Shown: positions 1-56,939 of the stretch, piece after piece
Position numbering within the stretch: the stretch's first letter is position 1
Layout of the letters: the number at the start of each line of letters is the position of its first letter
From: Blautia sp.
GTDB lineage: Bacteria > Bacillota > Clostridia > Lachnospirales > Lachnospiraceae
Direction of reading: 5' to 3'
NCBI GenBank assembly: GCA_021443885.1
Contig: JABUSW010000194.1
Coordinates: 1-56,939, forward strand
DNA: 56,939 nucleotides
Notes under the pieces: model-generated
Database searches by the model: none
The model's input: the letters and a program-made list of their open reading frames with translations, nothing else
What the model was told of the DNA's origin: nothing
Position numbers and translations under genes: made by a program

Positions 1-156
1 TCCAACGTCTCCACGTACCATAACGGTTACAAGACCGGAACCGATCTTTTCTGTTCCAACGAGAGAAACATTTGCTGCTTTGCACATCTGGTCAGCTGCT
101 TCGATCGCTGCTGTAAGTCCTCTTGTTTCAACCATTCCTAATGCTTCCTGTGTCAT
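1..156 (-). CDS. BMC-H shell protein (PduA/PduJ-like), 3' end runs off the window
   Basis: Manual translation from the ATG at 156 (GGAGG RBS upstream) gives [52 protein letters not shown]. Near-identical to the 522-797 protein. Not in the ORF track because it is truncated. Confidence 0.93.
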
Positions 157-205
157 TTATGTTTTCCTCCTATCATTTTACATAATTCGCTATTTCAGCT
201 GATAA

Positions 206-493
206 TTACTTTTTCCACCGTTTCTGACTCAATTCCACCATCTTGACGATTTCCTCATGTGGTCGTGCAATGACTGCAGAGCAGACCGGTTTTTTAATTG
301 CCTGGGCCTTTGCTGCTTCAACAGCTTCAGTGACAGCTGCTACATCGCCTTCGATTACCAGTGTCACCAATCGTCCGCCCAGTTTGCGCTCCCATGTGGA
401 GAATTCTACGTCTGCCGCCTTACACATAATATCAATTGCGTCCATGGCAGCAACAACTCCCACGATTTCAATAAAGCCATATGATTTATTCAT
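206..493 (-). CDS. BMC-H shell protein
   Basis: GFIE..G...A.DAIDIMCKAADV, LVTLVIEGDVAAVTEAVEA and VIARPH motifs of the BMC domain. Confidence 0.92.
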   Translation of the reverse strand: MNKSYGFIEIVGVVAAMDAIDIMCKAADVEFSTWERKLGGRLVTLVIEGDVAAVTEAVEAAKAQAIKKPVCSAVIARPHEEIVKMVELSQKRWKK

Positions 494-521
494 GAGCGAA
501 CTCCTTTAATGCAACCATTGA

Positions 522-797
522 TCAGATGCCTGGAAGGATCTTTTCCACATCATTGTGTGGTCTCGGAATTACATGTGTAGCTACCAGCTCACCAAGTCTG
601 GATGCTGCTGCGCTTCCGCTTTCTACTGCTGCCTTAACAGCACCAACATCTCCACGTACCATAACGGTTACAAGACCGGAACCGATCTTTTCTGTTCCAA
701 CCAATGTTACTTCAGCTGCCTTTGTCATTGCATCTGCTGCTTCAATTGCTGCTGTAAGTCCTCTTGTTTCAACCATTCCCAATGCTTCCTGTGCCAT
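522..797 (-). CDS. BMC-H shell protein, PduA/PduJ/EutM-like
   Basis: [10 protein letters not shown]...[38 protein letters not shown], a canonical BMC-H with GSG pore. Confidence 0.96.
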
Positions 798-849
798 GGT
801 AATATCCTCCTGAAAATTTATATACTGTTATATTATAATTCATGATAAG

Positions 850-1164
850 TCACGACTTATCCAACGCGCTGATCTTCAGCATTTTTTCCGTTCCTTCATC
901 CGGGTTCGGAATAATATAGTGCTGTACCACACCTGCAAGGCCTTCAGCCGCCGCAATACCGGCCTCCATTGCCGCCTCAACAGCTGCCACACTGCCTCTA
1001 TACTTAATACAGACAAGGAGCGGTACCGGAAGCGCATCTGCATTTCCTGGCTTGTTCTTGTCAAAGACTTCCAGATATACATCTGCAGCTTTGCATCCGG
1101 CATCTGCCGCTACAAATGCTGTGGCCAGACCAAACACTTCCAAAATTCCTACAGCTGCTGCCAT
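850..1164 (-). CDS. BMC-H shell protein with extended pore loop
   Basis: AVGILEVFG..AADAGCKAADV...RGSVAAVEAA..IIPNP; insertion DKNKPGNADALPVPL at the pore position. Confidence 0.88.
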   Translation of the reverse strand: MAAAVGILEVFGLATAFVAADAGCKAADVYLEVFDKNKPGNADALPVPLLVCIKYRGSVAAVEAAMEAGIAAAEGLAGVVQHYIIPNPDEGTEKMLKISALDKS

Positions 1165-1188
1165 AATCGTTCTCCTTTATCCTGTGGA

Positions 1189-2403
1189 CTATTTATTGAT
1201 AATGGCAATCTTCAGACCTGTCATAGCCAGATTCTTCTGATGTGCTTCATTGATCTCTTCCAACGGATATCTGTCAGAAATCAGTTCAGACATCGGAAGA
1301 CCGATTCCTTTTGCTCTCTTCAGGAAATCAAAGGTGGTCACATAATCTCTCAATGTATATACCCAGGATCCAACGAGATTGATTTCTTTTGAGCAAAGGT
1401 CAAAGTGCGGATTGATCGTAGCGTCTCCACCATTGATGAAGAAACCAAGTTCACAAAGACCACCGCCATTACGGATAAATTTATAAATATTCGCATGCGC
1501 TTTCGGGTTACCGGTACATTGGAAACCAAAGTCCGCAAGGTATCCGCCGAAAGCATCCTTCACACCACCTGCAAGCGCTTCAATGCCCTGATAATCAGCG
1601 AAATTAACGCTGACATCCGCGCCCATTTTCTTGGCAAATGCAAGTCGCTGCGCATTTCCGTCAACCGCACAGATATTCTCGATACCCATCGTGCGAAGGA
1701 TCGCGATACAGATCAGCCCGATCGGTCCGCATCCCTGAACAACAACTCTGGAGTTGAATTTCAGGATTCCGGTCGTTTTTGCTCTTTCTACTGCGTGGAT
1801 CAAAACTGCACAGGGCTCGATGAGGATTCTGGAATCCAGATCCAGATCACTTACGTTAAAGAAAGTAGAGCCAAATGCACCGCCTCTGATGAAAATGTAA
1901 TCCGAGAACCATCCATTCAGATGAATGTCATCGTCCGGAAGAAGCCCGTATACGTCTGCACCACCAACATTTTTCTTATTCAGGTCGAACATTGTGATAT
2001 CCGGATCATCCTTGAAAATCATACATGTTACGATTTTATCGCCAACCTTAACGGGTTTTCCGGCTGAGTCAACCTTCACATTTTTACCCATTGCAACGAT
2101 CTCGCCGGTTCCTTCATGTCCAAGGGCTACCGGGATCAGGCTGAATGGATCTCTCTTAAACTCGTGAGCATCTGTTCCACAGATACCACAGCCTTCTACT
2201 TTTACAAGAAGATCGTCATCTCCTAACGGTGGAATGGGGAATTCTTTGATATCATAATGCTCAAGAGCAGTAAGCATTGCAACTCTTGCTGTCTTCGGGA
2301 TCTGTCCTGCAGGTTTTGCTGCCGGTGCTGCGGAAGCATTTCCTGTCATTCCGGAAAGGACCTGTCTAACGATTTCTTCAATATTTACGTTGTTCATATC
2401 CAT
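1189..2403 (-). CDS. Zn-dependent (MDR family) alcohol dehydrogenase, probable propanol dehydrogenase, with N-terminal encapsulation peptide
   Basis: CGICGTD, GHEGTG and GCGPIG motifs; N-terminal amphipathic NIEEIVRQVLSGM followed by an Ala/Pro linker; BMC context. Confidence 0.88.
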   Translation of the reverse strand: MDMNNVNIEEIVRQVLSGMTGNASAAPAAKPAGQIPKTARVAMLTALEHYDIKEFPIPPLGDDDLLVKVEGCGICGTDAHEFKRDPFSLIPVALGHEGTGEIVAMGKNVKVDSAGKPVKVGDKIVTCMIFKDDPDITMFDLNKKNVGGADVYGLLPDDDIHLNGWFSDYIFIRGGAFGSTFFNVSDLDLDSRILIEPCAVLIHAVERAKTTGILKFNSRVVVQGCGPIGLICIAILRTMGIENICAVDGNAQRLAFAKKMGADVSVNFADYQGIEALAGGVKDAFGGYLADFGFQCTGNPKAHANIYKFIRNGGGLCELGFFINGGDATINPHFDLCSKEINLVGSWVYTLRDYVTTFDFLKRAKGIGLPMSELISDRYPLEEINEAHQKNLAMTGLKIAIINK

Positions 2404-2422
2404 GACTGCTTTTTCCTCCTGA

Positions 2423-3811
2423 TCAGCGAATGCAGAGGCTATCAGACATTACACAGCGTCTTCTCTTTGTAAAGGTGCTGGCACTTGTAAGGCCTTCACC
2501 GGTACGACTTGCAATAGTAAATGTACAATAGCCTTCGCCACCGAATCCGATTGCTGCATAAGAAGGAGCGTTTTTAACCAGGATTGCAGTGTCAATTGCT
2601 TTCGCGTATTTTGTAATGTTATCAATGTTTTTCGAATGGATGTGTGCAGAATGGCGGTTGCCATGTTCCAGCCATACAGCCTGTTCCACTGCATCATCAA
2701 AATCTTTTGCTCTAACCATACCGAGAATCGGCATCATAAGCTCTTCCGCGATCAGCGGATGTTCCTTCGGTCCTTCAAAAACGATGCAGCGGATATTTGC
2801 CGGAGCATTGATTCCAATCATACCGAGAAGGGTGCGTGCATCACGTCCAACGCATTTACGGTTCAGTCTTCCGCCCTTCAGAACGATTTCGGTCAGTTTC
2901 TTCTGTTCTTCTTCCGAAATCAGATAACAATCGTTCTCTGTCAGCAGGTAATGCATCAATTCATCTGCAATCGAAGAAACTGCAACGATCTCCTTCTCTG
3001 CAATACATGGCAGATTGTTATCGAAGGTACAGCCATTTACAATGTCCTGTGCCGCCTTACGGATGTCTGCTGTTTCATCCACAACTGCAGGCGGATTGCC
3101 TGCACCGGCACCGATACCGCGCTTTCCGGAGGAAAGCACTGCCGTTACTACACCCGGGCCGCCGGTAGCTGCGATAAGGGGAATGTCTTTATGCTTCATC
3201 ATAATGTCGCTGGTCTCAAGAGTTGGTTTTTCGCAGGATACAACAATGTTGTCCGGACCGCCGCATTCCAGAGAAGCTTCATTAATAAGGTTGATTGCGT
3301 ACAAAGATGTTTTGATTGCTGCCGGATGCGGGTTAAATACCACCGTATTTCCACCAGCCAGCATACCAATCGAGTTGCACAGAATCGTTTCACTTGGGTT
3401 TGTTGTCGGAGTAATCGCACCGATCACACCAAAAGGTCCCATTTCGATCAGAGTCAGACCTCTGTCTCCTGACCAGGCCACGGTAGAAATGTCTTCCGTT
3501 CCCGGTGTCTTATCTGCAACAAGGTGATGTTTGAGGATCTTATCACCTACATTACCCATACCTGTTTCTTCCACACCCATACGAGCGAATATTTCTGCGT
3601 TTTCATGTACCTTCTCACGGATACGGGAGATAATTCTTTCTCTCTGATCCATAGACATTTTACGAACAACTTTCTGTGCTTCTTTCGCAGCAGCAATTGC
3701 TGAATTCATATCTTTAAAAAGTCCATGCTGTCCGGATGGAGATGCCGCAATCTGCATTTTCGCCATAACTTCCTGTACAATTTCCTGTACCATTTTCTCA
3801 TTTACTGGCAT
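2423..3811 (-). CDS. pduP: CoA-acylating aldehyde (propionaldehyde) dehydrogenase, PduP/EutE family
   Basis: PTTNPS, ATGGPGVV, GAGAGNPP, catalytic LPCIAEK and TGEGLTS motifs; N-terminal encapsulation peptide MVQEIVQEVMAKM. Confidence 0.9.
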   Translation of the reverse strand: MPVNEKMVQEIVQEVMAKMQIAASPSGQHGLFKDMNSAIAAAKEAQKVVRKMSMDQRERIISRIREKVHENAEIFARMGVEETGMGNVGDKILKHHLVADKTPGTEDISTVAWSGDRGLTLIEMGPFGVIGAITPTTNPSETILCNSIGMLAGGNTVVFNPHPAAIKTSLYAINLINEASLECGGPDNIVVSCEKPTLETSDIMMKHKDIPLIAATGGPGVVTAVLSSGKRGIGAGAGNPPAVVDETADIRKAAQDIVNGCTFDNNLPCIAEKEIVAVSSIADELMHYLLTENDCYLISEEEQKKLTEIVLKGGRLNRKCVGRDARTLLGMIGINAPANIRCIVFEGPKEHPLIAEELMMPILGMVRAKDFDDAVEQAVWLEHGNRHSAHIHSKNIDNITKYAKAIDTAILVKNAPSYAAIGFGGEGYCTFTIASRTGEGLTSASTFTKRRRCVMSDSLCIR

Positions 3812-3839
3812 GAGATTGACCTCCTGTTATTTGTCGATA

Positions 3840-4691
3840 TTATTTTAATCCAAGCTGCGCAATCACCTGCTGCGTGATCTTAGCAACCAGTTCTGCGTCT
3901 GCGCTTGCCGGTGCAGCTTCGCCGCCTACGAAATCATACTGATATCCCGGGAACTGTTTGTAATCTTCGTGTTTGCAGGATCCACCGCAGTTATGGCAGT
4001 TTGTTTCGCCCTTGTTCAGGCAGATGCTTGCCGGATGTTTTCCTGGCATACCGAATTTACGACGGATCTCATAAAGCTTCTTGATGTTTTCTTTGTCAAA
4101 TTCCTTTGGTCCGCCAAGAACTTTGGATTTGTAAAGAAGCTCAGCGTAGAATTCAAGGCTTTCCATCTTCATATAAGCAGCATTGAGGTCTGTGCTCCAT
4201 GTAAGAGCGCCATGGTTCTCAAGAAGAACTGCATCAAAGTATGGAAGGTATTTCTCAAGGTTATCCGGAATTTCCATTGTGGAAGGTGTACCATATTCTG
4301 CAATCGGAACACATCCAAGAGCGATAACTGCTTCCGGCATGATCGGCTGTGTCAGCGGAATACCTGCAATTGCAAATGCGGTACCATACATTGGATGAGC
4401 GTGAACAACTGCACCCACATCCGGTCTCTTCTCATATACTCTCATATGCATTTTGATCTCAGAAGATGGTTTGAAGCCGGGATTCGCCTGAATTACATTA
4501 CCTTTGCTGTCTACTTTACAGATGAATTCTGGAGTCATGAAACCTTTGGATACACCTGTTGGTGTGCACAGCCATTCTGTATCGCTGATCTTAACAGAAA
4601 TATTACCGTCATTAGCAGCAACCATGTTACGGTTGTAGATACGTTTTCCAATGTCGCAAATCTGTTTTTTAACTTCGAATTCGTTTACCAT
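3840..4691 (-). CDS. Class II aldolase (L-fuculose/rhamnulose-1-phosphate aldolase-like) with C-terminal encapsulation peptide
   Basis: DGNIS, TPTGVSKG, PSSE..MH, VHAHP and LENHG Zn-aldolase motifs; C-terminal DAELVAKITQQVIAQL. Confidence 0.9.
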   Translation of the reverse strand: MVNEFEVKKQICDIGKRIYNRNMVAANDGNISVKISDTEWLCTPTGVSKGFMTPEFICKVDSKGNVIQANPGFKPSSEIKMHMRVYEKRPDVGAVVHAHPMYGTAFAIAGIPLTQPIMPEAVIALGCVPIAEYGTPSTMEIPDNLEKYLPYFDAVLLENHGALTWSTDLNAAYMKMESLEFYAELLYKSKVLGGPKEFDKENIKKLYEIRRKFGMPGKHPASICLNKGETNCHNCGGSCKHEDYKQFPGYQYDFVGGEAAPASADAELVAKITQQVIAQLGLK

Positions 4692-4762
4692 GCCTTATTG
4701 TCCTCCTTAAGTGCATTTTGGTTAAAATTGGTTAAAATGGTTTATATTTATTACTAGTGTAT

Positions 4763-4791
4763 ATTATACCCCACCCCTCCGCCAATGTCAA
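4763..4791 (-). promoter_or_regulatory. Consensus sigma-A promoter of the BMC operon
   Basis: TTGACA (4791-4786) - 17 bp - TATAAT (4768-4763) on the minus strand. Confidence 0.8.
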
Positions 4792-4962
4792 CATAAATCA
4801 ACATTTATTTTTGTGGGATTCCTTTGTTTTGGTGTGGTTTATTGCGGCGTTTTGATGTGGTTTTTGTTTGTTTTCAGCATTCCAGAATCGATTCTTGCTA
4901 TTTCCGGATGTTTTATATATAATAATACGGAATTATGTAAGAGGAAACGAGGTTATGGAAAA

Positions 4963-5865
4963 ATGTATGCAGAAAATGTAATTGATTTAATAGGTAATAC
5001 ACCATTGCTCAGCTTTAAAAAAACCATGGGACTTAATATTTTTGCCAAGGCAGAATTTCTCAATCCCGGAGGAAGCATCAAAGACCGGATCGCACTGAAC
5101 ATGATCCGGGAAGCGGAAAAGCAGGGATTGCTAAAACCAGGCATGACCATTGTCGAGCCAACCTCCGGTAACACCGGAATCGGCCTGGCATTTTGCGGCG
5201 TTCGTATGGGCTACAAAGTCATCATTGTAATGCCGGAAAACATGAGCGAGGAACGCAAAAAAATCATCCATGCACTGGGAGCCGAACTGGTTCTTACTCC
5301 TGCAGATGAAAATGTTGACGGCGCCGTTCAGAAAGCAGCCGAGATTGCAGGCTCTTCCAACCAGTATTATATGCCTCAGCAATTTGAAAACCCGGCAAAT
5401 CCTGCCTCGCATTATTATGGAACTGCAGATGAGCTCATAAAACAGCTGGATAAGCCCATCGATATCTTTATCTCCGGCATCGGAAGCGGAGGAACGCTGC
5501 AGGGCATGGCCAAACGCATTCTGGAGTCTTATCCGGACTGCCGGATCGTGGCCGCTGAGCCGAAAAATGTATCCGCACTGCTTGGTCAGGAACCCGGTCT
5601 TCACCAGATTCAGGGAATTGGAGACGGCTTTATCCCGGAGCTTCTCGATACTTCTCTGATCACCGATATCGTGGAAGTATCGGATGAAGATGCAATTAAG
5701 ACCGCCCGTGAACTGGCACACAATCAAGGGCTTCTGGTAGGAACTTCGTCCGGAGCAAATATCTGGACTGCAAAACAGATGGCAAAAAAATATGGCGAAG
5801 ACAAAGTCATCGCCACAGTTCTTGCAGATCGTGCGGAACGTTATTTCAGCACATCTCTGATTTAA
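4963..5865 (+). CDS. cysK: Cysteine synthase (O-acetylserine sulfhydrylase)
   Basis: IGNTPL, EFLNPGGSIKDR (PLP lysine), EPTSGNTG, QQFENPAN, GIGSGGT and HQIQGIG motifs. ATG 4963 preferred over the ORF-track start at 4813. Confidence 0.93.
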   Translation: MYAENVIDLIGNTPLLSFKKTMGLNIFAKAEFLNPGGSIKDRIALNMIREAEKQGLLKPGMTIVEPTSGNTGIGLAFCGVRMGYKVIIVMPENMSEERKKIIHALGAELVLTPADENVDGAVQKAAEIAGSSNQYYMPQQFENPANPASHYYGTADELIKQLDKPIDIFISGIGSGGTLQGMAKRILESYPDCRIVAAEPKNVSALLGQEPGLHQIQGIGDGFIPELLDTSLITDIVEVSDEDAIKTARELAHNQGLLVGTSSGANIWTAKQMAKKYGEDKVIATVLADRAERYFSTSLI

Positions 5866-5875
5866 CAGCAAAATG

Positions 5876-5905
5876 AGGGGCTGCCTTTCGGCAGCCCTTA
5901 TTTTT
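5876..5905 (+). terminator. Intrinsic terminator after cysK (possibly bidirectional)
   Basis: AGGGGCTGCC-TTTC-GGCAGCCCT hairpin followed by a T tract. Confidence 0.8.
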
Positions 5906-5994
5906 ATAATCTTCTTTGTTCGCTGTACCAAAGAAGGCAGCAAAGCTTCCCGTACAGCTCGCCTGCGAATCTGCTTCGAAATCCGCAGCTCAAA

Positions 5995-7404
5995 TCAGAC
6001 AAGACGTCTCACAGACAGAATCGTTCTGTAGGTTGCATCATTGCTGATCTTAATACCATCTCTGGAGTTAGAAGCATGTACAATCTTGCCGTCCCCCATG
6101 TAGATAGCAACATGTCCGCCATAACAGATCAGATCTCCAGGCTGTGCATCTGAATAGGATACCTCTGTTCCTGCGTTCTGCTGTTCATAAGATGTTCGCG
6201 GAAGGCTTACGCCAAAATTGCTGTATACACTCTGTACGAAGCCGGAACAATCCGCTCCGTTTGTAAGACTGGTTCCGCCCCAGACATATGGATTCCCCAC
6301 AAACTGTGTTGCATAATCTACTACAGAAGACCCGGAACCGGAACCGGAGCTGCCGGACTGGTAGTCTTCCGCCGAAACCGTATTATCCGAATCGATCACG
6401 TTGCCATATTCATCATATTCCGGTTCCGAATAGGATTCCGAAGACGATGCGGAAGATGTCTCGGCATCCGAATCCTCGGAAGCGGTTCCCACCTGTTCAT
6501 ACATCGGATCCCCATCCTCATCGTATACCTGATTGCCATCCTCATCTGTCACAGCCGCATAGATCGGTTCCCCATTGTCGTATCCGTCATCGTAGCTGTC
6601 ATCGTAACTACTGTCATAATTTTCTGCTGCCGCCGCTTCTGCAGCCGCCGCTTCCGCTGCTGCGATTTCTGCCGCAATACGTTCTGCCTGCATAACCTCC
6701 AGTGCGTATGTCTGTTCTGTCAGAAGATTCGCGTATTCGGTTGCCTGATACTGTGCCCAGGCGATCTCTTCATCGCAGTTTGCAGATACCGCACGCTTCT
6801 CATCAATCTGGTTCTGAAGAATAACGGACTGTTCCTCCATCGCAAGGTGCATTTCCTCCAGCTCCGCTTTTTCACTGCAGTACTGCTCTTCCAACGCCTG
6901 AACCTGATTAATTGTTTTCACATACTTGTCCAGATTGTCTCTGTCCTGTTTGTACATTTTCTGTGTATATTCTGCACGTGTCAGAAGATCTGCGAGGTTC
7001 TCTGCCCCTACCATCATCTGAAGCCACGCCTCATCCCCTCCTTTTTCATAGAGATACTGAATACGTTTCTTCATTGCTTCATACTGCTTTGTTTTCGCAG
7101 CTTCTGCTTTTGTTAAATTATCCTGTGTCTGCTGGATCTGCTCACCCTTGGCAGCAATGTCATTTTTCAGAACGCCGATGGAAACCATAACATCCACAAG
7201 GTTCTGATCCAGACCTGCGATTTCATATTCCAGCTGTTCTTTCTGGTACGCCAGCTGATTCATTCTATCATAGGCAGCATTCAGCTGATAATCCGTCCAT
7301 GCAATTTCCTCTGCAAGCTCCTGCTCTGTGATCGCGCTTACGCTGATAACCTGGGCCGCACTGATCAGCAATGCCAGTGTTGTACATATTAGTTTCTTTT
7401 TCAT
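5995..7404 (-). CDS. Secreted coiled-coil + NlpC/P60 (C40) peptidoglycan endopeptidase, CwlO/PcsB-like
   Basis: Signal peptide, long coiled coil, acidic linker, then C-terminal PYVWGG..DCSGFV..GHVAIY..VHAS. Confidence 0.9.
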   Translation of the reverse strand: MKKKLICTTLALLISAAQVISVSAITEQELAEEIAWTDYQLNAAYDRMNQLAYQKEQLEYEIAGLDQNLVDVMVSIGVLKNDIAAKGEQIQQTQDNLTKAEAAKTKQYEAMKKRIQYLYEKGGDEAWLQMMVGAENLADLLTRAEYTQKMYKQDRDNLDKYVKTINQVQALEEQYCSEKAELEEMHLAMEEQSVILQNQIDEKRAVSANCDEEIAWAQYQATEYANLLTEQTYALEVMQAERIAAEIAAAEAAAAEAAAAENYDSSYDDSYDDGYDNGEPIYAAVTDEDGNQVYDEDGDPMYEQVGTASEDSDAETSSASSSESYSEPEYDEYGNVIDSDNTVSAEDYQSGSSGSGSGSSVVDYATQFVGNPYVWGGTSLTNGADCSGFVQSVYSNFGVSLPRTSYEQQNAGTEVSYSDAQPGDLICYGGHVAIYMGDGKIVHASNSRDGIKISNDATYRTILSVRRLV

Positions 7405-7594
7405 TTTATCACCCTCATTTAAATGCTTTCGTTTTTTATTCTTCTCAAGCTCTTACGTATATTAACATAACATTAAATTATTTTCAAGTATTTTTGTAAA
7501 ATTAGTTTATAATTTTGTAATATTTGGAAAAATACAGGAAATATTTGCAATGGTATGCCGGCGTTCTGCCGCTGTTTCGACGGCCTCATCCCAT

Positions 7595-7620
7595 AAAAAA
7601 GGGCCTGCATATGCAAGCCC
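7595..7620 (-). terminator. Intrinsic terminator downstream of 7658-9154
   Basis: Minus strand GGGCTTGCA-TA-TGCAGGCCC followed by TTTTTT. Confidence 0.75.
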
Positions 7621-7657
7621 CTGTCCGTTTTGTAATATTTTATTAATACTTTTCGAA

Positions 7658-9154
7658 TTATTCGAACAGATCTTTCAGTATCTGATCTGCCGTCATATTC
7701 GTATATCCATCCGGATCTGCCAAGGTTGTCCGGTTCCAGCGGAAATAGGAACCATTCTTAATATAATGTCCACTGGATGTATTGTAATGATACTTGGTAT
7801 ATCCTGGGAATCTGGACATATATTTCTTAGCCAGCTCGATCGCTTCACTGGAATAGTTGCCGGACGGAGTTGGTGTTCCTGCAATCTGGCATCCCGCCTG
7901 TGGAGTGGAATGAACGATGACAAGGCTCTTATCCTTACATTGTCCAAGCACGATCCAGACATGTCCTTCATTAAATCCTACATCGCCGGGGAGGAACTTA
8001 TAGTCATGATTCGCCAGCCAGGTCTGATTGCCGACTGCCCCCCAGCCGTTGCTCTTATAAGCACTTCCAACGTCGCTTGCCACTACGGTATAACCATAGC
8101 CAACGCCGGATTTTGTCTGCATTACCTGATATGCCGCCCAGCCTACAAAACCGGAACAATCAAGACCCTTTGCCCTGTTTGCAGCACTCAGGTCACGATA
8201 ATTATTGTAGTCGTAGCTGCTGGTCTGAGAATTGTACCACTCCAGCCATTCCGGACTGACGCCCTTTCTGGTTGCATCCGTCCAGCCACCGCCCCATACA
8301 TAAAGTGCTTTTCCAACCGGAAGAAGTGCACCTGCCAGATAATTCTTAATCGTTCTCTGGGATCCCGGGGCTGTTGTCTGAGGATAAGTACCGCTCTCAC
8401 TCTGCAGAATACCGTTGCTGGAGAAAGTGTAGGTCTTCCCGCCGATGGTCTGTACGCCAACTGCCATTACACCGGTAGAAGGATCAAAGTAGTACTTATA
8501 TCCCTTTGATTTATTGTTGACCCAACCGGTGGCCATGATCCCGGTTCCTTTGTAGAAATAATAATACTTTCCGCCGCTTTGCTTGAATCCCTGTGCCATG
8601 GCACCTGTCTTCTTGTCAAAGTAACGTACCTCACCATTGGTATTCTTCAACCATCCTGTTGCCATCTCTCCGGTTCCGGACTTGAAATAACGAATGATCT
8701 TCGTCTTCTTATCTGTCACGAACTGGTTCATTACGGCACATCCGTTTTTCTTAACAAAATAATAGTACTTGCCTTTCAGATTCATCCATCCCTGTTTCAT
8801 GATACCCGTTGATGGATCAAAATATCTGCGCTGTGTACCCTTACCACTTACGATCCAGCCAGTCACCATCTCTCCATTTGGCTTGGAAAAATACCGGATC
8901 TCTGTAGCACTCTTCTTATACCACCCAAAATGCAGAATACCGGTCATCTGGTCAAGGTAATACGTCTTCCCGTTCAGTTTCAGAAGACCTTTGTATTTCT
9001 TTCCATTCTTTAAGTAGTAAGTATTATTCCCTTTCTTCACAAAACCGGTGGTAGCAGCCTGAACATCAACCGTTGCGGTCTTTAATGTAGCTCCGGCCAC
9101 CAGCAGCATCATCAAGAGCAGCAATTTAATAATTCTACTTCTTTTCTTATTCAT
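7658..9154 (-). CDS. Secreted cell-wall-binding-repeat protein with a C-terminal NlpC/P60-like catalytic domain
   Basis: Signal peptide; about ten W...(Y/R)YF...G.M..G repeats (choline/glucan-binding type); YVWGGG, GLDCSGFV, GHVWIV and IVHS motifs. Confidence 0.82.
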   Translation of the reverse strand: MNKKRSRIIKLLLLMMLLVAGATLKTATVDVQAATTGFVKKGNNTYYLKNGKKYKGLLKLNGKTYYLDQMTGILHFGWYKKSATEIRYFSKPNGEMVTGWIVSGKGTQRRYFDPSTGIMKQGWMNLKGKYYYFVKKNGCAVMNQFVTDKKTKIIRYFKSGTGEMATGWLKNTNGEVRYFDKKTGAMAQGFKQSGGKYYYFYKGTGIMATGWVNNKSKGYKYYFDPSTGVMAVGVQTIGGKTYTFSSNGILQSESGTYPQTTAPGSQRTIKNYLAGALLPVGKALYVWGGGWTDATRKGVSPEWLEWYNSQTSSYDYNNYRDLSAANRAKGLDCSGFVGWAAYQVMQTKSGVGYGYTVVASDVGSAYKSNGWGAVGNQTWLANHDYKFLPGDVGFNEGHVWIVLGQCKDKSLVIVHSTPQAGCQIAGTPTPSGNYSSEAIELAKKYMSRFPGYTKYHYNTSSGHYIKNGSYFRWNRTTLADPDGYTNMTADQILKDLFE

Positions 9155-9280
9155 TATATCATCCTCTTAAAGTATTTTTTACGCTTCTGTTACATAAGTT
9201 TAAAAACATTATACATAGTTTCCCTCGTTTCGTCAACTTATTTCACATATGATTTAACAAGTATTACACTTTTTAAACCA

Positions 9281-9313
9281 GAAAAGCAGGAGACACCAGC
9301 TCTCCTGCTTTTC
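9281..9313 (-). terminator. Terminator after ddh
   Basis: Perfect 13-bp inverted repeat GAAAAGCAGGAGA/TCTCCTGCTTTTC. Confidence 0.8.
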
Positions 9314-9321
9314 AAAAATAC

Positions 9322-10308
9322 TTATAATAAATGACGTCTGATTTCTGCTCCATCCATGGCACTCAGGTATGCCGGCGGTATATCAAATACTGTTTTGCAG
9401 CCCTTCTGGCCCTCCTGATTCATGCGGTATGCCGCTCTTGCATAAGCAACGAGCACTGAGGCTGTGAATTCCGGGTTGGAATCCAGCTTTAAGCTATATT
9501 CGATGACATGATTATTCTCATCATTCCAACCGGTTTTTCCGGAGCGAATGACAAAACCGCCATGTGGAATTCCACTGTGATCTCTTGCCATTTCTTCTTC
9601 CGTAATAAAATGAACCGTGGTATCGTAATCAGAAAAATAATTGGGCATCGTCTTGATCTCTTTTTCAATGCGTGCAAGATCAGCACCTTCTTCCGGAACA
9701 ACGAAGCACTCTCTCGTATGCTTTTCTCTGGTTGTCAGCTCCGGTGCTTCCCCTCCTCTTACTGCATCTAGTGCATTCTGCACAGGGATCGTGTACTGTT
9801 TTGCATCTTTCACACCGGCAATACGGCGAACAGCATCACTATGCCCCTGGCTGACGCCCTTTCCCCAGAAAGTATAATCTTCCCCGTTTGTAAGGATCGC
9901 ATTTGCATAAAGACGATTCAGCGAGAACATTCCCGGATCCCAGCCCACAGAAATGATACCAATATTCCCATTTTCGGAAGCCGCCTTGTCGACGCTTGCA
10001 AAATGCTCCGGGATTCTGGCATGTGTGTCAAAACTGTCAATTACATTAAAATACTTTGCGTATTCCGGCGTCTGTACCGGGAGATCGGTTGCGCTGCCGC
10101 CGCAGATGATCAGAACATCAATCTCGTCCTTCATTGCAATCGCGTCTGCCGCATTGTAAACCCCGGCCGTTTCTGTAAGGATTTTTACAGCTGAAGGATC
10201 ACGTCTTGTAAATACCGCCGCAAGTTCCATATCATCATTGTGCCTGATGGCACATTCCACGCCACGGCCAAGATTCCCATACCCTAAAATACCAATCCGA
10301 ATACCCAT
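9322..10308 (-). CDS. ddh: meso-diaminopimelate D-dehydrogenase
   Basis: GYGNLGRG, DSFDTHA, GWDPG, FWGKGVSQGHSDA, PHGG and SNPEFT motifs. Confidence 0.95.
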   Translation of the reverse strand: MGIRIGILGYGNLGRGVECAIRHNDDMELAAVFTRRDPSAVKILTETAGVYNAADAIAMKDEIDVLIICGGSATDLPVQTPEYAKYFNVIDSFDTHARIPEHFASVDKAASENGNIGIISVGWDPGMFSLNRLYANAILTNGEDYTFWGKGVSQGHSDAVRRIAGVKDAKQYTIPVQNALDAVRGGEAPELTTREKHTRECFVVPEEGADLARIEKEIKTMPNYFSDYDTTVHFITEEEMARDHSGIPHGGFVIRSGKTGWNDENNHVIEYSLKLDSNPEFTASVLVAYARAAYRMNQEGQKGCKTVFDIPPAYLSAMDGAEIRRHLL

Positions 10309-10354
10309 CGGTTCTTCCTCCCGTTTTTATTCTATTCTTTTTGCGAACGAGATA

Positions 10355-12022
10355 CTAGTAAGTCCCTTCATAATAATACTCGCCCTCACTGATTTCATAG
10401 GCGGAGTACGCGTCTCCATAACTGCTCATTGCAAGAGTATCCTCTGTGTCTGCCAATGTCTCATAATTCATGCTTTCCGCCGGCATCTCATCCTGCAGAT
10501 CTTCTGGCTGGATACCTACGTCTGTCATATCGACATCTGTCATTTCATCCTCCGGAGATTCTGTCGTTTCTCCATACATTCTGGCAATGAAATGGATCAG
10601 TTCGTTATAAAGTGTATTCTTATCTTCCGGAGATAAAGACTCCAGAATCTTAGCATCTTCTCCGGTTATTCCTGTATACTCGATTCCAAAGAGATCCCGA
10701 AGCATCTGATCCAGCATATTCAACTCTGTACTCATGTATTTCTCTGTACCGGATGCGACGTAGGAAGAAGTGCCTTTCACCAGGATATCATAGTAGAGCT
10801 TTTCCACTTCATCAGAAAGCTTTCTGGAAGTCTCATCATCCAGAATGACTGTCCCATAATCGTATAATTCATCCCCGGTAGCTTCACTCAGCTTCTCCCA
10901 GTCCCCAAGATAAACACCTTCACAGAATTTCTGAACAGTTTCATAGTAATGTTTTGCCTGTTCATCCAGCATGGACAGATCTTTGCCGGTCGGGACATCC
11001 AGTGATGTTTCTTCTGCTGTCATCTCATCATCCCCGGCCACATTCATGCCGGGATCAATATCCACCGCACCAGTCATTTCTTCCAAAGTCGGGTCTTCCG
11101 TTGACTCTTCGATCGCACCCTCTAACGCACTGCTGTCCACTGCATCCAGAATGCTGACTTCTTCAGTGTCTGCTTCAAAGCCAACCTCGGCGCCTTCCTC
11201 TGCTGCATCATCTGCAATATCACCGGAATCATCAATGGGCAGCTCTTCTCCAACAAGATTCTCCTCCACGTTCTGCAGGGTATCCTTTACATCATCGTAG
11301 CTGTATCCCTGATCTGCGATCTGCTGCAGAAGATCTACGATCTCGCTGAGCTGACTATCATTCAGGCTTACATTATTATTCTGGACAACATTATTGACGA
11401 TATTCTGAATCTCTGTTTCCGAGGTCACCTCATTGCCGATGACTTCCATTTTAGACTCGTTGATAATGGTGGTTGCCGGTTTTTTGCCTAGCTCGGTTCC
11501 AAGATTCGCAGTTACCACCATTTCCTGTGTCGCAAGTTCTTTCTTCTCCTCGTCCAGCTTAACGCCGCTCGCCTGCTCATATGCCATCTGAACGCCTGTC
11601 AAAGCACCGGTTCCGGATACTTCAAACGGACATGCTGCAACTACTTCACAGTTTTTCACACCGGAAGTGGAAAGTGTGGATGCAATCATGTTGCAGGTAA
11701 CCCAGTTCAGGTTTGCAGTACGAACCTTGATTCCACCAGACTGCGTTGGTTTAACATAAGCACAGCTTACGGTTCTGTTCCCAATCTGCTCGATGGGGAC
11801 ATAAGAGCTCAGATGATTCCGTTCATCCTGATTCGTAATATAAATGATCTCAACCTCATTTGGATCTACTTTAAAATAACGAAGCATCGTCTGTCTCTGC
11901 TGTTCATTCAGATCCGCTCCAAGTGTTACGACCTTGCTGGAATCTGCAAGTGCCGGTACTGCACTTCCAACAAGAAGACCGGTACTCACAAGCAATGCGC
12001 ATGCTAATTTCATTTTCTTCAT
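10355..12022 (-). CDS. Secreted DUF1002-family protein with a long acidic C-terminal extension
   Basis: Signal peptide; VTLGADL..Q...ML.YF, ITNQDE and APFEVSGTGALTG-like motifs typical of DUF1002. Confidence 0.78.
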   Translation of the reverse strand: MKKMKLACALLVSTGLLVGSAVPALADSSKVVTLGADLNEQQRQTMLRYFKVDPNEVEIIYITNQDERNHLSSYVPIEQIGNRTVSCAYVKPTQSGGIKVRTANLNWVTCNMIASTLSTSGVKNCEVVAACPFEVSGTGALTGVQMAYEQASGVKLDEEKKELATQEMVVTANLGTELGKKPATTIINESKMEVIGNEVTSETEIQNIVNNVVQNNNVSLNDSQLSEIVDLLQQIADQGYSYDDVKDTLQNVEENLVGEELPIDDSGDIADDAAEEGAEVGFEADTEEVSILDAVDSSALEGAIEESTEDPTLEEMTGAVDIDPGMNVAGDDEMTAEETSLDVPTGKDLSMLDEQAKHYYETVQKFCEGVYLGDWEKLSEATGDELYDYGTVILDDETSRKLSDEVEKLYYDILVKGTSSYVASGTEKYMSTELNMLDQMLRDLFGIEYTGITGEDAKILESLSPEDKNTLYNELIHFIARMYGETTESPEDEMTDVDMTDVGIQPEDLQDEMPAESMNYETLADTEDTLAMSSYGDAYSAYEISEGEYYYEGTY

Positions 12023-12137
12023 AATATTTCCTCCTATTATATAGTAGTATAAATATAACTCTTATCTTCCTTTTCGTTTTATGGAATTCATTATAGCACA
12101 GAAACAAAGTGTATTGTAATCCGGATTTCCTTAGAAA

Positions 12138-14075
12138 TCATCTGTTTTTCTTCTTTCGTTTTTTCAAAAATCTGGCAATTCCCCGGATCAACAGAATCAA
12201 TAATAATAAAAGCAGCAGGATCACACCCAGAAAAATGAACAGAAATTTATTCGGTTTTTTCAAGATACTGACCGGATTCATTTCATCCTCTACCACTTTT
12301 CTTTGCTGGCTTTCTCCATACCAGGACGGCACATCTCCTATTCCGTTCCCGTTTGTATCCGCAAAAGACTTCATATAGCGAACGATGGCATCCCACGCTT
12401 TTACTTCTTTGCCATCCGCATCATGAATAATGGCCTCTTCTATATTCCCATATGCATTTCCCCTGGCATCTTTGGGCACTACCGTTAGGATCCCATAGGA
12501 AATGCTTGTTGCAACCCCCAGCATCTGCCCGGTATAAAGATCTGTCACCACATGGTACAGCCTGTCATCCTGTATTTCAATACGTGTACCATCCAGATCC
12601 GTAAGATAACAATCGGTTACCTTATTCAGCAAAAAACGGTGAGGGTTAAATGTAAAATGAAGACCACTGTTGTATAAACGGGCAGAATTCATAAAATCAG
12701 ACACTGTTGCGTCCATCTCGGCTACCGTCTTCAGCTCTTTTCCGGTAAGATATACGCTGACCAGCGGATATCCTGCCTGCCCGTCCAGACCCACGCCCAG
12801 GGAAAACGAATGGAAAACATCTTCGATCGTCAGATTTCCTTTTGCATACGTTTCACGAACCGTACCGCTTGGGCAGACCGCAGCATCCACCTGCTGGTAA
12901 TCCGTCCCCTCCAGCCGGTTCACCGTGTAGCGCCATGCGTCTGCGATCAGGTTTCCAAGATTCCCTTCTTCGTGCTTGTCTGCAAGATCCTGCACACTGC
13001 AGAAATCCACAGAATTCTCTGCAATGACATCGTCCCTCCGGCAATCATAATTCTTCAGATATTTTTCGTCTACATCCTTCATGAAATCATCTATGATCTT
13101 CTGGATATCACGATCTGCCGGAATGCTCTCCTCCACCATAGTCAGTTCATATTCCTGAATCTCCCATCGCCCGTTTTCTTTCTGCACATAGGAGAAAGAA
13201 CCCAGATACTTTCCATACTCTCCTGCAGATACAATGGAGGTATCCCCATGCACGACAGGCTTCTCCAGTATGGTGTGCGTATGACCACTTAGAATCAGGT
13301 CCAGCTCCGGAATCGCTTTTGCCAAAAGCTCATCTTCCGACTTATCCGCTTCTTCGCTGGTGCCGGAATGCGACAGGCATACGATCATGTCCGGATCTTC
13401 TTCCTTTTTCACCTTCTGCACCGTTTCCTTAACCGCCTCAATGGGATCCCGGAATTTCAGAACACAGGTAGGTGCACAGGACAGGGCATCCTTGCCGAAC
13501 ACACCCAGCAGGGCGATCTTCACGCCGTCCTTTTCCAAAATCTGATAATCCTTCACTCCGTACGCATCAAAAGCTTCCCGCAGTTTTTGCTGTTCCTGTG
13601 TAAGGCCTTCTGCTTCCATTGTTTTCCAGTCCACGTTGCAGAGCACCATCTCCGGAAGAGGATCGTTGCTGTTCTTCGCTGCGGTCAAAGCATCTGCCAG
13701 GCCTTCACTTCGATAATCAAACTCATGATTTCCCAGGGTTGTTGCATCAAATCCCATTTCGCCCAGCAGCCGAAGCTCTGCACAGTCCACAGCGTAGATC
13801 GTCTGCACTAATGTGCCCATGGAAAAATCGCCGCCATCGATCAGCAGTGTTGAAGCACTCTTCTGACGAATCTCATCGATCAATGTCTTCATCCTGGCAA
13901 ACCCGCCGATGTCTCTGGATTCTCCATCGATCACTGTAGAATAGCTGTCGAGATGCGAGTGCGTATCATGAACAAAAATCACCTTTAGTTCATGACCGTT
14001 ATCCGCAGCTCCTGCTGTTACCGGCCAAAGTAAAACCAATACACAAATCATCCACCATTTGATTATCTTCTTCAT
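12138..14075 (-). CDS. 5'-nucleotidase / UDP-sugar hydrolase family metallophosphoesterase with a C-terminal membrane anchor
   Basis: HDTHS, DGGDF, LGNHEFD, LSHSG and GHTH motifs; signal peptide; hydrophobic C-terminal helix with a basic tail. Start is 14075 or 14093. Confidence 0.88.
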   Translation of the reverse strand: MKKIIKWWMICVLVLLWPVTAGAADNGHELKVIFVHDTHSHLDSYSTVIDGESRDIGGFARMKTLIDEIRQKSASTLLIDGGDFSMGTLVQTIYAVDCAELRLLGEMGFDATTLGNHEFDYRSEGLADALTAAKNSNDPLPEMVLCNVDWKTMEAEGLTQEQQKLREAFDAYGVKDYQILEKDGVKIALLGVFGKDALSCAPTCVLKFRDPIEAVKETVQKVKKEEDPDMIVCLSHSGTSEEADKSEDELLAKAIPELDLILSGHTHTILEKPVVHGDTSIVSAGEYGKYLGSFSYVQKENGRWEIQEYELTMVEESIPADRDIQKIIDDFMKDVDEKYLKNYDCRRDDVIAENSVDFCSVQDLADKHEEGNLGNLIADAWRYTVNRLEGTDYQQVDAAVCPSGTVRETYAKGNLTIEDVFHSFSLGVGLDGQAGYPLVSVYLTGKELKTVAEMDATVSDFMNSARLYNSGLHFTFNPHRFLLNKVTDCYLTDLDGTRIEIQDDRLYHVVTDLYTGQMLGVATSISYGILTVVPKDARGNAYGNIEEAIIHDADGKEVKAWDAIVRYMKSFADTNGNGIGDVPSWYGESQQRKVVEDEMNPVSILKKPNKFLFIFLGVILLLLLLLILLIRGIARFLKKRKKKNR

Positions 14076-14191
14076 TATTATACAGTCCTTCATATTGTGT
14101 TACGACAAACACATGTGTTGTCGTTATAAGAAACGATAAGGACAGTATAACATAAGATCCGGTCTGTTTCCAATCCCCATATTGATTACTG

Positions 14192-14240
14192 AAAAAAATC
14201 CCCGCACAGGAACGATTGCTTCGTGTTCCTGTGCAGGGAC
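14192..14240 (-). terminator. Terminator of the glnA-asnB-pyrG operon
   Basis: Minus strand TCCCTGCACAGGAAC...GTTCCTGTGCGGGGA followed by T7. Confidence 0.8.
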
Positions 14241-14251
14241 TATATTTCAAT

Positions 14252-17432
<3,181 letters not shown>

Positions 17433-17462
17433 ATCTATAACCTCTCTGTTAGTTTTCCATTG

Positions 17463-19559
17463 TTATTTCACGCTGAACAGCAAATCTCCATAGGTGGGGA
17501 AAGGCCAGTATTTCTTCGCCGTGATTACCTCGGCTTCGTCACACGGGGTGCGAAGAGCCGTCATTTTCACCAGTACATCGTCCTTCATAGCCATAGCCTC
17601 TTCTCCCACATCCGTTATCCGCTCTGCCTGCGCCACTGCTGTTTCCAAAGCGAGAGCCCCCTCTACAATCTGATCCACCAGATCCGCAAGCTTCTCTACA
17701 TGTGTAACCTCATATTTCGTGGAAATACACTGGGATAATTCTTTTTTGGCTACTGCAATCTGTGCCAGTTCACCGATATAGGATTCAATCGCCGGAACAA
17801 TCTGCTCTCTTGCCATGGTTACCATGGTATTTGCTTCAATATGAATACTCTTGCAATAATTCTCCAGCATGATTTCATAACGTGATCTTAATTCTGCTTC
17901 TGTGAAAATCTTATGTGCCAGCAGCATATCCACGTTTTTCTGATCCAGGAGATGCGGCATACAATCTGCAGTTGTTTTATAATTCAGAAGCCCTCTTACT
18001 TCAGTTGCTTCCTTAACCCACGCATCATCATAACCATTTCCGTTAAAAATAATGTGTTTATGATCTTTTATGGTTTTCTTGATCATCTCATGAAGGGCGG
18101 TCTCAAAGTCCTCTGCTCCCTCTAGACGGTCTGCGTATATCTTCAGCGATTCTGCCACAGCTGCATTCAGCATGATATTCGTACATGCAATACTATTGGA
18201 AGAACCAAGACTGCGGAATTCGAATTTATTTCCGGTAAATGCAAATGGAGATGTACGGTTACGGTCTGTGGTATCTTTTGTGAATCTCGGAAGAACATTC
18301 ACCCCTAATTTCATCTGGGTCTTTTCCACTGCATCGTATGGGGTATCATTTTCAATTGCTTCCAGGATCGCAGTTAGTTCATCCCCAAGGAAAATGGAAA
18401 CAATCGCTGGCGGTGCCTCATTTGCACCGAGTCTGTGATCATTTCCGGCGGTAGCAACGGCAATACGAAGCAGATCCTGGTAATCGTCCACTGCCTTAAT
18501 AACTGCACAAAGAACCAGCAGGAACTGTGCATTTTCATAAGGCGTTTCCCCCGGAGAGAGCAGATTTATGCCGGTATCCGTAGAAATAGACCAGTTATTG
18601 TGCTTGCCGCTTCCGTTCACACCCTCAAAAGGTTTCTCATGAAGCAGACACACCAGACCATGCTTCTGCGCAACCTTCTGCATGATCTCCATGGTCAGCT
18701 GATTGTGATCCGTAGCAATGTTTGTGGTTGCATAGATAGGAGCCAGTTCATGCTGGGCCGGTGCCACTTCATTATGCTCTGTCTTGGCCAGAATTCCCAG
18801 CTTCCAGAGTTCATCATTCAATTCTTCCATATAAGCAGCAACCCTTGGCTTGATCACACCAAAGTAATGGTCATCCATTTCCTGTCCCTTAGGTGGTTTT
18901 GCTCCAAAAAGTGTCCTTCCGGTATAAATCAGATCCTTTCTCTGATCATACATCTCTTTTGTGATCAGAAAGTATTCCTGTTCCGGACCAACCGAGCTTC
19001 TGACACATTTCACATTGTTATTTCCAAACAGCTTCACAATTCGAAGAGCCTGCTTATTCAAGGCCTGCATAGAGCGAAGAAGAGGTGTTTTCTTATCCAG
19101 TGCCTCTCCGCCATAAGAGCAGAATGCGGTTGGAATGCACAGTGTTTTTCCTTTAATGAATGCATAAGACGTTGGATCCCATGCCGTGTATCCTCTTGCC
19201 TCAAAAGTTGCACGAAGTCCGCCGGATGGAAACGAAGAAGCATCCGGTTCACCTTTGATCAGCTCTTTTCCGGAAAACTCCATGATGACGCCACCATCCG
19301 GTGAAGGGGTAATAAAGCTGTCATGCTTTTCTGCGGTAATACCGGTCAAGGGCTGAAACCAATGTGTATAATGCGTTGCACCATTTTCCAAAGCCCAGTC
19401 CTTCATAGCATTTGCCACCGCATTGGCTACGCCCTGATCCAGCTTTGCTCCTTCATCTATCGTTCTCTTAAGGGAGTTGTATACCTTTTCTGATAAGACA
19501 GCCTTCATAACTCTGTCATCAAACACTTTGCATCCAAAATAATCCGATACCTTCTTCAT
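17463..19559 (-). CDS. glnA: Glutamine synthetase type III
   Basis: 698 aa; [50 protein letters not shown] and [18 protein letters not shown] motifs. Confidence 0.96.
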
Positions 19560-19583
19560 AATCTTTCCTCCTCAATTCAAATC

Positions 19584-19642
19584 AAAAAAGGCAAAAGCGC
19601 CATCGCAGGTTTCGCACCCTGCCTGACGCCTTTGCCTTTATG
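19584..19642 (-). promoter_or_regulatory. glnA leader: GGC-AAAGGC-GUC hairpin overlapping an intrinsic terminator (ANTAR-like antitermination element)
   Basis: Hairpin at 19625-19636; alternative long stem AAAGGCAAAGGCGUC/GGCGCUUUUGCCUUU with a U tail. Confidence 0.75.
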
Positions 19643-19648
19643 CGGTGC

Positions 19649-19677
19649 ATTTTACTCTTGTCGTACTTTTTTGTCAA
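19649..19677 (-). promoter_or_regulatory. Sigma-A promoter of glnA
   Basis: TTGACA (19677-19672) - 17 - TAAAAT (19654-19649). Confidence 0.75.
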
Positions 19678-19766
19678 TACCTCATTTTCAAAAAGTAATT
19701 GCGGATCGACCGCGGACCGTTTCGCTGCAATACAGCCTTCACGATCCCGCATTTCAAAATTATGTA

Positions 19767-19795
19767 TTGACAAAACAGACAATTTGGTCTAGATT
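19767..19795 (+). promoter_or_regulatory. Sigma-A promoter of gltB
   Basis: TTGACA (19767-19772) - 17 - TAGATT (19790-19795). Confidence 0.65.
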
Positions 19796-19822
19796 ATGCT
19801 CATGAATAAAACGAACGTTGCT

Positions 19823-19887
19823 GACAAAGGCGTCTGAAGTAAGTAATGGAGAAAGTCTCCATTCCCTGCTTCCGGCGCCTTTTCTTT
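19823..19887 (+). promoter_or_regulatory. gltB leader: GAC-AAAGGC-GUC hairpin overlapping an intrinsic terminator (ANTAR-like)
   Basis: Hairpin at 19823-19834; terminator stem AAAGGCGUC...GGCGCCUUU followed by UCUUU, just before the RBS. Confidence 0.75.
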
Positions 19888-19906
19888 ATACAGAAAGGAG
19901 CTACAG

Positions 19907-22900
19907 ATGAATGCAGCATCTTCTTCCGGATCCGGTTTATATCGCCCGGAATTCGAACATGACAACTGCGGTATCGGCGCAGTCGTGAATATTAAAGGAA
20001 GAAAAACAAGAGAAACGGTAGAAAACGCACTGCGAATCGTTGAGAACCTGGAACATCGTGCCGGGAAAGATGCCGAAGGAAAAACCGGTGATGGTGTCGG
20101 AATCCTGCTGCAGATCTCTCATAGTTTTTTCCGGAAAGAATGCAGCAAAATCGGCATTCCGCTGGGCGAGGAACGTTCTTACGGAATTGCCCAGATTTTC
20201 TTTCCCCAGCAGGAGATCCGCCGCGCCCAGGCCAAAAAAATGTTTGAGATCATTCTGGAAAAGGAAGGTCTCCCGCTCCTTGGGTGGCGCGAGGTTCCGG
20301 TCATTCCCGGGGTTCTTGGCCATAAAGCGGCAGACTGTATGCCTTACATCATGCAGGCCTTCATTCAAAAGCCTTCCGGTATCGAGAAAGGACTTGCATT
20401 TGACCGACGGCTTTATATTGCACGTCGGGAATTTGAGCAAAGCAATGACAACACTTATGTTGTCTCCATGAGCAGCCGTACCATCGTATATAAAGGCATG
20501 TTCCTGGTGGGACAGCTACGCACCTTTTTCCAGGATCTTCAAAGTCCTGATTATGACTCTGCAATTGCAATGGTTCACTCCCGTTTCAGCACCAATACAA
20601 ATCCCAGCTGGGAAAGAGCCCATCCAAACCGCTTCATTGTGCATAACGGCGAGATCAATACCATCCGCGGCAATGCAGATAAAATGCTTGCCCGGGAAGA
20701 AAACATGGAATCTCCCTATCTGAAGGATTCCCTCCACAAAGTCCTTCCGGTGGTCAATCGGAACGGATCTGATTCTGCAATGTTGGACAACACACTGGAG
20801 TTTCTGGTAATGAGCGGCATGGAGCTTCCTCTGGCAACCATGATCTGTATTCCGGAACCATGGTCAAACAACAATACCATTTCGCAGGAAGAACGGGACT
20901 TCTACCAGTATTATGCCACCATGATGGAGCCCTGGGATGGTCCTGCTTCTATCGTATTCAGTGATGGGGATGTTATGGGTGCCGTGCTAGACCGCAATGG
21001 TTTGCGTCCATCCCGTTACTATGTTACTTCCGACGGATACCTGATCCTTTCCTCCGAAGTTGGCGTGCTTCCAATTCCGGAAGAAAAAATCATCTTAAAA
21101 GAAAGACTTCATCCGGGAAAAATGCTTCTGGTGGATACCGTAAAAGGCGAAGTGATCGATGATACCCGCCTGAAAGAAAGCTACGCACACAAACATCCAT
21201 TTGGAGAATGGCTGGATCGCAATCTTGTTCAGCTGAAGGATCTTCGCATTCCAAATGAAAGAATCGAAGAGTACTCCGAGGAAGAACTTGCACGGCTGCA
21301 GAAAGCCTTTGGTTATACCTATGAACAGTATCGGACCTCTATTTTGAATATGGCTCTGAACGGCTCTGAAAGTATCAGTGCCATGGGAGTGGATACACCG
21401 CTGGCTGTTCTTTCCCGTCAGAACCGTCCATTGTTCGATTACTTTAAACAGCTTTTCGCCCAGGTTACCAATCCCCCTATCGATGCGATCCGTGAGAAGA
21501 TCGTAACCGGAACCAGTGTATACGTGGGAAGGGATGGAAATCTCTTAAAAGCACAGCCGCAGAACTGTCAGGTTTTGAAAATCCACAATCCGATCCTGAC
21601 CAACACAGATCTCCTGAAAATCAAGAATATTAAGACGCCCGGATTCCGTACCGCAGTCGTTTCCACTCTTTATTATAAGAGCACAAAGCTGGAGCGGGCC
21701 ATTGACCGCCTCTTTGTGGAGGTGGATAAAGCCTTTCGGGAAGGGGCTAACATACTGATCCTCTCCGACCGGGGCGTAGATGAGAATCATATGCCGATTC
21801 CATCTTTGCTGGCTGTATCGGCTGTACATCAGCATCTTGTCAAGACAAAGAAACGCACCTCACTGGCGATTATTCTGGAAACAGGCGAACCAAGAGAAGT
21901 ACATCATTTTGCCACCCTTTTAGGTTATGGAGCCAGTGCCATTAACCCATATCTGGCACAGGAAACCATACGGGAGCTGATCCAGACCCATATGTTGGAC
22001 AAGGATTATTACGCTGCTGTGGACGACTATAATAACGCCGTGATCAGCGGCATCGTAAAAATTGCATCAAAAATGGGAATCTCGACCATTCAGTCCTATC
22101 AGGGTTCTCAGATTTTTGAGGCTATCGGCATCTCGGATAAAGTCATCGAGAAATACTTTACCGGTACCGTCAGCCGTGTAGGCGGCATCACACTGGAAGA
22201 TATTGAAAATACGGTAGAAACCCTGCACTCGGAGGCTTTTGATCCATTGGGTCTCTCGACAGACCTTACACTGGACAGCGTCGGAGCCCATAAAAGCCGC
22301 AGTCAGGGAGAAGAGCACCGCTACAACCCTGCAACCATTCACCTTCTGCAGCAGTCCACCTGGACCGGAAGCTATGATTTATTTAAAGAATACACTGCAA
22401 AAGTGGACGCCGAGGGTCACGGAAATCTCCGGGGCTTACTGGATTTCAAATACGCCGATACGCCCCTTTCATTAGACGAAGTGGAGAGTGTTGAAGACAT
22501 TGTAAAACGATTTAAGACCGGAGCCATGTCCTATGGTTCCATCTCTCAGGAAGCACATGAAACCCTGGCAATTGCCATGAATCACCTTCACGGCAAATCC
22601 AACAGCGGCGAAGGCGGTGAAAGCGATGAACGCATCGACTCTGCCGGAACCGGCCAGGATCGCTGCTCTGCCATCAAGCAGGTGGCCAGCGGACGGTTTG
22701 GCGTTACCAGCAGCTACCTTGTTTCCGCAAGAGAAATTCAGATTAAAATGGCCCAGGGGGCAAAACCGGGAGAAGGCGGTCATCTTCCTGCCTCAAAGGT
22801 ATATCCGTGGATTGCCAAAACAAGACATTCCACACCAGGTGTCAGCCTGATCTCTCCGCCTCCGCACCACGATATTTACTCCATCGAAGACCTGGCACAG

Positions 22901-24409
22901 TTGATCTATGACCTGAAAAATGCAAATAAATATGCAGATATTTCCGTAAAACTGGTTTCCGAAGCAGGTGTTGGTACCATTGCTGCCGGTGTTGCAAAGG
23001 CAGGAGCACAGGTTGTCCTGATCTCCGGATATGACGGCGGAACCGGTGCTGCTCCGAAAAGCTCCATTCACAATGCCGGTCTCCCCTGGGAGCTTGGCCT
23101 TGCCGAAACCCACCAGACCTTATTAAGGAATGGGTTACGAAACCGTGTTCGTATCGAAACGGACGGAAAACTGATGAGCGGCCGCGACGTTGCCATCGCT
23201 GCTTTATTAGGTGCAGAAGAATTCGGATTTGCCACAGCCCCCCTTGTTACCATGGGCTGTGTCATGATGCGCGTCTGCAACCTGGATACCTGCCCGGTGG
23301 GTGTCGCAACCCAGAATCCGGAACTTCGCAAACGCTTCAAGGGAAAACCGGAATATGTAGAAAACTTTATGCGGTTTATTGCACAGGAGCTGCGGGAATA
23401 CATGGCACTCCTGGGAATTCACTCCGTGGATGAAATGGTGGGAAGAACCAATCTTCTGGTGGTCAACCGGAATGTCTCCCAGCCACACCAGGGAAAGATC
23501 GACTTAACCTCTATATTAGAGAATCCGTACGCCGTATCCGGGGAAAAAGTAACCTTTGACCCAAAAGCCGCCTATAACTTCGAACTGGAGAAAACACTGG
23601 ACGAAAAAGTTCTGATCAAAAAATGCAGAAAAGCAATTCAGATCGGTCAGAAAATGAAGCTGGAGCTTGAAGTCACCAATACGGATCGTACCTTCGGTAC
23701 CAATCTCGGTTCTGAAATCACAAGGCTTCATAAAACAGGCCTTCCGGAGGATACCATTACACTTTGCTGTAAAGGTGCCGGCGGGCAAAGCTTTGGGGCC
23801 TTTATACCAAAAGGTCTTACCATCGAGTTGACCGGTGACAGCAATGACTATTTCGGAAAAGGTCTTTCCGGAGGAAAGCTTATCGTAAAGGCTCCGGAAA
23901 ACGCAGCGTACAAACCGGAAGAGAATATCATTATTGGCAATGTTGCATTGTACGGCGCCACCAGCGGAACCGCATTTATTAACGGTGTGGCCGGGGAACG
24001 TTTCGCCGTTCGCAATTCCGGTGCATATGCCGTTGTGGAAGGAGTCGGAGAACACGGCTGTGAGTATATGACCGGAGGACGTGTTGTTGTCCTGGGAAGA
24101 ACAGGCAAAAACTTTGCTGCGGGAATGAGCGGCGGAATTGCATATGTACTGGATATTGACAATGTTCTATATCGCAACATCAACAAGTCCATGATCTCTA
24201 TAGAAGAAGCAGACAACAATAATGACCGGAAAGAGCTTTTTGACCTCATTAAGACCCATACCGAGGCCACCGGTTCTGCTCTCGGTGCAAAGATTCTGTC
24301 TGATTTTGACAGCTACCTGCCGCACTTTAAGAAACTGATTCCTTATGAATACAAAAAGGCCATCGCTTTGGGTACTAGTCAGGAAGATACAGATAAAAGA
24401 GGTGAATAA
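19907..24409 (+). CDS. gltB: Glutamate synthase large subunit
   Basis: EHDNCGIG, HSRFSTNT, HNGEINT, EPWDGPA, MSYGSIS, AQGAKPGEGG and C..C....CP 3Fe-4S motifs. Confidence 0.98.
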   Translation: MNAASSSGSGLYRPEFEHDNCGIGAVVNIKGRKTRETVENALRIVENLEHRAGKDAEGKTGDGVGILLQISHSFFRKECSKIGIPLGEERSYGIAQIFFPQQEIRRAQAKKMFEIILEKEGLPLLGWREVPVIPGVLGHKAADCMPYIMQAFIQKPSGIEKGLAFDRRLYIARREFEQSNDNTYVVSMSSRTIVYKGMFLVGQLRTFFQDLQSPDYDSAIAMVHSRFSTNTNPSWERAHPNRFIVHNGEINTIRGNADKMLAREENMESPYLKDSLHKVLPVVNRNGSDSAMLDNTLEFLVMSGMELPLATMICIPEPWSNNNTISQEERDFYQYYATMMEPWDGPASIVFSDGDVMGAVLDRNGLRPSRYYVTSDGYLILSSEVGVLPIPEEKIILKERLHPGKMLLVDTVKGEVIDDTRLKESYAHKHPFGEWLDRNLVQLKDLRIPNERIEEYSEEELARLQKAFGYTYEQYRTSILNMALNGSESISAMGVDTPLAVLSRQNRPLFDYFKQLFAQVTNPPIDAIREKIVTGTSVYVGRDGNLLKAQPQNCQVLKIHNPILTNTDLLKIKNIKTPGFRTAVVSTLYYKSTKLERAIDRLFVEVDKAFREGANILILSDRGVDENHMPIPSLLAVSAVHQHLVKTKKRTSLAIILETGEPREVHHFATLLGYGASAINPYLAQETIRELIQTHMLDKDYYAAVDDYNNAVISGIVKIASKMGISTIQSYQGSQIFEAIGISDKVIEKYFTGTVSRVGGITLEDIENTVETLHSEAFDPLGLSTDLTLDSVGAHKSRSQGEEHRYNPATIHLLQQSTWTGSYDLFKEYTAKVDAEGHGNLRGLLDFKYADTPLSLDEVESVEDIVKRFKTGAMSYGSISQEAHETLAIAMNHLHGKSNSGEGGESDERIDSAGTGQDRCSAIKQVASGRFGVTSSYLVSAREIQIKMAQGAKPGEGGHLPASKVYPWIAKTRHSTPGVSLISPPPHHDIYSIEDLAQLIYDLKNANKYADISVKLVSEAGVGTIAAGVAKAGAQVVLISGYDGGTGAAPKSSIHNAGLPWELGLAETHQTLLRNGLRNRVRIETDGKLMSGRDVAIAALLGAEEFGFATAPLVTMGCVMMRVCNLDTCPVGVATQNPELRKRFKGKPEYVENFMRFIAQELREYMALLGIHSVDEMVGRTNLLVVNRNVSQPHQGKIDLTSILENPYAVSGEKVTFDPKAAYNFELEKTLDEKVLIKKCRKAIQIGQKMKLELEVTNTDRTFGTNLGSEITRLHKTGLPEDTITLCCKGAGGQSFGAFIPKGLTIELTGDSNDYFGKGLSGGKLIVKAPENAAYKPEENIIIGNVALYGATSGTAFINGVAGERFAVRNSGAYAVVEGVGEHGCEYMTGGRVVVLGRTGKNFAAGMSGGIAYVLDIDNVLYRNINKSMISIEEADNNNDRKELFDLIKTHTEATGSALGAKILSDFDSYLPHFKKLIPYEYKKAIALGTSQEDTDKRGE

Positions 24410-24411
24410 TC

Positions 24412-25896
24412 ATGGGAAAACCAACTGGATTTATCGATTATCAGAGGGAAACCGCTCAGGTTCTCCCTCCAAAGGAAAGAATCAGAAACTTCAAAGAGTT
24501 TCGTATTCCACTGTCACAGGAAAAGCAAAAGCTTCAAGGTGCCAGATGCATGTCATGCGGTGTTCCCTTCTGCCAATCCGGTTCCACGCTGGGTGGGATG
24601 ACTTCCGGCTGTCCGCTTCATAATCTTGTTCCGGAAACCAACGATCTGGTCTATCACGGCAATTGGAAACAGGCTTATGCCAGACTCAGCAAAACCCACA
24701 GCTTTCCGGAATTTACCTGCCGTGTGTGCCCGGCCTTATGTGAAGCTGCATGTACCTGCAATCTTTACGATGAACCGGTAGCTACAAAGGAAAATGAAAA
24801 AGCAATTATCGAAACCGCTTTTTTCTCCGGCTGGGTTACGCCACAGCCACCGAAAGTGCGAACCGGAAAATCCATCGCCATCGTTGGAAGCGGGCCCTCC
24901 GGGCTGGCAGCAGCCCAGCTTCTGAACCGAAGAGGGCATGATGTAACGATATACGAAAGAAGCGACCGGCTGGGCGGTCTTTTGCGATATGGTATTCCGA
25001 ATATGAAACTGGAGAAGTCCGTAATTGATCGACGGCTGGCCATCCTGGAAGCAGAAGGTATAAAATTCATCACCAATGCAAATATTGGAAAGGATATCCC
25101 GGCAGAAGACCTGAAGAACCGATATGACCGTATTCTGCTCTGCTGCGGTGCTTCCAATCCCAGGGATATCAAAGTCCCCGGAAGAGAATCAGAGGGAATC
25201 TTCTTTGCCGTAGATTTCCTTGGAATGGTGACAAAGAGACTGCTGGATTCTGATTTTGAAAAGCTGCCGGACGAAATGGTAAGAAAGAAGCATGTGATCG
25301 TAATCGGCGGCGGAGACACCGGAAATGACTGTGTCGGCACTTCGATTCGTCTGGGAGCCGCCTCTGTCACACAGTTAGAAATGATGCCCTGCCCCCCGGC
25401 AGAACGGACCGCTTCCAATCCCTGGCCGCAATGGCCCCGGGTTCTGAAAACAGACTACGGTCAGGAAGAAGCCATTGCTGTATTTGGACAGGATCCCCGA
25501 ATCTATCAGACAACAGTAAAGGAATTCCTCGCAGATCAGAACGGACACGTGAAAGAAGCTGTTCTTGTCAAACTGCAAAGTGCCAAGGATGAAAATACCG
25601 GCCGTATGAATATGGTTCCCGTGGAAGGAAGCGAACAGACCATTCCGGCAGACCTGGTCCTGATTGCAGCCGGTTTCCTTGGAAGTCAGAAATATGTCAC
25701 GGAAGCATTCGGTGTTGCCACCGATGCCCGAAGCAATGTAGCGACCCCGGACAATCCCTACGAAACCTCCATACCCGGAGTCTTTGCAGCCGGTGATATG
25801 CGCCGCGGACAATCCCTGGTGGTATGGGCGATTCAGGAAGGCAGAGAAGCTGCCAAAGCAGTTGACCAATCCCTGATGGGATACACTTATTTATAA
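24412..25896 (+). CDS. gltD: Glutamate synthase small subunit
   Basis: ARCMSCGVPFC, GCPLHN, GSGPSG, GGGDTGNDC and AGDMRRGQSLVVWAI motifs. Confidence 0.97.
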   Translation: MGKPTGFIDYQRETAQVLPPKERIRNFKEFRIPLSQEKQKLQGARCMSCGVPFCQSGSTLGGMTSGCPLHNLVPETNDLVYHGNWKQAYARLSKTHSFPEFTCRVCPALCEAACTCNLYDEPVATKENEKAIIETAFFSGWVTPQPPKVRTGKSIAIVGSGPSGLAAAQLLNRRGHDVTIYERSDRLGGLLRYGIPNMKLEKSVIDRRLAILEAEGIKFITNANIGKDIPAEDLKNRYDRILLCCGASNPRDIKVPGRESEGIFFAVDFLGMVTKRLLDSDFEKLPDEMVRKKHVIVIGGGDTGNDCVGTSIRLGAASVTQLEMMPCPPAERTASNPWPQWPRVLKTDYGQEEAIAVFGQDPRIYQTTVKEFLADQNGHVKEAVLVKLQSAKDENTGRMNMVPVEGSEQTIPADLVLIAAGFLGSQKYVTEAFGVATDARSNVATPDNPYETSIPGVFAAGDMRRGQSLVVWAIQEGREAAKAVDQSLMGYTYL

Positions 25897-25930
25897 TTGA
25901 CGCTAATCTTATTTTTGTATAAATCCTCAT

Positions 25931-25983
25931 CAGGAAAGGAGCACCTCCCACTTCTGGATTCAGTGGGCAGATGCTCCTTTCTG
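25931..25983. terminator. Hairpin between the convergent gltD and gatD genes
   Basis: AAAGGAGCA..CCCACT / AGTGGG..TGCTCCTTT inverted repeat overlapping the gatD stop codon. Confidence 0.6.
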
Positions 25984-26712
25984 CTTCATACGCCGCTGCA
26001 TATCCTGATGCGCTGCGTTTTCATATTTATCTTCCAGTGGTTCCAATTCCAGGTTCGGATACTTATAGCGCAGTGCCGTCCGCAAAATACGATCCGCAAG
26101 AAGAGGATTTTTCGGCAAAACCGGTCCATGACTGTATGTGGCAAATACATTTTTGTACCTTGCCCCCTCCGTCTGGTCTTTTCCATTATTCCCATAGCCT
26201 GCCAGTATTTTCCCCATAGGCCGGACCCCTTCTCCCAGATAGGTTCGTCCGGAATGGTTTTCAAAACCAACGATGGTCATACCGCCATCCTGCTCATCCA
26301 TCCGGTACATATAATTCCCGATCATACGTTTCCTGCCTCCTATCGTATAAAGGTCTACTGCACCGATAAAATCACATTGGTGTCCATCCCAGGTCTTATA
26401 ATAATTTCCCAGCATCTGATATCCTCCGCAGATTGCCAGAAAAGTCTTCTCCTCTTCCACAGCGTTCCGAATCTGCTGTGCTTTTCCTTTGGCAAGATCC
26501 TGCAGCAAAACTTCCTGTTCGAAGTCCTGGCCTCCGCCAATAAAAAACAGATCATAGTCATTTACATTTAAGGGGTCCCCTACCGAGACCCCTGTTACAT
26601 TCGCTTGAATTCCTCGCCACTGCAGCCTTCTCTGCATGCAGAGGATATTACCCCGGTCCCCATACAGATTCAGGACATCCGGATACAAATGGCATATTCT
26701 CAATTCATACAT
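25960..26712 (-). CDS. gatD: Lipid II isoglutaminyl synthase, glutaminase subunit (CobQ-like class I GATase)
   Basis: NLYGDRGN, GGGQD, AICGGYQMLG, GFENHSG and YSHGPVLPKN motifs; adjacent to murT. Confidence 0.9.
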   Translation of the reverse strand: MYELRICHLYPDVLNLYGDRGNILCMQRRLQWRGIQANVTGVSVGDPLNVNDYDLFFIGGGQDFEQEVLLQDLAKGKAQQIRNAVEEEKTFLAICGGYQMLGNYYKTWDGHQCDFIGAVDLYTIGGRKRMIGNYMYRMDEQDGGMTIVGFENHSGRTYLGEGVRPMGKILAGYGNNGKDQTEGARYKNVFATYSHGPVLPKNPLLADRILRTALRYKYPNLELEPLEDKYENAAHQDMQRRMKQKGASAH

Positions 26713-26739
26713 AATCGATTACTCCTCTTTTGGAAATCC

Positions 26740-28110
26740 CTATTCCCAAAACTCCTTAAAACCATACTTGCTGCTGAATTTCTCTCGTATATCCAGCATC
26801 GCCGTATATGTCGGCATCAGATATACCGGCATCTTCTGCGCAATCATCTCCTGGATCACCGTATCATAATCCGGTATGACCCGAATCTTCTCCATTGGAA
26901 TTCCGGCATACTGAAAGCGCATAGCCATCTCATTTGCGCGGATGCCAGTGGTCCAGACACCGGTCAACCGTTCGGAAATATCTGCCAGCTTCTCAAAGTC
27001 CACATCCCAGATCCAGGAAATGTCGGTTCCATCCGCGTCCCGGTCATTCAATGCGGCGACAAACAATGCCGGCTCTGTAAGATTGCTGAGAAAGTTCAGA
27101 ACCTGATTGCATCCCGCCGGATTCTTGATCAATATCATGCGAATATCAGTACCTTGCACCGTGAATTTCTCCATTCGTCCAAAGCCGCATTCAAACTGAT
27201 TCAACGAATCGATCAGAAGTGCATCCTTCATATGCAGCACTTTTCCGACTGCCACAGCCGCAATTGCATTGTAAATGTTATAACCGCCGGGCAGATTGAT
27301 AAAGGTCTCATAGGATTTTCCATCCACGGAAATCTCAACCTGTGATCCATCCGGTGTATACTTCAGAACACGTTTTACCGTTATGGAAGTATCCGGTCTG
27401 TGATAACCGCAATGAGGACAGCGAAAACCGCCCAGATGTCCGAAGGTCCTGTAATCATACTCATATTCGGTCTTGCATTTGATGCAGTATGGTGCATCCG
27501 ATACTTCCTGCACTTTGTTCTTGTAGATCTCACATTCTACGCCATAGAAACGCACCGGGTTTGGAATCTGTTCCTGTAAGGATACGCTTAACGAACAATC
27601 TGCATTCAGGCATACCACCGCATTTACGGAATTTTGGATCCCTTCCAGAATGAAATTCAGAGTATGGGTAACTTCTCCATACCGATCCAGCTGGTCACGG
27701 AAAATATTTGTTACCACGATGCACTTTGCATCCACATATTTACTGACGGTCCGAAAGGCAGCTTCGTCACACTCGATCAAAGCATATCTGCATTTGCTTT
27801 TCCCGTTAATTCCTGCGTGCATTGCAAACTCTGCGGTGATACCGCTTAACATATTCGCTCCGGATTTATTGGCAAAATAGTTCCAATTTGCATTTATCAG
27901 GCTTTTTTCAATCATTCTGGAAGTGGTGGTTTTTCCATTGGTTCCGGTGACAATGATAGTAGTTACATTCTTTGCCAGAACTCCAAGAAGATCCGGCTGG
28001 ATCGCCAATGCCACTCTGCCTGGTACATTGGTTCCGCCTTTTCCCAGAATACGCAGGATAAAACGCGTCAGCTTGCACGCACTGACTGCACATACTGTCT
28101 TAAGTCCCAT
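26740..28110 (-). CDS. murT: Lipid II isoglutaminyl synthase, Mur-ligase subunit (DUF1727)
   Basis: VTGTNGKTTT, GANMLSG, NIFRDQLDRYGE, CxxC..CxxC Zn finger, LIKNPAG, DGTDISWIWDVDFE and PTYTAML motifs. Confidence 0.92.
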   Translation of the reverse strand: MGLKTVCAVSACKLTRFILRILGKGGTNVPGRVALAIQPDLLGVLAKNVTTIIVTGTNGKTTTSRMIEKSLINANWNYFANKSGANMLSGITAEFAMHAGINGKSKCRYALIECDEAAFRTVSKYVDAKCIVVTNIFRDQLDRYGEVTHTLNFILEGIQNSVNAVVCLNADCSLSVSLQEQIPNPVRFYGVECEIYKNKVQEVSDAPYCIKCKTEYEYDYRTFGHLGGFRCPHCGYHRPDTSITVKRVLKYTPDGSQVEISVDGKSYETFINLPGGYNIYNAIAAVAVGKVLHMKDALLIDSLNQFECGFGRMEKFTVQGTDIRMILIKNPAGCNQVLNFLSNLTEPALFVAALNDRDADGTDISWIWDVDFEKLADISERLTGVWTTGIRANEMAMRFQYAGIPMEKIRVIPDYDTVIQEMIAQKMPVYLMPTYTAMLDIREKFSSKYGFKEFWE

Positions 28111-28118
28111 AATCCTTC

Positions 28119-29957
28119 TTACTCCACTGTTACACTCTTGGCAAGATTTCTGGGTTTATCCACATCAAGACCTCTCGCAACACTGACATAATACCCCAGC
28201 AGCTGCAGCGGGATCACTGCCAGAGATGCCGCAAAATGCTCGTCTGTCTTCGGAATATAAACCGTAAAATCTACCGTATCTTCAATGCTATAATTTCCAT
28301 ATGAGGTCAGTCCCAACAGATAACCTCCACGGCTCTTCACTTCCACCATGTTGCTGACCATTTTCTCAAAGAGGTCTCCTTGTGTCAGAACATTGATCAT
28401 TAAGGTCCCCTGTTCCACCAGTGAGATCGTTCCATGCTTCAGCTCACCGGCAGCATACGCCTCACTGTGGATGTAACTGATCTCTTTCATCTTCAGACTG
28501 CCTTCCAGACCAATGGCGTAGTCCAGGCCTCTGCCCAGGAAAAAGATATCCTTTGATGCAGCAAATTTCGATGCAAACCACTGAAGACGTTCCTTATCGT
28601 CCAGGATTCGTTCGATTTTGCCCGGCAAAGCTTCCATTTCTCCAATCAGAGAGTGGTATTTCTCTTCTGTGATCTGCCCGCGGACCTTTGCCATTTGCAT
28701 TGCAAGACAGTATATGTTAATAAGCTGCGCAGAATATGCTTTTGTGGTAGCCACCGCAATTTCCGGACCCGCCAGCGTGTAGTATACAAAATCGGCCTCT
28801 CTTGCTATGGAGCTTCCCACTACATTTACGATGGCCAACGTCTTGATGCCCTGGGCTTTTGCTTCCCGCATCGCCGCCAGAGAATCCGCCGTTTCTCCGG
28901 ACTGGCTGATGATGATTACCAGATCCTGCGGATGCAGAATGGGTTTGCGATAACGGAATTCCGAAGCGAGTTCAACACGAACCGGGATCCGGGCCAGATC
29001 CTCGATTACATACTGTGCCACCATCCCCACATGATAAGCAGAGCCGCAGCCAATCAGCTGAATCTGATGAATGTTCTGGATCTCTTCATCACTCATACCT
29101 ACTTCCGAAAGATTCAGTTCCCCATCCTTGCATACCGACGCGATGGTATCCCTCACTGCCTTTGGCTGCTCATGGATCTCCTTCATCATGAAATGTTCGA
29201 ATCCGCCTTTTTCTGCAGATTCTGCATCCCACTGGATCTGAACCATTTCTTTTTCAATCTCGTCACCATCGATGTTGAAAAATGAGATCTCTCCCTCTTT
29301 CAGCTGCGCCATTTCCATATTGCCCATGTAATATACATTACGGGTATATCTCAAAATAGCCGGAACATCCGACGCTATAAATGCTTCGTTATTCTCTACG
29401 CCAAGGATCATTGGGCTGTCTTTTCTGGCTACAAAGATCTGTCCCGGAAAATCCTTGAACATCACTGCCAATGCATAGGAGCCGCGGATACGGACCATGG
29501 TTTTGGCAATGGCATCGATGGGTCCCATTTTATATTTTTTATAGTAATAATCTACGTATTTGATCAGGGCTTCCGTATCCGTCTGCGTCTGAAACTGATA
29601 TCCTTTTCGGGTCAGCTTCTCTTTGATTTCCTGATAAGATTCGATGATCCCATTGTGAACGCCCACAACATTCATATCATCACTGCAATGAGGATGCGCA
29701 TTGTTCTCAGATGGTTCCCCATGGGTAGCCCATCTGGTATGCCCGATTCCACAGGTACCAATGACAGCGTTCCCCTCATTGGTTTTCTCCGCCAGATTTT
29801 TCAGCCTGCCTTTTGTCTTTACCACCACCGGTGCGCTGTCTCCATCACGAACTGCAATACCGGCGGAATCATATCCTCTGTATTCAAGCTTTGCCAGTCC
29901 GTCCAGAAGAATCGGGGCTGCATTTTTGCTTCCGCAATATCCTACTATTCCACACAT
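28119..29957 (-). CDS. glmS: Glutamine--fructose-6-phosphate amidotransferase
   Basis: MCGIVG, LEYRGYDSAG, HTRWATHG, SQSGETAD and DKPRNLAKSVTVE motifs. Confidence 0.98.
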   Translation of the reverse strand: MCGIVGYCGSKNAAPILLDGLAKLEYRGYDSAGIAVRDGDSAPVVVKTKGRLKNLAEKTNEGNAVIGTCGIGHTRWATHGEPSENNAHPHCSDDMNVVGVHNGIIESYQEIKEKLTRKGYQFQTQTDTEALIKYVDYYYKKYKMGPIDAIAKTMVRIRGSYALAVMFKDFPGQIFVARKDSPMILGVENNEAFIASDVPAILRYTRNVYYMGNMEMAQLKEGEISFFNIDGDEIEKEMVQIQWDAESAEKGGFEHFMMKEIHEQPKAVRDTIASVCKDGELNLSEVGMSDEEIQNIHQIQLIGCGSAYHVGMVAQYVIEDLARIPVRVELASEFRYRKPILHPQDLVIIISQSGETADSLAAMREAKAQGIKTLAIVNVVGSSIAREADFVYYTLAGPEIAVATTKAYSAQLINIYCLAMQMAKVRGQITEEKYHSLIGEMEALPGKIERILDDKERLQWFASKFAASKDIFFLGRGLDYAIGLEGSLKMKEISYIHSEAYAAGELKHGTISLVEQGTLMINVLTQGDLFEKMVSNMVEVKSRGGYLLGLTSYGNYSIEDTVDFTVYIPKTDEHFAASLAVIPLQLLGYYVSVARGLDVDKPRNLAKSVTVE

Positions 29958-29994
29958 TTTCTATTCTCCTCTTAACTACCTTTCTTAGATTCTT

Positions 29995-30041
29995 AAAAAA
30001 AAGACACTTCGAGCCTCATCTTCTCAAAGCGCCTTTGCTTT
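29995..30041 (-). promoter_or_regulatory. glmS leader: AAAGC-AAAGGC-GCUUU hairpin overlapping an intrinsic terminator (ANTAR-like)
   Basis: Hairpin at 30026-30041; terminator AAAGGCGCUUUGAG/CUCGAAGUGUCUUU ending in a U8 tract. Confidence 0.75.
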
Positions 30042-30231
30042 CCTGTTATAGATAATTACTTTTTGCTGATATACAAAATGATTATTGCATATTTTTCAGG
30101 TTTTCGCAACCAAAATCATTCCTCATAAGTGAGGATTCATATCCCGGCTGTCTCTTACAACGCTTTTGCTGCCCGCCTTAATTGCAATCAGACATCGGCT
30201 TCCTTGTTGCTTTCCAGTCATGCGGACATTA

Positions 30232-31701
30232 TTATATCGGCTTTCGGTTGCTCAGGAGGCAGACCGTCTCCACATGAACGGTTTCGCAAAACTGATCAAT
30301 ACAGCAGGCGCGTACCACCCTGTATCCGGCTGCCTGAAAGCTTTCCAGATCTCTTGCAAGGCTGGTGGCTTTGCAGGAAATGTATACGATGTTTTCCACG
30401 CCATAAGCCAGGATCTTCGGCAGAGCTTTGGGATGGATACCATCCCGGGGAGGATCCAGAATGATCACATCCGGTTTCTCTGTTACTTCATCCAGCACCT
30501 TTAGCACATCGCCGGCGATGAAGCGGCAATTGGCAAGACCGTTTAATTCTGCATTTGCTTTTGCTGCTTCCACAGCCTCCTCCACAATTTCCACGCCGAT
30601 GACCTCTTTTGCAACGGGTGCAGCCAGCTGGGCAATCGTGCCGGTACCGCTATACAGATCAAACACCTCCAGATCTCTGGTATCTCCCAGATAATCCCGA
30701 ACGGTGGAATACAGCACCTCCGCCGCCAATGTATTGGGCTGAAAAAAAGAAAAGGTACTGACCTTGAAGCGCAGCCCCAGCAATGTTTCATAAAAATGGT
30801 CCTGCCCATACAGGATTCTTGTTTCGTCACTTTTTACCACATCCGACAAAGAATCATTGAGCAGGTGCAGGATTCCGACGATCTGCCCCTGCAATTTAAG
30901 GGCCAGCAATGCCTCCTTCAGAGGTTGCAGATCGTGTTCTTCCTGGGAGGTCGTCACCAGATGCACCAGCAGATCGCCATTGGTAACACTTCTGCGCAAT
31001 AGCAGATGGCGTAAGTAACCCACATGCTGCAATTTTCTGTGATAAGATACATTTCGTTCCTGAAAGAACGTCAGAACGCAGGTCAGGATCTTCGTCATAT
31101 CTTCGTGAACCAGCTTACAATCCGAAGCTGTCAAAACATCATAGGTGCTTCCTTTTTTGTGAAGTCCCAGGGACAAGGGACCGTCTTTGTATGCATCCCC
31201 AAAAGAGAATTCCATTTTATTCCGGTAGGCAAATTCAATGGGACTTCCCTTAATTCCATCCCACAAAGGCACTGTATGACCGGACACTTGCTGCCCCGCC
31301 TGTCCGCATTGTGAACCGGATCCTGCTGCAGTCTGTTTTCCATCCGTAATCCTCTTGCTGCAGTCTGCAAATCCATAGCCCATGGCTGTCTCCAGCAAAT
31401 TACGCACCTGGGTCTCTTTCATTTTCAGCTGCGCTTCGTAGGACATGGTCTGATACATGCAGCCGCCGCATGCCGGAAAAATACTGCATACAGGATCACG
31501 CGTCTCCAGGGGGGATTTTTCCAGCACCTCCAAAAGCCGACCTTCCGCTTTACCGGAACGTTTCTTCTGGATCATAAAACGGATCCGCTGCCCGGGAATC
31601 CCGTTTTTCACTATCACCTTGTGATCATCGATTCTTACGATTCCTTTGTTGGGATACTCTATGGCCTGGATGATCCCTTCGTATATTTCACCTTTCTTCA
31701 T
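30232..31701 (-). CDS. rlmD: 23S rRNA (uracil-1939-C5)-methyltransferase
   Basis: TRAM domain, C.....CGGC Fe-S motif, YRNKMEF, SFFQPN, DLYSGTG, DPPRDG, YISC and HVETV motifs. Confidence 0.94.
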   Translation of the reverse strand: MKKGEIYEGIIQAIEYPNKGIVRIDDHKVIVKNGIPGQRIRFMIQKKRSGKAEGRLLEVLEKSPLETRDPVCSIFPACGGCMYQTMSYEAQLKMKETQVRNLLETAMGYGFADCSKRITDGKQTAAGSGSQCGQAGQQVSGHTVPLWDGIKGSPIEFAYRNKMEFSFGDAYKDGPLSLGLHKKGSTYDVLTASDCKLVHEDMTKILTCVLTFFQERNVSYHRKLQHVGYLRHLLLRRSVTNGDLLVHLVTTSQEEHDLQPLKEALLALKLQGQIVGILHLLNDSLSDVVKSDETRILYGQDHFYETLLGLRFKVSTFSFFQPNTLAAEVLYSTVRDYLGDTRDLEVFDLYSGTGTIAQLAAPVAKEVIGVEIVEEAVEAAKANAELNGLANCRFIAGDVLKVLDEVTEKPDVIILDPPRDGIHPKALPKILAYGVENIVYISCKATSLARDLESFQAAGYRVVRACCIDQFCETVHVETVCLLSNRKPI

Positions 31702-31716
31702 ATATCCTCCAAGAAA

Positions 31717-31743
31717 ATAGCTCCGGCGATCTCCGGAGCTAAT
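31717..31743 (-). terminator. Hairpin between the small membrane protein gene and rlmD
   Basis: AGCTCCGG-N-CCGGAGCT with ATTTTCTT following on the minus strand. Confidence 0.55.
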
Positions 31744-31784
31744 CTCTATCTTCCTAAATATTAATCTAAATACTAATCTGAATA

Positions 31785-32072
31785 TTATTCTTCCTCTGCA
31801 GGTATTTCTGCTGCTTCCTCAGCTTCTTCTTTTTCTTCCTTTGCTTCTTCATCTTCGAAATAATCGTCGAAATCATCGTCAAAATCGTCTTCGAAGTCTT
31901 CCAGATAATCCGGTGTAAAGAAACGATAAACTGCAAATGCGATTCCTACGACAGCTGCAACGGCACCAATGATCGCCAGTGCCAGAATTATCGTATCCTT
32001 CTGTTTGTCTTCTTCTCTCTTGGTTACTGCTGCAATAAGATCTTCAATTTTAATATTCATTTTGATTACCAT
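31785..32072 (-). CDS. Small single-TM protein with an acidic C-terminus (conserved hypothetical)
   Basis: RBS AGGAG; hydrophobic IILALAIIGAVAAVVGIAFAVY followed by the PDYLEDFEDDFDDDFDD tail. Confidence 0.75.
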   Translation of the reverse strand: MVIKMNIKIEDLIAAVTKREEDKQKDTIILALAIIGAVAAVVGIAFAVYRFFTPDYLEDFEDDFDDDFDDYFEDEEAKEEKEEAEEAAEIPAEEE

Positions 32073-32170
32073 CCTCTCCTGGATCTGTCAGATATCGTTG
32101 TTTCTGACCCTCCTAAACTGGCATTATTATACCACGAATGCAAACAGAATTCCACATCCTTTTCCAGAAT

Positions 32171-34453
32171 TTACAATTTCTTTAGTTTTGCAAAGCCGGC
32201 AAACATTTTCTTTACTCCGGTTTTATCAAAGTCCACAGTCACCTCATAATCACGACCGCCTTCTACAATATTCTTCACGATTCCCACACCGAATTTAATA
32301 TGTCTTACCGTATCGCCCACTCCATAATCCAGGGAATCTGCCTTGGTCACCTGGAAATCTCTGGGTTTGAACACCCCCGGGGGACCACTTGGGGAATACG
32401 CGTTGTTTCTCTGTGCTGCGCCTGCGCTTCCGGTCTGAAATGCCATTTTCATCTGACTGAGTGCATCTCCGGAACCAAATGCATTCATCTGAGGCCGCTT
32501 CTTTTGTATCTGGTGTCCCAGGTCCACATATTCCCTTGGAATCTCCCGGACGAATCTGGAAACTCTGTTGTATTGTACCTCGCCACGGGTCATTCGCTGC
32601 TGTGCTGCGGTCAGAGTCAGTTCCTGCCTGGCTCTGGTAATTCCTACATAACAAAGTCTGCGCTCCTCTTCCATTTCCGTGGGATCCTCGGAAGATATGG
32701 TTAAATACCCGGGGAAAATCCCATCTTCCATTCCGACCAGATATACCGTCGGGAATTCCAGCCCCTTGGCACTGTGGATCGTCATCAAAAGGACATAATC
32801 CTGATCCGGATCTACGGTATCGATGTCCGCAACCAAAGCGATCTCTTCCAGAAATCCTTCCAATGTAGCCGGTTTTCCTTCTGCTTCCATTGCCTCCTGA
32901 TAAGAAACGGTCTTCGAGATCAATTCATCGATATTTTCAATACGCGCCCTGGCCTCCTCCGTATTCTCCTGCCGGAGCTCCTCCACATACCCGGTCATTT
33001 CAATGACCTCCTCCAACAGCTCTTTCACTGTCATGTACGCGGCCTTACTCTTTAACATCTGAATAAACGTAACGAATCCATCCAGCTTTGACAGACCTCT
33101 TCCCAGGCCCGGAATCTCTTCCGCCACGCGCAGGGCATCGTAAAAGCTGATATCCATATATTCCGCATAATCCTGTACCTTTCCGATGGTCGTTGCTCCG
33201 ATTCCTCTTTTTGGTACATTGATGATTCTGCGGACAGCAATATCATCTCTGGCATTTTCTATGGTTTTCAGGTAACAAAGCAGATCCTTTACTTCTTTTC
33301 TCGCATAAAAGTTGATGCCTCCAACGATTTTATACGGAATATTCGCCAGCAGAAATTTTTCCTCAAATAACCGGGACTGGGCGTTGGTCCGATAAAGGAT
33401 CGCGCTGTCACCATACGAACGGCGTCCTTCTCTTTTTGCTTTGCTGATCTCTCCGGCCACATACTCCGCTTCCTCAAATCCATTCAGAAACTGGCGGAAA
33501 TTCACCTTTGCGCCCTCATCGTTCTCCGTCCACAACGTCTTCGCTTTACGCTCTACATTATTGGCGATCACGTGATTTGCTGCATTCAGAATGTTCCGGG
33601 TGGAACGGTAATTCTGTTCCAGACGAATAACTTTTGCCCCCGGAAAAACCCGTTCAAACCCAAGAATATTCCCGATATTGGCTCCCCGGAACCGGTAAAT
33701 GGACTGATCATCATCCCCCACAACACACAGGTTTTCGTAACGGGAAGCCAGAAGGCTGACCAGCTTAAACTGTGCCGAATTGGTATCCTGATATTCGTCT
33801 ACCATGATATACCGGAAGCGTTCCTGATAGGATTCTAATACATCTTCACAGCTTTGCAGCAGCTCCACCGTTTTCATGATCAGATCATCAAAATCCAATG
33901 CATTATTTTTCCGCAGAGAGGTCTGATATTCCCGGTAAACCTCTGCAATCTTTTTCAGGCGAAAATCTCCGATTGCCTTTCGTTCCATCTCATCGGGCGT
34001 AATCAGCTCGTCCTTTGCATGTGAGATCTGAGACAGAAGATAGCGTTCCTTATACTGTTTCGTATCGATATCCAGTCTTTTGCAAATATCCTTGATCAGG
34101 GTTTTCTGATCATCGGTATCATAGATCGTAAAACTGGTATCGTATCCAATACGATCAATATGACGGCGGAGAATTCTGACACAGGCGGAATGAAAGGTAG
34201 AAACCCATACGCTTTCCGCCCCGAATCCCACAAGCCTGTCTACCCGGTCCCGCATCTCCTGTGCCGCTTTGTTGGTGAAGGTAATGGCCAGGATATTCCA
34301 CGGATTCACCTGTTTTTCATCCATCAGATAAGCGATTCTGTGGGTCAGGACACGGGTTTTACCGGATCCTGCCCCGGCCAGGATCAATAACGGTCCTTCC
34401 GTATGAAATACCGCTTCTCTTTGCGGCGGATTTAATGTATCGTATATACTCAT
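32171..34453 (-). CDS. pcrA: ATP-dependent DNA helicase PcrA/UvrD
   Basis: AGAGSGKT, TFTNKAA, VDEYQD, GDDDQSIY, EEERRLCYVGITRA and C-terminal Tudor-like motifs; ATG 34453 has a GGAGG RBS. Confidence 0.96.
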   Translation of the reverse strand: MSIYDTLNPPQREAVFHTEGPLLILAGAGSGKTRVLTHRIAYLMDEKQVNPWNILAITFTNKAAQEMRDRVDRLVGFGAESVWVSTFHSACVRILRRHIDRIGYDTSFTIYDTDDQKTLIKDICKRLDIDTKQYKERYLLSQISHAKDELITPDEMERKAIGDFRLKKIAEVYREYQTSLRKNNALDFDDLIMKTVELLQSCEDVLESYQERFRYIMVDEYQDTNSAQFKLVSLLASRYENLCVVGDDDQSIYRFRGANIGNILGFERVFPGAKVIRLEQNYRSTRNILNAANHVIANNVERKAKTLWTENDEGAKVNFRQFLNGFEEAEYVAGEISKAKREGRRSYGDSAILYRTNAQSRLFEEKFLLANIPYKIVGGINFYARKEVKDLLCYLKTIENARDDIAVRRIINVPKRGIGATTIGKVQDYAEYMDISFYDALRVAEEIPGLGRGLSKLDGFVTFIQMLKSKAAYMTVKELLEEVIEMTGYVEELRQENTEEARARIENIDELISKTVSYQEAMEAEGKPATLEGFLEEIALVADIDTVDPDQDYVLLMTIHSAKGLEFPTVYLVGMEDGIFPGYLTISSEDPTEMEEERRLCYVGITRARQELTLTAAQQRMTRGEVQYNRVSRFVREIPREYVDLGHQIQKKRPQMNAFGSGDALSQMKMAFQTGSAGAAQRNNAYSPSGPPGVFKPRDFQVTKADSLDYGVGDTVRHIKFGVGIVKNIVEGGRDYEVTVDFDKTGVKKMFAGFAKLKKL

Positions 34454-34633
34454 TTCGAATAAACCTCCAAAATCTATTCCAGGCACATCATGACAGCAAT
34501 CCCTTTCCGCAAAAGAATCGATGGCATAATCTGTGCTTGCTCAATCCATACACGTTTAAGGAATTAAAAGTGCTTACGGATTGTTTCGCTGCTATGCAGC
34601 TCTCACAATTCTGTAATCATACATGTAACTAAT

Positions 34634-34662
34634 AGTCTAACACAGGAACATATATTCGACAA
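34634..34662 (-). promoter_or_regulatory. Putative pcrA promoter with an overlapping LexA (SOS) box
   Basis: TTGTCG - 17 - TG.TAGACT; GAACATATATTC at 34646-34657 is one mismatch from GAAC-N4-GTTC. Confidence 0.55.
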
Positions 34663-34680
34663 GCAAAACTAAGGAAAGCA

Positions 34681-34709
34681 TTTACAAGTAGTTTTAATAA
34701 CTATATAAT
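34681..34709 (+). promoter_or_regulatory. Promoter of the DUF1836 gene with a palindrome in its spacer
   Basis: TTTACA - 17 - TATAAT; TAGTT-TTAAT-AACTA at 34689-34703. Confidence 0.55.
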
Positions 34710-34731
34710 GAATAGAACAGGGGGGACTAAA

Positions 34732-35367
34732 ATGAACGATAATTCCAAAGAATATGTAAAAAGTATACTGGACAGTCTGTCAAAGCTGGACCATATAAAG
34801 CCGGAAGATTTTCCCAACATCGACCTTTACATGGATCAGGTTACAACATTTATGGACACACAGCTGGCATCCTCCAAACGATATCCGGAGGATAAGATCC
34901 TGACGAAAACCATGATCAACAATTATGCCAAAAACAAGCTTCTCCCACCGCCGGATAAAAAAAGATATTCGAAAGAGCATCTCCTGATGCTGATCTTCAT
35001 CTATTATTTCAAGAATATCTTATCCATCAGTGATATCCAGACACTGATGACACCTATTACGGAAAAATACTTTCAGTCAGAGTCTGATCACGATCTGACC
35101 TACATATATGAGGAGGTCTTCCATATGGAGAAAAGCAGCATCTTTGCCCTCCAGAAAGACGTGCTGAAATCTTACCAGACCAGCGAAGACACTTTTCCGG
35201 ACGCCGACCCGGAAGAACGGGAATTCCTTCACAGGTTCTCTTTTATCTGCCGTCTTGCCTTCGATGTGTATGCCAGGAAAATGATCATCGAGTCACTCAT
35301 TGATGATCTTGCGAAGGATCAGACGAAAAAGGATCCGCCGGCCGATAAAAAAAACAAAAAAAAATAA
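34732..35367 (+). CDS. DUF1836-family protein (putative DNA-binding regulator)
   Basis: PNIDLYMDQV, ILTKTMINNYAKNKLLPPP.KKRYS and LSISDI motifs. Confidence 0.85.
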   Translation: MNDNSKEYVKSILDSLSKLDHIKPEDFPNIDLYMDQVTTFMDTQLASSKRYPEDKILTKTMINNYAKNKLLPPPDKKRYSKEHLLMLIFIYYFKNILSISDIQTLMTPITEKYFQSESDHDLTYIYEEVFHMEKSSIFALQKDVLKSYQTSEDTFPDADPEEREFLHRFSFICRLAFDVYARKMIIESLIDDLAKDQTKKDPPADKKNKKK

Positions 35368-35395
35368 AAGGGGTATTGCTTATGCAATATCCCTT
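35368..35395. terminator. Bidirectional terminator between DUF1836 and yerC
   Basis: AAGGGGTATTGC-TTAT-GCAATATCCCTT. Confidence 0.7.
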
Positions 35396-35693
35396 ATTCT
35401 TCGCCCTCTATGTTCATACGTGCAAACACCATCTCGTATCCATCGTTCCCGTAATTCAATGAGCGGTTCACGCGGCTGATGGTTGCCGTGGATGCACCTG
35501 TCTTCTCGGATATATCCAGATATGTCTTCTTCTCCGTCAGCATCTTAGCCACTTCAAACCTTTGTGAAATAGAAAGAAGTTCATTGACCGTACATACATC
35601 TTCAAAAAAAGTATAGCACTCCTCTTTATTCTGCAGACTCAAGATCGCTTCAAATAAATGATCTACTGCCTCTGTTCTGATCTTTTTCGTCAT
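35394..35693 (-). CDS. yerC: TrpR-like YerC/YecD protein
   Basis: LFEAILSL...ECY.FFEDVCT.NEL..QRF.VA and GASTATISRVNRSLNYG motifs; near pcrA as in Bacillus. Confidence 0.92.
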   Translation of the reverse strand: MTKKIRTEAVDHLFEAILSLQNKEECYTFFEDVCTVNELLSISQRFEVAKMLTEKKTYLDISEKTGASTATISRVNRSLNYGNDGYEMVFARMNIEGEE

Positions 35694-35844
35694 ACCCCTC
35701 TCCTTTAACCCCCCTGCTGGTTGAACTGATAGATATGATTATATTAACACTTTAACATCCTGTTATCAAGGGAATTTTGTCGTAATCATTTGCTTTTTTG
35801 CCGGAGATTCGTTATACTGACTACAAACATTCAGGAGGTATTCT

Positions 35845-36609
35845 ATGGGTAATCTGTTCAATATGGATAATAAATTCTTTTCGACAATGGGACGGGTGGG
35901 CGACCTGATGCTGTTGAATCTGATCTGCCTTGTCTGCTGTCTGCCCATCATAACAATAGGAGCTTCTCTGACCTCTCTGTATTACGTAACCATGAAAATG
36001 GTGCGGGACGAAGAGTCTTACCTTATTAAAAGCTTCTTTAAATCCTTCAAAGACAACTTCAAACAGTCTGCGATCATCAACCTGATCATTCTCGTGGCCG
36101 GTGGTATCCTGTTTCTTGATTTCCAGATCATCAGCCAGCTTCCGGGGTTCGCCGGAAAAGCTCTTTTTGTTTTCTTTTCCATGATCGCAATCTTCCTGTT
36201 CATGGAATATCTTTATGTATACCCGGTTCTTGCAAAATTCTATAATACGGTTGCCGGAACCATGAAGGTTGCATTACTGATGTCCATCCGGCACCTTCCC
36301 CAGACCGGATTAATGCTGGTGATCAGTGCTGTTCCGCTGGCTTTTTTCTTCATTCCCGATGCAAAGATCCAGTCGCTGTTTCTGATGGTTCTGTTCTTGT
36401 TCGGAGGAGCTTCGATTGCATATATCAACTCCATTTTCTTTGTGAAAATATTCGACAAGTATATACCGGAAAATACATCTGCAGATATCCCGGAGCACAT
36501 TCCGGGTGCATCACTTCCCGATTCGGGAATTACACCGACTGCGGCTGTGAAGGATGACGCCGCCGATGACGCTCTGAACGGTTCACAAGAGGAAGGTTCG
36601 AATGCGTAA
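35845..36609 (+). CDS. YesL/DUF624-family membrane protein
   Basis: DLMLLNL...CCLPIITIGAS, FFKSFKDNFKQ and multiple TM segments. Confidence 0.82.
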   Translation: MGNLFNMDNKFFSTMGRVGDLMLLNLICLVCCLPIITIGASLTSLYYVTMKMVRDEESYLIKSFFKSFKDNFKQSAIINLIILVAGGILFLDFQIISQLPGFAGKALFVFFSMIAIFLFMEYLYVYPVLAKFYNTVAGTMKVALLMSIRHLPQTGLMLVISAVPLAFFFIPDAKIQSLFLMVLFLFGGASIAYINSIFFVKIFDKYIPENTSADIPEHIPGASLPDSGITPTAAVKDDAADDALNGSQEEGSNA

Positions 36610-37528
36610 ATGGAACGAAAAGCCATATCACTCTCTTGACTTTATGCTAAAGGAACGATTTGGTGAAAAGGTTTATAAGGTGACATTAAATGGCGGAATG
36701 TCCTGCCCAAACCGGGATGGAACCCTTGGACACAATGGATGTATATTCTGCAGTGCCGGAGGAAGCGGCGATTTCGCGGCAGATCCGGCGCTTTCCATTT
36801 CCCGGCAGATTGATAGCCAGATCGAAATACTGCAGACAAAACGACCGATTCAGAAGTTTATTGCTTATTTCCAGGCATATACCAACACCTATGCCCCTAC
36901 TGATTATCTCGCACAAATATTCACGGAAGCTATCCGTCATCCCAAGATCGCAGGTCTTTCCATTGGTACGAGACCGGACTGTCTTCCAGAAGAAACCTTA
37001 AACCTGCTGGAACGTCTGAACCGGATGAAACCTGTCTGGATCGAACTGGGTTTGCAGACCATGCACGAAGATACTGCTTCTTATATCCGTCGCGGTTATT
37101 CGCTGTCCTGTTTCGAGAATTCTCTCCAGCAGCTGAGAAGCCGTGGCATCGAGGTCATTGTTCATACCATTCTGGGACTTCCGGGAGAAACCAAAGAACA
37201 GATCCTGCAAACGATAGATTACCTGAATCGCTGCGATATACAGGGGATCAAGCTTCAGCTTCTTCATGTCCTGGAAGGAACAGACCTGGCAGAGGATTAT
37301 AGAGCCGGAAAATTTGCTGTTTTATCCAGAGAAGAGTATCTTGAACTTCTCGAGGAATGTCTGGAACACCTGTCTCCGGATATCACCATACATCGTCTCA
37401 CCGGAGATGGCCCCAGGGATCTGCTGCTGGCACCATTATGGGCATCCAGAAAAAGGGAGGTCCTGAACATGCTGCATCACCAGATGAAAAAGCATGACAG
37501 CTATCAGGGAAAACAATACAGGAGGTAA
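36602..37528 (+). CDS. TIGR01212 (YhcC-like) radical SAM protein
   Basis: SCPNRDG....GCIFC, YFQAYTNTYA, IGTRPDC, ELGLQT and HRLTGD motifs. Confidence 0.9.
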   Translation: MRKWNEKPYHSLDFMLKERFGEKVYKVTLNGGMSCPNRDGTLGHNGCIFCSAGGSGDFAADPALSISRQIDSQIEILQTKRPIQKFIAYFQAYTNTYAPTDYLAQIFTEAIRHPKIAGLSIGTRPDCLPEETLNLLERLNRMKPVWIELGLQTMHEDTASYIRRGYSLSCFENSLQQLRSRGIEVIVHTILGLPGETKEQILQTIDYLNRCDIQGIKLQLLHVLEGTDLAEDYRAGKFAVLSREEYLELLEECLEHLSPDITIHRLTGDGPRDLLLAPLWASRKREVLNMLHHQMKKHDSYQGKQYRR

Positions 37529-37531
37529 TTC

Positions 37532-38044
37532 ATGGCTGCTCCATTTACTACATATAAACTCATCGTGCTTTACATACTTTCCCGCACGACCCGTGCGCTA
37601 TCCAATTCACAGCTTTCCGAGTTCATCCTGGAACATGAATACACAAATTATTTCAACTTTCAGCAGGCTGTGTCAGAGCTGGTGGAGGCAAATCTGATCC
37701 AAAAGCAAACCATGATCAACACATCTTACTACCAGCTGACGGATGCCGGCCGGAACACCCTTTCTTTTTTTGAAAAAGAGCTCTCACCGGAAATTCGCCG
37801 TGAAGCTCTGGAGTATCTGAAGCTTAACAGCGTCGCTTTAGAGGAGTCTGTTCTCACTCCCGCAGATTACTTCCAAAATCCACAAGGGTACCATATGGTC
37901 CGGTGTCAGATCATGGAGGGTAACTCTTCCTTGCTGGACATCACACTTGCTGCTCCCGGGGAAGAAGCAGCGAAAGCCATCTGCCTGAACTGGCCGGAGA
38001 AGGCACAGACCATTTACGAAAAAATAATGGAGGAGTTATTATAA
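37532..38044 (+). CDS. DUF4364-family winged-helix protein
   Basis: YKLIVLYIL, LSNSQLSEFILE.EYTNYF and Y.LT..G..TL motifs. Confidence 0.78.
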   Translation: MAAPFTTYKLIVLYILSRTTRALSNSQLSEFILEHEYTNYFNFQQAVSELVEANLIQKQTMINTSYYQLTDAGRNTLSFFEKELSPEIRREALEYLKLNSVALEESVLTPADYFQNPQGYHMVRCQIMEGNSSLLDITLAAPGEEAAKAICLNWPEKAQTIYEKIMEELL

Positions 38045-38050
38045 CTCCTT

Positions 38051-39382
38051 TTAATCTCTTATTTCATTCTTATCCCGAATCCTCTGCATATGCTCTTTCA
38101 TCTGCTTCTCATACCCAAGCTCCCCCGGCTCATAAAACCTCGCACCAGCAATTTCTGCAGGGAGATACTGTTGCTCCACATAGTGGTTCGGATAATCATG
38201 TGCATATTTGTATCCGATTCCGTGCCCCAGTTTTGAATGCCCTCCGTAATGTGCGTCCTGCAGATGATTCGGTATAGTGGTTCTGGTCTGTTTAACGCTT
38301 TCCATTGCTGCCGAGATCGCATTCACTGCCGCATTGCTTTTTGGGGCACACGCCATGTAGGTAACCGCCTGCGCCAGAATGATCTGGGACTCCGGCATCC
38401 CTACCCTTTCCACCGCCTGCGCCGCCGCCACCGCCACCTGCAGCGCCTGCGGATCTGCATTTCCAATATCTTCGGAAGCCAGGATCATAATCCTTCTTGC
38501 GATGAATTTAATGTCCTCTCCCGCATACAGCATTTTGGCAAGATAGTACACTGCCGCATCCGGGTCAGAGCCACGCATACTTTTGATAAATGCGGAAATG
38601 ATATCGTAATGATTATCTCCTTTTTTGTCATAGCGTATCACCCGTTTCTGGATACATTCGGACATTACGTCCAAAGTAAGATGCAAAACACCATCCTGTG
38701 AACGAGGGGTCGTCAGAACCGCCAGTTCAATGGCATTTAATGCGCTTCTTGCATCTCCGCCTGCCAGATCTGCCAGAAACTCCAACGCATCCTCTTCGAT
38801 CACAGCGTGATAGCTTCCCATTCCTTTTCGGGTATCTTTGAGGGCTCTTAGTATCAATTCCCGAATCTCATGGTTCTCCAGAGGATATAATTCGAATATG
38901 ATCGAACGGGACAGCAGAGCACCGTTCACTTCAAAATATGGATTTTCTGTTGTGGCCCCGATGAGAATGATGGTTCCGTCCTCTACGAACGGCAGAAGAT
39001 AATCCTGCTGCCCCTTGTTAAATCGGTGAATCTCATCGATAAACAAAATGGTTTTCTTCCCATACATACCGAGACTTTGCTGTGCCTGCTTTGCAACCTC
39101 TTCCATGTCCTTTTTTCCGGCCACTGTTGCATTTATCTGGGTAAAATCGGCACTGGTGGTATTGGCGATCACCTTTGCCAGGGTCGTCTTCCCTGTCCCC
39201 GGAGGTCCATAGAAAATAACGGAAGTCAGTTTATCCGCCTTGATTGCGCGATACAGTAATTTATCCTTTCCTACGATATGCTTCTGTCCTACCACCTCTT
39301 CCAGGGTTGAAGGCCGCAATCGGGAAGCCAAAGGAGATTCTTTATCTAACGTCTGTGTCTTTGCATACTCAAATAAATCCAT
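38051..39382 (-). CDS. rarA: Replication-associated recombination protein A (MgsA/RarA AAA+ ATPase)
   Basis: PLASRLRP, GPPGTGKT, DEIHRFNK.QQD, SAFIKSMRGSD and SEDIGNADP motifs. Confidence 0.95.
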   Translation of the reverse strand: MDLFEYAKTQTLDKESPLASRLRPSTLEEVVGQKHIVGKDKLLYRAIKADKLTSVIFYGPPGTGKTTLAKVIANTTSADFTQINATVAGKKDMEEVAKQAQQSLGMYGKKTILFIDEIHRFNKGQQDYLLPFVEDGTIILIGATTENPYFEVNGALLSRSIIFELYPLENHEIRELILRALKDTRKGMGSYHAVIEEDALEFLADLAGGDARSALNAIELAVLTTPRSQDGVLHLTLDVMSECIQKRVIRYDKKGDNHYDIISAFIKSMRGSDPDAAVYYLAKMLYAGEDIKFIARRIMILASEDIGNADPQALQVAVAAAQAVERVGMPESQIILAQAVTYMACAPKSNAAVNAISAAMESVKQTRTTIPNHLQDAHYGGHSKLGHGIGYKYAHDYPNHYVEQQYLPAEIAGARFYEPGELGYEKQMKEHMQRIRDKNEIRD

Positions 39383-39417
39383 CGTAATGCTCCTGTATCC
39401 ATATCCATATATTTATC

Positions 39418-39450
39418 AAAACACCCCGGTTGTTTCCAACCGAGGTGTAT
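39418..39450 (-). terminator. Terminator after the cytidylate-kinase-like gene
   Basis: Minus strand ACACCTCGGTTG-GAAA-CAACCGGGGTGT followed by TTT. Confidence 0.7.
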
Positions 39451-39461
39451 CCCGTAACAGC

Positions 39462-40091
39462 TTACTTGTTTTTCATAATTTCCATCTGCGCGATGATCAT
39501 ATCGACACACTTCTCATAACCGAGTTTTCCACTGTTCAGGCACAGGTCGTAATTAGTTGCGTCCATCCAGTCCCCGCCTGCAAAACGACGGTAATACTCC
39601 ATCTTACGCTTGTCATCCTTTATCAGGAATTTCTCGATATCATCCCGGGATCCTGCAACCTTTCCCTCGGATCTCTTTACCCGGAAATCCCACGGTGCAT
39701 GAACAAACACGCGAAGCGTATCGGGTCTGTCCTTAAAGATGTAGTTGACGCATCTTCCGACAATAATTGCAGGAGTCTTATCTGCAATGTCTTTTACCAC
39801 CTTCGCCTGGTAATTAAAGATATTCTCGTCGGAAATGAAGTCTTTTCTGTCCGGTGGAATAAGTTCTCCCTTGTAGAGCCCGGTTTTGCTGCCTCCAAAC
39901 AAAGAGCTTTTCACACGTTCTCCGCCTTCCACTTTGCCAAATAGATCAACCGCAATTCCGCTTTCATCAGATGCCATTCGGATAATCTCTTTGTCGTAAA
40001 ATGGTACTCCCAGCTTCTCCGCCAGCATCTCGCCGATGGTATGGCCCCCACTGCCATACTGTCTTGCAATTGTAATTACAAAATTACCCAT
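39462..40091 (-). CDS. Cytidylate kinase-like family protein (P-loop)
   Basis: ITIARQYGSGG, IVGRC, D..R..YY and NYDLCLNSG motifs; ATG 40091 with a GGAGG RBS. Confidence 0.85.
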   Translation of the reverse strand: MGNFVITIARQYGSGGHTIGEMLAEKLGVPFYDKEIIRMASDESGIAVDLFGKVEGGERVKSSLFGGSKTGLYKGELIPPDRKDFISDENIFNYQAKVVKDIADKTPAIIVGRCVNYIFKDRPDTLRVFVHAPWDFRVKRSEGKVAGSRDDIEKFLIKDDKRKMEYYRRFAGGDWMDATNYDLCLNSGKLGYEKCVDMIIAQMEIMKNK

Positions 40092-40143
40092 ATATAACAC
40101 CTCCTACATTATACTCTAATCCTTCTACACCTCTATTATACCA

Positions 40144-40854
40144 CTATTCTCCCAAATATGCTTTCTGAACTGCTTCATTATGCAATAAATCGGAAGCTTT
40201 TCCTTCCAGCGTTACAGAACCGGTCTCAAGGACATATGCCCGGTCTGCTATGGACAATGCCTTCTTCGCATTCTGTTCCACCAGCAGCACAGTTGTACCT
40301 TCTGCACTGACTTCTTTGATGATCTCGAAAATCTCATTCACGAAGATCGGCGAAAGCCCCATCGACGGTTCATCCATCAGAATAATACCGGGACGGCTCA
40401 TCAAAGCACGTCCCATTGCCAGCATCTGCTGTTCTCCTCCGGACAGCGTACCGGCTGTCTGATTCTTTCGTTCTTCCAACCGCGGGAAATGTTTGTACAC
40501 CTGTTCAATTGTTTTATCAATTTCACTTTTATCACTTCTTGTATAAGCACCCATTTTCAGATTCTGCAATACCGTCATATTGGCAAATACACGTCTTCCT
40601 TCCGGAACATGTGCCATCCCCATACCGACGATCTTATGGGCCGGAATCCTGGAAATATCGGTACCATCGAATATCACCTGGCCTGTTTTTGCCCGCAGCA
40701 GACCTGTAATGGTATGAAGCGTTGTCGTCTTACCGGCACCATTGGCGCCGATCAGAGCAACGACCTCCCCTTTTTTTACTTCGAAGGAAACGCCCTTTAA
40801 GGCCTGAATCATTCCATAATAAACCTGAATATCTTTTACTTCCAGTAATGCCAT
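40144..40854 (-). CDS. livF: Branched-chain amino acid ABC transporter ATPase
   Basis: GANGAGKT, VPEGRRVF, LSGGEQQML, DEPS and LVEQN motifs. Confidence 0.93.
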   Translation of the reverse strand: MALLEVKDIQVYYGMIQALKGVSFEVKKGEVVALIGANGAGKTTTLHTITGLLRAKTGQVIFDGTDISRIPAHKIVGMGMAHVPEGRRVFANMTVLQNLKMGAYTRSDKSEIDKTIEQVYKHFPRLEERKNQTAGTLSGGEQQMLAMGRALMSRPGIILMDEPSMGLSPIFVNEIFEIIKEVSAEGTTVLLVEQNAKKALSIADRAYVLETGSVTLEGKASDLLHNEAVQKAYLGE

Positions 40855-40865
40855 TCTCTTTCCTC

Positions 40866-41624
40866 CTATTCACCCAGATATGCCTTGATAACTTCCGGAT
40901 TATGAAGTACTTCCGACGTTTCTCCCTCCGCAAGAACATGGCCGAAGTTCAACACTGTCAGCTCTTCGCAGATTCCGGATACCAGTTTCATATCGTGTTC
41001 GATCAGAAGAATTGTCATATCAAAATGATCTCTGACAAAACGGATCGTCTCCATCAGTTCCATTGTTTCATTGGGATTCATGCCTGCTGCCGGCTCGTCC
41101 AGAAGCAGAAGCTTCGGTCTGGTAGCCAGGGCCCGGGCGATCTCCAGCTTGCGCTGTTTTCCGTAGGGAAGATTGGAAGCCAGGGTTGCTGCCTCCTGGT
41201 CCAGATCAAACACTTTCAGCAATTCGATTGCCTCTTCGTCCATCTGCTTCTCGATCTTATGATACTTCGGAAGGCGCAGAATACCGGCCAAAAGGCTATA
41301 TTTATAATGCTCGTGAAGGCCGGCCTTTACATTATCCAACACTGTCAGTTTGCCGAAAAGGCGGATATTCTGGAAAGTACGGGCAACACCGGCCTTATTG
41401 ATATCAATCGTTTTCAGACCTGTGATATCCTTTCCATCCAGAGTAATCTTACCTTCATCCGGTTTATACACACCCGTCAGAAGGTTGAAAATCGTAGTCT
41501 TACCAGCGCCATTCGGGCCGATCAGGCCGTAAAGCTGTCCTTTTTCAATGGAGACATGGAAATCATCCACCGCATGCAGACCGCCAAAAGAAATATTCAA
41601 ATTGGTTACGTCAAGCATTGCCAT
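40866..41624 (-). CDS. livG: Branched-chain amino acid ABC transporter ATPase
   Basis: GPNGAGKT, RTFQNIRLF, LPYGKQRKLEIARA, DEPAAG and IEHDM motifs. Confidence 0.93.
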   Translation of the reverse strand: MAMLDVTNLNISFGGLHAVDDFHVSIEKGQLYGLIGPNGAGKTTIFNLLTGVYKPDEGKITLDGKDITGLKTIDINKAGVARTFQNIRLFGKLTVLDNVKAGLHEHYKYSLLAGILRLPKYHKIEKQMDEEAIELLKVFDLDQEAATLASNLPYGKQRKLEIARALATRPKLLLLDEPAAGMNPNETMELMETIRFVRDHFDMTILLIEHDMKLVSGICEELTVLNFGHVLAEGETSEVLHNPEVIKAYLGE

Positions 41625-41627
41625 CTT

Positions 41628-42698
41628 TTACGCCTCCTCTTTCTTTTTCCTGAAAAGCTTAGCCGTCAGGCGTTCCCGCATTTCAAGCGCTTTTGGTGAC
41701 CAGTTGACAAGCATCATAACGATCAGAACGATCGCATAAATCAGCATACGATAATCCGACAGGAATCGAAGCATCTCCGGCAGAGCCGTCAGAATGACAG
41801 CCGCAATAATCGAGCCACGGATATTTCCAATACCGCCAAGTACTACAAATACCAATACCAGAATAGAAGTATTGAAGTTGAACTTGGAAGCCTGCAGACC
41901 GGACAGATTGTGCGAGTAAAGTGCTCCGCCTGCTCCAGCCAGTGCTGCAGAAACCGTAAAGGCCATCAATTTATATTTGGTAATATTCAACCCTATGGAC
42001 TCAGCCGCGATCCGATTGTCGCGGATAGCCATAATGGCACGTCCATCCCTGGAATTGATCAGATTCAATACAATGAACAATGTGATCAGCAACAGAATAA
42101 TACCGGACAGGAAAGTCGAGCTTTTCGTAATGCCGGTAATTCCCTGCGGACCTGAAATCAATACTTTTCCGGAAAGGACATCCATATTCAGGTCAAACTC
42201 ACTCATGGTAGATACGTGGAATCCTTTATCATCGATACCAATATAGAACAGATTCAGAATATTCTTGATGATCTCGCCGAAAGCCAGTGTTACGATTGCC
42301 AGGTAGTCTCCCCGCAGGCGCAAAACAGGCACGCCGATCAGGAAGCCTAACAAAGCCGCTACTGCCGCCCCAACGATGATTGCCAGTGCAAAGCGAAGCG
42401 GTACTATGGTAATACTGTCACTGGTAAGCTTTGTAAAAAAAGCACTGGAAAAAGCACCGGCGCACATGAACCCTGCATGGCCAAGGCTCAGTTCTCCGGA
42501 GATTCCCACTACCAGATTCAAAGAAACCGCCAGAATGGAGTACACGCACAGAGATACCAGCAGACCGGAAAGCAGACTGGAAAGGTTTCCTGTACTCTTC
42601 ATCGTCTGCAGGACAGCAAATCCGGCAATGACGATTGCATAAGTGATCAGATTGCTTTTTAATGTTTTTTTCTTCATATTTTCCACCATCATAATCAC
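41628..42698 (-). CDS. livM: Branched-chain amino acid ABC transporter permease
   Basis: SLGHAGF, LRLRGDYLAIVTLAFGEI and AIRDNRIAAES motifs; exact start uncertain (42677-42698). Confidence 0.9.
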   Translation of the reverse strand: MIMMVENMKKKTLKSNLITYAIVIAGFAVLQTMKSTGNLSSLLSGLLVSLCVYSILAVSLNLVVGISGELSLGHAGFMCAGAFSSAFFTKLTSDSITIVPLRFALAIIVGAAVAALLGFLIGVPVLRLRGDYLAIVTLAFGEIIKNILNLFYIGIDDKGFHVSTMSEFDLNMDVLSGKVLISGPQGITGITKSSTFLSGIILLLITLFIVLNLINSRDGRAIMAIRDNRIAAESIGLNITKYKLMAFTVSAALAGAGGALYSHNLSGLQASKFNFNTSILVLVFVVLGGIGNIRGSIIAAVILTALPEMLRFLSDYRMLIYAIVLIVMMLVNWSPKALEMRERLTAKLFRKKKEEA

Positions 42699-43583
42699 CT
42701 ACACTTTCTCCTGAATCTTCTTTCCGAACAAGCCTGTCGGTTTCACCAGAAGGACAATGATCAGAACAGCAAACACTATGGCATCTGACATCTGAGAAGA
42801 AATATAGGCTTTTCCCAGAATCTCGATCACACCAAGAAGAAGACCACCGATCATGGCTCCGGGAATCGAGCCGATCCCTCCAAATACGGCTGCTGTGAAG
42901 GCTTTAATACCCGGCATGGAACCTGTATAAGGGGATAATGTCGGATAAGCAGAGCAGAGCAGAACACCCGCAATCGCTGCAAGTCCGGAACCAATTGCAA
43001 AAGTAAGTGCAATGGTACCGTTCACATTAATACCCATGAGCTGTGCTGCACCTTTGTCCTCAGAGACTGCCAGCATGGCCTGTCCCGGTTTTGTTTTATT
43101 GATAAAAGTTGTCAGAACGATCATGATCACAATACAGCAGATGACTGTCACAATCGACGTGGACGTAATAACCAGAGATCCATCAAATAATTTCATATTT
43201 GGCAATGTTACTACAGACTGGAAGCTTTTCGGTGCAGAACCAAAAATAAGCAGCACAACATTCTGCAGAAAATAGCTGACACCAATGGCTGTAATCAGCA
43301 CTGCAAGGGAAGAAGCTGCCTCCAGAAGCGGACGATATGCGATTGTTTCAATCACGATCCCAAGCACTGTACATACCACAATCGACGCAAGCACAGCCAC
43401 GATCGGATTAGCGCCGGCATTCATCGTTAACGTAAATGCAGCGTAACCGCCTACCATGATAACGTCACCGTGTGCGAAGTTCAGCATTTTCGCAATACCG
43501 TATACCATGGTATATCCCAAAGCGATTATGGCATATACACTGCCAAGGCTGATCCCATTTACTAAATAAGAAATAAAACTCAT
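42699..43583 (-). CDS. livH: Branched-chain amino acid ABC transporter permease
   Basis: YAIIALGYTMVYG...NFAHG and KAFTAAVFGGIGS motifs; ATG 43583 with a GAGGTG RBS. Confidence 0.93.
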   Translation of the reverse strand: MSFISYLVNGISLGSVYAIIALGYTMVYGIAKMLNFAHGDVIMVGGYAAFTLTMNAGANPIVAVLASIVVCTVLGIVIETIAYRPLLEAASSLAVLITAIGVSYFLQNVVLLIFGSAPKSFQSVVTLPNMKLFDGSLVITSTSIVTVICCIVIMIVLTTFINKTKPGQAMLAVSEDKGAAQLMGINVNGTIALTFAIGSGLAAIAGVLLCSAYPTLSPYTGSMPGIKAFTAAVFGGIGSIPGAMIGGLLLGVIEILGKAYISSQMSDAIVFAVLIIVLLVKPTGLFGKKIQEKV

Positions 43584-43612
43584 AAACCACCTCATGCTTT
43601 ATATGTTGCATA

Positions 43613-43653
43613 AACCAAAAGAGGGGGCTGCGGGTGCATCCCCCTCTTTGGTT
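43613..43653 (-). terminator. Intercistronic hairpin after livK (terminator or mRNA stabiliser)
   Basis: AACCAAAAGAGGGG..TGC / GCA.CCCCTCTTTGGTT. Confidence 0.65.
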
Positions 43654-43685
43654 CTAATCATTTATGCGTCATTATAACTCTTTGC

Positions 43686-44840
43686 TTACTGTGCGTTTTC
43701 GAAAGCCACATATGCGCCATCTTTAATTACAACAGCTGTAGGAGTCTTGGCAACCTTTCCATCTGCTGTCCATGTCATAACGCCTGTAAGTCCGGAAACT
43801 TCGATCTCTGTGAAGGCTTCCTTCATAGCATCACATACTGCAGAAGCATCCATGTCTGCTGTAAGCTCTTTTGCTTCCATAGCTGCTTTCAGAGCATATA
43901 CACAGTCATATCCGTCAGCTGCAAACTGATTCGGGATATCTTCGTGCTGTTCCTGGAAGGTAGTAACAAAGTTAACAGTTGCATCATCGGTTGCATCTGC
44001 TGCGAATGGTGTCAGAAGCATAACGCCTTCTGCAAGAGTTGTGTCAAAACCTTCTACGGTAAGAATTCCGTCCATACCGTCTACGCCAAACCATACCGGT
44101 GCGAATTCAGCATCAGCTGCCTGTTTCAGGATAACTGCTGCTGCATCATAATAGATTGGAAGGAATACCAGCTCTGCACCTGCATCTTTTGCTGCCTGGA
44201 TCTGTGCAGAGAAGTCTGTCTTGGAGTCATCCGTAAAGGAAGTTTCCGAAACGATCTCAAAGTTCTGGTTTTCTGCTTCTGCACGGAATGTTGCATAAAT
44301 ACCAGCGGAGTATGCGTCTGCGCTATTATAGATTACTGCAACCTTTGTAGCATCAAGGTTATTAGCAATATACTGTGCAGATGCAGTTCCCTGTGCCGGG
44401 TCTGTAAAGCAAACCTGGAAAAGGTTGTCACCGGCTTCCAGTACCTTCTCAGAAGAAGCAGACGGTGTCAGCATAAATACGTTGTCATTTGCAGCTTCTG
44501 TAGAAACTGCGATACATGGGTTTGTTGTAACGCAGCCAACAACTGCCTGTACGCCCCAGTCTTTCAAAGTATTGTAAGCGTTTACCGATTTCTCAGCATC
44601 ATGTTCATCATCCTGTGCGTTGAACTCAACCTGCATTCCATTGATACCGCCGGCTGCATTGATCTCATCAACTGCGATCTGTGCGCCCCACATAGCATGT
44701 GTACCATAAATTGCAGCTGCTCCGGTAAGTGGTCCGATTCCACCGATTTTCCATGTATCTTCTGCAAATACTGCCGTGGAAAGCATTGTCGCTGCCATTG
44801 CTGTAGCCATTGTGAGGCTGAGAGCCTTTTTCAAATTCAT
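43686..44840 (-). CDS. livK: Branched-chain amino acid ABC transporter substrate-binding protein
   Basis: IGGIGPLTG..A.YG, DEINAAGG, FTDPAQG, YS.G and QFAADGYD motifs; operon context; SPase I-type signal peptide. Confidence 0.88.
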   Translation of the reverse strand: MNLKKALSLTMATAMAATMLSTAVFAEDTWKIGGIGPLTGAAAIYGTHAMWGAQIAVDEINAAGGINGMQVEFNAQDDEHDAEKSVNAYNTLKDWGVQAVVGCVTTNPCIAVSTEAANDNVFMLTPSASSEKVLEAGDNLFQVCFTDPAQGTASAQYIANNLDATKVAVIYNSADAYSAGIYATFRAEAENQNFEIVSETSFTDDSKTDFSAQIQAAKDAGAELVFLPIYYDAAAVILKQAADAEFAPVWFGVDGMDGILTVEGFDTTLAEGVMLLTPFAADATDDATVNFVTTFQEQHEDIPNQFAADGYDCVYALKAAMEAKELTADMDASAVCDAMKEAFTEIEVSGLTGVMTWTADGKVAKTPTAVVIKDGAYVAFENAQ

Positions 44841-44875
44841 AATAATTTCCTCCTTCTTTTATCAGATGATGTCAA

Positions 44876-44904
44876 ATTATAGCATTCCCAACTTTTCTAT
44901 GCAA
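44876..44904 (-). promoter_or_regulatory. Sigma-A promoter of the liv operon
   Basis: TTGCAT - 17 - TG.TATAAT (extended -10). Confidence 0.65.
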
Positions 44905-44927
44905 GCAAAAGTTTAGAATATTTTAAT

Positions 44928-44954
44928 AAACGCCCGGCTTAAACCGGGCGTTTC
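44928..44954 (-). terminator. Terminator after rplT
   Basis: AAACGCCCGG-N-CCGGGCGTTT. Confidence 0.8.
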
Positions 44955-44974
44955 ACATCCTTTACATTGCCTGA

Positions 44975-45331
44975 TTAAGCAATTGCTTTCTTTGCGATTT
45001 CAGCCAGTGCTGCAAATCCTTCTGCATCATTTACAGCCATCTCTGCCAGCATCTTTCTGTTGATATCGATGTTGGCAACCTTCAGTCCGTGCATCAGCTT
45101 GCTGTAGGAAAGTCCGTTCATTCTTGCTGCCGCATTGATACGGGCGATCCAAAGCTGTCTGAACTGACGTTTCTTCTGCTTACGTCCTGCATAGGAGCTT
45201 GTAAGCGCACGCATTACAGACTGTTTTGCTACTCTATACTGTTTGGAACGGGCTCCTCTGTAACCCTTTGCCAGTTTTAATACACGATTATGTTTTTTCT
45301 TAGCATTTAAGCCGCCTTTGATTCTTGCCAT
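44975..45331 (-). CDS. rplT: 50S ribosomal protein L20
   Basis: AKGYRGARS and [16 protein letters not shown] motifs. Confidence 0.98.
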
Positions 45332-45362
45332 TTCTCATTTCCTCCTGTTCGTCTTCTCTATC

Positions 45363-45560
45363 TTATAAATATGGTAATGCTTTTCTCATGTTCTTTACAT
45401 TTGTAGAATCAACAACAGTAGATTTTCTGAGGTTTCTTTTTCTCTTCTGGGATTTCTTTGTCAAGATGTGGCTCTTGTATGCTTTATTTCTTAATAACTT
45501 TCCTGTACCTGTCTTTTTGAAACGTTTTGCTGCTGCTCTACATGTTTTAATTTTTGGCAT
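45363..45560 (-). CDS. rpmI: 50S ribosomal protein L35
   Basis: [19 protein letters not shown] and HILTKKS motifs. Confidence 0.98.
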
Positions 45561-45589
45561 TGCTATTTCCTCCTTAATATGTGTCTAAT

Positions 45590-46096
45590 TTAGCGTTTTT
45601 CGGTCAAAAACATCGTCATACTTCTGCCTTCAACCTTTGGAGCCTTCTCCACAGTTGCCACATCTGCAAGCATCTGTGCAAAATCATCCAGCACATGTTT
45701 GCTGTTTGCCATGTGCGCCATCTCTCTTCCCCTGAATCGGAGTGTAACCTTGACCCTATCCCCTTTGGAAAGGAATTTGCGGGCTGCGTTGACCTTTGTA
45801 TTCAGATCGTTTGTATCAATGTTTGGAGAAAGACGAACTTCTTTTACATCGATGGTTTTTTGTTTCTTCTTAGCCTCTTTTTCTTTGCGGGCCAATTCAT
45901 AACGGTATTTTCCATAATCAATAATCTTACATACCGGCGGTTTTGCCTGCGGTGCGATCTTCACCAGATCCAAACCTGCCTCCTGGGCTTTTGCCATCGC
46001 TTCCTTCGCTGATACGATTCCCATCTGTGAACCATCCGGTCCGATCAGACGAACCTCTTTGTCGCGAATCTGTTCGTTAATCATTAAATTGCTAAT
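45590..46096 (-). CDS. infC: Translation initiation factor IF-3 (ATT start codon)
   Basis: MINEQIRDKEVRLI, PPVCKIIDYGK and LRFRGREM motifs; GGAGG lies 9 nt upstream of an in-frame ATT at 46096, the known non-AUG start of infC. Confidence 0.95.
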   Translation of the reverse strand: MSNLMINEQIRDKEVRLIGPDGSQMGIVSAKEAMAKAQEAGLDLVKIAPQAKPPVCKIIDYGKYRYELARKEKEAKKKQKTIDVKEVRLSPNIDTNDLNTKVNAARKFLSKGDRVKVTLRFRGREMAHMANSKHVLDDFAQMLADVATVEKAPKVEGRSMTMFLTEKR

Positions 46097-46149
46097 TGTC
46101 TTACACCTCCATACACGATAAAATACATAACCTGCTACACTCTTTAAAA

Positions 46150-46310
46150 TGAAAAAAAGTGCGGAGCAGATCCACACTTTATTACACACATCACTGCGGC
46201 GCAGCCGCAAGTGTAACCACAGATCTTCCCAAAACATCTGCGGCACTGTGCAATATATACCCGAGTCACTTCTATGAGTGCTAAGGTGAGAGTGATCTCT
46301 GCTTTCTTTT
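46150..46310 (-). ncRNA. Ribosomal protein L20 leader (autoregulatory attenuator)
   Basis: AAGCAGAGAUCACUCUCACCU 5' motif; terminator AAAGUGUGGA-UCUGC-UCCGCACUUUUUUU; lies upstream of infC-rpmI-rplT. Confidence 0.8.
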
Positions 46311-46326
46311 CTTCACGTACCCGAGT

Positions 46327-46364
46327 ATGATAACGCAAATCCCCTTGAATGTCAAGGGGATTTG
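46327..46364 (-). promoter_or_regulatory. infC promoter whose -35 lies inside the ftsZ 3' hairpin
   Basis: TTGACA (46355-46350) - 17 - TATCAT (46332-46327); 13-bp inverted repeat CAAATCCCCTTGA at 46336-46364. Confidence 0.7.
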
Positions 46365-46395
46365 GAAAATATACATATGAATCAATCCTATTACA

Positions 46396-47550
46396 TTATC
46401 TCTTTTTCAGGAAATCAGGAATCTGGATATCCTTTTTCTGAACCGTACTTGTGGTTACCCGGGAATTAAATGGTGTCGAATTCATAGTCGGCATGGAAAA
46501 GCTCGGCATGCTCATACTTCCCATAGAAGGTGTCGGTGCAGCTGTTCTCTTGGATGAGAAAGAGGAACCGGTACTTCTTGTGAAAGGACTGTTCTGCGTA
46601 TTGTCAGCGATTCCGGTGGCAATTACGGTAATTCTTGCATAATCCGCAACAGTATCATCGTACATAGCACCAAAGATAATATTTGCATCTTCGCCTGTGA
46701 GCTCCTGAACATAGCTTGCAGCTTCGTTTGCGTCCATAAGGGAAATATCACCGGAAATATTGATGATAACATGGGTAGCACCTTTGATGGTTGTCTCAAG
46801 CAGCGGTGAGGATACAGCCTGCTGTACCGCTTCCATAGCCTTAACATCCCCTCTGGCTTCCCCAATACCGATATGGGCAATTCCTTTATCCGTCATAACC
46901 GTCTGAACATCTGCAAAATCAAGATTGATCAGTGCCGGCAGGTTGATCAGGTCTGTGATTCCCTGTACCGCCTGCTGGAGTACTTCATCCGCTTTGCGAA
47001 GCGCTTCCGGCATCGTTGTACGGCGATCTACCACTTCCAGAAGCTTATCATTGGGGATTACGATCAATGTATCTACGGCCTTTTTCAGATTCTCGATTCC
47101 GACCAGGGCATTATTCATACGGGTCTTTGCCTCAAAACGGAAAGGCTTTGTAACAACACCGACGGTGAGGATTCCCAGCTCCTTTGCTGCAGCTGCAATA
47201 ACAGGCGCAGCACCGGTTCCGGTTCCGCCGCCCATACCACAGGTAACAAATACCATATCTGCATCCTGAATCAGTTCCTTAACCTCTTCAATGCTCTCCT
47301 CCGCTGCTTTCGCGCCAACCTCCGGCTGTGCTCCTGCGCCAAGGCCTTTCGTAATTTTCTCTCCGATCTGAAGGATCGTCGGCGCTTTGCAAAGAGTCAA
47401 CGCCTGTTTATCTGTATTCACACCGACGAATTCCACACCGCCGATTGCTTCTTCAACCATTCTGTTTACTGCATTGTTTCCGGCTCCACCTACTCCAATT
47501 ACAATAATTTTTGCAGATGATTCAGCCTCATTCGTCAATACCTCTATCAA
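46396..47550 (-). CDS. ftsZ: Cell division protein FtsZ
   Basis: [25 protein letters not shown] and C-terminal IQIPDFLK motifs; TTG start at 47550 with a GGGAGG RBS. Confidence 0.97.
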
Positions 47551-47714
47551 TGTGCTTCCTCCCTTATCTTCTCCTAAGTCACACAATATGCATACTCAGT
47601 GTATTATAATTAATTTTCACATATAGCTACATCATATAGTTTTTTTGTCGATAACGCAACTGTTAAATCAAATTTTTTATATTTTTTTCAGTTATTTCCG
47701 AACTTTTCCGAAAA

Positions 47715-48779
47715 CTATCCATAAGAATTATAAGCGTCATCACCGGAATCATAACTGTCATAGGAGTCATAAGAGGTATTGTCATATGGTTCCTTATTTA
47801 CATTATCATAAGGCTTCTTATAATTGTCACCGTAGGAGTCCCCGTATGTATCCGAATATCCATACCCATAGCTGTAATCCCCGGATGCCAGCGTATCTTC
47901 TCCTTCTTCCGTTTCTTCCATACCTTCCGGTTTCGGACCTACGTGGTTTCCTTCTTCGTCATACTCCCCTTCTCCTGTATATTCTCCGTTTTCGTCATAT
48001 CCTCCATTCCACTGGTCCGGTGAAATCTGAAGTTTTTCTTCTTCAAAGGTGATATTCTTCAGATTATCCGATACACTTTCCGCATGCAGGATACCCTTTT
48101 TCCCGGAAATCTTAGGAAGGATCGCTATCACCCTGGCCATCTTGTCTTCCAGAAATTCATCTTTTCCCAACATCACAGTGATGTCTCCGTACAGCAGGGA
48201 AATCTGTGAGTTGTCATCAAACTGAATATGATCGGGTACCAGATCATTCTTCTGAAAAATCGTAGCCAGTGCCACAGCAGTGTTCATTATTGCCTTTCCC
48301 TTAATTGGAAGCTCCTGTCCCATGATCACATAGCTCACCTGAATACCATCGAAGAATGGAACCGACATATCCCGGGATTTGGTGCCCTCAATGAAAATTC
48401 CTTCTCTGTCAAAATACACATAACTGTCCAGATAAGGAATGCATCCTACCGGACGTACCTCCTTGACGCCCACGGCTATGGTATGTCGATCGATCTGCTC
48501 CACCGAAAAACTCTCTACAAACGGAACATCTTTCGTATTCTTCTTGGAATACAGAATTGGCGCCAGCACGGAATTGGATGCCAGCGGACCGCGAAGAACC
48601 ATGGATTTGATCTCCTCTTCCGTATAATGACTGCTGGCCATTACTTCGATATTGTCTACTTTAAAATATACAAAGAAGAAAATCAGGCCTGTAAGAAGCA
48701 GCACAGAGACTACGCCATAGATGGCATATTTTGTTTTTTTGTCTATTTTTATCTGTTTTCTATATTCTGATTCCCTCAT
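47715..48779 (-). CDS. ftsQ: FtsQ/DivIB-like cell division protein with an acidic/Tyr-rich tail
   Basis: Single TM, POTRA-like KVDNIEV...HYTEEEI, YFDREG and ITVMLG motifs; located between murD and ftsZ. Confidence 0.75.
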   Translation of the reverse strand: MRESEYRKQIKIDKKTKYAIYGVVSVLLLTGLIFFFVYFKVDNIEVMASSHYTEEEIKSMVLRGPLASNSVLAPILYSKKNTKDVPFVESFSVEQIDRHTIAVGVKEVRPVGCIPYLDSYVYFDREGIFIEGTKSRDMSVPFFDGIQVSYVIMGQELPIKGKAIMNTAVALATIFQKNDLVPDHIQFDDNSQISLLYGDITVMLGKDEFLEDKMARVIAILPKISGKKGILHAESVSDNLKNITFEEEKLQISPDQWNGGYDENGEYTGEGEYDEEGNHVGPKPEGMEETEEGEDTLASGDYSYGYGYSDTYGDSYGDNYKKPYDNVNKEPYDNTSYDSYDSYDSGDDAYNSYG

Positions 48780-48812
48780 ACATCTCTTCTTTATCAATGA
48801 TTCTTGTTAAAT

Positions 48813-50168
48813 CTATAACGCATAGACATATTCTTTGAACATATCTCCACGCTGTTCGTAATTGTCAAACTGTCCCCAGCTTGCACATGCAGGAGATAAG
48901 AGGACTGCATCTCCGGAATCCGCCTTATCCGCACAGATCTTAACGGCTTGTGCAAGGTTCTCACACAAAATGACGTCATGAAAGCCGAGGCGCTCAGCAG
49001 ATGCTTTTATATCATATTTGGTAGCCCCGATCAATACCAGATAGCGGACCTTTCCGTCAAAAGCCCGGATCCATTCATCGTAATTCGAGCCTTTGTCATA
49101 TCCGCCTCCGATGAGAAGTGTCGGCCGATTCATGGCCTGAATGCCTTTGATGGCAGCATCCGGATTCGTTCCCTTTGAATCGTTGTAATATACAACCCCG
49201 TTCTTCTCTGTCACATACTCAATGCGATGCTCCACCGCAGTAAAGGCACACACAGAGGAGCGGATGCTTTCCATCGAAACCCCTGCATAATATGCCATGG
49301 CAATTCCTGCCATTACATTTTCAAAATTGTGTTTTCCCAGGAGCTTCAGATCCCCGGTTTTCACAACCGGTATTTCTTCCTGCTCTGTCCTCAGAATAAT
49401 CGCATCTCCCCGGAGAAAAATCCCCTGTTCCAGTTCTCTTTCACTGGAAAAATAGACGGACTTCGGTACGCAATGCTCCCCGAAAGCTCTCAGAACTTCA
49501 TCTTCATAATTCAATACGCAATAATCTTCTTCTGTCTGATTCTTTGTGATCTGTTCCTTGACCCGAATGTACTCCTCCATTGTATGATGGCGATTCAGAT
49601 GATCCTCGGTAATATTCAGGATCGCACTGACCTTTGGTGCAAACTCTTCAATGGTCTCAAGCTGAAAGCTGGAGATCTCAGCGACTGTGATTGTCTCCTC
49701 TTTCATTTCCAGAGAGCGGGATGTATAGGGCGTCCCGATATTTCCCACTACATATACCGAAGGCCTGGCATCCGCCATGATTTTCCCAAGGAGTGCCGTT
49801 GTCGTTGTTTTCCCGTTTGTTCCTGTAATTGCAAGAACACTCCCCTTGCCGGTGCGATATGCCAGCTCCACTTCTCCCCACAAGGGAAGGCCTCTTTTTC
49901 GAAACTCTTCAACGATCGGGAGATCCGTAGGCACTCCGGGACTCAGAACCACAAGATCCAACGTCCGGACCACTTCCTCCGGAAGCACACCAACATATAC
50001 CTCTGCCTGATAAGTGCCATTGGTTTTTGCGATAACCTCTTCTTTATTCACTTTTTGATTTCCATCATATATAACCGGAAATGCACCGACAGCACCCAGA
50101 AGATCTGCCGCACCTGTTCCACTTTTTCCGGAACCGAAAACCAGCACCTTTTTTCCTCGTAATTCCAT
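48813..50168 (-). CDS. murD: UDP-N-acetylmuramoyl-L-alanine--D-glutamate ligase
   Basis: SPGVP, ITGTNGKTTT, EISSFQL, DHLNRH, YNDSKGTN and LLSPACASW motifs. Confidence 0.97.
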   Translation of the reverse strand: MELRGKKVLVFGSGKSGTGAADLLGAVGAFPVIYDGNQKVNKEEVIAKTNGTYQAEVYVGVLPEEVVRTLDLVVLSPGVPTDLPIVEEFRKRGLPLWGEVELAYRTGKGSVLAITGTNGKTTTTALLGKIMADARPSVYVVGNIGTPYTSRSLEMKEETITVAEISSFQLETIEEFAPKVSAILNITEDHLNRHHTMEEYIRVKEQITKNQTEEDYCVLNYEDEVLRAFGEHCVPKSVYFSSERELEQGIFLRGDAIILRTEQEEIPVVKTGDLKLLGKHNFENVMAGIAMAYYAGVSMESIRSSVCAFTAVEHRIEYVTEKNGVVYYNDSKGTNPDAAIKGIQAMNRPTLLIGGGYDKGSNYDEWIRAFDGKVRYLVLIGATKYDIKASAERLGFHDVILCENLAQAVKICADKADSGDAVLLSPACASWGQFDNYEQRGDMFKEYVYAL

Positions 50169-50179
50169 TTATCTGCCTC

Positions 50180-51142
50180 CTACAATGCAAGAAGTGAAAT
50201 CAGACACATCACCACGGTAATGACAGAAAACACTGTCACGATACGCGTTTCTGACCACCCGCACAATTCAAAATGATGATGGATCGGAGCCATCTTGAAA
50301 ATCCGTTTCCCATGCGTCATTTTAAAATAAGACACCTGGAGAATCACGGACAATACTTCCACAAGATAAATAATACCAATGAGAATAATGAACAACGGCA
50401 TGTTCATCATATAGGCCGCGCCTGCGACAAAGCCTCCCAGAGCAAGTGAACCGGTGTCTCCCATGAACACCTTCGCCGGATAAACATTGAACAGCAGAAA
50501 CCCCATCAAGGCTCCGGCAACTGCGCCGGTAACCGGTTCGATCCCTGCATTTTTCATCATTGCCACGATAGTTAAGAACACTGCCACGATTTCTGTCACG
50601 CTGGAGGCCAGCCCGTCCAGTCCATCCGTAAAATTCACCCCATTGACGGTGCCGATCACTGCAAAATACAACAGCGGTATCGCAAACCAGCCCGGATCCC
50701 AGCTCATCCCGGTAAACGGTACCTTCATCATAAGCGATACGTCGGTAAATTTTAACATATAGAATACAAATATGGTTGTGAATATGATCTGCAGAAGAAA
50801 CTTCTGCCATGCAAGCAAGCCGTCCGAGCGTTTCAGGACTACCTTGAGATAGTCATCCAGAAAGCCGATCAGACCAAAACCGATGGTTAAAACCAGAACC
50901 GGTACAATTTTCGGATAAGCTTTGATATAAATCAAAGAAGTCAGCAGTATGGCAGTCAGAAAAATCAGTCCCCCCATGGTTGGAGTCCCTGCTTTTTTTA
51001 AATGAGACTGCACGCCATCTACACGTTCTGTCTGTCCCATCTTCAGCTTTCTAAGAAACGGAATGATCATCGGTCCTAACAGCACACTGATCAGAAAAGC
51101 AATCATCACCGGCAATACCGGCATCATCAAATCTATACGCAT
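50180..51142 (-). CDS. mraY: Phospho-N-acetylmuramoyl-pentapeptide transferase
   Basis: KAGTPTMGG, GFLDD, NFTDGLDGL, FMGDTGS and MAPIHHHFE motifs. Confidence 0.97.
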   Translation of the reverse strand: MRIDLMMPVLPVMIAFLISVLLGPMIIPFLRKLKMGQTERVDGVQSHLKKAGTPTMGGLIFLTAILLTSLIYIKAYPKIVPVLVLTIGFGLIGFLDDYLKVVLKRSDGLLAWQKFLLQIIFTTIFVFYMLKFTDVSLMMKVPFTGMSWDPGWFAIPLLYFAVIGTVNGVNFTDGLDGLASSVTEIVAVFLTIVAMMKNAGIEPVTGAVAGALMGFLLFNVYPAKVFMGDTGSLALGGFVAGAAYMMNMPLFIILIGIIYLVEVLSVILQVSYFKMTHGKRIFKMAPIHHHFELCGWSETRIVTVFSVITVVMCLISLLAL

Positions 51143-51178
51143 AGTTTACCTCTTTCAGTCCTTTTTTATTATACGTCC

Positions 51179-53443
51179 TTATTCCAGCCCTGCCTCTTCG
51201 TTGGTGATCCCTTCGCTTTCCATATCGTTTCCCACGATGGGATCAGAATTGTCCTCCAGCGGACCGGGCACGCTTGTGTCGGATACCGCTTCCGGCAGCC
51301 CATCGTCTCCTCCTGTACCATCCAGGTTCGTCGACTTCACCGGCTGGCCATCATCATTAAAGATACGATTGCCGGAATCGTCTACCAGATATCCCTTTTC
51401 ATCGATTCGATTGCCATCCCAGTCAATGAGATTTCCCTCTCCATCAACAAGGCGTCCATTCTCATCCACTTCGCTTCCTGCAACACTCTTAAGATGGCCG
51501 CTGAAGCCTTCCCAAAGTTCTGTTTCCGGGAGATATCCATCCGTGATCTCATCCGGCATGATATTCATGTATGGAAGCAGTTCCGATAAAATACCCTGGG
51601 CAATATACTGTGCGAATTTACTATCGGCCTGGTCAAGGGCATTGGGTTCATCTACTACAACATAAATAACGACCTGCGGATCCGGGACCGGTGCAAACCC
51701 GATGAAGGATACCAGATATTTCTTATTTCCCCGGGGAAGCTTTTCTGCCGTTCCTGTTTTACCTCCGCTGCTGTAACCGTAGATCTTCGTATATCTGGAG
51801 GTTCCTTCCTCAACGGACAACTGCATATACTTACGAATATTTGCAGATATGCCGGAAGAAATCGTCTGCTTCAAAAGCGTTGGCGAATAGGACTTGATCA
51901 CACCGCCTTCGGAATCCTTGATTTTGGAAACAATATGCGGCTGATAATAATACCCGCCATTGACAACCGAGCACATGGCATTGATCTCCTGGATCATGGT
52001 ACAGGTAAATCCCTGTCCAAAGGAAGAGCAGGCGAGCTCTGTCTCTCCCATGGTATCCGTTGTATGAATGATACCGGAGCCTTCATTTGGCAGATCGATA
52101 CCGGTTCTGGTTCCGAAATTGAACTGTGTCTGAGATTTGATAAACTGGTCCGCTCCCATGCTGGCCGCAATCTGCATCATGCCATCATTGCAGGAATTGG
52201 CAATGACCTCTGCCAGGGTCTCAACCCCATGGGCATTGGGATAAGCCGCACATTTGACCATAGTATCACCGGCTGCGCCAAAAATCTGAAATCCATCACA
52301 ATCGAACATGTCGGAAGGTAGAATCTTTCCCTTATTCAAGGCTGCTGACATTACGATGGGTTTTACTACCGATCCCGGTTCATATGCATCTGTAATGCAG
52401 AAATTATTCCACATTGCATTCAAGGCTTCCACCGTTTCTTCATCATTCATTGCCTTGATCTCTTTCTCTGAATAGAGATTAGACAAATCACGAGGCGTGT
52501 TCAGATCATATCGGTCTCCGCCATCCATCGCCAATATCTCGCCTGTGTTCGGATCCTCTACGATAACTCCCACGTTTTTGGCGCCCATTTTTTCATTGAA
52601 TGCATTTACATACTTCTCTACGATCTGCTGGATACCGATATCGATGGTGGTTTCTATATTCTTTCCATTTGTAGGCTCAATAATTGTCTGTTCGATATCT
52701 GCATTGCTGTTAAAATAGCCATACTGGCGTCCATCTGCTCCTGTCAGGGTGCTGTTATAATATCCTTCTACCCCCCAGTCGGCGACGTCACGGGAAAAGG
52801 TAAATCCAATTGCATCACAAGCCGTTTCATTAAAAGGATATATGCGCAGATAGTCCTCTTCAAACCAGACGCCCTTTACATTGTTCTTCTCCTGAATCTG
52901 TTCTTTCGTAAGATTGTCTTCCTCTCCTACGGTGACATAAGCATCAAATGCTTTCTTTTCATCCATGGAAATCTGCTTCTTCAGGATCTGATACTGGCTG
53001 TTTTCTGTACTCTCCGAATCCAGCTTTGTACGGACCGTCAGTTCATCGATTCCCAAAACCTGTGTCAGCGCCCGAATCGTCGGTTCTTTGTAATCAGGAT
53101 TGGAATTTACCGCCATGCAATCCAGAATGACATTATACACCTTATTGCTTGTGGCAAGAAGATTTCCGTTCCGGTCAAAAATATCGCCTCGCTTCGCAGG
53201 CAGAACACGGCTTTCAAACTTCTGCTGTGCCTGACTCAATACCTGTTTTTTGTATTTTCTTCCGCTTACAGCATTGATATACGTTAATCTCCCCAACAAA
53301 CCGACTAAAGCCAGTAATACAATTACAAATAGCATTACCAGCTTTTTCTTCATAAAATAATTTAGCCTGTTATTCTTTTGTTTCGTACTGTGCTGTTTCT
53401 TACTCTTTGCTTTTCTGTTTCTTTCAGAGCTCAAAAATCTCAC
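51179..53443 (-). CDS. Class B penicillin-binding protein (FtsI/SpoVD family)
   Basis: PAKRGDIFDRNG, YEPGSVVK (SxxK), SCN and KTGTAEK motifs; follows ftsL. Confidence 0.92.
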   Translation of the reverse strand: MRFLSSERNRKAKSKKQHSTKQKNNRLNYFMKKKLVMLFVIVLLALVGLLGRLTYINAVSGRKYKKQVLSQAQQKFESRVLPAKRGDIFDRNGNLLATSNKVYNVILDCMAVNSNPDYKEPTIRALTQVLGIDELTVRTKLDSESTENSQYQILKKQISMDEKKAFDAYVTVGEEDNLTKEQIQEKNNVKGVWFEEDYLRIYPFNETACDAIGFTFSRDVADWGVEGYYNSTLTGADGRQYGYFNSNADIEQTIIEPTNGKNIETTIDIGIQQIVEKYVNAFNEKMGAKNVGVIVEDPNTGEILAMDGGDRYDLNTPRDLSNLYSEKEIKAMNDEETVEALNAMWNNFCITDAYEPGSVVKPIVMSAALNKGKILPSDMFDCDGFQIFGAAGDTMVKCAAYPNAHGVETLAEVIANSCNDGMMQIAASMGADQFIKSQTQFNFGTRTGIDLPNEGSGIIHTTDTMGETELACSSFGQGFTCTMIQEINAMCSVVNGGYYYQPHIVSKIKDSEGGVIKSYSPTLLKQTISSGISANIRKYMQLSVEEGTSRYTKIYGYSSGGKTGTAEKLPRGNKKYLVSFIGFAPVPDPQVVIYVVVDEPNALDQADSKFAQYIAQGILSELLPYMNIMPDEITDGYLPETELWEGFSGHLKSVAGSEVDENGRLVDGEGNLIDWDGNRIDEKGYLVDDSGNRIFNDDGQPVKSTNLDGTGGDDGLPEAVSDTSVPGPLEDNSDPIVGNDMESEGITNEEAGLE

Positions 53444-54028
53444 CTACTTTGCATCTGGCACATCCTGATACTGTCTTACATAACTGCCCACCACGGTCTG
53501 ATAATCCACGGTCTGGCCTTCATCGGGAAATTTCATTCCGAGACGGCCAATCGCGATCTTCCGTATGCGGCTGATATCCACATTGGAAGTAACCTGGCTT
53601 TCGTATGCATCATTGTCCTCACGGATGCTTGTCAGCTCAGACTCCAACTGTGCAATCTGCTTCATACTGCTGGTTATTTCCGATTTCAACTGAAGATAAT
53701 ACACGCAAGCAAACAAAATTGCAACAGAAATCACTGACAAAAACAACACGAAGCCCTTCCCCATACTCAGTGCTTTTTCACGATTACGGCGTGCAGCTTC
53801 ACTTGGTTCCCGTGACGAATTCGCATTTGCAGCGTTCCGTTGTACCGGCCTTGCAGACCTTCTTTTCTTTCCCGGAAATTCTTCAGAGTCATAATCCGGA
53901 AGCTCCTGTAATCTGCGTACAGCATTTCCTTCCATATACACACGGTTCATGTCATACTGATAACGTTCTTCATTTAGTATTCTGGCATTATTCGGATATC
54001 TCCTTGTCTGCTGTCTGTTGTTCGCCAT
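53444..54028 (-). CDS. ftsL: FtsL-like cell division protein
   Basis: Single TM, coiled coil and IRKIAIGRLGM motif; located between rsmH and the PBP gene. Confidence 0.75.
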   Translation of the reverse strand: MANNRQQTRRYPNNARILNEERYQYDMNRVYMEGNAVRRLQELPDYDSEEFPGKKRRSARPVQRNAANANSSREPSEAARRNREKALSMGKGFVLFLSVISVAILFACVYYLQLKSEITSSMKQIAQLESELTSIREDNDAYESQVTSNVDISRIRKIAIGRLGMKFPDEGQTVDYQTVVGSYVRQYQDVPDAK

Positions 54029-54047
54029 GACCCGTCTCCCCTCTTAT

Positions 54048-54980
54048 TCAGCTGCGCTCAAAGATTCTTAACTTAGCACTTTTTGATCTTGGATTCTCCT
54101 CCATCTCCAAAGATGAAGGCAAAATCGGTTTTTTTGTAACAACTCTCCCCTTGGACTCCTGTCCGCATACACACATCGGAAACTCCCTTGGACATGTGCA
54201 GGGATTTTCATTCTTTCGAAAAATCGTCTTAACGATGCGATCCTCAAGAGAATGAAAGGTTATGACACACAGCCGCCCTCCATCATTCAGACTGTCGATC
54301 ATATCATCCAGGGAGTCTCTTAATACCTCCAGTTCCCGATTCAATTCAATGCGAATCGCCTGGAATGTCCTTTTAGCGGGATGCCCGCCGCTTACCTGCA
54401 TTTTCATAGGGATGGCACGGCGTATGATCTCTGTCAGTTCGTCGGTCGTACGAATCGGCTCCTTCTGCCTTGCCATCACAATGTGCTTTGCAATGTTTTT
54501 TGCAAATTTATCTTCTCCGTAATCACGAATGATCCGGTATAATTCTTTCTCATCATAACCGTTTACGATATCCGCCGCGGTCATGGATTGTCTCTGGTCC
54601 ATACGCATATCCAGCGGTGCGGATACACGATAGGTAAAACCTCTTTCTTCATTATCCAGCTGGTAAGAAGACACGCCCAGATCCAACAGAATCCCGTCAA
54701 CTTTATCGATTCCGCGGTTTTTCAGCTCCTGGACCATGTAACAATAATTGCTGCGAATGATGGTGGCCCGGGTAAACTGTCCCAACCTTGCACTCGCAGC
54801 AATTATTGCATCCTGGTCTTGATCTATGCCAATAAATCTCCCCTTGGCAGAAAGCTTTTTGCACACTTCAAAAGCGTGTCCCGCGCCTCCTAAAGTTCCA
54901 TCCACGTAGATTCCGTCAGGCTTTACCCGCAAGCCATCTATGGTCTCTTCCAGCAATACAGATTTATGTTTGAATTCCAT
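54048..54980 (-). CDS. rsmH: 16S rRNA (cytosine-1402-N4)-methyltransferase
   Basis: [33 protein letters not shown] and [10 protein letters not shown] motifs. Confidence 0.97.
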
Positions 54981-55017
54981 ATCTGTCTCCTGTTTTGGAC
55001 TTCTCCCGACGTAATGC

Positions 55018-55449
55018 TCAGATAACGATACCCATATCCATCATGTTCTCAGCAATGCTGTCCATATCGTCATAATTGCAATTCTCGCTCCACTTATCTT
55101 TGCTCCATACTTCAATACGGTTCAGGTTACCTGCTAAAACCACATCTTTATCCAGACCCGCGAATTCCCGTAACGTCTGTGGTACGAGAATCCTCCCCTG
55201 CTTGTCGAACTCACATGAGGCGGCACCTGCTACAAAGTAACGTGAGAAGGCTCTTGCATTTTTGTTTGTAAGTGGTAATGTACGGAGCTTCTCTTCAAAG
55301 GTTTTCCATTCATCCATTGGATAAATGGACAGACAACCATCCAAACCCCTCGTAATGACAAACTCTTCCCCTAAGAGCTCCCTGAATTTTGAAGGTATGA
55401 TCAAACGCCCCTTCGCGTCTATTGTATGGTTATACTCTCCCATGAACAT
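55018..55449 (-). CDS. mraZ: Transcriptional regulator MraZ
   Basis: [24 protein letters not shown] and RIEVW motifs; ATG at 55449. Confidence 0.96.
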
Positions 55450-55520
55450 GTTACTCACCTACTCTCTGAAGTACAATTCTCCCCTTTGTACTTCATAGTG
55501 CCACCGGGATTTTTCTGCCT

Positions 55521-55599
55521 TTTCTCCCACTTAATGACACTTTCCTTCACTTTCTACCACTTATGTTCACATTCTATACTAAAACACAAAAAAAAACAA
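55521..55599 (-). promoter_or_regulatory. dcw promoter with five MraZ-box repeats
   Basis: GTG at an exact 10-bp period (plus-strand CAC at 55528, 55538, 55548, 55558, 55568; minus strand AAGTG-like); candidate promoter TTGTTT - 17 - TAGAAT. Confidence 0.75.
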
Positions 55600-55613
55600 G
55601 AGAAAAATAAATT

Positions 55614-55645
55614 AAAAAAGGAATCTGGCCGACTTACCAGATTCC
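55614..55645 (-). terminator. Terminator after the lgt-like gene
   Basis: GGAATCTGG-N8-CCAGATTCC followed by T6 on the minus strand. Confidence 0.75.
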
Positions 55646-55650
55646 TGATC

Positions 55651-56939
55651 TCATTCATTATTGGTTTCTTCTTGTTTTATATATCCTTCCGTTTTCTCTA
55701 TGCTGTCAGACCGTTCTGTCTCTGCACGATCTTCTGCTGCATCTGCACCAGCCTCCTGTTCGGCAGCCTCCACGGTCGCTTCCGGCTCTGCATGACCTTC
55801 TGCTGCATCTGCACCAGCCTCCTGTTCGGCAGCCTCCACGGTCGCTTCCGACTCTGCATGACCTTCTGCTGCGTCTGCACCGGTCTCCTGTTCGGCAGTC
55901 TCCACGGTCGCTTCCGGCTCTGCATGGCCTTCTGCCGCATCTGCACCGGTCTCCTGCTCGACAACCTCCACGGCCGGTTCTTCCGTCTCGTTGACGGACT
56001 GTTCCATTTCAGGCACTTCGCACACCTTTGTGTCTGCCTGTTCAGAATTCTCCGGCACCGGTTCCGACTCTTTGCTGTCGTTCTGTCCCATTTCCGCATC
56101 TGCCATTGGCACTTCTCTGCCGCTGCGTTTGGCTTCCCGCTGCTCTGCTTTTCGTTTCTTCGCTTCTTTGTAGTCTTCCTCTTCCTGCAGAAGCATTTCC
56201 ACTTCCATCAGCAGCTCCTGCACAGAAACCTCTCCTTCCTCTTCCATTTTTCGTTGGGTTTCATAGAAATGCTCGCGTCTTTCTTTCCGATACTTGCTGC
56301 GTTTTTTTTCCATTCGTCTTCCGGTGATCACAGCTGTACAAAACACAAAGAACAATACTGCGGAAATAAAAACACTGACCGGAATGTTCAGTTCCGGTAT
56401 CCGAATCTTCTCTGCCCGAAACCAGGAAATGACGGTCTGTCCAAGCCCATATCCGGCCAGCGCAGACATCAGAACCTCTCCGCTAAACTTTTTTCTGCGA
56501 AATCTTGCTAATATAAACAAAAACAGCAGCAGACACCAGATACTCTCATACAAAAACAATGGATGTACCTGCACGCAGAAAACGTCATTCAAGGATACCA
56601 GATTCTCACGAATCAGTGCACTTACTTCCCCGCTTCTGACAGAGGACAACGGCATCTGCATTGCCAAAAGGGATTCCGTGTATTCCCCAATGATCTCTCT
56701 ATTAAAGAAATATCCCCATACCCCCACCGTTCTGCCAAGCAGCAGTCCCGGTGCAATGATATCTCCAATTGCAGAGAAAGAAATACGACGGATCTGGCAG
56801 TACAGCCACGCTATGAGCATCGCACCGATAAGCGCTCCATACAGCTCCGCCCCACCTCCGCGAATATTCAGGCTTTCTGCCAGGGAATTGCGGTAAATAT
56901 TCCAGTTCAGCAAAACATAACCGGCTCTGGCACCGACAA
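55651..56939 (-). CDS. lgt: Prolipoprotein diacylglyceryl transferase homologue (divergent, 5'-truncated by the window) with an acidic repeat tail
   Basis: Frame is open to the window edge (VGARAGYV); GG..LYG, FFNRE..G and HPLFLYES motifs present, but several catalytic residues are substituted. Confidence 0.75.
   Translation of the reverse strand, partial: VGARAGYVLLNWNIYRNSLAESLNIRGGGAELYGALIGAMLIAWLYCQIRRISFSAIGDIIAPGLLLGRTVGVWGYFFNREIIGEYTESLLAMQMPLSSVRSGEVSALIRENLVSLNDVFCVQVHPLFLYESIWCLLLFLFILARFRRKKFSGEVLMSALAGYGLGQTVISWFRAEKIRIPELNIPVSVFISAVLFFVFCTAVITGRRMEKKRSKYRKERREHFYETQRKMEEEGEVSVQELLMEVEMLLQEEEDYKEAKKRKAEQREAKRSGREVPMADAEMGQNDSKESEPVPENSEQADTKVCEVPEMEQSVNETEEPAVEVVEQETGADAAEGHAEPEATVETAEQETGADAAEGHAESEATVEAAEQEAGADAAEGHAEPEATVEAAEQEAGADAAEDRAETERSDSIEKTEGYIKQEETNNE
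55731..55980. repeat. 66-bp tandem repeat (~3.8 copies) encoding the 22-aa unit AEPEATVEAAEQEAGADAAEGH
   Basis: Units start at 55731, 55797, 55863 and 55929 and differ by few substitutions. Confidence 0.92.

What the first reader, a model, noticed from the sequence alone, without database searches (positions are those of the whole stretch)
44740..44840. LivK binding protein has no lipobox in a monoderm - possible lipoprotein-independent anchoring linked to the degenerate Lgt
Seen: the N-terminus MNLKKALSLTMATAMAATMLSTAVFA-EDTWK has an SPase I-like V-F-A site and no Cys near it. There is no C-terminal TM, LPxTG or SLH anchor. The other exported proteins in the window (DUF1002, both hydrolases, 5'-nucleotidase) also lack a lipobox. 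Known: Gram-positive ABC binding proteins are normally Lgt-lipidated lipoproteins. Inference: together with the altered Lgt, this lineage may have reduced or abandoned diacylglyceryl lipoproteins and may retain binding proteins another way (uncleaved signal anchor, wall binding or a periplasm-like space). That would matter for TLR2 recognition if this is a gut commensal.
Basis: inference. Interest (0 to 1): 0.7.

Follow-up and report, generated by a model that had tools for sequence, protein, structure and literature searches.

The report
Gut Blautia with lipid-free binding proteins
In this single-membrane gut bacterium and several related genera, the nutrient-binding proteins of ABC importers lack the lipid-anchor signal and tether that most relatives keep, although lipid-anchoring genes are present, so they are predicted to be released as free proteins and likely held between membrane and wall, as in a Gram-negative periplasm.

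Summary
Confirmed and much wider than one gene, but the proposed cause is wrong. LivK (43686-44840, minus) has a signal peptidase I-type end (VFA|EDTW), no Cys before residue 103 and no linker. Of 35 intact transporter binding proteins in this Blautia-group genome, none has lipobox plus linker. The state is genome-wide: in 12 genomes whose LivK lacks a lipobox, 35 of 37 MetQ, amino-acid and OppA binding proteins lack it too, against 0 of 46 in 18 control Lachnospiraceae. It needs at least two changes on an RpoB tree. Lipoproteins are not abandoned: full-length Lgt and LspA exist, and the PrsA-like protein keeps its lipobox in 12 of 12. The window's Lgt is cut by the contig end and is a decaying paralogue, also in lipobox-keeping relatives. 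No Omp85 (0 of 5) or shared S-layer was found. Best reading, inferred: cleaved, soluble binding proteins retained behind the wall. No paper reporting this turned up in ten searches; the scan noted an analogue in Acidimicrobiales (e1-5266485). It makes the Gram-positive periplasm question testable in cultured human-gut Blautia.

The parts
43686..44840 (-). LivK/LivJ-family branched-chain amino acid binding protein, 384 aa, no lipobox, no linker, no C-terminal anchor
44763..44840 (-). Predicted Sec/SPase I signal peptide, residues 1-26, ending V-F-A; first beta-strand starts at residue 30
   Evidence: pLDDT <50 for 1-26, strand E30-36
44849..44854 (-). Ribosome-binding site AGGAGG, 8 nt before the ATG
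42699..43595 (-). LivH-type permease; loop length same as in lipobox-type systems
   Evidence: name from operon context and recall
41628..42698 (-). LivM-type permease; extracellular loop same length as in lipobox-type systems
   Evidence: name from operon context and recall
40866..41624 (-). LivG-type ABC ATPase
   Evidence: Walker A in the translation; name recalled
40144..40854 (-). LivF-type ABC ATPase
   Evidence: Walker A and LSGGEQ in the translation; name recalled
55651..56939 (-). Lgt paralogue with altered core motifs and an acidic repeat tail, cut by the contig end; not the only Lgt of the genome and not tied to the lipobox loss

Best explanation
LivK and the other transporter binding proteins of this genome carry a signal peptidase I-type signal and no lipobox or tether, so they are predicted to be cut free after export and likely work as soluble shuttles held between the membrane and the cell wall. 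Shown in sequence: lipobox and linker are lost together across unrelated binding-protein families; Lgt, LspA and SPase I genes are present; lipoboxes are kept on the PrsA-like protein and on some orphan or sensor-linked binding folds. Inferred: cleavage (about 0.8). Inferred and weaker: retention by the wall acting as a size and perhaps charge sieve for these acidic proteins of about 260-560 residues, with no dedicated barrier identified (about 0.6 if cleaved). The trait behaves as a property of the host lineage rather than of the gene, which points to some envelope change that made tethering unnecessary.
For: Own genome: of 35 intact transporter binding proteins, 32 have Ala directly before the first acidic residue (Ala is 31% of the h-region) and 26 have Val or Ala at -3. 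Median peak hydrophobicity is 1.8, against 2.5-3.6 for four true single-pass anchors in the window. Lipobox-type LivK orthologues have 9-49 residues between Cys and the first strand (median 24, n=67), whereas SPI-type have 28-35 residues in all before it. Panel defined by LivK alone: 35 of 37 against 0 of 46 SPI-type in three other families. SBP_bac_1 in five other genera: 27 SPI-type, 1 ambiguous, 1 lipobox, 1 membrane anchor of 30 read out of 59 hits. PrsA-like lipobox in 12 of 12. Several other exported enzymes have signal-like N-termini and no Pfam anchor domain or C-terminal helix: two rhamnosidase families, an arylsulfotransferase, a 5'-nucleotidase, and M13, S41 and C11 peptidases. One origin is rejected on RpoB, p-AU 0.021.
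Against: No barrier was found. Omp85: 0 of 5 genomes. SLH: weak single hits in only 2 of 12 SPI genomes and none in this one. The one S-layer-like Ig protein of this genome was found in 0 of 39 other genomes. Higher acidity of SPI-type LivK (median net 10.8 against 8.5 per 100 residues) does not hold in all sister comparisons; G014 and G022 are as acidic. Codon bias relative to RpoB is not higher than in lipobox-type LivK (p=0.22, 12 against 18). SignalP was not available, so classes come from patterns and reading by eye. Nothing here shows localisation. Bacillus lgt mutants shed such proteins into the medium (own knowledge), so an ordinary wall leaks. Kin are not independent: the 12 SPI genomes form about three lineages.
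Confidence: 0.5

Rival explanations
1. The proteins are cleaved and largely leak into the medium, mucus or cell aggregates; uptake works through high output and rebinding to the permeases, with no real compartment.
For: No barrier gene found. Binding proteins fill many of the top codon-adaptation ranks, LivK 29 of 2328.
Against: Codon bias is no higher than in tethered orthologues. Steady loss of dozens of abundant proteins would be costly, yet the state persists in several lineages; the cost argument is inference.
Confidence: 0.2
2. The signal peptide is not cleaved and serves as a membrane anchor in place of the lipid.
For: It needs no new barrier. The c-region plus 3-8 residues is about as long as the shortest lipoprotein linker, 9 residues.
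Against: Strong -1 Ala and -3 Val/Ala pattern across unrelated families and low hydrophobicity. Sensor-linked binding folds that do look anchored have different, longer Leu/Val-rich segments. SPase I is present.
Confidence: 0.12
3. The proteins are cleaved but held by non-covalent binding to the permease, a wall polymer or an unrecognised scaffold or non-SLH surface layer.
For: Highly variable surface-layer proteins can escape these searches; this genome has one such candidate.
Against: LivH and LivM loops have the same length in both states. LivK has no binding domain. Mature LivK is strongly acidic, a poor match for anionic wall polymers (inference). The candidate is absent from 39 other genomes searched.
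Confidence: 0.13
4. One reading: decay of Lgt forced, or goes with, loss of lipoproteins.
For: The window copy has changed motifs (GRTVGVWGY and GQTVISW where others have GRWGN and GRFxIE), and the lipoprotein set is small.
Against: A second, full-length Lgt and an LspA are present. The paralogue is altered in lipobox-keeping G014 and G022, and five other SPI genera have one canonical Lgt. G136 and G162 have only the second Lgt type and keep lipoboxes.
Confidence: 0.05

Closest known systems
Lipoprotein binding proteins of monoderm ABC importers (for example 45 of 89 lipoproteins in Parageobacillus, PMC13068155; the predicted lipid-anchored SBP of Blautia producta, PMC10318527; passages read)
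   Same: Same Pfam families and operon layout; orthologues 50-65% identical in other Lachnospiraceae carry lipobox plus linker.
   Different: No lipobox and no linker in 35 of 35 intact transporter binding proteins here, two having a lipobox-like Cys followed by an AxA site.
Soluble periplasmic binding proteins of diderms (E. coli LivJ/LivK; PDB 2liv, 1usg)
   Same: Same fold family; the folded domain starts within 3-4 residues of the predicted cleavage site.
   Different: No Omp85 found, so no outer membrane is evident. Even MetQ, a lipoprotein in many diderms (PMC8416018 title for Neisseria; otherwise recalled), is SPI-type here.
Inner wall zone, the 'Gram-positive periplasm' (Matias and Beveridge 2005, seen only as cited in PMC3415414)
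   Same: A space between membrane and wall that could hold soluble proteins.
   Different: PMC3415414 says data on its proteins are too limited for prediction; in those organisms binding proteins are lipid-tethered. Its presence here is not tested.
Earlier scan note e1-5266485, an Acidimicrobiales genus with lipid-free binding proteins
   Same: Same pattern reported: SPI-type binding proteins and a lipid pathway cut to a few clients.
   Different: Different phylum and uncultured; an unchecked AI note. Here the trait occurs in cultured gut species and has same-genus controls.

Membership tests
LivJ/LivK binding protein (PF13458) | Peripla_BP_6 domain in an operon with two permeases and two ATPases | tested here: met
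Bacterial lipoprotein (Lgt/LspA substrate) | Lipobox Cys at the end of the signal peptide | tested here: not met
   first Cys at residue 103
Bacterial lipoprotein (Lgt/LspA substrate) | Flexible tether between anchor and folded domain | tested here: not met
   strand 1 starts at residue 30; lipobox orthologues have 9-49 residues
SPase I-released soluble binding protein | n/h/c signal with small residues at -3 and -1, and SPase I in the genome | tested here: met
   pattern-based, SignalP not available
SPase I-released soluble binding protein | Actual cleavage and soluble, cell-associated location | not testable with these tools
   needs proteomics and fractionation
Diderm envelope | Omp85/BamA | tested here: not met
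   0 of 5 genomes, four of them 99-100% complete
Diderm envelope | Lipid A/LPS genes, TolC, porins | not tested
   no search made
SLH-anchored S-layer | SLH-domain proteins | tested here: not met
   none in G000; weak single hits in 2 of 12 SPI genomes
Lineage lacking lipoprotein biogenesis | No intact Lgt/LspA and no lipobox clients | tested here: not met
Inner wall zone retention | Space between membrane and wall that holds soluble proteins | not testable with these tools
   needs cryo-electron tomography and release assays

The most novel reading that the evidence does not exclude
Several Lachnospiraceae lineages, including common human-gut Blautia species, have separately evolved a tight, functional periplasm without an outer membrane. 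An as yet unrecognised wall barrier holds free binding proteins and enzymes, and the cells have shed most of their lipoprotein mass and with it much of their TLR2 signal.
Probability: 0.3. Interest if true: 0.88.

Novelty: new variant of a known kind. Interest (0 to 1): 0.72.

Why it matters
Lipid tethering of binding proteins is a textbook rule for single-membrane bacteria. Here it is broken genome-wide, in more than one lineage, with same-genus controls that keep the rule. The LivK form without lipobox carries the names Blautia luti, B. schinkii, B. acetigignens and B. glucerasea in public sources, with B. faecis in the same 90% cluster as one of them, so cultured species are available. They give a direct test of whether a Gram-positive wall can hold a working periplasm. 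Binding proteins are about half of the lipoproteins in a typical monoderm (PMC13068155). Here they rank at the top by codon adaptation while the residual lipoproteins rank 299 or lower, so a low lipoprotein load and weak TLR2 stimulation are predicted but untested.

Tried and rejected
Lgt decay as cause: rejected. Wrong start hiding a lipobox: rejected. Outer membrane: Omp85 not found. SLH layer: not linked to the state. S-layer-like Ig protein on C236: only in this genome, by single sequence (0 of 29 others) and by profile (0 of 39). Extra permease loop: none. Charge-sieve signature: overall shift but mixed sister contrasts (the pI values printed sit at the program's floor of 4.05). Higher expression: not significant. 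SPase I expansion: 2, 5 and 3 hits in three SPI genomes against 2 and 2 in two controls, inconclusive. The first RpoB tree had a wrong-strand row for G162 and was replaced. Atlas search on the C227 repeat protein gave nothing usable. No complex prediction was run, as it would not address location. Paper searches showed no report of this; I saw listings and abstract starts only, plus term passages of PMC10318527, PMC3415414, PMC13068155 and PMC13648455 (the last not relevant). No supplements were read, and subscription papers are mostly not covered.

Full report
Observation. The gene at 43686-44840 (minus) encodes a 384-residue PF13458 binding protein heading a liv-type operon. The start is secure: AGGAGG lies 8 nt upstream and the frame is closed 6 codons earlier. 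The signal ends V-F-A before E-D-T-W; the first Cys is residue 103; there is no LPxTG or hydrophobic tail. The AlphaFold model leaves residues 1-26 unmodelled and starts strand 1 at residue 30. The organism belongs to the Blautia group of Lachnospiraceae: LivK proteins from same-genus genomes carry Blautia names in public sources. The GTDB label Blautia_A is my inference.

Lipoprotein pathway. The genome (89% complete) has two Lgt hits and one LspA. The window copy is cut by the contig end and has changed motifs. The C40 copy is full length, of the GRIGC..GCCYG type, and is conserved across the genus. The long-tailed copy is altered to varying degrees in the genus, including G014 and G022, which keep lipoboxes on binding proteins. 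Five other genera with lipobox-free binding proteins have one Lgt hit with canonical motifs, and G136 and G162 have only the GCCYG type and keep lipoboxes (52 of the 65 listed Lgt places were aligned). About 14 lipobox proteins remain by pattern; one search lists 13, two of them doubtful, and three more appear. The PrsA-like protein has a lipobox in 12 of 12 SPI genomes. Lgt decay therefore does not explain the finding.

Genome-wide pattern. Six Pfam searches hit 53 ORFs. I set aside 18: 5 LacI-type regulators, 4 with no readable start, 1 fused to a permease and 8 orphan or sensor-linked. Other binding-protein families were not searched. None of the remaining 35 has lipobox plus linker. Thirty-two have Ala directly before the first acidic residue (h-region background 31%), 26 have Val or Ala at -3, and median peak hydrophobicity is 1.8 against 2.5-3.6 for four real anchors. 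Two have a lipobox-like Cys followed by an uncharged stretch and an AxA site, which may be vestigial or may still be lipidated. Of the 8 orphan or sensor-linked ones, one has a lipobox and two have anchor-like segments; similar cases occur in G002 and G032.

Relatives. In the genus, 27 of 29 LivK read are SPI-type (33 of 36 genomes had a hit; 4 were not fetched); G014 and G022 have lipobox plus linker. In the family, I read 60 of the 114 hits from other genera, chosen mostly from the top scores and so probably enriched for the SPI type: 5 SPI, 54 with lipobox (2 corrected by eye), 1 truncated with a linker. With LivK alone defining a panel of 12 SPI and 18 lipobox genomes, the MetQ, amino-acid and OppA families gave 35 of 37 SPI-type against 0 of 46. 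These were mostly the best hit per genome, with three control rows corrected by eye. The two exceptions are a second MetQ-like protein in G212 and an OppA-like protein beside a sensor-like gene in G006. One of the 35 lies in a longer frame and may be fused to its permease. SBP_bac_1 in the five other genera gave 27 SPI-type, 1 ambiguous, 1 lipobox and 1 anchored of 30 read among 59 hits. An exported FKBP-like protein has switched in 4 of 10 readable SPI genomes, so conversion reaches beyond binding proteins but unevenly.

Evolution. On RpoB (30 rows, quick tree) the state needs 3 changes, 2 of them forced by strong branches, and one clade is rejected at p-AU 0.021; this genome's row is only 32% filled. 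On the LivK+LivH tree (162 rows, some duplicates) I count about 7 changes by hand, including six lipobox forms nested among SPI forms and a 13-row clade with Cys plus downstream AxA; several branches are weak. This suggests that transferred genes take on the anchor type of their host, but the hosts of the six nested forms were not tested.

Mechanism. Shown: coupled loss of lipobox and linker, a cleavage-type pattern, and Lgt, LspA and SPase I genes. Inferred: release as soluble proteins, and retention between membrane and wall. Indirect support comes from exported acidic enzymes without a recognisable anchor. Against it, no barrier was identified, permease loops are unchanged, acidity contrasts are mixed and codon bias is no higher than in controls. 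Leakage with rebinding, non-covalent retention and an uncleaved anchor remain open.

Known and new. The parts are ordinary; the combination of a single-membrane cell with diderm-style free binding proteins is not what the papers I saw describe. PMC13068155 (passages) states the lipoprotein rule for monoderms, PMC10318527 (passages) predicts a lipid anchor for a B. producta binding protein, and PMC3415414 (passages) calls inner-wall-zone prediction unreliable. Ten searches (listings and abstract starts) found no report, but coverage of subscription papers and supplements is limited. The scan has an unchecked analogue in Acidimicrobiales and nothing by sequence for this protein. Verdict: real, lineage-level, a new variant of a known kind, mechanism inferred; interest 0.72.

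Noticed in passing
G000 C227:2051-3142 (L427): Exported, very acidic 363-aa protein with three copies of an about 95-residue repeat; codon-adaptation rank 19 of 2328; no real Pfam hit and no usable Atlas hit.
   Followed up: partly
G000 C236:2460-3441 (L430): Cut-off, Ala/Lys/Thr-rich exported protein of an about 800-aa Ig-like family, S-layer-like by composition; not found in 39 other genomes, so possibly strain-specific or a contaminant contig.
   Followed up: yes
L037, L046, L048-L055, L061-L063; G000 C151 and C25: Signal peptides with a lipobox-like Cys followed by a short uncharged stretch and an AxA site; possible intermediates of the switch.
   Followed up: partly
window 55720-55970: Several near-identical acidic repeats in the tail of the Lgt paralogue; same-genus copies also have long acidic tails.
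   Followed up: partly
G000 C77:8309-8797 (L433): Oxaloacetate decarboxylase gamma-chain domain preceded by a cleavable-looking signal peptide.
   Followed up: no
G000 C199:1389-3278: Permease and binding domain (PotC/PotD-like, name recalled) in one open frame, a third way of tethering a binding domain.
   Followed up: no
window 25960-28110: MurT/GatD-like pair (name recalled from the translations), in line with a monoderm-type wall.
   Followed up: no
window 206-4691: Microcompartment shell genes with aldolase and aldehyde and alcohol dehydrogenases, likely fucose/rhamnose-propanediol use (recalled).
   Followed up: no
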